Positions 1 through 64,000 of a DNA stretch of 64,000 nt are shown in pieces. The stretch lies in the NCBI RefSeq assembly GCF_964204645.1, contig NC_134029.1, forward strand, positions 7,218,850 to 7,282,849, read 5' to 3'. Every line of letters begins with the position of its first letter. Within the stretch, counting starts at the first letter, position 1. The notes below the pieces were generated by a model. The model searched no databases and had not been told where the DNA came from. It saw only the letters and a list, made by a program, of their open reading frames with translations. This stretch comes from Tubulanus polymorphus (lineage: Eukaryota > Animalia > Nemertea). The position numbers and the translations under genes were made by a program.

Positions 1-2697
1 CTGCTAATTACACGTTGGGATTATTTTGATTATTTTCAACGGATAAAACCTGATAATGCAGGATGAAAATTAAAAGATTGGAAAAAGGGCTTTTATTCTA
101 CCTACTTGTGGCAGTTTCATTAACGAATGACGTACTGGTATTCGAGTTAAATTGATTGAAATGACGTAGGCTACTGGTCTTTCGAGTTAAGAATAATACT
201 GATTCAAATGACTTTTTTGAATCTGCCTTCACAAATATAGAAGCGTATGCCCACTAAGTTCAGACGTTCTGACGCCATCCGTAGTATTGTTTATATCTCG
301 AGTGTTTTTTTATTTTGTTTCTTTTCCAATATGATTTTGCAAAATGCCAATATATACACGCAGCAATACATTGTTTTCATTAGTTCGACTTCGAGATCAG
401 TTTCAAGAAGAAAATACCACAATAGATACCGCCGAAGCAATTATGCAATAGATCACTTGATGAATTGCCCGTCAATGTCGCCAGGACAACAAGATACATA
501 TATACAAATCGGCTAGGGGGAAATAATCAACATTTTGTTTGGGTGCACATGCGCTGAATTATTATTTCGTTTTTCATATATCAACGAACGGCTTAGTTTT
601 ATCGGGGCGGGGGGTGGCAGCGCTCGACCTCCCTGATTTTATTATCTAGTCGGTGAATTCACAATGAACGGATCGTAGAATATCTGATTATTAAAATCCG
701 TTAGTTCTGCAAAGTATCAGCACGGGAGTATTATGGGCCAAGTAACATGCTAGCCGAATATGGGTTCGAATCTAAGGCTTGAATGCGAGGTTAATGTCAT
801 CGGAAGGACTAGCGATTCACTATTGATTCAAATATGATACGAGTAGCCATGCAATTCATAGGCTTTCAATCATTTATTAATGAAATAATCGAAATATGAC
901 TAAACGTGCGCGATTGGTTTTCAGTGAAATGATGGATATATTGACCACTTTCTGTTTACGTGATATATTAAAGTGTCGTGTCTGGGAAATGCTGGGTAGT
1001 TTGCCTATACGATCAATCAGTAACGTTTTCAGTCATATTTGCAGACTCTTGGCTGAAGTGTTTTCTTTTATGGTTTATACCATATATGCATTCTATGATT
1101 AGAAAGAATGTCCATAATTAGACAAAAATGAAAGATCTGATGACGAAAAGTGAGGATTTGACTCAAGGAGAAATGGTATTCTCTATGTTAGAAATAAGTC
1201 TGATGGCATAAGCCATCAATAAGCCTACGTTAGTAGGCCACAGGACCCCAAACATAGTACCTAGAATGAACAACGGTTTCCCAGTAAAGTTGCCATACTT
1301 CCAAAATTAGGAAAGATGACGAAAACCGTTATCATGAAGTATGTAATCCGTGTATACTAAAAAGACAAATTGATCATGAAATAGTTCCCAGAAACTATTA
1401 TGCCTTGAGTGAAAGTACCAAACATGGAGGATTCCCTACATCATTTAGCTCTAGAGTACTAAATGTACTTGTACACCTGTATTGGAATACCCATCCTTTC
1501 TCAAGGTCAAGATCAAGGTTTGATTATTTCAACAGATTGGTTAAGTATGTGAGCGCAATTGTGGTAATAGGAATATTTATGTTCATCATTGTTATCTTCA
1601 TCATCTTCATGGACTGATGGTTGAAATTTCAAAAGATGAGTCAAAAGCAAAAATGTATAGTTTAAGTTTTCAATGGTGGAAAATACTATGACCGTTCTCC
1701 TCCTACTGAAAGTAAACTTTCACTTCTAACACGGCAAATGATGGTCATGGTATACCTTTTACTGCGCTAAAAGGTCTCCATGTCAATCATAACCCATCGA
1801 AAGAGTACGAAGAGAAATGCATAAAGTACGGGAACAGGCTAAAATCGTTTTCCTTTTTCTTTTTGTCGACCGTAATCTCTATACATATCCCATTAGCAAT
1901 GGACATTGAGAGTGGCGGGAAATGGAGTGGCAGGAAACAGCAGTGGCAACAGTGGAAAGTGTGTCAGAATTTAACCAGCTTTTCTATCGCACATTTATCG
2001 AATATCGTTCATCTTTTAGACGTGATTTCAGTCGGAACAAACAATATACAACGTACCTAGGACCACCTCTCATTAAGAGATTGTTTATATGAATGGCAGA
2101 AAAATGAACAAATATTCTCCATTCTTACCAAATTCATTTTAGCTGAAGGTATGAAATTACAGCTGAAGGTATGATACATGTCTTAACTATTCTGCTACAC
2201 AGAAGAAGCAAATATGGGGAAATGATGCAAACGGGGATGGAAAACAGCCAAATCTTTCTAGCTCAATTTCTAGCGTTTTTTTCCCTCCGTATTATATACA
2301 ATATTTGATCCCATGTTCCAACGCTTTTCGAATTCGGTACCCTTACGATTGCCTGGTAACCAGGCATCGTATGCACGGATAAGTGGAAAAGTTCGGCCCT
2401 CAAGCGTGCAGGGTAAGCCTACAGGTTATCATATGTAGATTTCAAACCATTACTTTGTGTAAGTTTGGTAACAGGTTGAGGATCTAACTACAGCCCTAGT
2501 CTACACGATCAGCATTAAAATTCTCCACCGATCTTAATCGGCAGAAGAATCATTCAAGCAAATGTAAAAAAAAAACTGGTTTTCAACATTCTTGCAATGA
2601 ATAATTCAAAACCAAAACGAAAATGAATCTAAGTAAGAAGTAACACGTGTTTGATGATAGACTGACTACAAACAGTTATAGATCAGGCCGAACATAC

Positions 2698-3202
2698 CTA
2701 TCGTGGACACTACCGTTACAGAAAACATAAGTGATCCGGCCCATGACCACTTATTGGAAATTCCTCCCGGCTCACCCAGAAGTGAGCAATTTACGTCCAG
2801 GTCAAGGGCCACGACATTGTGACGAAATCGTTGCAGAACTTTTACCATCGACACTTTCGTATCGTATTCGTCGTTTCCTTGTTGAGTGATGTCGTACAGT
2901 CGGTTGGTCGTGTCATTTTCCTGTATGACATATTTATCATATTTGTTAAAACATTCGCTTTTTTCGTTCGTCTTTTCGAGATGCTCGAATATGAAGCCTC
3001 CCATCACCGAATACAGACACACCATCAGAAACAAACCCACGTGCGAGAACAGAAACTTGAGAAACTTCTTGCAAACTCCGATGCATTTTTTGCGTTTTTG
3101 TTCTTTGCCAGTGTCAGTCACGGCCACGTCGGGCGGTGGCATCGTTGGCGGCGGTTGTTTCTCCATTCTATCCAGATTTCTATTGTGAACGCTGTTGGAC
3201 AT
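2698..3202 (-). CDS. K2P (TWIK/TWK-family) potassium channel variable exon A: N-terminus, M1, cap, P1 pore helix (partial CDS)
   Basis: ATG at 3202 (MSNSVHNR...). M1 FLFSHVGLFLMVCLYSVMGGFIFEHLE; pore helix WSWAGSLMFSVTVVSTIG. Ends ACG ATA G|GTATGT, a phase-1 donor in the filter Gly codon. Confidence 0.9.
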
Positions 3203-5135
3203 TCCGTCGTGTATCCGATGTAAGTGACCAGAAAATCTCGTCAAAACGATGAAAAATCGTAGAAAGTTACGAAGACATCAGCGGCGGCCGGGCTTCGCCA
3301 TTCAGTGCACATAATCTTATCCTTCAACGCTCCGATCTCGAACACGTGCTAACTTCTTAGCATCGTTCTGACTATTTATCTTAATCTAGAACATTTACAT
3401 ATAATCTTTGATTTGTCAGCTTAGTCAACGCGACTACCAACTAGCATATCATAATCGGGATTCGTGATGAATTAGAATTATCTTGAATGATGCTTATTCT
3501 CGACTTCACCGATAGCTATTAAGTTCACGTCAAAGAGTTGATCACGACTTAAAACCGATAGCTATAAATGTTTAAATTACATCGTTCTGGAAATATCGCT
3601 CTAATATAGCCGACCGGTTTGAAGCTATCAATTTTTCTGGTTCCACGCAGAACACGTTCGTAAGAGAGGGTTTCTATGACGACATACGATGCCACGCCGA
3701 TCGAACAACGCATGCGCTTCCGTCCGATGCAGCGACGGCGGTCCACGTCCATATGCGACAGTCAGCGTTGTAGCATAGCGACGACGTTTCAAACGAGGAA
3801 GAAGATATGAATTATTGTGGTTTCCCACAAAACATTTCAGAATCTTGCACTAAACCACCTTTGTCAATTCGCGAATGTTTTTTTTATTACCATCGCTATC
3901 AAGGGCGGCTATTTTTCTGGTGGCCAACTTATGGAGGGTAATGTTTAACGTCATAGGGGCAACCCAGCAAAGCGAGCGCAGCCAAAGTACAAAGCTCAGA
4001 AAGATGGTTCTAGGGGCGTTCTTCCTCCCGCAGGAAATTTAAATTTTGAGTCTCCTGAGGCGCCTTTCTAGGCATTCTAAAACATTTTTGAAAACAATGA
4101 TTCACGAATCGTCGGATATGTATAAAGAATCAGCATAAATTCAAGCCAAAATAATACGGCCATATTTTCTTTCAACATATTTGATAGCACCTCAGAAACA
4201 TTAGGGTGGACCAGACCCCTTTGGTCGTCCCTTGGATATTCATTTATAGAAGAAATTTATTGCAAATTTTGATATCTTTCAGCAGCATCAATATAATTGC
4301 AATTGCGGCGGGGGGTAATAAAGACTTTATGTCTAAACCTGAAAGCAATTTACTAATCATGATTTTTTTCTAGATTGCTATGATGATTGTGATTTGGTGA
4401 TCGAGACTGAAGAAATTTTCGCAGACAACCATTTAGATCGCCGCGTTTTACGCCGTGAGACTATAGCCTTATCCTAGTGCCGGTTCTCTAGGTACACACT
4501 GAAGGAAATAAAAGCTAAAACTTGTTCAAGGTTGCAACGAATAACTCTTTCTCTTTTTTCATTCGCTTGGCAAACAATTCCAAGTTCATCATTCATTTTA
4601 CGCCAAAGAATCTGAATAAGAATGTAAGGATGAAAAAAAAATAAAACAAAATGTATCGTGGAGAAATTATCAATTTGTGTTCAATTGAAGCTCACGTCAT
4701 CGATTCGATGTTAGGCAACGGATCGTAAAGGAAAACGGACTGAGATGTTGCAAGAACACATCCGCCATCTATGAAAATATCTCAATCGGTGCAGTAATCG
4801 TGCCAAAACTCTCGTGTTCTTTTACAACCATTAATTAAAAATGTAAGATCAGCTTCATGCAACGAAATCACCAGCTATCAATTTCATCCGGCTCACGTTA
4901 GAATAATTATACGGACATCACTTAAAAATGTTTGGGACCGTTCTAGTCGCTGGTTAGGCGAGATACGTAATGAATAGAACTATGTACTAACCGGCTCTCC
5001 GAATCAGTACGAAACTTATTGTAAGGGAATATTACATTTACCTTTGCAGGTTTTATCAATTTATTTGTGAAAAAGATGATCAGATATAAAAGGTCTATAG
5101 AAATATAAGAAGACCCATCGTCAGTGAATTCTTAC

Positions 5136-5667
5136 CAATTGTACTAATCACTGTTACAGCAAACAGTATGGATCCAGTTAGCGACCATTTATAAGGTACG
5201 CCTCCAATTTCACCGATTTGCGTACAGTTTACATCCCAGTCAAGAGCGTATACGTTATCGCGAAACTTTTCTAGAAGTAATGACATCGATGCCTTGGTGT
5301 CTTCTTCTCCCAAACCTTGTGTAGCGATCTCGTAGAAGTGATTGGTAGTGATATTCTCCAAATCACGGTATTTGTAATAGATAATGAAACAGGCACTTTT
5401 TTCGTTCGGTTTTTCCAGATGCTGGAATAGAAACCCGCCCGACGTCGCGTAGACTATCACAATCACAAACAACCCGAGGTGTGAAGACATCACTTTACAA
5501 GTTTTCTTAGCGCAAATTATGATCTTGCGTTTTCTATCATTTGGTCGTCCGTCTAAAGGTTCCTCGTCGCCACAGCGATCGACTACGACGTTTGATCTCA
5601 TCCTTGTCGGTGGTACAGGGCCGGTCATCGGCGGCGGTTTATGCAATTGTTTGTCCCCTTCGTCCAT
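5136..5667 (-). CDS. K2P potassium channel variable exon B (partial CDS)
   Basis: ATG at 5667 (MDEGDKQ...). M1 SHLGLFVIVIVYATSGGFLFQHLE; WSLTGSILFAVTVISTIG. Ends ACA ATT G|GTAAGA, same phase-1 donor. Confidence 0.9.
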
Positions 5668-7480
5668 TTTATCGATTAAACCACACAACTTATTATCGAA
5701 TATATACGACTGTTACCTTAACGATATTTTTTCGGATTAAATATCTAATTTCCAATGAAAATAATCAACGTGATATCCAAGAAGTGGCCTCTCCATCGAG
5801 TGTCGATATTACATTTATCCATGATCCAATTCGTCACTGGTTAGTTACAGTCGCAATCGCTAAATTATTGAAAACGGTCAACAAAAACCGTGGTGCAACT
5901 ACTCGAGCTAAAACCAAATACTAGAATAACCCTTGAAAAACATACGCCGCCTACTGATTGAATCATTGCATGTCAAACGCTCTAATTGAGTGTTGTTTTA
6001 AGCATATATGTATATGCATACATTCGGGATGTGTTACGATGGATACCATCAGTTATATGACACTTGGGACCAGAGGAAACTACTCAATGTTGCTTCACTC
6101 ACGTTTTGCTAATTTCGAGCTCATGAAATATTTATTTCCTTCGAAATCGTAATTGTTTTTAATGGATAGGAATGCGCAAATCATTCGTCTACTCGCTGGC
6201 GATCCGCCCAATGTTCGGTCGAGAGAGTGAAGTGAAGGCCTAGTTCGAATAAATTACTTATCATTGTCATAGACATAGAAATATTGCGATAACCATTTGG
6301 TTCTCATCATTTTTCGATTTCTATGAAAACGATAATAGATTCCAAACCAGGGCGAGTTAGACGACTATTTGCGAAAGTGAAACCGAATGTCAATTAGTCG
6401 GAACTATAGTCCGTATTTGCTCCGATCACTAGTCGACTAATAACGAAATCTGCGTAGGCATTGCATTAGGGGAACTGCATACGATGCGTGTCGTGCGCCA
6501 CCCGTTCCTCTAAGGCACACGAGCTGAAAAATACGTAGGCAAAGTTTTTTCGATATTAGGATACAATTATCATGCTTTTTGGATCCTCTTTCATTAGGGA
6601 AGCGTCCCTTTCCACGGGAAAGATGTGCCCTTAGTGAGCGAACCCCCTGAAATTTTCAAAATGCCCTTCATAGAGTCCGCCAAAAAAATTCTGGTCAAGA
6701 TTTTTCGAAATTTGGATACATTTTTGGATCTAACCTTTTTCAATAAGAAACTGACTCTTTTCACGGTGAAAATGCGTCCTCTTTCTTGGAATAGAACTGC
6801 CCCTCAAAAGACCCATTATCGCTTTTGTTATCTGTTATCTGAAAGCCCTAGAAAACCTGGTAGAAATCTGTTTAGGTGTTGAAAGTAGTTTAGGAGCCTT
6901 AGGCTTTCTGTGAAAGAAAAAAGAAAACCTTAATTACCATGCAATAATGTTGACTAACTTGGCAAAAACTAGTCCCCCTAAATCCGCCCCTAGTTGATTG
7001 ATACTCAAAAGCTGATGATATTGGCTATATTTTCTTTTATAAGCATATCAAACACAACAATCGTTGATTCATAACACGAATCTAACTTTCTATATGATAT
7101 GCAAAATTCACTTGTGTGCGAGGCTTGCATTGATTAAAAAGAACTTTAAGGTGATTTTTTGGCATTACGTCAATTTATTTAAATTCCTATCGAGTTAAAC
7201 GGAAGACTACGTTGAAATGATGAAAGAAGCAGAAAAGAAATGATAATTTGTTTTTATCCGAGTTGGTCGCGTTCATCTTCGGCAAAGTTTTACTTCTTAC
7301 TTAGAATATTTACTGCAATTTCTATAAACGATTTACTTGGTATGTAGAGTATATATGTGTACATGCAAAAATTCTTGAACGATTGAAATTATTTCATCTC
7401 TAAGTGAAGTAATATCCCAATTCAGAAACTTTTTTACTGACAGAGAAAGGTATCGAGTTTTTTTAAAGAAAATAACCTAC

Positions 7481-8045
7481 CAACAGTTGACGTGACGGTA
7501 ACTGCAAAAAGCAAAGAGCCAGGAATCGACCATAAGTATGGATCTCCACCAGGCAGCCCAAGCAGATCGCAATCTAAGCCCCAATAATCCAAAGCATATA
7601 CATCGCTCCTAAATCGATCGGCAATCCGATGCAATGACACGAAAATATCCTTTTCATCCAGTCCTGAGGTAGTTATTTCCCAAATAGCTTTTATGGTACG
7701 ATTTTCTAGAGCGAAATACTTGGCTGTGACGTCATAACATTCCCATTTCTCGTTCGGCTGTTCTAATCTGGCGAAGATGTAGGCCCCAGCGATTGTATAA
7801 GCTATAACGAGTGCGATTACGATGACATATTTCATAAAAACTTTGAACGCTTCTTTCAGCGTCTTTTTAGCTTCTTCTTTTTTGTCCGATGTCGGCGTAC
7901 TTTCATTCGTATCTGCGGGTGTTATGTCTGGTGTTGAAACTCTTCTTGTGGGTGGTTTCGGCGGTCGCGTAGGTATAATCGACAACTGATCCTGTGACGA
8001 CGAGTATTCTGAGCAATAAACCCAATTTTCGTCCCTCTGATGCAT
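7481..8045 (-). CDS. K2P potassium channel variable exon C (partial CDS)
   Basis: ATG at 8045 (MHQRDENW...). M1 YVIVIALVIAYTIAGAYIFARLE; WSIPGSLLFAVTVTSTVG. Ends ACT GTT G|GTAGGT, same phase-1 donor. Confidence 0.9.
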
Positions 8046-9599
8046 TTTGTATCCCTACGTAAGTTCCTTTTTGGATATTATCATTCGCAGTCAGAGAAAA
8101 TTGTTTCAGAAAGGACAACTTCCCAAATATTCCAGATTTTGTAACTTTATGCATGCAAATGACAAAAATAACTATCCCTATCGCCCCTCTTAGCACTCTT
8201 AACGCACGGCACTATGACCTCTCTTGGCTCTGTCCAGTGCTATCCTGAGGAAACGTTTCATGTCTGTAATGGTGTTGCAACTAATGGCCACAAACGCGCA
8301 ATTGAAGCACACATAAAACAATTTTTCCTGATAATTGAATATGAAGAAACATCTATATTCATGCGAAAAAGGTACTTCAAATTTGTTTGCCGTCGATTCG
8401 CCATGGCAAACCCCCCTGAACAGTCATCTAATATTCAGACGAATTGCGCCGGTACACATTCTGTTTTAAAAAATTAATTATTTCAACCTATAATGAATGA
8501 CTATGATGAGCCGTTAGTTATTGGAAAAGTAGCACTTTCGATATCGCCTATTCAATAAATACCCAGTTCCGCCGAACATAGTGACGACAATTTGGCGTTT
8601 GCTGTTAATTTCTACCATACGTACACCCTCTCAAAACAGTTCGCGCAACAAGCAGATTGATATTTGAGACTAACAGCAATGGACGTCCATCCAATATATG
8701 AACATGTGTACGTACGTCAAATCAGTTACCGTTTAATTCATACATTCACCGGATTTCTGCTCTCTTCAAAAATGATAATTTATCTAAATTTATTTATAAG
8801 TAAAAGGAACTAAATATGTTTTGAAATCATTTCGGGGTCATTGAGTTTTTGAATGGGAATTTTGATGATGAAAACTTATTATCAATCCTTTTGCAACACC
8901 ACTATTTGTTGCATTTTAAATTTTCGTGATGTGGGTTTCTGAAATAAAGACGATTTTTCCTCTAGTAGCTTTATATACTAACAAAGAAGGTTAGAATTTA
9001 GACGCTTAAGGACACATTTACACCGAAAGAACCTATACATGGAGTCTCAGAAAATGTGTTACCCGAGCTTTATGAAATGGTACACGGTAATAATGCCAGA
9101 GGTAAAAATGCCATAGGTTATATATTTCTTGTTTTAGGTTCGATTCCATTCTCATATCCATTCAGAAACACGGTAGTGTTCAGATGCATGGTTAATCATT
9201 GTATTTCAATGATACGTCCTCGTGCAAACATCCAGGTATACCAACTTAACCCCCCCCCCCAAAAAAAAAAATAATTAATCTCAATAGTTATGGTAGTTAA
9301 TAAATAATCAGTCTTAAAGCTTCGGTTACACATTTCTGAGATGCTTTGTATATAAATATCTATTAAATTGAATATTACTATCGGATATAGTATACAAAAC
9401 GATATCAATGACATAAGTTTATAGGGAAACATAATACATGGTAAAAGTAAAAGAATACCAATAAATTCATTCATTATTCATATCTAAAGGACACGGTTAA
9501 CCAATCGATTTTCTCGCTAGAAAAGTAACACGTTTGAATTACTTTTATACATCATCTGAATTTCTCTATTCGCTGGGTATTTACGTACTTCGAACTCAC

Positions 9600-10113
9600 C
9601 TATTGTTGTAGTAACAGTGATAGAGAACATAAGCGCTCCCGACATTGACCAACCAAGCGGCTTCGAACCCGGCTCGCCGAGGGTCGAACAGTTGCCGTCC
9701 CAATCAAGAGCGACCGTGTTCGATTTGAATCGATCGAGAATTTTCATGATAGATCTTTTGATTTCCTCTTCGTCGTTTCCGAATGTGGTCACATCGTACA
9801 GGCGATTGGCCGTATCGTTTTCTTGGTATACATATTTCAAATATTTGTCGTGACATTCGCTTAACTCGTTGTGCAACTCGAGGTGGCTAAACACGAATGC
9901 GCCCATCACCGCATACAGGCAGACGACAAAAAGCATACCGACATGTTTGAAACAGACTTTACAGAATTCTTTCGCTCGAACTTTGAGTCGGATCACCGAA
10001 AAAACGTTGTCGGAATTATCTTCCTCGATTATATCGCCGTTGCCGCCGGCGGTTCGAGGTTGGGTCATCCGCCGATCCATGTTCACGTCAACGCTTGACA
10101 TCATAATAGACAT
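9600..10113 (-). CDS. K2P potassium channel variable exon D (partial CDS)
   Basis: ATG at 10113 (MSIMMSSV...). M1 KHVGMLFVVCLYAVMGAFVFSHLE; WSMSGALMFSITVTTTIG. Ends ACA ATA G|GTGAGT, same phase-1 donor. Confidence 0.9.
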
Positions 10114-12041
10114 GATGATTCTCTTTCGCCTTGACGATATAGAAGTAAGTTCCTGGTGTACCCGATTTCAGCGGCTACTTTTCAAAACATAAGCCTACAC
10201 AATATGTATTCCTTAACCAGGATGAAAAACAAATATTATCGGAGTATATCGTCACTGCATGACGCCTTCAGTATGATTTTTGTTAATGCGTTTATTTCCG
10301 CTATCAAATGAAATTGAACACCAATAAACGCCGAGAAAACTAGAAGTCGCTCTTCAGAAAATGAAAACCCCGCTAAAGTACTATTAGATTTGCATAACGG
10401 AGTAAATCGTATATATTCTCTATATTCCTCGTATATACAGACTATGCAACCCTAGTTGGTTAAAACGATCAGCAAACTTTCGATGAAACCGTAGTTGTCA
10501 ATCTGGCCTTACGAAATGGTATTCGAATGTTAAACGCTCTTTGAGAATATAGCCGTTGAACAAGTTACATTGCGGGTAATGAAACATTTTTAGCGACCGA
10601 ACAATATGTTTCAAGTGTCATTGATTTCCTTTGATACATTATTGGCCACCGATAATTAATAATTCGTTATCCGCGATGTCATAAATTCTTCGCGTTCGTT
10701 GAAATTTCTCTAGCAATTTGAAACGTACTCTATAGGCCTTGACCCATCTCGCTAACCACTCCAACCACCGATTACGGCAAAGAAATTAATAATCTAGAGG
10801 GAATTGTAATCTCTATCTAACTAAGATAATTGTAGAGAGAAATCATTTTGAAATCGTATCGGCATATTTTCAATTTGCTTCGAGCGCATGGTACTTGACA
10901 GATTTATTGCGACAGCGCGATCACATATGTGCTCTATTCGCTCTCAACGTAGTGCAATCTATCTCTTGGTTCAATGAGCTGGTTTTAGTACTCGTGCTTC
11001 TTCAAATGGGGATGGCGAAGGATGATACTTGGTTTCGTTATTCCCTCAATACTCGCCCACCAAAATGCTAGTAATGTTAGGCTCTTGAAAGTTCGCCGGA
11101 GAAGGGTGATGATGACACTCTAGGGTATGATCGCTTGCCAGGGTTTGATTGCCTCCTTCCATAGCTCACGCCAATACTTGCTGTAACTAACCAAGCGGAC
11201 TCAATCATGCGAGAAGCGTAGGAACAAAACTATGGCAGGCCTGTTGGAGCTGTTCCGACTCTGGCATGCGAATCGTTGGCTGGAAGGAATGGATTGGGGA
11301 CTCTAGGTAACACTGGTATTACGGAGCAATCCTTATGGCGCTCCACCGAGCACTATTTCCGTAACTAACCAGGGTAGCCTTCGAATCTGTCAAATACTGG
11401 TACATCATTTAGGATTTTATTAGCGAAAATTGTCTTATTTGCTAGCATTGAATGGTAAAAAAGCTTTTAGTTCATCTTCGATTTGTCTATTTGGTTCCAA
11501 CCGGGTCGTTTATATTGTGCTTTTCATTTCCATCAAGAAGTTACGACTCAAAAACATTGCCCTGTCAGATTAAAACTAAAGTACAATTCAATCAAATTTC
11601 ATCAGGGCTAAAAGTAGACTTCTATCGAACTTTTTACATTTGAGTTCCAGTTTCACAAAAATATTAAGCTTACGGTGGTTCAATCACAATTTGTTAAATG
11701 ATTTTATTTAGGACCATCTAATGAGTGAGTTCTTGTCATAATAGGCCTACTTACTACTCGTTAATGTTGCCCGGCATAATTTTACAAGAATTAATTTCAT
11801 TCGGATTATTTTTTTTGCAGAGAGTGACGGCATTAAAGGATTATATCTATCTATTCCATAAAGTAAGAATTACACCACAGTTTTGTGGATAGTGGATGTT
11901 TTAGTAGTAGGCTGCAGTATCTGTGATATTTATTCTGCTGAAATCGAGGCGAAATAAACCCAGCCACACGGATCATATTTGTTTTACCGGTGATTGAAAG
12001 CAATGATGTGTTTTTCATGATGTACTGGATAATACAACAGC

Positions 12042-15000
12042 ATGCATTGTTTGGCGGATAATCCTGAAGATACGTACTGCAAAGTTTTATTATTGGACGA
12101 CACTGAACTAGTCACAGAGATCAAGGTAATTATGTGGCGATCACACTACAAAATGGGATACTGGCAATGCTACAGTCAGTGGCAAGCAAGGATTCAGCGC
12201 CAGGATCGCTAGTAACACTAGGTTACCACGCTTCAACTTCCTTCTATATTTCAATTTAATTTGAATGAACTTTTCTCATTAGTAAATCAATTTTCAGTGA
12301 AATCTACACTATAGATTAAGTGAGGAAGTGAATCTTATATCTATCCGATGACTGGTTTAATAATTTTTGGATATGGCAGCCTAAAAATTCAAATCTTATG
12401 AAAAGAAAATGAACTGATTTTTACTCTGAATAACCCAGTGTTTTGTTGCTCCATCTGGCGAGTGCCGGTATCCCATTGGTAGCACTTCTTCCTAACGAGG
12501 CTATTTGCTCACTACATCTTTATATACCTACCCTGACCTTAAGCCCAGATTAATTAAACCCTTAGAGAGCAGTTGGTACATAGCCATGGATGTTCCAAAG
12601 CTTTGTGGGAAGGAAGGTTATCTTGAGCACTTATTGCCTATCGTTATTTAGGCCTAGTCGTTTTGTGAGACTGGCCTCAAACGATGAAAGAATTGGTTCC
12701 TTCTAAATTGTAAAGATTTACATACACTCTATAACTTTTCCTTAGCTTATGAAATGTAAGAATCATTGGTACTGTTATATTAGGATTTCCATAGGCTCTT
12801 TCGCATATGTTTAGCTGGTGGATGTGGGTTTGAATGTATCTTTTGGTTGTGGCGACACTGGCGTCCTTGTAGTAGATAGGCCTACAAGAGCCTACCATTG
12901 GAACACCATGAGGTGAATTGACTGCGCAGTCTGTTTAAATACTTTGTTTTGAAACATGCTAAGTACCTTCTAAAATCATGGACTCTAAAACTAGTTTGTT
13001 TTAGAATCCTTGCTAAAATCAGACAAAATTTTCCCTCTGATTTTGAAGTGTATAACCAGTGGTAAAAGGTCTTTTGTAGTTTTTTGCACACATTTCTGAA
13101 TTACTCAGGAATTGATGGTTTTACAATGGAATCAAAGCTGATGAATTATCAATGTTTTTTTGATTCATCATTTTGACTGTCCATCGTATGCTCTACCATC
13201 AGTGTATTGTTTGCATTTTGTTTTGTTCGCTATTATCCCGAATGTGCAGAAGTTGTCAAACACGTTGATCGATCCGCGTAAATACAGTCGATTGTTTCCG
13301 ATTATTTCGAGATTTTCCTTCCGAAATCATGACTGAGATTTCCTTTCAGTTCCGTGTTCATTTCTGATGATTTACGAAAACGACAAAGAGTCTTTGAATA
13401 GTTCGAATTCTTTTGTCGAAGTATAAAAAAAAATTTCTTGAGTATTCATCACAAATTTGTATCCATCAACTAGTCATTGTTGCACTTTTTGGATAGGCGC
13501 AGATGCGGTCGTTTCGACTGCACTGTCTTGAATCTCAAGATCAAGACTGATCTTAATTTGTTATATTGACTTGAGTAATGCGATTGGCTTTGATCAGTCT
13601 TATATGTAAGCGTCTACTGACTGTGCAACTGGCCTCAGCAGGGGACTGGGCATGGTAACAATACCTTTAAAAAGCTTTAGTTTTCTTCATGTATCAAGTA
13701 AAAGAAAAACTGTAGGCTTTATATGCAGGCTTCATACATGCCTGCTTCGGGCAGGAATGTCATTATTTGATGTATAGGCCTATGTGTTTTCCTGCTATGT
13801 TTTGCCGATGATAAGTTCTTGCTTACTCATCGTTGTACCAGACTTTGATGTGTCTGGTTTTGCAACATCTGTATGTATATACCAACATTGTTCCCCAAGT
13901 ACCAACCAACCTACGCTCAAAACATGGTGGGCACATTCCACCTCTTCTTTTTTAAACTTGATTTTTAATCCACTTTGCCAGTGTGCTTCAGTCATTCTGT
14001 TTTAAATAGTTTTTCATACAAATCTTTCTGAGCTGTTCCTAGAATCTCATTGAAGTAAATTTAAAGGTTTTTATTGCTTTGGGCAAAGATTTAGATTTTT
14101 AGTCCCCCATACTGAAGAACATGGATATTTTTTAAGGCGAATATGCAATAAAAATTTGAGATGATGAGATCTTTTATATATTTGTCCAGCCTATAATTAG
14201 ATTCTAACACTGATAATTTACTTGGCAAATCTATGATATATAAGCCTTACTAGTCGGCCCATTTTAATACATTCCTGTCCAATTTTTTAACCTTCAAATC
14301 CCACTTTTTTCAGAGTTCTGCGAAAGGTGAATTTTTACTCAACTGGGTGTTCGATAGACTGAACCTACAGGAAAATGATTACTTCGGTTTAAGATATCTC
14401 GACCAAACCAACCAAACAGTAAGCTCTACCTTAAATATTAGACCCTTGAATATAATACATTCAATGAAAATTAGTGGGAAGGGCTTTTGAAAATTCCATT
14501 TCATAATAATAAAATCTAACCCGTGTTTTCTTAAATGTGCGTGTTCCAGCAATGGGTCGACCCAACGAAGACAATCAAAACACAATTAAAAGGTCAGTAA
14601 TGATTGGACATGATGAATTTGCTTTTGAACGCGGATTGAATAGGGTTTGACATTGTTATGATTATTAACGCAATTCAGGCAATTCAAGTGTAGCTTTGGC
14701 CTGGTTTCTATTTCAATAGTTATTCTGAGTATATTTTTCCGTGAACATATTTTTGAATACTTGAACTTGATAATCATATTTATATAAACTCCCACCTTTT
14801 TTAAAATAGTGTGAATGCAATAATTGCAAGTGAATGGAATAATTGCAGTGTGTATGTTTTGCGTGTGAACACCTGGGGCCGGTTCCTTAGTCAAGACTTA
14901 AGACCAAAACTGGTCTTAAAACTTAAGAGTGGTCTTAAGTTGTTAGATTGGCTATAGAACTAAGTTTGTCTTATACTGGTCGGTCTATGGAACCGGCCCC

Positions 15001-18000
15001 TGGTTCTGCACCTCACACTTGCGTACTAGTCTAGAATTCAGCTTTAATTTCGAGACATACCTCATTTCTCATAATCGGTCGGGTCACTAAGGTAAACTGC
15101 AAATTCGTAATCAGTTAATTTCTATAACTACCGGGTCTATTATGGTTAACTCGATCATGATTTTAAAAGGGTAGGTGGCCGGCTGTAGGTAGGTGGTCAA
15201 CTTTTAAGCTCGGCAGAAAAGAGAAATGAGGTATGATTTTTTTAGCCTAATGAAGAAGTTGCAGTTTTGATACAACGGGAAAAGATACAGCTATTCAATG
15301 ATGCACTCCTCGCTGTAGCTGGAATTTTATCCGGCGATTCCAGGTGTTAAACATTACAGGCTATAACATTATTTTTCCTGATGACTCTATCTGTCTGCTT
15401 CCTCGCGGCAGTTCTCAGTCTTGGTATTCAATATTCTTGAGGCTTCGGTACTGTTTTTCTCAATAGAAACTCATTCCCCGTTCAAATTCTTCTCGTCCAT
15501 TTAGCACGGCTAGTTCGGGTTTCACAACAAAACAAAATTATAAACAACGAATTCAAATGGAGTGTGACTGGTCTTAAGATTAAAGATTGTTGTATTGATA
15601 ATACTTATCTCATTTACTAAAAAATCCTTTTCATAATACATGTTGTTTATATAGAAAAAAGGGGAAATGATGAAATGGACGAGCAAAAAGGCTTGCACTT
15701 GAGTGGAAACCCATTGACTTACCCCATCCCCACCAAAAAAATTCATTACAAAATCATTCGAAAGATGTTTGAAAAAATTCAAAAACAATGCAGGCCCAAG
15801 CTGAGCTTTTTTTAGGGGCAGTTATATTTCAGTGCCCAGGTACCTGAATGAATCATTTGAGAATAGATAATTTTCAATCTCCATTAAAAATGTATGAAAA
15901 TTGTATCTAAATTTCGAGGGGGTTAGGGTTTGTTCGCTACCCCCTACCCCATCATTGACCCCCCACGGCACGGGCCTGCAATGGAGAAAATTATTGGGAT
16001 GATATAGAAAAATAACGATTAAGATAATCATAATTGATAATCAATTATTAATGGTTATTTCATAACTGTAGGCTCCTACATGAAACAATCCTCATGACAA
16101 TCTGTTCTCATATAACCTGAATACAGTTTGAGTTCGAAATTCCTGCTTAGCTTTGCGGATTGGCTTTGCGTGCACAGCTAGTTATAAATGCCTAATAATG
16201 TATCGCACTATCCTGCAAAATCGTTATGGCCACTTACTACGTGAATTATTTACTACGCTACAGTGAAAATTATGTGAATTAAATTCCGGCGCGGTGCGTG
16301 GGCGATTTTACCTGTAGAACCTGTTACCATTTCAGTAATACAACTTTCCTTAATGAAAGTTTGTTTATATTATGAATATACCTGAGGGGAGACCTGTTAT
16401 GGAGTGTTATCAAAGAACAAAACTTGTCCTAAGATAGTATTTAATTTACGAGAGATCATTTTCCGATAGTTAATAGGCATGAAAGTCTAAATAAATATTG
16501 GCGCTATTTGACTTGTTATAAATTTCAAAAGAAACCCATTTTCATTGATCATTGAAATTTTGTTCTAAATGTGCCTATTGTACCTGACCTTGAACTCGTA
16601 ACTACTTCTTAAGCTACGATCTTTTTTTGACGCTGTAGAAACTGACAATAATGTTGATATAGATACTTAGTATGCGTTAGTTAACTATGTCCTCAATATT
16701 GGCGTTTAGACATAACAATTACAATTGTGAATTTTGGCATATATTTTGTAATTGAATATATTTCATAACTCTTATTCTTTTTTTGATAAATTATAATGAT
16801 TATTTTTGAGAGGATGTGCACTATGTCATCAATATACTGAGGCTAGACTGGTTGCCGGGCAATTCAATTATCGAAATATTTGTCCTTTTCCAATGCGTCA
16901 ATGTCCCTAAATGTTAGTAATACTTCTTCTTTCCAGTTGGTGCTCCGTACACTGTATATTTTGGTGTGAAATTCTACGCAGCTGACCCCTGTTTACTGAA
17001 GGAAGAACTGACGAGGTAAACCCCATTAACTAACAAATGACTGGCTTAGATTTTTTGCCGAAAAAAGAATTCAGAAAAAGAACATCATTTTGCATGTTCT
17101 TTCTAAATTGTTTACTATCGCCTGATTTACCATTTCACTATCAGAGTTACCAGTTTTATACATATCGTCATTCATTTTTTCAGGTATCAGTTTTTCCTGC
17201 AAGTGAAACGTGATATATTACAAGGTCGTCTACCAGTTACATTTGACCAGGCTGCTGAGTTATGTGCATATGCTGTTCAATGTAAGTCATATGCCGTGAA
17301 CCCCCTGTACAGGACATTGTCCCTGTAATGCTCTTATCCCAATAGATTCCCTCTTCGGAGCAAATTAAATGGGTAACTAGCCTTTTTCTGTAGACTCGGC
17401 TCACCGATCGCCCCTGCGTGGAATATTTAAAGTTTTCTCATTCAGATTCATGTAATTACAACCTATCATTGCTCTGACTGCCCTGGAATTTGCATCAAAT
17501 TGAGTGCTGTAGTAGTTAAGATGTTACATCTCCCCAGGCGGAGATGGCTGGTGTAATGGTATTGAAATAGTAAGATAGCCACCAAAAGAAAACCAAATGT
17601 TATTCATCAAAAATCGAAATCCAAAGACAAGACATTTCGAACTCTTACTAGAGATCCTTGTCAGGTGTGAGGGATTAACTAGATTAGGGGTATATATACT
17701 TGGAAAAACAAGTTTTGCTTTTAATCTTTTAGATTTTGTATATCGGTAGTGGGTTTTTAACTTGATCGGTGTCATTGATCACATTGACAATTGATGTTGC
17801 CACCTAAAATATGATCAATATCGCTAAAATGTATTACAGTTTCAACAAATACGTATTTGTATCCATGAATCCTTGCGTTTATTATTTACAGCTGAATTGG
17901 GAGATTATGATCCTAGACGACATTCCTTCGGTTACGTTTCCGAGTTCCGACTTGTGCCAAATCAAACGACAGAACTGGAGGATCGAATTCACCAGATACA

Positions 18001-18080
18001 CAGGACCCTGGCGTAAGTATCAAAAGAATATCCACTATTACTGAACAGTGGTTTGTCGGGTCAGTGGCGATGGAAAATGC

Positions 18081-18111
<31 letters not shown>

Positions 18112-21100
18112 TCGTGTTGCGAGTCCTCGGATAACCAGTATCAACGGTGCTGAAAATCCTCACAAGAATTTACACCTCTTCGTAGGTTTGTTTTCGAAAA
18201 AAAACTCCCTTTCCATCGGGCCGTGAAATTGAAGATACATTTTTTTGTAGATAACTCTCTAAGATCACCTGCTAATTTCATTCATCCGTCGTTTAAAATA
18301 TTTCGAATATTCAAGTATTCAGTCATGGAATGATAGTAGTTAGTCTATAAAGAATAATACACACTCTAATAATAATACATATTGCAAATTCTCCTTTATA
18401 TTTGGAATCTCTGAGAATATCATATGCATCTACTAGCAATAATGTCTAGAGTTATTGACCATCTGGCATTATTGATCTTGAAAATTGAAACATTGATACG
18501 CTTTAGCTTTATCATCAAGTGACTGTTGTGCAATAGAGGTTCAATTGGCTGGAACAAATAATTCGCTATTACACAGTAGACTCCTCTTTCGAGTCGACTT
18601 ATCAGCAGTACGTAACCCAAACACAAATCGTAGAACCATATTGCAATAGAATCTCTATTAAGTTAACAACTTAACTCAGAACAAATATCCCTGGTCCCAT
18701 TTATATGAGGTAGGAGCGATGAATGTACCATAGGTATGAAAAAAATATGCCAGAAGGAAAATGAAAGCACTTCCACAACGCTCTTTGCTTATCCTTTATG
18801 ATGGATACTGTGTCTGATACTGGTTAAAAAGTCATACATCGGCAAGTTTTCTTTGGTAGGCCTATACGATGTGCATAGATTTCTGAAACGCTGTTTCGTT
18901 GGGTGAAATTATTCACAGAAATTTGAGATTTTGACAATGGAGTTTGTTGTAATTTATGATATCAAATCTGCAATCCAATGAATAGTTTATGGCAAGATTT
19001 TGACACTCTTGTTTGCTGTAATTAATCAAATCAAAATCTTCATTGAAAGCATTAATTTAATTAGAATCCATTTTTATTGCTATGAAAAATATTAGATTAC
19101 TTAATTTTACGCAGACCACCAGCTTGCTATCATTAATAGATCGAAGCAAAGCTTTTTTTGTGCTACTTTACCCAATCCCAGCATTTCCTTCTGGCATTTT
19201 TACCTACCGGTATGGTATATTGCGAACTCTGGCATTATTACCTTGCACGAAGTCTAATAAACTTGTGGCATTATGACTAAAAAAGAATCAAAGGCCTACA
19301 CTTTTTTCCAAAATAATGAATGAATGTTTACTGATTGAGGATTGATCTCTCGGCATATTACAACAGTGGTTGACAATTAGGCGTATGTACCTCAGTTCAC
19401 CTCCTGGAAGATTTTGAAAAGATATACATATATTTTGGTCAATTCTCATACATTAACTCTTATTAGTCCAATTAAATACATTTCTCATTGAAGAGAATTC
19501 TAAACACACTCTGGATTCACACCTGCTGACAAAAAGCTATCTTTCTGACTTAAATGTTGTAAATGTACATTATATGTTGTCTTCTATAAAGTGGCCAAGT
19601 TCCATCATCGGCTGAACGCTATTATCTAGATATGGTTAAATGGATGGAAGCTTATGGCGTCGATTTCCATCGAGTTTTGGTAAGCTCTTTCGGTCGGAGA
19701 AACGGTTATACTCTTTCTCCGCGGCGGCCGCATTTGAATTTTTCGTTGGACGGGCGAAAAATTCAAGTGCATTTTCAGGGTTATTTCTATAAAGGCATTT
19801 TCGTAGCATCTTCATAGAGTTTCCTTGAAAAGATCACATACCAGTACTCATTGAGTGCCTAACTACATAAAGTTTAGTTAACTGTTCGGATGTTTCAAAA
19901 TAAGGATTATTTATTTGCCTGAAAATGTCTTTAAGATGAATCCTGAAATTTTGGAAATTACAGGGGCATAGCAACTGGATTTGCCAAACAAAAGCTTCTT
20001 TTTTTCGAGCTAATTTTATAAAATTCGTTTTCTCTTTTGTCAACGTCGTGTCAACTACAATCTCATTGCTACCCCCTGTAAAGTATATGTTTATCTATCT
20101 ATGTGTTGAGTAAAATTAGTGACTGTGTTTCGTGAATGTTATGAATTTTCAGTGGTATGGTGCCAGCGTTGGCTGAGCACAGCTATCTAGACACCGTTAA
20201 ATGGTTCGACATGTACGGCGTAGACCTACATCAGGTGTTGGTAAGCCATGCCGCTAGTGTAAGCACGTTTTTCCCCCTGCGTGTTTCTGTGGCTTACGTA
20301 ACTTATTTTGAACTGACTAACGATTCATTTAACTCTCGTCTAGTTGCTCGAATCTGTTGATATTAACGAGTTTCTGAAGAAATACAGTTAACATTCTTTC
20401 AAATCTTTTTTCAAAACGTAGAGAAACGCGTAAGGCTGAATTGCACAATTTTCAGAAATATTCAATAGAAGGAATACAGTTCATGTAAAATCTGATTTTC
20501 AAGTTCGAAAAAGGCAAGCAAAAAATATTTGTTAAGCCTGATACATTGATTTTGATACTTTTGCTAAGGTAATTCATTGAACTATCCCTTTATTATGAAA
20601 GATTTTGGTATTTCTTTCGTTTAAAGTTTGACCATAACTTGTGCGAAAATAGTGCAAAAATATCTTCTCTGACAAATTTAACGAGTACTCTGTAATGATG
20701 CTATAATGGTTACACAATGATGTTGTAATGCTATATGAAATGCTAGCTCAACGCTTGGTTCTAGTTTTAACTTAAGAAAATAAAAAAAAAACAGTCTGCA
20801 GCTGGGCAGACGTAGGTAGTTATTGAACGCAGGTTGCGTAATTGAGAGTTTATAAACATTACGGTACACATGAGAAGTACTGAATTAACCATTGTTTATA
20901 AACATGGCAATCCGCCTTGAGAAAATGTACTTAACGTCTTTGAAAAGAAAAGAAACTTTACAGCCATTTTTCATTTGCCTATTTCTACTAAATAACGTTG
21001 ATACGTATTGATAGATTACTATTAACAATATTGTGTGCTGTCTAGATTAATCATTTTCCTCGTTATATCTTTTTATAAATGCGTGTTTATGTTTCAGCGA

Positions 21101-24100
21101 TGAATTGAATTAATTGATAATCGTTTTGCTCATAACGGTAAATTATGGATACTGAATGATGGAATAGACACATTATTCATAAATCAAAAAAAAAACCAAT
21201 GAAGAAGTCTGTTTGTTATAACTGATGATTATGTTCAGCGCTAAATCAATTAGACGTGCGATGCTTTGGATTATGTAGGAACACACATCCCTAGTAATAC
21301 AGATATCCATATTTTACTGTACTATCGTCCTCGTTCGTTTACTGTACAAGTATTCCAGGGGCGGCTCCAAGGGGAAGGTACCAGGGTGCGTACCCCCCAA
21401 AATAAATGATATTAACTTGATAAGTTTTAATTCATAAGCTTGTTCTCTGTATTTCCAAAAATGAGTTTATTATTTTTTTCCGATTGGTTTTTTTTTTTCG
21501 GGATGCCCTTTTGATTATATGATCTGCCCTATTTTTGGGGTGCACCCTGAACCACACCCTAGATCCACCCCTGTATTTGTATGGATGACGTTTTTGTGTT
21601 AAATTTTTATGTATTTCAACTATATGTTTGACAGGGTGAGGGAGCTGTGGAATATTTCCTTGGTCTTACGCCGACCGGGGTTGTTGTATATAAGAATAAA
21701 TCGAAAGTCGGGAACTATTTCTGGTAAGTTTCAGAATTTGTGAGTTTGGTGTATGTATGCAGGGTGCCTGCGACTCCATGATTCCTTAAAAACTCTTGCC
21801 TCAACAAAGAATGCTTTTAAAGATGCTTGAAACTCCTTTAATTATGAGAAGTTGGCAACTAGAAATGTTTGTAGTTGTACAGAAAACTATGCCTGAATCG
21901 GTACAGTTGGGACTAGGACTTATTTTACCCAATTAGACAGTTACCAAATGAGGAACTGAGTTTAGTTAGTGTAAAGGATAAAATTTGCTTGCAAAAGAGT
22001 ACCATATTAATGGTTTACCGAGATAAACGGTACTGATTTAGGAAGAGTCTATAGTAATTGAGATATGAGACACTTCCTCGAAATTTGAAGAAATTTTTCT
22101 CCTTTAAACTCCTTATATTCAGGACTGATCGATCAGAAAGGACCTTGGTATAGTAAAACCGGAGACGTCTGTAACGTAGTTAATGAAATTTATCCGGTTT
22201 ATGTTAGATTTGAATGGTATTTTTTAGGCCGCGGATTGTCAAAGTCACATTCAAGAACAAGAATTTCATGATCAGAGTCAAAGATAAAAATGTAAGCTGT
22301 TCGTCTTGCCATATATATATATATATTCTCTGTACAGCTTACATACTCTACATGCGCCCTCTAAGATATTTCCGTTTCAATTTGTAGAATTATGAGAACA
22401 CGTATACGTTTGAATGTCCAACGAAGCAGGGATGTAAGCATTTATGGAAGTGTTGTGTGGAACATCACGCATTCTTCCGGTAAGTAGATACATATCATGC
22501 ATGTAAACCATACGCATTTTAAACATTCCTTTTGCCTTATATATATACGTAAGCATGGAATTTAGAGCATGGACAATTCTTTCTCAGTCGATAGTCTGAA
22601 TGAATTGTTAATGTACCGTCCTGTAAATAGGACGAATTTAGTAATAGCATGTTCCGAGTCTGTCGATGATGTTGAATTTCTTCAGCCATTGTTTGATCAG
22701 ATAAATGCATTAAACGATGATAGGTTTTCAGTTTGCATGATGTTATTCATATTTCCTTTTCGTATGGCGTATTTTTCTGTAGGCTTAGCCACGTAGCGCA
22801 ACCTTCAGGGAACTTCTTTCAGTTAGGATCGAAATATAGATACAGGTAAGAAAATAGGTGATATGGCATTTCTTCGCATGAGCAAGCTTGGATCCAGAGA
22901 ACATTCTTATTGACCTTTATTCCTTGAAGTAAATTAAGCCTTAGAATGCTCACAAACAGTGTGAAATTTTCAACATTTGCTGAAAATGTTGCCCTGATAC
23001 TCATACTGGTTTCATAAATCTGCTACTCGCCTGGCCAGGTTCATCACTTAAGCAAGAAGTAACAATGTCCTATTTCAATTGCACCTCCCTAATTTTCCTC
23101 CTTAATCCACTAGTGCATGTATGGTTATTTTCACAATTGAAGAAAAAAATTGCTGAAGACACTTATGCATCTGCATTGTGTGCACAAGTTTTATCATCCT
23201 TAGATATTAATTGTTTCGATATTGATATAAATTTGTGGCGCTTTTCAGTGGTCGTACTGAGAAGCAAGCATTGAGCGATGCAGCAGCTATCCGTCCAGAG
23301 CCTCAGGTGTTACGAACACCTAGCCGTCGACATCAACGAAGATCTGCTGGTTCAGATTCTGGACTTGAACAAACCTTAGGTAAGCTGGAAAATCCTCAGA
23401 AATAAACATCGCTTTTTATGCGACTTTGTTATTCCAACGTCAATGGAAAATCTTATCGGTTTCTGTAGACAATTCACTGTTTGATATTAATGAAGTAAAA
23501 AACCCACAATATTTTGAAAAACTAGATGAGAAATTGAAGATCCAATTCTATGGGCCATTTGCAAAACCTTTTGTTGAAATCATTTGAATCAGGGCTACTG
23601 GTATAGATGGCTGTTAGATTCTACCTGGTAACCAGCTTATCAAGGTCCCAGTTTTCATAAAAGTTAGTCTCCGAGTAGAGAATTCCCTCTTTGGATTAAA
23701 TCACCTTCTTTGTACTAGAATTCTCTTTGAAAATTAGGTTATTGCATTGACATCACTCATTCTGTAACCAGTTCTCTATCCTGGCTCTTTATGACTTAAA
23801 CCTAACTCGATTGAATTTTGTTTCAGGAACACAGTATTCCGGATCATCTCGTAGTATGGGTACGTCAATAGACCCGAATATGCCGGTCAGTAAATTCATC
23901 CAGCCTGAACCGGTGATCGCAATAGCGAAAGCTCGGTCATCGGGTCATGAATCTCCACACAGTAATCGGTCAGCTCCGTGGGAAAATGAGTCTCAATCTA
24001 CCGGGTAAGAGAAATCTCACCCTGAAAATGATTTTAACTGTCATTGAAATTGGAAAACATCATCCTGAAATCGAACCTGATGGCGTAGAGACAGCCACGG

Positions 24101-27100
24101 AATGAAACCCTATCTGATTAACTTGAGTGCATTGCTTAGATGATGTCATTATAAGCCAATCAGAAATCCAGTTCTATTTAGCCCGGATTTTCAACTTAAT
24201 TTTCAATGGTCTAAATCGGTCTTAATGTATCTACAGTAGATTTTGTGTTGAATTTGAGTCTGGATTTTGCGTGTTTTTCAGAGGGCTGTACACGAGAGGA
24301 CATGATTCGCCGTATTCGAATCACAGCGAAAAAATGATGTTTCCGCGTCGAGTGCCGTCAACCGGTAGTGAAAGTGAAAAGACAGACAGAAGGTACCAAT
24401 CTACATACCACGAGGAATTGAAGACAAAGTTTCAATGACTGTTATAACAAAGTTATCCCCGGGGCCAGTTTTGTAAAATCAATAATTCTTCCAAAAATTA
24501 AATCCACTCATATGAACTTTTATGAAACTTGGAAACCAATCTTTGAATTTTAAGTAGCGATTAAACCATTGCGAATAATTTTGTCACCTTCAAACAATAG
24601 TGAGTTGTTCTGTGAAACAGAGCATGTTTGAACATGTATTTGAAACTGTGTACTGGGGTATGAAAAGTTTTATTCGAAATACTTGAATGGTTGTATGTAT
24701 TGTTTTACGTTGTTACAGACATAGAAGTCGGCGAGATACAGATGAAAACGAAGCCCCCAGAAGACGAAGGAGAAGGTGAGAATTATTGTGCCGTCAAATT
24801 TGATCGTGTGAATGTTTCCCAGGATTGAGATAGTCACGTTGTTAAGTTAGCTCATTTGTGAGTTCAGTTGCTTTCACTTTCAAAATTTCATAGATCTAAA
24901 GAGTCGAATAAAAGCAATAACAGTGATTTGTCGGAACAATCTAAGTCATCGCGCGGTTCGTCGAAAGCCAGTAAGGGCAGTAAAGGCAGTAAGGGCTCGT
25001 CGTCGTCGCGTAAATATCATCGAAATCGAAAACGCTCGTCGAAAAACGAGGAGATGGTCGACTCAGAAACGCAATGGAAAGAAGTTCAACGACGGCAAAG
25101 CGAGAGGGAAAATATCGGGTAAGCGGATGAGATATTTTGGATAGCAGAGAAATATGTTATTCTTGGTGAAGTGGTTGGGCTCTAGTGGTATTGATAGCTG
25201 ATATTTTTTGTCATCTCAGTAAAGTGTATCAGGACAGTAGACATTGCGTAATATGATTACTAATAACCAATGTAAAAGATTTTGAATTTTTATGCTTCTA
25301 ACAGCTGCTTACATGTTGTGGGGTATAACTCCATGCAAATTTCAGACGTTCCTGCAATTCATATGATAGGCAACTGTATGTATGCATATTTCTCTGTTTA
25401 GGCCTCAAGATGCTGTAGTTAAAGATCTTCGCCTTCAAAATGGGTGAGTATACATATGGGGTAATAACGATATCGCTATATATACAAATATACTAACAGA
25501 AAGCATGATTTTAAATTATGTGGATGATCAAAGAACTATTAACAAGCATGTGTTCATATTCCATAACAGCTCAGTACGGTCGCTGCAATCAAATGACTCC
25601 AAGGAAAGCCATGAACAACGTCGACTTAGAAGGTACTATGACTATGCATAGTGTTTCCCCTTGACTTTTTGACTATTGGATTACTGTAAGCCGGAGATTT
25701 TGTTGGGGGATTGTTAGAATATTGTTGTAAAATTCAGGTTGCAGATTATAATATTCTACTACAGTATATCAGGTGTAGACTAGTTTTGATATTGATTTTG
25801 ATGTTTGATTGTTGTTAATGAGTACTAATTGTCTTCATTAGGAGAAGTCGATCGCCTGGCAAACGACCACCGGAAGAGCTCAAACAACATTTCCAATACG
25901 AGTTGGTCGATCCAGAACCTTTAACTGAGGAACAGAAGAGGGATATTCCCTATATGGCTGTTGAGTAAGTTGAAAATTAGTACCGACACATCAATTTCCA
26001 TCGCAGAATTATTCTTTTGAAATAGCGGGGTATTCCCTCATAGTAACTGATAATTGAATGCCCAAATCTAATTCACGTCCATGCAGATCGTATAATTGAT
26101 AACTAGATATTGTAGTTGTCGATTTGTTTTTCTAGGACAAAAGCCGAACCATTCCGGATCAAGTATTCTCCTCATACGAGGCATAAAAGACGCACATCTC
26201 CTTACAGGAAAAGTGGCGGCCCTGGGTGAGTAAATTCCTGTTAATGTTCGGTGTGAATTTCAAGAATTAATGAAAGCTGCACTCTCTGTCCGCTGTAAGG
26301 TATACATAATCTAATTTCTGTTCTAATGAAACGTGTAGATTCTGGTGGGACTGGTAAGTATCGGTGTAACTGTACATAAATGCGGGTATCATTCTGCGGC
26401 CTGGACCTGAGACATTCAGACCGTCTATTCTTTCAGTTTTTGATCATCCGCGCTTTACATCATGATTTCAGAATATACTTTAAACTAACTGTAGATATGT
26501 ATTAGATACTTTTTCACCATCCTTTACGTCTGGACTTCACTCGTAATGGGCGAATGTCTGAGATACGGTTCTAGGCTACAGATTGATAATTGCCTGCATA
26601 ATCTATGATAGATAGACTCAACAGGCTTTCACCTATAATTCCCGATAATGAATCATTTTACACACTATGTAGCCCTCAATTTACGGTTATTTAAACACTA
26701 TATAATGTACATCATACTAGTATTGATATGGTAACTTTGAGCTGACACTTTCTGTAACACTTCTATAAGTTGTGGGAGCTTTTCTTTTGATATACCGGTA
26801 GATATGAAATGTATAGAATGTAATCTTAATTATTCCTCATATATGGTAAATGTATCCCCACCCAAGTCCAAGTTGGATAGAAATGAATTGAAATCGATGT
26901 TTCAAATTAATGAGCATTTTATATGGGTGAGGATATGGAAAAGGAAGGTACGCTATTACACTGTTCGGACTTAATTCCACCTTGGTCCTATTCCCTTACG
27001 CTAGATTAAACAACCTCCTTTAGATGGCAGAGTTTAATTATTTGGGCAAAGAAACTTATAGGGCACAGGGCTTTCGTACTGGCACGTAATAGTTTTGAAT

Positions 27101-30100
27101 TTAACATTTTCTTTTAATACCGTATTGACAGTTGGTGTGTAAAAGCACTTACTGAAGTCTACTGAAGTCTAGGGTATTGAAACATATCCATAGCTTGAGG
27201 AGCAGGCATCCTAAGGGAAGTCCCTAGATCAAAGTCTCCTAGATAGTAGATACATTGATAAATTGTGTCTCGCCAGTAAAAAACTTGTTGTGTTAGAAAT
27301 TATGAAATAACCGAATCAACTGGCTCTCTGCTGATTTTAGGGAAGGAATGGAGTATGTGAAGCCTAACGGAACTGGCACGACGCCGACCTCGCCCGATGC
27401 TCCTCCGCCGTATTCTTCAATGATGGAAAATCGTCGCAGTTACAATTCAGATCTGTACAACGGTGGAGGGTAAGTTTACTGAATGTCCAAGCTGCATGAG
27501 TGACTGTTCACTTAGTCCCTTAGTCACACGCTCTCATCACTTGCCCACACTACTCCATGTATGATGAATTATATTGGTTCTCAGGCTTCCGCTCATATTG
27601 TCTGTCTGTCTGTCTGTCTGTCTGTATGTGTCCATCTGTGTGTCTGTCTTTCAGCTACTTAGCTTTTGTTTATAGTAGGTTGATCTTGATGAAACTTTGG
27701 TACAATGTTGGTATGGGGGTCTAGTTGTGCAGTGCAATGAATGGGCCCAGTGCACCACTTAGCAGCAGAACTAGGCACCAAAAACTATTTTCAGTGACAT
27801 GACCTTCAAGATGACCTCATAAATGAGGAACAGTGCCAATATTCAAAAATTTAGCTATTAGCCTTAGGTATAACATATCTAAAATGCAATGGTAATTTCG
27901 GAGTTCAAGCCTGAGCCCGAGGATTATTGTCGCCAATGGCTTGTTAATCAAGGAATTCTCTTTTTAGGAGGAAAGATGAAGTGGAGACTATGGTGCATCC
28001 TTCAGCGCCAACAGTTTATAAACAGGAGCTTCACTCCGCTCCTATTGTAAAAACTAAAGTATGTATGCAATACCGATTCCTATCGGTTGGTCAATGATGA
28101 AGGACAGGTATGCTCTGGTACATTATATCTGATTTTGCTGTGTTATTTTTTTTGTTGAAGAAAAATGTCTATGCATCTGTTGGGCATAACACCCGGGAAA
28201 GTCCAGCGAGTAATCCAGATTATTTGAGGTAATTATTCAGAGCCCGAAGAAGATTTCCACTTACCGATAGCCGTATTATGTATTTATTTCTATTTAAGTT
28301 ATCACCTAGATTAATCATTTATTCTGAATTGAGAAAAATGTGATGCCCGGTGATGAATAGAAATGCATCATGTTTGGTGGCATTATTAAATTATTATTTG
28401 ATGGAAATCCCTAATTTTTCAGGAGCCATGTTAGTCATATACGTCAATTTGGAGATGCAAGCAACCGTCCAAAAGATCTTCCTGTTCGCTCAAATCGTCC
28501 TTATAATTCAAATGATAATAGGTAAGCTAACATAAAAACATAAAAAAACATTTGAAAAAATTAACAAGTGAGTATGAGTACTCTTTTTGTATAGAGTCCT
28601 GAAAGAGCTGGCTAAATGACTCGATCCATCGAGTTAATTGATACATTTATACTCGTGTGGTTTGAATTTCTTACTGTAAGCTAAACTCGGGTTTGTTTAA
28701 GATCTGAGTATCTGATCTCAAATCAATACGAAGAATCAAACATAAAAGTATCTGTGGCCTGTTCCATAGTTCGAGACGTGCAACTGAAAAGAATTTTTTT
28801 AAATTTCATTCAGATTCTAGTTGACCCAGTTCTAGTAAGCTTACTAATGGAAGAGCTAATGCCTGATACCTTCGAATTTTAGATTAGATCAGATTGGATA
28901 AGATCGGAAGACCTGAGTAAAGCTTTTAACCGTATCAACTCTATAGACCTTTAGTAGCTATGCAATAATGTGTACATAAAATCGTTTGGAGCAAATATTT
29001 GCTACGGCTTTTACATAGATTCCGTGTATATGAATTTATTATGCTCTCGGTGGTGGTCTATTTGATATGCCAATTATATATAGATTGTTCATTCAGCGTG
29101 AACTAGTGAGAAAAAAATGTGTGTGGTTTTGTTTTTTGATTCGATGATATTATATTCATAGTGTCTCGTTCGGTTCTCTCGTACTGGGAATATGATATTA
29201 GCTTTAAAGAATTGCTCTAAAAGGCTAACAAAAAATTGATACCTTGTTTCTCATTTCTGCTAAGCTTAAAAGTTGACCCGGCTGGCCGCCTATCTACCCT
29301 GTACATTACTTTTTTTTCAATCGTGATCAAGCTAGCCATAAAAGATCCGGTTGCCATAGAAATAGACTGATTACAAAACTTATTGCATTTTACAAAAGTG
29401 GCCTGGTCGATAAGGAGAAACAAGGTATTTCATTTTAGCCAAACAACTATGCAAATCTGTACAAACACACAGTCGTTGCTTGTATTAGTAAATGATTGTG
29501 TGGACGGCGTCTGCTATGAGGCATAATCCTGTCTTCGTTCTACACTTTCTCTCTCTGTGTCTCGTTTGTATAACCATGGTAACGCATTCGTAATCCGTCT
29601 GCCAAATGATAGGTTGATGAAGAGCACGTCAGGGCTGTCTGCTCGTTTACACCCACCAGCAGCAGTGCAATCTGACTTAATTCCATAAAACTTTCTCTGT
29701 CGGATCAAATCATCCATAGTCAGAAGAAAATGGAAAAATCATACTACCTTTCAGTTGATTTCTATTCAGGGGCCAATATTGTGCACAGTCAAGATTAAAT
29801 TTAAGGCTGATCAAGGCCTTCCAGACATATTTTGATTCCAAAGCCAATCTTACAACTGAAGACTCGTTTTAGAATCTTAAATGACTGTACAACTTGAGCC
29901 CGATTTTCAAATATTCCAAACCATGGTTATTCAATTCGCGATGATGCTTTTTAATGCTTGATAATCATGATGTATGCCGCATAATTAATCCGATATTCCC
30001 CGATCCTTGTGCACAGACTCATGTAGATTATATACTTGTTATATTATTACGTATAGAGCTGACATAGTCGCCACATATTATGTCGGTGATCCGGAGTTAA

Positions 30101-30851
30101 AGTCATCGGTAAAATCTCGATCAATGTCTCCTCCCGATCGAGCGGCTTCGAAGTCTCAGAACGCCAGCCCGGTGAAGTCATCGACGTCGAAGTCACGTTC
30201 GACGTCCCCGCCTGATAATTATAGCTTTGCCAAACCACGCCATCAGGTATGTATGTAGGTAATAGCACTGCTTTTCACGGCTTAACGGTATATTCTTTGC
30301 ATTAAAGACTCGAAATATGTAGTAAATCGATAATCAAAAGAGCACTATATATATATCCACGTGGTGATAGAGGTGTTTAGTACCGGTAGATAAACATAAT
30401 AGGAACCGAGAAAACTAACTTGAAAGTTTATTGACGCCTTCAAAAACATTATTGATGTCATAGGGCGAGGCAAAGGAGGCAGCCATCTTTTCTGGATGAG
30501 TCTATGAATATTACTGGTATTTACCTGTATTTGTACCTGTTTACATATTAAATGAAACACAATTATTGTGTATTTTGTTTTCTGAATAATTCCATTCTAA
30601 TCAATGTACTTTAGTTACAACTAACTATTTAATTTGATTAGTATATATTTCATAATCTTTTCTTAAAGATATCATCGCCATCATCACCACCACCCGGTTA
30701 CGCAGCAGCAGCAGCATCATCATCAGTCCCATCCTGTAGTTCACCTGGAACCGCCGGCGTCTCGCCAAGCCGAGCCTTCCAACCACTCCCACAAGATCTC
30801 AACTACGGTTTAAAACTCGCTCCGATGATCGATGTTGCCACTGAACTGTGA
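12042..30851 (+). CDS. EPB41L4A: Band 4.1-like protein 4A (FERM + FA domain, Ser/Arg-rich tail), multi-exon
   Basis: Exons traced with GT-AG and consistent phase: 12042-12125 ([20 protein letters not shown]), 14314-14418 (DYFGLRY), 14550-14592 (QWVDPTK), 16937-17015 ([12 protein letters not shown]), 17184-17281 ([17 protein letters not shown]), 17892-18012 (ELGDYDP), 19592-19679 or 20153-20240, 21635-21723 ([10 protein letters not shown]), 22228-22291, 22388-22479 ([16 protein letters not shown]), 22783-22845, 23249-23379, 23827-24004, 24282-24392, 24719-24775, 24894-25118 (MVDSETQW), 25402-25443, 25570-25632, 25842-25964 ([18 protein letters not shown]), 26136-26225, 27341-27469, 27968-28058, 28161-28228, 28423-28521, 30057-30246, 30669-30851 (..VATEL*). 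The tail motifs APWE..GLY, MVDS..QW and ELVDP..L.EEQ..IPY match my recollection of EPB41L4A specifically. Tail exons are less certain than FERM exons. Confidence 0.88.
14876..14999. mobile_element. Small hairpin MITE, PIF/Harbinger-like
   Basis: TIRs gggccggttcc...ggaaccggccc flanked by a CTG direct repeat (3-bp TSD); internal cttaag repeats. Confidence 0.7.
15055..15248 (-). mobile_element. MITE family 1, inverted copy
   Basis: Reverse-complement similarity to 29222-29440 and 35243-35468 (tcaacttttaagctcggcagaaa; gagaaatgaggtatgatttttttagcct end). Confidence 0.7.
15791..15978. mobile_element. Short-TIR non-autonomous DNA element, unclassified
   Basis: Termini caggccc...gggcctg flanked by an exact 5-bp CAATG direct repeat. 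Confidence 0.6.
18081..18112. repeat. (AT)n microsatellite
   Basis: Direct reading. Confidence 0.9.
19592..19679 (+). CDS. EPB41L4A: EPB41L4A alternative exon 7a (FERM F2-F3 junction)
   Basis: aag|T GGC CAA...TTG|gtaag, 88 nt, encodes [29 protein letters not shown]. Confidence 0.8.
20153..20240 (+). CDS. EPB41L4A: EPB41L4A alternative exon 7b (FERM F2-F3 junction)
   Basis: ttttcag|T GGT ATG...TTG|gtaag, 88 nt, encodes [29 protein letters not shown]. Confidence 0.85.
21356..21573. mobile_element. CAGGGGCGG-type MITE (hAT-like termini)
   Basis: Imperfect TIRs caggggcggctc...gatccacccctg; no clear TSD. Confidence 0.5.
21760..22147 (+). mobile_element. Composite MITE (CAGGGT-terminated element carrying a nested Tc1/mariner-like MITE), copy 1
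   Basis: Reverse-complement similarity to 45190-45631 across both outer and inner parts (ccgagataaacggtactgatttagg; actccttatattcag). Confidence 0.65.
26339..26353 (+). CDS. Candidate 15-nt frame-preserving microexon of EPB41L4A
   Basis: ctaat...gtgtag|ATTCTGGTGGGACTG|gtaagt. Phase 2 to phase 2, matching the flanking exons. Confidence 0.45.
27585..27945 (+). mobile_element. Helentron-associated non-autonomous element (HINE/DINE-1-like)
   Basis: (TGTC)n microsatellite near the 5' end, internal gatcttgatgaaactttgg and tgaccttcaagatgacc motifs, 3' end ...gccaatggcttgtt. Family assignment is from recalled structure; boundaries approximate. Confidence 0.55.
29222..29440 (+). mobile_element. MITE family 1 copy
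   Basis: TIRs ggctaacaaaaaattgataccttgtttctc...gagaaacaaggtatttcattttagcc; collinear with 35243-35468. Confidence 0.75.
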
Positions 30852-33800
30852 AACAAGATCGATACGTAATTATCTCCAGAAAAATGGGGAATAGTTAAGG
30901 CTCGTCCATGAAATATATAAGTATGCATTTCAAAGCTGGAACCTGAAGTAAATCTTGAGATAGGGCTACATAATGTTCTCTTGGTATTTTCATGCATACA
31001 TAATTCATGCCTCACTCCTTACTTGTTAAGGAAGCACCTTGTGTCTGACAGATATATCCTTCTAGGAGATGTAATAAATTTGTTATTACTGCGTTAGGCG
31101 GTTGGAAGTAATGCACAAAATTTTGGTACGAAAAATTGTCTTCATTCGTCGCCATTTCGTCGATGAATTTGTTGATAACGCAATAAAATAACTGAGTCAG
31201 TATTCTGTATATGGTAATGAGTGATGCGTCTAGTGTCAGAGTATTAATTACTTCACTTCAGAAATGCGTGTATATTTAATGCTGTTTATTATTATTATCT
31301 ACTTCAATTACGTTTAGACTCGATCTGATAATGTTTTTATGTTGGAATGGGCTGTAATAAGCAAGTAATGTACAATTAACAGTAACTCGCCCCTGCTTTC
31401 GTAACGGGTAGTCGACAGTTTTGAAAAATGCTTTGTTAATTCTTATAAACTGGTCCGCTGTAACGTATCTACACTGCGGCTTTAGGGGATTTTTAGGTAA
31501 ATAGGACATTGATACCAACGGTAAAAAGTTCTGCCTTAAGGGCAGCTGACAATCCTGATTTGTACTGCTACAGTACACTCCTAATCATGCCATTATGATG
31601 GATTAGATATACATAACGTTAGGTACCGGTAGTGAGGATTATTGCAATCTGAAAATGTGCGATTTTCTTTTTAACTTGCTTTTCATGTTGATTTAATTTC
31701 ATGGTGTCAATCAAGTTTGAGATAGATTGAGTTTGATTACAGTTAAATGGTGCTAGAAACTTGTAATAGAAGATTGTATGTTTGTTTCTATGTTTTTTTT
31801 TGTGTCCGAGATAATCAAAATTAGTGTATTTGTTGGTTGTGATCTGTACTACGATCCGTTTTGTACATTGATATATATACATTTATTTATTTTAATTTAC
31901 TATTAACAATAACGATGATATGCAACTGACTACGAAGGAAATTTTATCCCTTTTTAACTAACGGTAAATGAACACGCTCGGTATGTACTGTAGATTTTAT
32001 CGATAATGCTTTTTAGATAATTGTTGATATCCTTTTTATAGCCTTTCACCCCTCGAATATAGCATACTGATCAGTCAATACTTAGATCATAGGTAGTGAC
32101 AGTCAATAATCGCAATTAAAAGTACAAACATATTTATTTTTTTACATGAGGTACTGGAAAATTTACGTTATTCGTGATATTCATCACCCCATGGGCAGTG
32201 CTATCTAAATGTTTAAGAAGGAATGAAAATGGAGCATCCTTCCAAATTTCTATAGATTACGGCTTAATCTGAGGAACACTTCACTAAAGCCATTCAGAGA
32301 CTGAATGTTCTCGATGAAAAGATATTTGTATAGCAATTCTCCCTACCTGTATTTGTTTTTTTTCTACTGCATGAAATGTGAAAAAAAAACCTATGAATTT
32401 TTTTTGGGGGGCAAAATTAGAACCCGAAAATATGACTGGATGAAATAATGAAATTACTGTGATTGTTTGTTATTATTGTAGTTGCGCCGTCACACGATTA
32501 TTCATACTTTTCTATACAATTTTCAGTTTTTAGCCGCTTTTATGACTTTTGTTATTCTATACATCATTATATATGCGATAATGTACTTAAGTAATCAAAT
32601 TTATGCGTATTGAAAAGAATGTAAAAACGATATACTAGGGTTGTGATTCGTCATTGATGAATCGAAAAAGATTTATGTAAAAACATTCGTTAATGAAAAT
32701 ACAAAATATGTTATTAGTAACCTTATGAATTAGTTGTTTTCAAGTCATTGGTGTTAGGGCCAGTGCAGGTTTGGATGCAATGAACTCAAGTGTTCAGAAA
32801 TATTGATTGTTAAAACCGATAGTTCATTGAATGATCTTGAAATGAATATTGATTTGACAAATTTTGCAAAAAAGCCTGGGAAACTCAGGGAATTTGGATT
32901 GTCGATTACATGTTCTTTATCAGTACCGCGGTACATGATTCAATGGAGAATGAATGAATTGAATTTTAAACCTAGAAATTTCTCTGGATTCACTCGGGGA
33001 ATTTTGTGTAACATCAGGGAAAACTCAGGAAATTTGTAAATGGACGGAAAGTGGCCATGCTGTATTGTATGCATGTTGCAGCGCAAGGCTTCAGACAACA
33101 AAATATCTCGGTATTTCTAGATTCTGAGTAACTGTAGTCTGAGGGAAGTAGGATGTAAGAAGTACCATATTAGGGATCTACATCAATACCATCAGTGATT
33201 ACCGAAGCGGAATGGAGAATCCAATGGAGTCTCTCGACATGCTCGTGATTCTTGTTGTTCCCATAGCAACGCAGGCAGCTGTTGCCAGCAATCAGCCCTT
33301 TCTCCTCTTGATGAATGAATACAAATTGCAGCGAACAGAGAAAGCAAATATTCACCCATGAAAAAATTCGAGCCGAGACTAGACTTATGAAGATAAGAGA
33401 ATACATCCATAGTCTGTGATGATGCCATCCTTTTCAATGCCATTGCTCGCTTCACGCCAACATTCTACAGTGAACAAATTTGCCCAAACTAGCTCGAATT
33501 CAATGAAAATACCATTCGAAATAATGCCAATTTCGTTATAACGCCATGTTCTCCATTGGTCCAAACAGTGGCATATTAAAGGATTTTTACTGTATATCTT
33601 TTTTCTCAAGATCAATCAATGACTTAATCAGTTTCAATAAAAGATGGTGCATTAAATAAATTGTCCGTCTACCCCCTATATGCCTGCCTGTAGACAGTAA
33701 TAAGGATCGAAAGTCAGATTCTCTTCATTAAACTTCACAATCGATAATAATTTTTCAAGCTATTTCAAATGCCGATACATAAATCCACGACACATCTAAT

Positions 33801-35242
33801 TAAGTGATTATTACAGGCTAAATTATTATTTACGCATTAATCATCTGTAGGGAATATCGACATTAGATCTACTTGGTATGCTGGAGTGTATCCGGCTCCG
33901 TACCCAATTGTTCTAGTGTGAACAGAGAGAGATCAGGGAGGCCAACTCCCTGAACAGATGAATAAGGAATACTGTTTATCCAATTGCACAGCAACCCATA
34001 CTGCTTCAAAAATCCCGAAATGTGATTAAATTCATCAATTGAAAAAACTTCTCTGACTTGAGCGTAAATCAAAAATCACTTTTTATTCAATGAATATAGT
34101 GAACATGTGTAATAATGTCGATGTAACTGTTTATCATTTACATACACTCGAATCGGTGAAACCAGCACCTGCAAAGATCGAAACGACACGTTTCACCGAA
34201 CATTGTGAGCATAAGAGTAAATCTACAAGTTTTTTTTCTATATAGATCTTCCATAAATCAAGCCAGACATCTCGTAATACCCCGGTATACATATACACGG
34301 ATTATAATAGTACCAGTTTATATAATTATTCATTGATTAGGGAGAAGAAAGTACAAAAATATTTCATCTCTATGTAGATTACACTGCTTGCATTCTGTAC
34401 AGTGAGATTAAAATGAACAAAGGTGACAAATATCTCCCTATATCAATTCAATTTTTCAGTTACGACTAAATGCATCGAGGTGTTCAAATATATTGTAAAT
34501 ACACGCCATACAAATGAGTGATGACCCTTGAAGGATGGGATATTTATTTAAGTACGGTTTATTTGAAGCTCTTACAAAACTCGATCACAAACATGACATC
34601 ATTTTAAGAAACGCTGAACTAGACAATTTCTCTTACTAATCTCATTGGCATACAAGTATAGGCTGGAACATAAATACTTCTTTCATCAGGATTCCAGTGT
34701 TCTCCATATGCTGGAATTTTTAAGGGGCTGCATTCATTGTTGAGTGTATGAAATTTAGGCTACTGAAGCAGCAAGGCTTCCGATCCTCCAAAAAATACAC
34801 AAACTTAAGCTAAATTTTGGTGTAATCTTCTATACTTAGCTCGATATTTCAAGCAATGATCAGCATTGATAGAATATTCACGTCGACCCTGGTTAGTGCA
34901 GAAGACATTTCATAAGGGTTGGCTGATTTTCAGAGTGGTGGATATAAAATAGGCCCTTTAAAACCTTTTGTGGAGAACACTGGATTCCATTAACACATTA
35001 CTTTACCTAATCAAAAATTGACTGGCCTTCATGACTTTCTGCATAATGACCTCAAACATAACCAGCAAACATTTTCTATGGAGCACATATGGTAAGTTGG
35101 GTGACTGGATAATAAAGACTATTTGGCATACTCACTATGTAACATTCTGTTAGATATTTCTTTCATTTCTCATTAAAAATACACTACACATCTCGAGGCA
35201 TCTCGATTACCAAGCAGACATCCATACAACTAGTAGCTTATA

Positions 35243-35468
35243 CTAAAAAAATTGATACCTTGTCTCTCCTTTCTGCCGAGCTTAAAAGTCGACACGGCCA
35301 GCCGCCTATCTAGCCTATCTACCCTGCGCATTACTTTATTTTTAAATCATGATCAGGCTAAACCATAACAGACCTGGCAGCAATAGAAATAAACTGATGA
35401 CAAATTTTATTGCAATTTACGTAAGTGACCCGGCTGATTAGGAGAAACAAGGTTTTCATTTTTTTTAA
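35243..35468 (+). mobile_element. MITE family 1 copy
   Basis: aaaaaattgataccttgtctctc...ggagaaacaaggttttcattttt; collinear with 29222-29440. Confidence 0.75.
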
Positions 35469-36915
35469 CTCGAGGCCCTAGATCATTTTTTTGGTTTACA
35501 CGTAGGAGATCAAAAAAGACATTTATAACGCAATAAAGCGTATTAATTCTTATTTACATCGAAGATTAAAACGTCAATGTTTTTTTCTAATTTCATTCAT
35601 ATTCATCATTAATATTATTTACATGAGCGTGGAGTAGAAAAATAGTAATAATTGACAATGTAAAAAACAAGTATTAATAGTAAAGCACCAGAAGATATAA
35701 CATAGGAAAAACAGATTGAAGACAAGTTTCATAAAATCACTGCTGAAGTTGTTCTGATGTATAAGCGTTCATAGAAATCACTGACTGGTCCATTTCAGTT
35801 CATATATAAATATAGTGCAAAAAATCAAACGAATCACAAAAGGGTGGAGTGGATCTAAACCCGTTAAATGTCATTTGTGTCATGACAAAAAAATTGTACA
35901 GATCTATTTTTCTGATCTATGCGTTAGAAATAAACAAGCTTCTGGGTTCATGATATGCCCTCTTTTTAACCAGTGACAGATTCTACATTTTTGTTTACTG
36001 AATTCATTGCTGTTATGTACTATGCATACCAGATAGAATGTCCAGATGAACTTCAACAGTTCAGTTTCACCCTGATATCTGGTTGAATACAGCCATGGTG
36101 CGTCTAAAATTCTGCTGGCATGGAGCAACTCTAATAGAAAGCATTTTTCGAAACATTGTAAATTTTAGATAATGCTCAATTATCGTATTTCACCAATGTG
36201 AATCATGCCGATTATAGTAGATGCCGATTATAGAGTATAACAACAGGATATGGCATCATAAGTACTGTGTATATCTCGACAATGCTTCCAATGGGTTTAC
36301 TCGAATATTCAGATCAATACATAACCAACCTAGGCACAGCACAGCACAGCACAGCTGTATAATGTAATCAGTAACTGCTATGCAAATAACTGGCAGTCAG
36401 AGTGCCAGAGATAACAGCTATAAATAGATCTAGTTAACCCTTTTAGTCATATATATCTACAGACAGTGAAACAGTACTCCGGTCTATACCCCTCTTAAGA
36501 GCTTGTTGTGCGTATACATGCTCCACTAATGGTTACAAGATTTACACAGTACACATAAGATTTCCAGGCGGGATTAAACTTTCATGTTGGTACAAGATGT
36601 TCAGTCAGTTGTTCCTGTATACACTCATATAGCATGATATATTATTTCAACAATGTTGGTATGTTCAGCGAGACATACAAGAGCTGCCCATATTGCTGAC
36701 AACAATTTCACTTCTTATTCAGTGACAGATCAAATTCATCAATTGAATCACATTTTGTTTGTTGAAAGTTCCAAATTTATCAGATATTGTCAGTAAGGGT
36801 CATTCGTAACACCTTTCCCTTTCTATGTACCACCAGTAAAACAGCCAAAAAATCAGTATAAGAAATACAGAAAAAATCAGGAACTGATGGCAGCTCTGTG
36901 TCAACAAGATGTAAA

Positions 36916-37201
36916 CAGGGTTCTTACAGGTTTCCCAATTTCATTTTCCATAACTTTTCCATATTCAGATTATAAATTTTCCATACCCCTAAGTTACACA
37001 TTGCCAACCTAGATAGAACAGGCAATGTGTAAGCCCAATCAAAGTAAATAAGTGTCAATTATCGATACCATAGACAAAGTGTTTTCATTAAGTTTGTTAT
37101 CATTTTATTTTGAGACCATTTTCTGATTTTCCATACCTCTTCAAAGTTTTTCAAGGGCTTGGAGAAAAAATTCCCACTTCCCAAAACCTATAAGAACCCT
37201 A
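36916..37201. mobile_element. hAT-like MITE
   Basis: TIRs cagggttcttacagg...cctataagaacccta; 8-bp flanks gatgtaaa and gatgtaag (one mismatch). Confidence 0.65.
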
Positions 37202-38049
37202 GATGTAAGTATTCATTTACTTCAGTTTTTCAATCCATGATCCATGACAAGTGTACCGGGTCATACCAAGAGCAAATAATTCATTCTCATGTTAAAAATC
37301 AATCATCAGATTCTTTCAACTGGAAAGAATAGCGACACAGGTTTTTCTAGATCTAGACAACAATGAATGAATCAGTACCTAGACGAAAGACTTACAATTA
37401 TTGAAATGCGATGAGGGCCATTCGTAGAGTCTATACATAACTACAGGTAGGTAGCCACTCATAAAAGTTGACCACTTCTACCTACGAACATAATGCTTGA
37501 AATTACATACAGTGTAATCAGCATAATTTCAAGTATGTCCTCTACGAACAGCCCCTACTGTAATAGTGTCTGATAGCTCATCAAAAACATATCAAAACCC
37601 GCAATATTGACAATAGATTGATTCCGAATAGACAATACGTTTGTATTATACGTACAACACACAGAAATCTGCGATCAACTAAACCTATTAATAATAGGAA
37701 AAATAATACAACAACGGAAGAAAATATCTACTGTAGATGTCTAGAAACATGCATAGAAATAATGACTACTATTCGTATCAATAAAACAATCATCACTACA
37801 TCATTAATGTAGTTTGCTCCAGCTTCATAAAAAAAAACACAACGGAACAAAATAAACATATCGCAGAGAAAATATATTTGAACACGTAAATGCGTTGAAT
37901 TGTCATGCACAGTTACACTACCATTGATCACAAAAAGAAACATTGTCACTGTATGTCGTGAGCCAATCCGTACCATTTGCATCTTTTGTCCACTTCAAGT
38001 CAACTACTTTATCGAACCGGCGACATTCGCGACATCCGCACGGAAAAAA

Positions 38050-41000
38050 TTACGTCCTTTTCGAACGCTTTTTCGCCGATGCCGATCCACGCCAATTCGG
38101 ATGGGCTCGTTCGATATGTTTTTTCAAGCCGATTTCCGTGTCGAATTCTTTGCGACACCGACGACATTCGAGTTCGTGTTGCATTTCATTACTCGAGTCA
38201 CTGTCGACGACAGCGGCGACAGCGCCGTTGCGCACGCGATCGACCTCGCCGCTCGGCAACACAACAATGTGATCGTCAAATTGCTTTCGCGCGCGTCGTC
38301 GACGCGAGTATTTCTCGTAGTCACGAACTTTATGCACGATCAACAAGTGATTGCGCAACGTGCGCTCGACGACGAAACTGACTCCGCACTCGGGACAATC
38401 AATCGACTCTTCCTCGGCCCGATGTTCGGCGACGTGGTCCTCATACGCGCCTTTGTTTCGGCTCGTAAACGAACAGCTAGAACATTGATACAACTCACCA
38501 TCATCATCATCATCATCATCGTCGTCATCATCATCGTCTGAACTACTCTCCTCACTTTCCTCCTCTTCGGCATCATTCTCGACGGATTTCGAACGTTTTA
38601 TAGCAATTTCAGGCAGAAGATGAGAAGATAGTTTACGTTTATTGTTATTATCATAACGTCGAGTGGACTCAACTTTTGCCACTTCTGGCACGGCAACGTC
38701 GGATTTACTTTCAGCCAATTGAGTTTTCACCACTTCCGATGCGGATTTAGGTTCAGCCGATGAAGTAGCTGAAGAAGGGACCACGACTTCGTCGGGAAAT
38801 CGAGAATAGTCGATTTTAGCGCGCGGAATCTTGTGGAAATTGATGATGTGCTTTTCGAGATAGTCTCGGCGATGGAACGCCTTATAAACTTGACAATCGC
38901 GACAAATATAGCACACGTATTTGAATAATGAACTCGTATGCGATTTCTTACTGTGGATTAGCATGAGTTCCTTCGTGTCGAACACCATCGAGCACCGCGG
39001 ACAAATATGTTTCTCGGGGACAGGGGGCTCGGTGGGCGTCTTTTCACTAGTGTCGAACATATCGTTCAATTCATTTTCGACCGTTCGTCCTTCGTTACTA
39101 TTTTCCACCTCTAACGCTTCGAAAACCGACGACTCATTCGACGACGTCGATTTCGGCAAGATCGCCACGTTCTTCTTACTATGCGCATTTTTGACGTGTT
39201 TTTCGAGGTCGCTTTTCGACACGAACGTATCGTTGCACGTTTTGCAGAAATGGATATCGAGCTCTCGCATCTGTTGGTTGGACTTGGCTTTCCAGCACGT
39301 GCGCGAATGTTCTTTTTGACTGTTCTTATCGGGGAATATGCGCGAGCACAGCAAACAGATGAAATGGCCTTGTTTTTCGTGGACTTTACGATGTTTGTAC
39401 AGACTATCTCGGTAGAAATATTTATTGAAACAAATCGGACATTCATACGGCGCGTACAAGGACTTTAATGACTCTGAAGTCGTACACGGCTTCGACGAGG
39501 AATTCCCGCTTGATCTTTTGTTCCCTTTTCCCGGCGAAGAGCCGACTGTCGCTTTTTCTATGACGCTGTTACACACAATGCCGCTACAAACTTTGATATG
39601 CGCCAGGAACTCGGCATTGTTGTGACAAGTGAAATTACACTTATCGCATCGGGTATAATGACATTTATGAACTTTAGCCAGATGATTGACGAGATCGACT
39701 TTCTTTTTGGCCAATTCCGAGCACAAGAAACACTGATACCGATACTTGCGGTATTTCATTTCGTCGGCGTAATGTTTCTGAATGTGTCCATTGAGCACGT
39801 TCGCCTTGCGAAACACGGTATTGCACATCGGGCATTTCACAATCCACGTGTGACCCTCTTCCGGGTTCAGATCGCCGTGCGTCGTCGAGAAATGCCCGAA
39901 GAAACTCTCGCGCGATTTAAACGCCATCGGACATCGGTGACACTTGAAATAGCCGTCGGCGTGTTTCGAGCGCATGTGTTTATTCGCGGCCGACTGCTCC
40001 TCGAACAGGCCGTCGCAAATGTTGCACATGTAACGAACTGTACGCGATAAATGCAAGCACTTCACTTTGATGTGATCGGCAAAGCCTTCCTTCGATATGA
40101 TGTTCAGACCGCATTCGGGACACACCTGCGGCAGTATCCGCTGATGTATACGTGTGTGAGCTTTCAAACTACACGCGCTCGGCAACGGTAACTGACAGTG
40201 AGCGCAAACGTCGTCGAGGCTCATTTTTCCGCTGCCCTGGAAATGATCGGCCAGTTCGTCGGACGTTTTAAACCTCATCGGACACTCGGGACAAAATATG
40301 TCGTCGGAAATTATATTCAAACGGTCGGTATTTTCGGCCGGTTGCGAATCGGAATTCTTCGTTTTCGACGATTCGAGAAGTTGTTTCTCTTTCGGCGCCA
40401 GCAACAAAACGTTCACCTTCAGATCGTCGTATTTCGGTGTGATACCCGTTTCGGTGTGCTCGCGCACGTGCTGAATGTGCGCGCATTTATTGTAGAAAGT
40501 TAAATTCGTGCTGCACACGTCGCAGTAGTAGCTGATTTCGACGCTCGCGCGATCCATATGCTCTTTTAGACTCGATTCGAACAGGAATGTATCGTTGCAC
40601 GACTTGCACTCGTGAACCGACGTCGGCGCGTGTATTTTATCCGCTGCAGCGATCGTCGGAACGTATTTCGGAAGCGGATTCTCGTGGCTCAGCATCGTCA
40701 CGACGGTCACTCCCCCCGAAACGAACGAGCTGTCTAATTTCTTCTTTTTCGCGTTGGTAACGCCTTTCGGAGCTTTGGTCGTCGTCGTAGGGGTGGGATT
40801 CTGCGGAGATGTAGTCGGTGGTTCCTGGTTAGATTTCGGTGGCGAATTTCCGTCCGTTTGCGGCGATACTGAGTTCAAACTAGGCGATAGTCGAACTTCA
40901 CCGGCTGTTCCACAAACGGATTTCGATACTGGCATTACGTCCGGTGTAGAAGACGTGCTCCGGCGACTGTCCGAAGATGGTCGTCTGCCGTGTCCTCCTC

Positions 41001-41928
41001 GCGGTGACATATTTCGTCCGTCATCGTACATGTCCATATGCATCGAACCGGGAATCACTGGAACCATACCGTTATTCATCGGTATCAAGTCCAGATTATG
41101 CGGGCCGAACATTCCGTTATTTACGCACATCGGACTGTTATTTCTCATATGAATCATACCCGCGGCGTGCGCGTTGTTTTGATGATTGAAGAAACCGTGA
41201 AATTGCGGCGGCGCGGCAGGTGGAAACTGCAACGGAACGCGAGACGGCGGAGGCATCATCGTCAACGGCGGACCGCGCGCTCTCGACATCGGTATCTGAT
41301 ACGTTTGGAAACATTCATTCGGCGGAATGGGAGGCGGGTGATCCCTTAACCGCGGGATAAAATGATTCATGAATCCGCGCGCGGGAAACGGATTGCGTGG
41401 AATATTCATTTGACCCGGTAATGGAACATGTGGCTGCGGGAAATGTTGCACGTGACAGTTTTCGGGTAACGGCAGGACTCCGAACGGAGGTGTGTGCTGA
41501 CGGTGATTAGATAACGGTAACTGATTGTTAGGTTGTCGTCCGGTAAATTGAGGAACTTTAAGAATCGGCGAATTGTTCGCCATGAGATTCTGTTTGATCG
41601 CGCGCGATCGCCTACGTTTTGGTTTTTGCGGCTCCGCGCGGACCAATCGCTCAAGTTTTTCCAGACTGTTCAAGTGCACGGAGGAATCGCCGGACTGATT
41701 CTGGTCATCCGGATGACTACAGAAAGTCGGTATATTCAACGGCACGTGATCTCCGGGTGGCGGCCTGTTCAGTTTGTTCGCAACCAAATCTTCGGAACGG
41801 CGGCCCTGATGAATATCCGGTTTCAAGTTGAAGTTTTCAATGTTGTTATTGTCGGATTTTTCTTTCGTGACGGTCGGTATGTCCGAAATATCATACGCCG
41901 CCATCAGATCCTGAAAACAGTCATCCAT
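38050..41928 (-). CDS. ZNF532/ZNF592/ZNF687-family multi-C2H2 zinc-finger protein, paralog A (single coding exon)
   Basis: Long ORF. Likely start MDDCFQDLMAAYDI resembles the family N-terminal FDDLLAAFDI motif and lies just after a ttctcttttcag acceptor (exon starts 41935). Family-type fingers HECKSCNDTFLFESSL..H, FYNKCA...HVREH, SACSLKAHTRIH, CPECGVSF...LRNHLLIVHKVR; poly-Asp tract. Confidence 0.9.
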   Translation of the reverse strand: MDDCFQDLMAAYDISDIPTVTKEKSDNNNIENFNLKPDIHQGRRSEDLVANKLNRPPPGDHVPLNIPTFCSHPDDQNQSGDSSVHLNSLEKLERLVRAEPQKPKRRRSRAIKQNLMANNSPILKVPQFTGRQPNNQLPLSNHRQHTPPFGVLPLPENCHVQHFPQPHVPLPGQMNIPRNPFPARGFMNHFIPRLRDHPPPIPPNECFQTYQIPMSRARGPPLTMMPPPSRVPLQFPPAAPPQFHGFFNHQNNAHAAGMIHMRNNSPMCVNNGMFGPHNLDLIPMNNGMVPVIPGSMHMDMYDDGRNMSPRGGHGRRPSSDSRRSTSSTPDVMPVSKSVCGTAGEVRLSPSLNSVSPQTDGNSPPKSNQEPPTTSPQNPTPTTTTKAPKGVTNAKKKKLDSSFVSGGVTVVTMLSHENPLPKYVPTIAAADKIHAPTSVHECKSCNDTFLFESSLKEHMDRASVEISYYCDVCSTNLTFYNKCAHIQHVREHTETGITPKYDDLKVNVLLLAPKEKQLLESSKTKNSDSQPAENTDRLNIISDDIFCPECPMRFKTSDELADHFQGSGKMSLDDVCAHCQLPLPSACSLKAHTRIHQRILPQVCPECGLNIISKEGFADHIKVKCLHLSRTVRYMCNICDGLFEEQSAANKHMRSKHADGYFKCHRCPMAFKSRESFFGHFSTTHGDLNPEEGHTWIVKCPMCNTVFRKANVLNGHIQKHYADEMKYRKYRYQCFLCSELAKKKVDLVNHLAKVHKCHYTRCDKCNFTCHNNAEFLAHIKVCSGIVCNSVIEKATVGSSPGKGNKRSSGNSSSKPCTTSESLKSLYAPYECPICFNKYFYRDSLYKHRKVHEKQGHFICLLCSRIFPDKNSQKEHSRTCWKAKSNQQMRELDIHFCKTCNDTFVSKSDLEKHVKNAHSKKNVAILPKSTSSNESSVFEALEVENSNEGRTVENELNDMFDTSEKTPTEPPVPEKHICPRCSMVFDTKELMLIHSKKSHTSSLFKYVCYICRDCQVYKAFHRRDYLEKHIINFHKIPRAKIDYSRFPDEVVVPSSATSSAEPKSASEVVKTQLAESKSDVAVPEVAKVESTRRYDNNNKRKLSSHLLPEIAIKRSKSVENDAEEEESEESSSDDDDDDDDDDDDDGELYQCSSCSFTSRNKGAYEDHVAEHRAEEESIDCPECGVSFVVERTLRNHLLIVHKVRDYEKYSRRRRARKQFDDHIVVLPSGEVDRVRNGAVAAVVDSDSSNEMQHELECRRCRKEFDTEIGLKKHIERAHPNWRGSASAKKRSKRT
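38497..38537 (-). repeat. (GAT/GAC)n coding repeat giving a poly-Asp tract in paralog A
   Basis: catcatcatc... on the + strand; DDDDDDDDDDDDD in the ORF. Confidence 0.85.
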
Positions 41929-44900
41929 CGTTATTCTGAAAAGAGAACGCATTGATAATATACATTACTATCAGTCAGTACTTGCATAGAACTGAGTTTG
42001 CATAGAACTAAGTTAGTGTAGAACTGAGTTCTATGGTACTTGTTACTGTAGACTCTGCCTTACTGGTGAACTAAAAAAAAAAAATCTACAGTAAACCTTG
42101 CCTATCTTAAGACAAACTGGGTCCAGTTAAACCAGAGTTACGGATCAGAAAATACATCAGAAAATCATAAAATGATTCTTTTTTGTGGTCCGAGTTATTC
42201 AGAAATCATAGTTGGCCATGTCGGAGGTTTATTTTACTCAATTCGATGACTTTTACAAAATTGATATGGAGAGACTTACAACAGGGTATGCGGTCGACTC
42301 TGTTAACTATGGTCAAAATGCAACACTGAGAAAGATGGAGTTTACTGTAGTTTATATGGATCTTTATCGTTCGCGTTTCGAACATTCGTCAACAGCAGAC
42401 TCAGCCAATCACCGAACAAAATGTCATCAGTCTGATTGCGTTACGACGCGAGACATCATCAATCAAATTATAACCTCCGCTCACCGATAGAAAAATAACG
42501 TCGATCAAACTTCGACTGAAGTTGCTCGAAACGAGATAAAACCGGATACCCCAGATGTACTGAGGAACTCGGCGGTAAGGTTGGATGAGTAGTGGTAAGG
42601 TTGGATGAGTAGTGACGTGAGCCACGCATAACCGACGTATTAGTCAGTTCAGATTTAGCTCCAGGGAAATATAATCATGTTTCCATGGCAACAGTTCTTC
42701 ATCACATCGACGACGACAGTACGCGATGATCGGTGGGCACTGCTGAAATTTTGATGATTCGACATCACAAGAGTTTCACCCAGGCAACCGAAAATCATTC
42801 CCGGCCAATGCATACTCGATGAGATTCGAAATACTCTCATTTCTTCCGAACGACAGCATTCTCGGTCGATGCCGTGTATATGACTAACACTTTTAAGTTG
42901 ATTGGTAATGCTTATCAGAATTCCCAGGTTCTGAAATGGATTCACCCGAATCAAACATTCAACGACTAGGTTACCCGTAAATGGTTACCCGTACGGAAAA
43001 TAATTGAAACTTTATCGAAGATAAATACGCGCAAAAAACTTTCATAATTTCTACGCACATAACATGACAATCTTAACGGTCTACCACATCGCGAAGGTGT
43101 GACATACTGCATAGTACTTACCGGAACTTACCGGCTTACGGGTTGAAGTTTTTAGTTTCGTCGCAACAGTCCGGCGAAAATTCACCGAACTTAATGCGTA
43201 AACGTACGCGACAACAGTAGATTGGAATTAAATGTATATATAGGAAATACTGCGGTGTACTGTACAACATTCAACACACAGTAAATTCTCTCACGGTTCA
43301 TAAAGTCAATGTACGCCATAAACGCATTGGTTTGTGGTTATTTGTCTGGTGGATATCCACTGTTGTTCACTATACCGAACACAATAATCACCAGGCTTAT
43401 GAATCATCGCGATAGACTGACAGTCCATTATATGCTGGAAGTACAGCGCCTGTTTACAATAGTACTTCCATTATGTCGATAGGGGCGGTAGGTAGAATAA
43501 TAACCTACACTACGCGATAACAATAGCAATAGCAATAACGACTGCTTAAACTTCGACTCGAATACTTTGTATGGAAAAAAGAGGCTCACCAAGATGGAGT
43601 ATCACGGGCCCTAAGTCCAGCATCCTAGATCTATAAACGACTTTTATCTTTATCCTTAAGGTGTAGATTTCGGAAGTTCTACGTTTAATAATCACCCGTG
43701 GTTTCCGCGGGCTTTCCACTAGTTTCAAAAATAATCCTGAACTTGGCACCAGTATCTCGTGGCGTCTGCCTGGTTCATAATAGTGAATATAACTCCTAGG
43801 TTTAACTAAGGTGAGTATCGATTCAGCCCAATGTATAAATAAGTTAAACCTGACGGACGAAAGTAGCTGACCAGTTCGAAAAAGAACTTCATGCTTAAGG
43901 CCGGTGTCATCTTCATCCTCGGGGTTAACATTTTACAAAATCATCACTAGATATGTCCAACCACAGGTTCAACTTAACGATCAGTCAACCAGACAAGTAG
44001 GCTAGGCCTGACAAAAATTCACTGAAAACCTTTTTGACACGGCATACAGTTATCACTATTGATGGACATCGTGATAGTCCCGTTGAAAGAAAGTTTGACT
44101 GAAAATATCCGAGTTGAGCAAAAATCTGGGGCAACTGGATCCGGGTCAGAATATTATTTCAAGGAAAGAATGGGACGACAAAATATTTTCAGATTGTCCA
44201 GCGAAGCGATTATTTGAGCTGACCAGATCCAGGGCTATGGCAGAGTCTACTGTATAACATAATTAATGAAAGTTTAGGTTTTTTAAAATTAGTTTTAGGT
44301 TAGGTGGTACTTTCCAGTATGATGTACCATGATCCAACAACTGGAATAACTGGAATACTTTGGCACAAAGCAGGCAGTAACAGATGTCCAACAGTAACTG
44401 TTTACTGAATAAATATTATACCAATTAGCTAGAAACCTATAGAATGAACATTCAATTGGGCCAGACTCAAATATCACCCACCGTTCATCATCGGAGCACA
44501 AAAGCCATTGGACTAGAGAATATTCGAAAAACCGGAAATCTTTTCACCGATGTTCAATCAAACGGTAGATACCGTGTCAGGCTTAACCATACAACCATAC
44601 AACAGATTCATAAAATTCTTTTATATCATTATCTTCTTACATATGCCACCGCGCCTGTTCCGTACTCGAACATAATTGGATAGCCGTTTAAAAGTAGGTC
44701 ACATTCTGTGCCACTGGTCCACATTTTCGGTTTTTAACGTACACAAAAAAAGCACAGAATTTTGCGCGGCGATGATAAAAAGAAAATTCAATGAAAAGTC
44801 ATCGTCGAAGTCAAAGCAGTCGCGTAGTACACACATATACACACAATATGCACAGAAAGTTTTCGATTTTTGCTATCATACATACCTGCTACCCGCTTAT

Positions 44901-45189
44901 TGTTTCTGATCAATACAGTACTTCACTAATATGCCTTCATATTTAGACGATACATGTACACAACACATCGATATAAACGATAAAATCTGGTCATCCTGAA
45001 ATATAGATCGTGGAGAGAATCGTTACAAATTTCGCATTCTACAAGCGATTGTCGTTCAAGTCAGATGAATAATCCGATTTACAGCTCGAAAACATTCGAA
45101 ATTTCTTCTTAGCAAGCGCAGCGAAGCATTGCTCCATTGGTTGTCCCCACAGACCCCAAACTGGGGGTGGAAGCGGGTGGTCCATATAT

Positions 45190-45631
45190 AAGGTCCCAAC
45201 AGATCAGTCATTTCTGGATATAAGGAGTTTTCAAGAAGTTTAAAAGGAGGAAATTTCATATTTCAAGGAAGCATCTGCATCGCTTTTATATCATAATTAC
45301 AGTAGACTCCACCTAAATCAGTACTGTTTATCTCGGTGAACCATCAATTCGATGGTTTCATAAGCAATGTTCTATCTTTGACACACCGATCTCAGTTTCT
45401 AATTCGGTAACCGCCTAATTGGGCATAAAAAAATCTTGGTTCCATCTGTAATGATTTAGGCGCAGTCTAATGTACAACTCGTGAAGTATCTCATCGCCTA
45501 TTTCTCAAAATTGAAGGAAGTTTAAAGGATTTTCTGGCATTTTGCTCAAATTAATGGAGTTTCAAGCTCCTTCAAAAACATCTTCCATTTAGAAGAAGTT
45601 TTTAAGGAATCAAGAAGTCGTAGGGACCCTG
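45190..45631 (-). mobile_element. Composite MITE copy 2 (inner TA-flanked CAGTAGACT...AGTCTAATG element at about 45300-45472)
   Basis: Outer end ...gtagggaccctg; inner element has Tc1/mariner-like termini; similar to 21760-22147 and 47340-47670. Confidence 0.65.
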
Positions 45632-47339
45632 ATATATTCAAATTTCCTCAAATATTTCATTGCCTCCCTCTTGTTTTTAAGAACTAATAAGATAAAACCT
45701 CAGTAAAAATGTTTTGACATACGTATCATTTATGCATTACCTTTTTTATCTAATGACATTTTTTTCAGCACATCTCCCACAATCAGTTACATAATAGCTT
45801 TTAATTATATACACTAAGGATGTCCACAAATCGTCTGTTGAGCATATGACCACTTCTGAAATTAAAAACATTTGTTATGACAGATAATCAGTTCAAGCCA
45901 ACCCAATAAATCTCATCGCCGAGACTCCATCCGTGAACCTTATTTCCAACGTTTAAACTGTCCGGTCATCCAAGAGACATTGGTAGCGAAATTTGTGACC
46001 AAAGTTACCATCATTGGAGGAAGGTAAACTGATCAGGCCCAATCCAAATCGCTTTAAGCTAATTAGAATTTTGATTTTGCTTTAACTATTATACTTCACT
46101 TACACCCATACTTGAGTGTATATAATTTGAATTCATCCTGATATCTCGTAGGCCTATATTTAACATGATTAACTTTAAACTGATTAATTCTTTTAATTTG
46201 TACATAGTGGGTTTTTATCGTATGATTAACTTCATTCGCCCCAACCTTTAACTATGCATTGAATACAGGCTCAGAGGAAAACGATACAAATGCATTGTAG
46301 CCAAAGATGCCCCATGGACAGAGGGGCTAATCGTTTATAAAGGACATTCCTCAACATAAATCAAAATGCAACGATTATTCATGGCCATGATCACAAAACA
46401 TCGTTTCTGTTAGAACACTATTTTACGCGCGCACCCAGTAGTATACTATTACGGGCATGTAGAACATAAGGTACCCACGTGGCTGGCTTAGTGTCAAGTT
46501 ACTTCAAAGCTAAGATAGTTTGACCGCACAGATACAACTACATAACCTTTTTGTGGACATAGCTATTTCAGCAAAAAAAAAATAGCTAGCCAATAAGCTT
46601 TGCGAATGTACAATGATTTATTAGGCTTCCTATAAAACATATCTACTTTACCTTACTATGATTGCAGTTGCCAATGATACCTAAATAGACCAATGGATCA
46701 GACTCGAATATGATTTGAATTTCGAGACAGCTCTCGAGTGTAAGCCATTGCAATAATGAATCATTCATATAACTACACACCTAACTAAAACACGTCATGT
46801 AACAGGATCGAGAAAGCCTCTCTTTCTCTCTCTACCTATTTCATTCAAAAATCACCCGACTTACCACAAATGAGCACATAATACGCAGAAAGAATTTTTC
46901 ACTTCAGTTCATACACCGCACATGCAGTATAGCGTATACACACAAATCTGACCTGCATGGAAACTCGGCTGGGTGAGTGTAAATAGCATGCTTCGTTCTA
47001 TTCATACGCACATCTGCCTTGTCAGAGATATATTATTCGGGCACGTCCACTACGCGCGCAGGGGTGAGTGGCAATTATTCAATATTCTCAATGAGGGACT
47101 ATTTCCTCTCCGCAGAGGGAGTATAAGGCTAGGTTCAGGGAAGAAGATGCAGCCTGATGCGGATGCTTCTCATCATTTCACTGTGTGTCAAAATAAATGA
47201 AATGGAAAGCCTACAGCAACTGGCATTTGCTATAGTTTTCTGACCAGTTTGACATAAATGTTACTAGCACCAGCAATGGTTTTTAAATTTTTTTGAAAAG
47301 CAGAAAAAACAAACAATGTTTTCATCGAGGTTTCAAATA

Positions 47340-47670
47340 TCGAGGAAGTCTTTTTTTTATATTCTTTCATATTCCAAATACCGTACTGTAGACAGCTCCT
47401 AAATCAGTACTGTTTATCTCGGTACCATTAATTTGGTCGTTTCGTAAGCAATTTCTATCTTAAACATTATCTCAACTCAAGTTTCTAATTTGACAACCCC
47501 CTAGTCCTACTAAGGTGAAAACATATCCCGATTGTAATGATTACGGCATAGTTCATTGTACAACTACAAATTAGACACAAATTTCTAATAGCCTATTTCT
47601 CAAAATTGAATTTTCTTAAGATTAAAGGAGTTTGAAGCACCTTTAAAAACAAGTGGGCATACAGTCCTGA
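47340..47670 (-). mobile_element. Composite MITE copy 3 (degenerate)
   Basis: cctaaatcagtactgtttatctcggt and gcctatttctcaaaattgaa are shared with 45190-45631; boundaries approximate. Confidence 0.6.
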
Positions 47671-49286
47671 TGAAATATTGCTTACAAATCAATCAAATTG
47701 AAGTAGACATATCTTTAGGAATGATAGGAATCCCAAACTTGGGCTAAGACTTAAAATCATGCTTTTCAAATCAATTTTAGATCGACATGTATTTGAAAAG
47801 AAACTCCTCTATATAATAAATCAGTTATTGATTTGATAGTTTCTTAAACCCTAGCTTTATTCGGATAATATTGGACAATTCAAATAAATCCTGTTAAGAG
47901 AAGATAATCCGTTCGACCCAAATTTGTAATCTTTAATTTCCACTCAAATACAAGTTCTCGCTCAACATCAGCGGCATTATAGGCCTATGGTCCAAATGCT
48001 GGGAAAATGCATATGAGCATCTAAGATTTTTCTGGGAGAGGGCCGCAGACCCGCTGTACTTCGAGCTTCCCGCTTTCGGCACTCGCTGGTGACACCTCCA
48101 AGCTTACAAAAAATTCTGCTAATCCCCTGGTTGTAGCATTCACAAATTGCTTCCGCCAACCCAGAGGTAATGATAATGATCGAGGAAATTACAGACTAGG
48201 AATAATAACAGGCTTAGGGCTTCAAATGCACGGGAAATGTTGCGAAATTAATCCCTACTATCTTTTTTCTCATGCCTCAGTACAGTCAAATGTACCATAG
48301 TAACGATAGACGTAAAGACAATCAATTTTTAATTGATAAATTCAATTAGGACTAAAATATCACGCACTTATAAATCAATCACTAACAATTTATAAATAGG
48401 TGGTGAAATAAGACGGTTTATCCACCCATAAACTTTGAGCATTTACTATTTAGGCCTAGTTTATGTTTCAATTTCAGCCCAGATAGTGTTTCCACAAGAA
48501 GTACATTATACAGACCTCATATGCTACTCGACACTTATTTCAATTCAGGGGGGAGGTGTATTTGAGGCCTAACAAATTTCTCAGCTCTAGAATGTTCACC
48601 TATCAAGTACTTCGATTTCCTATTTCAAATTCAAACCCCCTACCCTGTATGAGTTTCTGCCAGGTGCGGTAGGATAAAAAAACATTCGAAATAATAGAAA
48701 AGATGTTACATGACAAGCAGTTGATTTATTCAGGTATCCAGGCCTGGTAGCATGAGTTCCCAAGTAATTCTTCATATCAACCTCCTTTAAAACTGATGGG
48801 ATTTGTTGCGCAACTCATTAACTTCTGTGAACTAGCTAGCATGCTGAGAGAGCTTTCTGCTGCTTCACAGAAACTCTATTGTATTGCTTGTGTTTATCAT
48901 TCTGAATTTTTCAACCTTCCGTGTCCATATTTTAGGGCTATGCAAAACCCGAGCCATCCAATAGCTTTCAGACATGAATCAACTACAAATAATGCAAAAT
49001 GTTATTTTTCCACTGATTTTTATAGTCGATGTGTTCCGTTAATCCTGTACATTACTAGGCCTACCCCTCGCCTGCCAGCCATTTTCCAATAAATCAGCCC
49101 CAGGTTGAGGGTTCCTATAGCTCCCGCCTCATGTGGAATAGAGCAAAAGTGTCTAAGAAAAAATTGTAGACAAATACGTATAGGCCTAACCTATATTAGA
49201 GACACTTTTTAGAACTGACTCAGTTTCTGATATTGACTTCATTATCAGTAGACCCGTTGGCACAGAATTGCTGAGTACATGAAGAT

Positions 49287-49454
49287 ATAGTAGACAAAAA
49301 CCCACAATAAAAAGAAAAACTATCTGGTAGCTTAACGTTTCAACTCAATTCTATGAGCCATTTTCAATAACTGTTTTTGAAAATGGCTCATAGAATTGAG
49401 TTGAAACGTTAAGCCAGATAATTTTTCTTTTTATTGTGGGTTTTCGTCTACTAT
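49287..49454. repeat. Long near-perfect inverted repeat (about 80-bp arms, short loop)
   Basis: atagtagac..cccacaataaaaagaaaaa..gcttaacgtttcaactcaattctatgagccattttcaa, loop, ttgaaaatggctcatagaattgagttgaaacgttaagc..tttttctttttattgtggg..gtctactat. Confidence 0.9.
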
Positions 49455-52400
49455 TGATATTGGACAGCCACTTGTCTATGGAAACCAACATGAAGATATT
49501 TTCAATTTTCTCAAATAGCCCACAAACGAAACTTGAGAATTTACCTTCGGTTTTCTCGGAGTCAGTCAACAGCTACCGATCTGTACTAACTACCGCAATG
49601 AACTTTTTCAAGGTGGCATTAACGGCACATTGTTAGCGGGCATTCAAATGTCCGCATAGCAAATGTCACAGAAATGTGACTATGGCTGTTGATTAGCATG
49701 TCGCAATAATGCCACTACAGCACTTAGGCCTAAGAGATTTAAACATTGTAAATTCGGCCGCACTAGATGGTGGCATATAAATCGTGGCATATTCTTATCA
49801 TCATGGATAGAGGGCAGCACTTTGATTCGGTTTCGCTATAGCAGAGATCCGTAAAATTGGATAATTTGCATCATTGCGAAGGCTATGACACCTATTGATG
49901 TTGTGGTGGACTACTCATGGTGAACATTATTGATCATCTAATCTATTAGCTAGATAATCAATTACATTCACGATGAGTAGTCTAAACGTGCTGGCTGACG
50001 AAGACTTAGTCACTGGGGAAGTTCACCCAGTCCTGGCAGTGGCTGTCTCCACAGTGTATCTACGTTGCTCTACGATCCTGTGTAACCACCCACCCAGACA
50101 CGTTCATTCAAATTCGCGTGACTTTTGCCGACACAACTAGGCCTACTGTAGGCATTTTTGCCTGTGTTCAAACTGCGATATCTCAGCAAATAAACAACCG
50201 ATTTTGATAAATAAACTATCTACACTAACCTTATGACGTTTTGTGTTTGTTCATTATATTTGTTTGAGGATAAAGCCGATTTTACTACGATTAAATTTAA
50301 GATACAAAAATGATGCGCTGTTTAGCGATGAGACACGCATCGCTCAAGTGTCTTGTTGCTAACGAACTACAGTGTTACAATGCCTAGTTTCAAAGTGAAA
50401 AAATTGTGTCATTTTTGCTATTTCTGTATTTATATCGCATCAAGCACGGACTATGATGAAGGAACCTCCGAATGAACATAATAATAAGAAAACTGAATAT
50501 GTGAGGTTTGTAAAGAGAGTTTATTTTTCACAATCGGTTTAGTGAAACTGGATTTCTGGTGGTTTAAAGCTGCAGTGATCTAAAAGTATCGAGAAAATGT
50601 CGTTCGCATCTTAGTGTCTGTGCCGTGGTACATCAGACACTAAGGTTCTTGGTGAATGGGGAAGAGGTTTAGACAGCCAGTCCAGACAGCCTTCCTACAC
50701 CGGCCATGTCGACGTTGACTTAAAACATCAACATACGTCCACCACGTAAAAAAGGCCAACAACCCAACGGCACACGCCCACACACCAGCAGAACATGCCT
50801 TTCTCATCAATCCTCTTTTAGACTTATATTACTCATATAGGCTACGATAGGACTTACCATTTTTACTAAAGTCAACGATATCGATCGCGAAGTGATTGGC
50901 GCCATCATCACTGGAATATGGTTAATGAGGATGGATAACATCATCCCATTTATGGAAAACACGTGCGGTTTGTTTACAAAAAATGGCTCCGCACCAGGAG
51001 GTGCTGCCCCTCGAGTAGTATGTAACACGAATTCTAGATATATTTTCGAAAGAAAACTAATTGATTTGAACTTACATCTCCATAAATTATTTGGTTAATT
51101 TGTTGTATCACTTTAATCGAATTTTCGAATGTAAACTTACAACGTGTTGAGCTCAATACAATTAGCACACCTTTTTTTCGTTAATTTCATATATTTCATG
51201 TTTCCACGTTACAATCCCTAAATCCGAGCATGCCGGGTAAAAAGTATGCCCACGTGACCTTCCTATAGCCATTTATGTACACTCGTGATGATGGCGTGTC
51301 CTAAAAATAACAGAAGTTGTCCACCGATTAGCCTTGGCCATACTGGTGAGTAGACTATATGGCGGATTTGGCAATGGTGTTTGTGTTTCTCGAGTATTCA
51401 ATATTATGTGTGTAATATAGTTCAGAACCTGTTTTTTGTGAATCTGTATATTTTTTTTTGGTGAGAAATAAATTTATTGTATTGTCAGAACTAGTTTAGT
51501 AGTTAGTAACCTAATCGTTGGTGGTAAGCTTTTTATAATCGGATGGGCTTATACCAACGTTAGAGATGACAGGGCCAAAACACGGTTGAAAAAAGTAACA
51601 CTTCAAAAATATACTTTCTATTCACTTCAGTCCACAATTAATGGCTTAATTCACAAACTAACACAGGTACCTTTCGAAATAATCCAATTTTATGTATGTT
51701 ACGAGCGATTAATCAACATTATTTTGAGAAATTAATATCTCCACAAATTCCGCCACTGGCCGCCATTTCTCTGTATTGCATACATGTGGCATGATAGACA
51801 AGGTGACCTACAAGGATTTATATAAAACTTCCAAGACGAAACGACAATTTCTTTTTTTGATGGTTTTCCAACATATATTTCAAATCTTCGTGCTTTCCAT
51901 GATAATTTTGTCGTTTCGTTAGTTTGTGCTGTTGTCCTGGCCTCAGTCCACAGGTGCCAGCACCCTCAACAAGTTTTCGAAATGGCCACCGTTGAATTGA
52001 CGGAAATTTACTCTCACTTTACGGCCGATTTGCACATGGATTAAGATCGTCAGGTGAACAGTTATAGGTATCAAACAAACTACGAATCTGTTGTGCGTTG
52101 ATTACAACAAACATTAGACGGATATCTTAAGAGACAATGAAATGCCAGGCAAATTACTCGTCAGTCAAATTGGCTGACGAAGATTGCATACAAAAATGAC
52201 CTTCCCATTCCTGACTGGTTTGTGAAAATATCCGATCGTGAAACTAAAGCACAGACAGGTTACTGACTATGTCAGAACCAGAAGTATGAGTATAGCCGAC
52301 GTAGTCAGCAATGAACATGTTAGGTTTAAGTATATACTATAACTGTGGTTCTACACTCGCTAAAATTGAGTAATTTTTTGTTGGTTATTTTCAGGTTGAT

Positions 52401-52506
52401 TCCTTCAAACTGCTGTATTGAATCCTTGTCTTCATCGAAGTTTCTGAATTTACAAGAAAGTGCATAGTGGATTCAGTGAAAGATATTTAAGTTGAGATTC
52501 TAAACA

Positions 52507-55500
52507 ATGTCGCAATACAAGCAGCTGAAGCCAAAGTCTACCGTTACGGGTCTATCTAAGAATTCTCAATTTCCTTTCGATGAATGTGACAGTAGTCGTC
52601 GTATCCATCACTTGACGAAGAATACCTCTGGAACCATCATTTTGAACAAACAACCTGAATTAGCAGCAAAACGAAACCGCTCGCTCTCTGCCGACTGCAC
52701 TGTGCCCGCTACTAAAATGACTAGTAGCGGAAATAAATCTCAACCATACAGAGCCATCCTGCCGACTCCAAATGTTGTGCGCCACATGCCAGCCGTTATT
52801 AAGACAATCACACCTGAAACAACAGATTCCAATGGAAAAACTATTTGGCAGCAAGGTTTTTTAAAGAAAGCCAACTGCATTAAAAGGTATAAGCCGCCAC
52901 TGGCGGTTGCATTTCAGTTACCTGATCAAACATTCTATCAATGCGAGGCATGTAACGATTCATTCATGTTCCATTCTAGTTATGCTAGTCATGTCGAAAG
53001 AAAAAGTGTAAATATCAATTTTGTATGCTCTCACTGTCCAATGGATAAGATGCAGCATAAATTTCCAAACAAGTGTGCATTATGGCTACACTTAATGGGC
53101 CATGTTGTCAGTCAGAAAACTGCTGCCAATGATATGATGTGGTTAGATTCTGTCAATATGAGTATGATTGCTCTAGAGTATGTTAGAGCTCCTTTTCTAG
53201 CTAAAGATGCTAAAGAAATTGATAAGTTTCTTAACATGGCAACTTCTACTAAAGACAGCCTACCCAAAGATTTCAGCAGTGCAGAAGCCATGACTAGGAG
53301 TGGGAACGTAGATTCTGCTGGGGATAACGGATCAGATGAAATTTCAATTCGGAATGAGAAAGCTTGTGACGGAAAGATTTTTCAAAAAAGTTTGGAGTCT
53401 AAATCTGATTCCATCTCGAACAATCATGTAGTACTGGGTGCAATAGATGGAGAACCATGCATAGATAATCGTAATGCATCGAATGCAAATATGATAACTT
53501 CAACTCAGCTACCTCCAAGCTCAACTACCAACAAGACTTTGTCAACATACACTGGCAATGATCAGCTTTTGAGTTGTAAGCTTCCTCAATGCGGTATCGT
53601 CGGTATTTCTTGGGATTGCCCGGAATGTTTGATTAGTATACCAACAAAAGAAGGCCTTGCCAAACATTTCAGCACTAAGGATGCAACTTACAAAGGAAAT
53701 TGTGATGTCTGTTACTTGATGATGCCGAACAAATGTTCATTCGCTGCCCACAAACGCACTCATAAATTCACGCCTCCATATGTTTGTCCCGAATGCGGAA
53801 AGCAGTTACTTTCTTTAAGTCTTTTCAAGCGCCATTTAACAGCGAAATGTTTTCATAATTGTCGCTTGATGTGGCTATCTTGTCCAAAATGTCCCAGTTC
53901 CGGGTTTTCGAATACTTTTTTGCTGAAAACGCATTTTCAAATGCACCACCGAGACCTGTTTTATCGTTGTACACAATGCCCAGTTGCGTTTACAACCTGG
54001 GATGGCATCAGCAAACATTCAATTGATGTGCACAAGGTTTCAGCTAATCTCGGGTTCATTTCAAAACAGGTTTACCAATGTCATTTCTGTAAGATATGCT
54101 TTGGAGACAATGTTATGTTCATCGAACATTTAGAAAATCACATAGATGCCACTTTCAAATATAGCATACCAAAGTATAAATGTCAGATATGTTGTGAACT
54201 GTTTTTGTTGCCAAGCGATCTTGTTCAGCATTTAATGGCTCATAACAACCGTCGACATCAGGTAGTCCCGTTTATGTGCGATTACTGTGGACACCCGTGC
54301 GATAATCTTGCAAGCGAAATAAACCATGAAACCCAGAACCATCAGACATATATTCGAAATTTCTTTCTGAACGTTCAAAAACGCGGTCTCATTAAGGTTA
54401 ATGATCCGCTGGAAAATAAAAAAAATGGTGCAAATGTTACTAGCGAAGTGAACATGTCTGCTGATGTAACTGGTGGCAATGGAAATAAGTCAGCTCTATC
54501 TACCAAAATAAGTTCTTCTGTTCCAAAGAATGATAATAATCCATTTTCAGATCTTTTGAATCCAGATGTGGTGATAAAACAAGAAGTGCCCGATTCCCAA
54601 TGTGATTGCGGTGGGCTTGACCGAACTGGACCAATTATATCTTCGGATGATAGAAATGAAGTGCTTAAAGCACTTGAGAAACAATTGAAGCAAGAAGTCG
54701 TTGAAGTTCGCGAAAAGATACGAAATATGCAACATGTTTGTAAATTTTGCGAGATGGGATTCGAAATTGAAGATGAGTTAATTTCCCACCGTTGTCCAAA
54801 TGATCACCATGAAATTTCTACAGATGCATTTGAAGATCTACCCGCACGTAATGCTGATGTAACCACTACAGTGCCAATAGCAGATGAACTGACCAGTGGT
54901 CTAAGAGCTGCTTATATGCTATTACACTATCATGTTTGTAAAACTTGCAAAAAGTCATTCAACTGTAAACAAGACTTAGAAGAACATTTGACTGAAGCGC
55001 ATGGCTTTTCTATTGGATGTCAGTTCTCTTGTCTTCTTTGTGGCCTTACATATGCTAGTATTGAAGATCTGAATCGGCACGATAAAAATGTCCATCAACG
55101 TCAAAAAGAGCACAGCTTTTATTGTACACTATGCAAAGAGCAGAATATTGCTAAAAGTTACAAGCACAAAGTTTACCTGATTAATCACTTGAATAAGGTT
55201 CATAAGGTGAATCGAAATAAGGAACTGTGGGCTGAAATGAAGAAACAAGTCGAAGAAATGGAGTTACAAGTCTATGGCAAATGTGTCAGACTTGAAGAAG
55301 ATGGGTCAAGTCAGTCAGAAGAATCAGATGCGAATACTTCCAAAAGGCCATCGGTGTCCATTCCACAGGAAGAAGAAACTCCTGCTTTGAAGCGACTGCG
55401 ACTTGAGGGAGGAAATAGTTATCATTGTGCCAAATGTTCATACTCGTCGGAGGACCACAACCAGTTTTTAGATCATATAAAAATGCACAAAATTGAGGAA

Positions 55501-55854
55501 GATTCTTTCCAGTGCAGTGAATGCGGTGTTTGCTTCTCCGTGATCCCGTCATTAAAACGCCATCTCATCATTGTACACAAAGTTCGAAATATATCCAGAT
55601 ATGTGGGTTCTCTAGAGTCTAAACAGAAAGCGAACTTGTATGACTCGACCTTGTATTTCAAGCTCGATTCCTCGAAGAAAAAAACTGAAGCCTCCCCTAA
55701 ACGGACACAGGATGAATTCACTGTACTTCAGAATGGTTGGCTCGAGTGCCAAGTTTGTTATAAGGCCTTTAACGACATGCCATTACTTAAGTCGCATATG
55801 CGAACGCATGGTATGGCCTTTATTCAGTCCAAGCGTATTCAAGCCCTTCCGTGA
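52507..55854 (+). CDS. ZNF532/ZNF592/ZNF687-family multi-C2H2 zinc-finger protein, paralog B (single coding exon)
   Basis: 1115-aa ORF after a ttttcag acceptor at about 52394. Motifs YQCEACNDSFMFHSSY..H, PNKCALWLHL, NKCSFAAHKRTH, CSECGVCF...LKRHLIIVHKVR and the family C-terminus LKSHMRTHGMAFI. Confidence 0.9.
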   Translation: MSQYKQLKPKSTVTGLSKNSQFPFDECDSSRRIHHLTKNTSGTIILNKQPELAAKRNRSLSADCTVPATKMTSSGNKSQPYRAILPTPNVVRHMPAVIKTITPETTDSNGKTIWQQGFLKKANCIKRYKPPLAVAFQLPDQTFYQCEACNDSFMFHSSYASHVERKSVNINFVCSHCPMDKMQHKFPNKCALWLHLMGHVVSQKTAANDMMWLDSVNMSMIALEYVRAPFLAKDAKEIDKFLNMATSTKDSLPKDFSSAEAMTRSGNVDSAGDNGSDEISIRNEKACDGKIFQKSLESKSDSISNNHVVLGAIDGEPCIDNRNASNANMITSTQLPPSSTTNKTLSTYTGNDQLLSCKLPQCGIVGISWDCPECLISIPTKEGLAKHFSTKDATYKGNCDVCYLMMPNKCSFAAHKRTHKFTPPYVCPECGKQLLSLSLFKRHLTAKCFHNCRLMWLSCPKCPSSGFSNTFLLKTHFQMHHRDLFYRCTQCPVAFTTWDGISKHSIDVHKVSANLGFISKQVYQCHFCKICFGDNVMFIEHLENHIDATFKYSIPKYKCQICCELFLLPSDLVQHLMAHNNRRHQVVPFMCDYCGHPCDNLASEINHETQNHQTYIRNFFLNVQKRGLIKVNDPLENKKNGANVTSEVNMSADVTGGNGNKSALSTKISSSVPKNDNNPFSDLLNPDVVIKQEVPDSQCDCGGLDRTGPIISSDDRNEVLKALEKQLKQEVVEVREKIRNMQHVCKFCEMGFEIEDELISHRCPNDHHEISTDAFEDLPARNADVTTTVPIADELTSGLRAAYMLLHYHVCKTCKKSFNCKQDLEEHLTEAHGFSIGCQFSCLLCGLTYASIEDLNRHDKNVHQRQKEHSFYCTLCKEQNIAKSYKHKVYLINHLNKVHKVNRNKELWAEMKKQVEEMELQVYGKCVRLEEDGSSQSEESDANTSKRPSVSIPQEEETPALKRLRLEGGNSYHCAKCSYSSEDHNQFLDHIKMHKIEEDSFQCSECGVCFSVIPSLKRHLIIVHKVRNISRYVGSLESKQKANLYDSTLYFKLDSSKKKTEASPKRTQDEFTVLQNGWLECQVCYKAFNDMPLLKSHMRTHGMAFIQSKRIQALP

Positions 55855-58800
55855 TTGAATTACTACGTAATTACCTATTTACCTGATATCAAATTTATTT
55901 GGAACAGTTAAAGCCTGGATAAGTTAAAGCCAGATTTGAATCAAAAGCAATTTGTAGTACAGCCCAACTACAGTTGACTTAAGCGAGTTTGACTGTATAG
56001 CTGACTTAACCAGAAATCTTTAAGATGACCAGTTTTTATCGGTACTGAGGAAGGGTAGGTCTGCTGTATTGATTGTAAATTGTATGCTTCTTCCGCTTTT
56101 ATCAATTAAGAAACTTTTTAAATGCTGATTTTATATAATGTTCTTTGCATAAATAGATGTTAAGTCTTATCTGTGGTTAAGGGTTCTAAAATATGTATTT
56201 TTATTCCGGAAAACAATTATGGAATGTTTATTGAATAGAGAAGTTTTCAAAACTGTACAGCTAACATTCTTGAATTTCAGTAAAAATGATGTGGCGTAGA
56301 ATAATCTTTGTTGCACATGAATTGAATATTTGACAGCTCTTTATACCTTGAAAAGATACATGTATATTCTGAATAAATACAATTCATTTCTCAACGAAAT
56401 TCTTGTGTTGTATATGTATATTCTTCTAGGTATGAATGAAGATGGTGAAGGAAGATTTCCATGATTTCTAATATTTATCGAACTACATATTTTTGTTATG
56501 CTCTGCTTAAGGATTTTTTCAAGAGGTTGAAAAGTACAGTCATGGAAGACGGAACTGTTTTGAGGATATTGTGTATAAACAAGACTAATACAGAGTTACC
56601 ACTATCATCCACTTCCAAATTCCCTGGGTTTTCCGGGTAAAACCAGAACTTTCCCTGTATTCTGATGAAAGCCAGTGTAGAAGAGATGGAGAACATAATT
56701 CAGGAGCAAAAAATTCTGGGAAAACATGCGCAACGTAAACCTCATTTCCCTGTGTTTTCCAAAGAAACACCTCTTCCCGATGTATTCCCAGAGAAATCAG
56801 TTGCCTGGGCATTTCCTGTTTTCCAGATTTGTGGTCACCCTGAAATATGTACTTGCGGAAATCAATCGACATCATCCTATCGTAGTCGGTGAAGCTTTCC
56901 TATTTTCAAGGATTCTGTGGAATGAATATAACTCGACATTTCATATATTTTCAAGGAACTTTTATTGGTCTCAAAATTTCATCAATAACAACTATATACA
57001 AAGTGAAACATAACAAACAAAACTAATGTCGAATATGTGCACAGTCATTTTAGCAATGAATTGATAACTATTAAGCTAAATACCAGTAGTTGCGAATATC
57101 AGATATCCCATTGAGCATAACGGTATCAGAGCAAGGTCGCCAATGAAAGGACTTTGATCGGTGTCCAAAGAAGGACATTTAATGACATAAATCAATTCTT
57201 AAACATTTAATTCATATGCTCACAGACTAGGCATGTTTCTCCCTATGATTAAATCACCTACAATTAAATTTGGGAGACCAAGGTTCACACACTAAGGTAG
57301 AATTCAGTGTGAAGACTGATTGCCGATCACAGGATTATGTATATTTTCGCTGAACTAATTGGTGGTGACACTCGGCAGATTTGGTAATAGCTGATTGATA
57401 AATTTTACAATAATACATGTTCATGTATCTAGCATGTTTGATTTATGTGAGTTGATTTGCTTACTAGAAAGTTTGCATCGCATCCCTCGGCGCGTAATGC
57501 AAAATTAGGTGAAAATCAATTTGCCAATGAAATTTGCCTAGTCTATTACAATAGGCTTTACAGGAGGGTCCCAAATACCAATGCTATGTACAATTTATAA
57601 AAAGGTTATTTACCTTTTCACCTACGTTCAAATTCTTTGAATTGAAACTATAGAACCGTTGAACAGTTTTTTGTACAGAAGGAATCTACAATAATTCTAA
57701 ACAATAAATTAAACCGAGAATTAAAACAAATGTACAAAATATCTCATCGAGTAGTCTGATAAAGAAAATGCATTGGGAGTAGATTGACCTCATCGGACAA
57801 AATCGAGTCACCAGTATCATGAAATGCAAACGCGACTCCAGTAAAAAGTTTTCTGTTCATAAAGTATGGATGCAGATAATAAACGATTTCTAGATTCCTC
57901 AATTAAATGATACATGCAAAATGTACACTTTTAATGTAACTCACAGGCAACAGCCGAGACTCGAGCGCTTTCTCCAAAAACCCTGTGTCAGAGATACACA
58001 TAAGTACAAATACTAAGTAGACTTGTGCCTTGCCAATGCACCCTTTCCAAAAAGATAGTACCACACCCAGTTGACACCGAAATTCCCGGTCTCTAGTGAT
58101 CTGATCAAATAACTTCTAAATAAAGCCCCAACAAAGATCAGAGGTGAACATACATACTTTACGAACAGGAGGTTATTTCAATTTCATTAATGAAATGAAT
58201 AAACATTGGCGCTGCGCCACGACACATATTCTCTCATCAAGAACATAAAATCTTTTCATTGCAATATCAGTGATTAGCTATACATGTAGAAGCTTCATGG
58301 CAGCCTTTTATAATTGTTTTACGAAATCTTCATTGCAAAAATAAATGAATAACTGTTTTGAAGTTAGTTTTATTTTTTCTTCTAAGTTCTCTTTTGTTCG
58401 TTGTTTCTTTCCTAGCCATAGAAAAGCAAATTCAAAGACTCGCGCTATCAACTTTACTCATAACGCATACAATCATAAAAGATGCACACCTCTTTCATAT
58501 TAACGAGTACTCGACCTCAACATGCTTGTTCATACAACCAAGCCCACTTAATCTGGGAGCTAATGGTTAACTCTAGACTCCCTCAGTAAAACAAAATGTC
58601 CAAATTAGTTCATTTTTTGAACCACCCTGGTTTTACAAATGACTGGTAGTTTATCATAAACCTTTAAATCATACATTCGTCTTTAACATACTTATGTTAT
58701 GTAGCTGGTCTCATGACTGTCTATAACACTGGCCATAGGTACTCCATCCGTTTAATCTGATTTCAATCCACAACTGCATAACTGGGTCCCGGGGTACATC

Positions 58801-58878
58801 CTTCGAGGTTAACAGGTATCCCATACATGTGCAGCAGGGACTAGGAATGATTGTCTTAACTTTCACAATTCACAATCA

Positions 58879-62429
<3,551 letters not shown>

Positions 62430-63733
62430 TATTATTGGCGAAGTCGGAAGAGTTTATCTTTTATGTACAATATCTAGTAGTCAGTCGGTTAAAGGCTCCT
62501 ATCCATTGACCAAATCATTTTGACATTTTCAGTTCACTGACTGGAAACTGGAGTCGACAGATTGAAGAGTCCTAACTGGAAAATTCAAAAAAAAGAAAAA
62601 AGGTGAATAGCCTAAAATTTATTCTGTGATTTGCAAGGCTTTGTAAGGATCGTTGACGTTAAAGTCAGGCCTAACAATCTAAAATTCACTCTTACCGAGG
62701 CAAATGTTACGCCTGTTTTCACCACCAGACACTTGGAAAAAAATCAAAATACATACATACAATTTTTTTCAAACGATGCCATCTAGCGTCGTACTTTTGT
62801 ACAGGTAAATTTCGGATCAGGATTAAAAATTGGCTTTCAATTCACTTTATTAATGCTTCTTGTGGTAAAAATAAGCAAAATGTGATTTACAAAAATAAAT
62901 TACAGGTGCAAATATAGATTTTAAGAGTACAGTATATGAACACTAAGGAAATGGATGATAGATTTCCACGAATAAAAAGGAGTTTGAAACAAAAAATCTG
63001 ACTTATCTATAATTTCATAGGTAAATTTCGGATCACGGACCGAAAACTGGATTGAATCGAATGTTCTGTCACTGTGTCAATTAATTCGATACAACTCATT
63101 TAATGCAGTTATTCGAATGGAATAAAGGTCATAATGAACTCCATATATTATATTTCAATCTTCAATACAATGACGGAGTCGAAAGAATCAAATTTTGGGG
63201 CCTAAAACAGCGAATTTTGGGGAATATATGTTGTCCCTTCAGGCCAGGGTCCTCAAAATTAGTCTGGGTGACTTTCGTTCAGTTTTGTAAATTGTTATCG
63301 GTGAGGGTTGATTTAACTTAGAAAAAAATTACTTGAGGGTTCACTCTTCAAATGCCATAACCACATTAAAAGTTCGAATTACTGCATGCCATAGAGCTAA
63401 ATTATTTTTCTGTGATACCACCGAAAGCCGCAGCGCGGCAATACTAATTTACTGATTGACGACACGTTTTAAAATTGCTTCCAACGCACCAGCCTACATC
63501 CTGGTTCCTTTTGAAGGGTAATTGCACATTGATAGTCTGGTATTCAGACTAATTATAGCCCTCTATCCTTTAGTCTCAACTTTGTGAGTTCTATTGCAAG
63601 GCTAAGTCCGCTAATGCTGGCTTTGACATCGACCTATCATGATCATCAGACTTGAGCCTATATTCTTTCTGTTATGCCTATGCCAAAGTAGAATTAGCCT
63701 AATAATTTTTTTTTCAAATCATCATATGTTACA

Positions 63734-63776
63734 GATGCAGATGCCAAGTCATGCAAAAACTGAAGAATATACTGAG
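63734..63776 (+). other. Possible early exon of an unidentified gene divergent from DCAF12
   Basis: gttacag|ATGCAGATG...ACTGAG|gtaagg has good splice signals (MQMPSHAKTEEYTE if coding). No recognisable homology. Confidence 0.3.
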
Positions 63777-64000
63777 GTAAGGCAATGTCGACAATTAAAA
63801 AGAATGTCAATATAGGCCATGCTGACATTGCCAGTGTATCCATATCAAAAAGGCTTTTATCCATTTATTTTCAGTATATTCTGCATACGGCTCGATACAA
63901 ACCAATGAAATTGTTGGATTATAATTCCAATAATCTAAAAGGGTATGTTTATGTATCTGCGTTAGAGTCATACTAGAACCATTTCATCCACATCAACGTC

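Follow-up and report, generated by a model that had tools for sequence, protein, structure and literature searches.

The 64,000-nt stretch of Tubulanus polymorphus (nemertean) DNA analysed here (the window) probably carries the front of one K2P potassium channel gene, in which four tandem first coding exons, each likely under its own promoter, are likely spliced, with one of them used in each transcript, to one common set of downstream exons. Judged from the DNA, the array is likely a variable-first-exon K2P gene in the style of the protocadherins and UGT1A. The exons, V1 to V4, are numbered from position 10113 down to 2698 on the minus strand (^ marks the exon boundary):

V1, 9600..10113 (514 nt), minus strand: variable first exon (N-tail to P1 helix, with M1 and cap), ending T-T-I-G^; donor GTGAGT
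V2, 7481..8045 (565 nt), minus strand: variable first exon, ending S-T-V-G^; donor GTAGGT
V3, 5136..5667 (532 nt), minus strand: variable first exon, ending S-T-I-G^; donor GTAAGA
V4, 2698..3202 (505 nt), minus strand: opens the 396-aa channel annotated as XP_074650138.1, as its first exon; donor GTATGT
Intron start, 1..2697, minus strand: leads toward the shared M2-M3-P2-M4, placed left of the window on the basis of XP_074650138.1

From its own ATG, each of these exons encodes the front of a K2P channel (N-tail, M1, cap and P1 helix), and its N-tail is unrelated to those of the others. The last base of each is the first base of the filter glycine and is followed by a phase-1 GT donor at the equivalent position in all four (G^GTGAGT, G^GTAGGT, G^GTAAGA and G^GTATGT for V1 to V4), with donor-to-donor distances along the array of 2119, 2345 and 2438 nt. 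The array is thus tandem, homologous and on one strand, with an ATG and a same-phase donor in every copy, as in a variable-first-exon cluster, and the four paralogous minus-strand exons of the original prediction were all recovered at their coordinates. Among 4416 segments from the six-frame translation of the window, a profile of V1-V4 matched exactly four (E 1.1 for the next hit), and a second profile, made from 23 first exons from outside Tubulanus, retrieved the same four (E 1.6 for the next hit). V1-V3 align with the same cap Cys, Glu and Trp as V4, and the Pfam scores of single V exons lie below the cut-off.

V4 encodes residues 1-168 of XP_074650138.1 (P0001) and supplies one base of the Gly169 codon (residues 1-169 are 100% identical); the protein then continues GYGHIAPKTTWG. 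The public gene model therefore joins V4 to a complete back half, and the annotation gives one product. This protein contains two TxG[YF]G filter motifs and PF07885, with two pore domains in one M1-P1-M2-M3-P2-M4 chain. It has 41 matches among solved structures (best TASK-3, E 5e-28), and its structure model resembles K2P structures (TWIK-1, TM-score 0.71 by target). The V4 part of the model, the V4 channel being the only one folded, has helices at 32-107, 112-133 and 154-166, the first two forming a helical cap between M1 and P1 with pLDDT mostly >85. By its sequence, V4 with this back half is a TWiK-7-like K2P channel, for which a dimeric potassium-selective leak current is predicted.

Searches of the 64 kb with P0001 residues 169-396 (tblastn and phmmer) returned no downstream K2P exon (best BLOSUM62 E 0.69), in keeping with the earlier claim that the window does not hold four complete genes. 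With PAM30 the back half gave poly-Asp matches only, and none of the four ag^GN TWY GGN motifs in the window continues as M2. No constant-region exon was detected by the back-half search in 1..2697, in the gaps between the V exons or elsewhere in the window, and one such region occurs among the annotated proteins. Among the best 120 of 445 matches to the back half, no other protein exceeds 66% identity, the only other named Tubulanus match is a 41% paralogue on a different contig, and there is no second close copy among the annotated Tubulanus proteins, to which the count of a single back half applies. The back-half search was relied on here instead of a near-length profile search, which missed the record of V3 itself and is weak for absence.

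The same layout can be read directly on two annelid-like contigs, which provides the strongest support for the array. One (L001/L040) contains four first-exon modules and the other (L004) three, followed in each case by single M2, loop and M4 exons, and both also carry a duplicated M3-P2 exon. The proposed check for the array in further genomes thus found V-type modules with one shared constant region on single contigs in two other animals (L040 and L004). The modules of these two arrays match one-to-one in order, A2-B1 (tree 100/99), A3-B2 (64%) and A4-B3 (80-84%). A clade uniting the Tubulanus and annelid-like array exons was rejected (p-AU 0.0245, split A4 exon left out), which suggests, from sequence comparison, separate origins of the arrays. 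V1-V4 as one clade were neither recovered nor rejected (p-AU 0.465). A tree of 71 rows is quick and poorly resolved and leaves out P0090 and P0044. The reading of four V exons on one back half is partly supported, for V4 by the gene model and further by the one back half found and by the layout in two other animals, while the annotation, in treating V3 as a stand-alone short gene, departs from it.

The lophotrochozoan TWiK-7/KCNK18-like orthologues of Capitella, Dimorphilus and molluscs belong to the same orthogroup as the Tubulanus channel and share its extended cap with two conserved Cys and a first exon whose end lies in the P1 filter. Unlike the Tubulanus exon array, their annotation shows single genes or pairs of whole genes, the latter often in molluscs and Capitella. 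Only one first-exon module occurs in 16 of the 18 fetched loci with both halves, most of which include <5 kb of upstream sequence (10 kb in L035). Two Littorina models (P0029 and P0270) have an identical back half and first exons differing at three residues, and could be alleles; apart from this pair, no near-identical back half with a clearly different front half was found among 93 P1-junction proteins. Exon arrays in the orthogroup were thus seen only in Tubulanus, the two annelid-like contigs and possibly Littorina. It is an evenly balanced proposition that this one orthogroup has repeatedly and independently evolved first-exon arrays that swap half a pore and the whole dimer-forming cap, which would yield four subunits here, with as many as ten dimers, and eight or more subunits in an annelid-like relative, where the second pore exon would also alternate.

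Under the proposed gene model, transcription would begin just upstream of one chosen V exon, whose donor would be joined to a single acceptor completing the filter (T-I/V-G^Y-G), and the V exons in between, without strong acceptors, would leave with the intron. The four predicted subunits would have M2, M3, P2, M4 and the C-tail in common, while the cytosolic N-tail, M1, the two helices of the cap (together with the glycosylation sites on them) and the P1 helix would vary. In K2P channels the cap roofs the ion path, and most solved K2Ps have M1 exchanged between their subunits. The choice of exon would therefore be expected to influence which subunits pair, how blockers or protons gain access from outside, and trafficking, but not ion selectivity. 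If V1-V4 are co-expressed, up to ten dimer types could form.

Rather than from four promoters, the same four channels could arise by mutually exclusive splicing from a shared upstream leader, or by trans-splicing, which we consider improbable. The 28 kb upstream of V1 contain, on the strand of the gene, no ORF of 100 aa apart from two to three short unexplained ones, and a non-coding leader exon could sit there; a TATA-like word precedes V3 only, in a motif scan that is uninformative as a promoter test. Such a leader is, however, difficult to reconcile with the separate ATG and unrelated N-tail of each exon and with the 500 nt ahead of each ATG, in which a crude rule detects no pyrimidine-rich YAG acceptor. 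Human N-terminal duplicated exons, in the available excerpt of PMC8373072, likewise stem from alternative promoters. On spliced leaders in nemerteans, the searched literature held nothing beyond a single mention.

For V3 the annotation gives a separate read-through protein of 190 aa (5667-5098), with AATAAA 29 nt past the stop, and N-only models also occur in Solemya, Nucella and Littorina. Together with the lowering of full-length TREK-1 current by truncated TREK-1 forms, described in an excerpt of PMC12490864, this would fit a situation in which V4 alone makes the channel and V1-V3 provide stand-alone M1-cap-P1 half subunits that damp its current via the cap. This is somewhat less probable than a shared leader, as the donor falls at the same base in 4/4 exons, the P1 and filter residues are kept, the read-through tails past the donors (10-27 aa) have nothing in common and no polyA-like word occurs within 600 nt of the V1 or V4 donor. 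Intron retention right after variable exons is, moreover, common in sDscam RNA-seq and would yield such models (PMC4835542, in part). Four exact look-ups returned no annotated product for V1, and likewise none for V2, so that both are apparently unannotated; annotation has a blind spot for such first exons, which are omitted or called short uncharacterised genes. Introns as well as exons are covered by the data sets X2 and X3, which read straight through the V4 donor and include two non-canonical back-joints (2879/2023 and 5878/2343). They may be proximity-ligation data, but only 8 of 26 piece ends lie near such cut sites versus 4.3 at random (P about 0.05), and both sets were excluded from the splice evidence. 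A further set, X4, possibly an RNA run, covers only a repeat near 9.1 kb and was likewise set aside. No junction between a V exon and the constant region appears in any of the runs compared.

The four exons are strongly diverged, with 42-60% amino-acid identity and saturated synonymous sites (pS 0.78-0.99). V1 and V4 are 60% identical over 126 core codons, while V2 is the most divergent (42-44% to the other three). A simulated neutral copy stayed stop-free in <1% of runs at 0.5 changes per site. Of 34 family-conserved residues, V1 keeps 26, V2 25, V3 29 and V4 31, compared with 30-33 in the exons of other arrays; the branches of V1-V3 are long (0.44-1.16, versus 0.15 for V4), and evolution is faster in V1 and V2 than in V4, a pattern that could reflect relaxation. 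None of 34 listed differences between the independent run X1 and the window falls inside the V1-V3 cores, which make up 1137 of 6846 bases (P 0.002; 0/25 by cluster, P 0.011), five differences in 9250-12000 being left out of this list. The open frames at saturated synonymous sites and the difference-free cores point to selection on the V exons. Slightly less probable again is that V1-V3 are silent or decaying leftovers of tandem duplications with lost back halves, as their long branches, fewer conserved residues, missing annotation (V1 and V2) and the whole-gene pairs common in this orthogroup might indicate. Despite saturation, the frames of all three are open and their donors intact, no traces of back-half exons are present in the gaps, and ordered orthologous arrays exist in two other species. 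The original argument that intact frames speak against decaying debris holds, with frames, donors and most key residues kept.

Run X1 tiles positions 1-12000 with overlapping contigs at about 30x and even depth, one contig extending 2.8 kb left of the window. Uncollapsed haplotypes were ruled out as the source of the V copies, because these are only 42-60% identical and their flanks are unrelated. Least probable of all are several back halves further left (interleaved separate genes) or a misassembly, for which it may be said that no single X1 contig spans all four V exons, and against which stand the even tiling, the one back half among annotated proteins (best 120 of 445 matches) and the single M2 and M4 exons of both annelid-like arrays.

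The diversity of K2P channels is known from separate genes and their heterodimers; here one fixed back half is apparently varied four ways at the front, and the searched literature described no K2P locus of such organisation, in agreement with the original prediction. Four fronts on one back half would represent a natural chimera set for the roles of the cap and the swapped M1 in partner choice, gating and blocker access, questions that a review of K2P structures counts among the open ones (PMC8436263). If true, the variable-first-exon design, seen in enzymes and adhesion molecules, would reach the pore of a channel as well, and seemingly on more than one occasion. Tandem homologous first exons before one constant region, with lineage-specific expansion, are also described for clustered protocadherins, UGT1A, GCNT2 and the chelicerate sDscam 5' cassettes (excerpts of PMC4835542, PMC3325998 and PMC1885805). 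Compared with these clusters, the variable part in Tubulanus is one half of the pore of an ion channel, with the exon boundary within the selectivity filter, there are four copies rather than dozens, and the promoters and V1-V3 splicing are predicted from DNA alone. Duplicated exons similarly swap extracellular-loop and pore-helix sequence in lophotrochozoan channels, as alternative pore or turret exons of invertebrate NALCN (exon 15a/b) and Cav3 (exon 12a/b); according to the excerpt of PMC4436565, however, these are internal pairs that change ion selectivity, whereas the Tubulanus copies are four first exons that encode M1, the entire cap and P1, each with a potassium filter. Alternative 5' exons are also found in KCNAB1, which encodes a potassium-channel beta (auxiliary) subunit (PMC8373072, in part). 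Among K2Ps themselves, the available excerpts on C. elegans twk-40a/b/c (PMC9049526) and human TREK-1a-c (PMC12490864) describe alternative 5' or first exons as in Tubulanus, but there only the cytosolic N-tail changes and the channel core is common.

Four tandem K2P first exons, each coding for an N-terminal tail, M1, the cap and the P1 helix, were located by six-frame translation and inspection of the sequence:

10113-9600, minus strand, first exon V1
8045-7481, minus strand, first exon V2
5667-5136, minus strand, first exon V3
3202-2698, minus strand, first exon V4

Every one of them opens with an ATG and stops after the first base of the glycine codon in the first filter, where a GT donor follows. 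A profile of V1-V4 matched these four only among 4416 segments of the window, and an independent profile from 23 first exons of other animals returned the same four. The remainder of a K2P channel downstream of the first exons was not found anywhere in the 64-kb window. The original prediction of four minus-strand first exons with their own ATG and an equivalent phase-1 donor, and of no downstream K2P exon in the gaps or the 2.7 kb to the window edge, is confirmed. An independent sequencing run (X1) covers the region about 30x in overlapping contigs, no one of which spans all four exons. High-copy dispersed repeats occur in the gaps (6258-6800, 9080-9120 and 11130-11175) and include a short inverted repeat at 6258-6335. 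Further genes are encoded in the window:

38053-41964, minus strand, C2H2 zinc-finger gene, long single ORF, ZNF592-like fingers
52504-55851, plus strand, C2H2 zinc-finger gene, long single ORF, ZNF592-like fingers
60408-61649, minus strand, exons of a DCAF12-like WD40 gene (frame 61275-61649 against solved DCAF12, E 8e-17)

The two zinc-finger genes are divergent in arrangement and share 23-30% identity.

XP_074650138.1, a TWiK-7-like protein of 396 aa from the nemertean Tubulanus polymorphus, begins with the V4 product, the two being identical over residues 1-169. The protein has two filters and matches solved K2P channels in both sequence and predicted fold (mean pLDDT 77.9). The first-exon part of the predicted model comprises three helices: residues 32-107, a long helix in which M1 is continuous with the first cap helix; 112-133, the second cap helix; and 154-166, the P1 helix. 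Among the best 120 of 445 matches to the M2-M3-P2-M4 back half (residues 169-396), no other protein exceeded 66% identity, which argues for a single back half among the annotated proteins of this species; the only other named Tubulanus match among these 120 was a 41% paralogue on a different contig. The predicted sharing of one constant region is supported in part by this single back half and its annotated junction to V4, while the annotation of V3 as a stand-alone 190-aa read-through protein on the same 24.9-Mb contig counts against it. Exact look-ups of the other read-through forms (four for V1, one each for V2 and V4) found none of the six in the protein collection. In the sDscam arrays described in PMC4835542, RNA-seq often shows retention of the intron sequence directly downstream of variable exons, and the V3 model could be the product of similar retention.

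Pairwise identity among V1-V4 is 42-60% over 126 core codons, with third positions 26-42% identical, synonymous sites saturated and no shared sequence in the flanks. With 0.1 changes per site, 18-20% of simulated neutral copies had no stop codon; with 0.5, fewer than 1% were stop-free, and indels lowered the share further. The X1 comparison comprised 34 listed differences in four contig pieces. Five additional differences lay outside the list, and the contig piece covering V4, with just one differing site, was for that reason not used. None of the 34 fell in the V1-V3 cores (P 0.002; 0/25 clusters, P 0.011) and two fell in their N-terminal tails (whole exons, P 0.011 and 0.062). Selection on the exons, raised in the original prediction, is supported by the saturation with open frames and by the lack of listed differences in the cores. 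In the V2 tail (7940, 7984), X1 differs from the window by an insertion of three bases and by one substitution; it also has a third-position change at 10072 in the V1 tail and a 3-base deletion at 3271, upstream of V4. That the exons are not decaying debris is favoured by open frames at saturated synonymous sites. On the other side, V1, V2 and V3 keep 26, 25 and 29 of 34 family-conserved residues, against 31 in V4, and have longer tree branches than V4, a sign of relaxed constraint or else of new functions.

The layout recurs elsewhere: in a scan of metagenome contigs, both halves were present in 18 of 48 loci and several first-exon modules in two of these. L001/L040 (one contig) encodes four modules (A1-A4) and L004 three (B1-B3), each set followed by single M2, loop and M4 exons; the reading frame is open in every module, and the phase-1 donor is shared by all of them. 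Three modules of each species have counterparts in matching order in the other: A2-B1 (tree support 100/99), A3-B2 (64%) and A4-B3 (80-84%). Both loci look annelid, as their M2 exon is 34/35 identical to that of Capitella. In each, the M3-P2 exon also occurs as a tandem pair of versions (L040 14503-15317; L004 6111-6622, intron 68 nt), about 67% identical within species, the first versions being 95% identical between species. The length is 221 nt in the three of four that were measured, and the remaining one aligns along an equal stretch; using both or neither would break the frame, and the versions are likely mutually exclusive, which would double the first-exon choices. A phase-0 intron in the cap, whose two ends resemble each other (GAG|GTG ... 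CAG|GTG), splits the last L040 module (10039-10825); its L004 orthologue is unsplit, and an intron gain is likely. First-exon arrays are not universal, given that the remaining 16 loci have one module each, mostly with little upstream DNA, and that whole-gene pairs occur in several molluscs and Capitella.

Candidates for further arrays are front-half-only models in Solemya (P0283/P0012) and Nucella (P0280/P0034), each sister to its own complete gene and, in Solemya, on the same chromosome. Littorina has models with consecutive accessions and an identical back half that differ at three first-exon residues, one version also being a 155-aa stand-alone model; the pair may be alleles. L005 (4390-4779), L007 (3513-3890) and L009 (2460-2849), short contigs whose names belong to the L004 series, each carry a further first exon. 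These three exons form their own clade (98/97) near Capitella, as either a second array or whole-gene copies. One of 284 proteins checked, the 302-aa predicted P0172 of a different K2P subfamily, comprises two consecutive M1-cap-P1 stretches and may result from a gene caller fusing a pair of tandem first exons. V1-V4 group with flatworm and other sequences (95/90), and the annelid-like arrays fall outside this group. A single clade of all array exons was rejected (p-AU 0.0245, 135 columns); over these columns, the arrays may have arisen separately or may share an origin that later turnover has obscured.

A variable-first-exon K2P gene with a promoter for each exon is considered probable and, counted together with a shared-leader variant, somewhat more so. 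Transcription would begin at a start belonging to the chosen exon itself, and the donor of that exon would be spliced to a single acceptor completing T-I/V-G-Y-G. No strong acceptor was found within 500 nt upstream of any of the four ATGs, which fits first exons and would allow intervening copies to be removed with the intron. In K2P channels the cap forms an arch above the pore, most solved structures have M1 exchanged between subunits, and ruthenium-red block is set by a residue at the base of the cap (PMC8436263). The four forms would therefore differ in how they pair, in access from outside and in trafficking, and all would stay potassium-selective.

A full-text literature search, mostly judged from listings and covering subscription papers thinly, found no K2P first-exon array, in keeping with the original statement that no described K2P locus of this kind was known. 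Alternative pore exons are reported in invertebrate NALCN and Cav3 (PMC4436565), and KCNAB1 is among the three-copy 5' cases in a survey of human duplicated exons (PMC8373072). The K2P alternative first exons described in PMC9049526 and PMC12490864 alter the N-terminal tail only. The design that the V1-V4 sequence suggests is that of the protocadherin, UGT1A and sDscam clusters.
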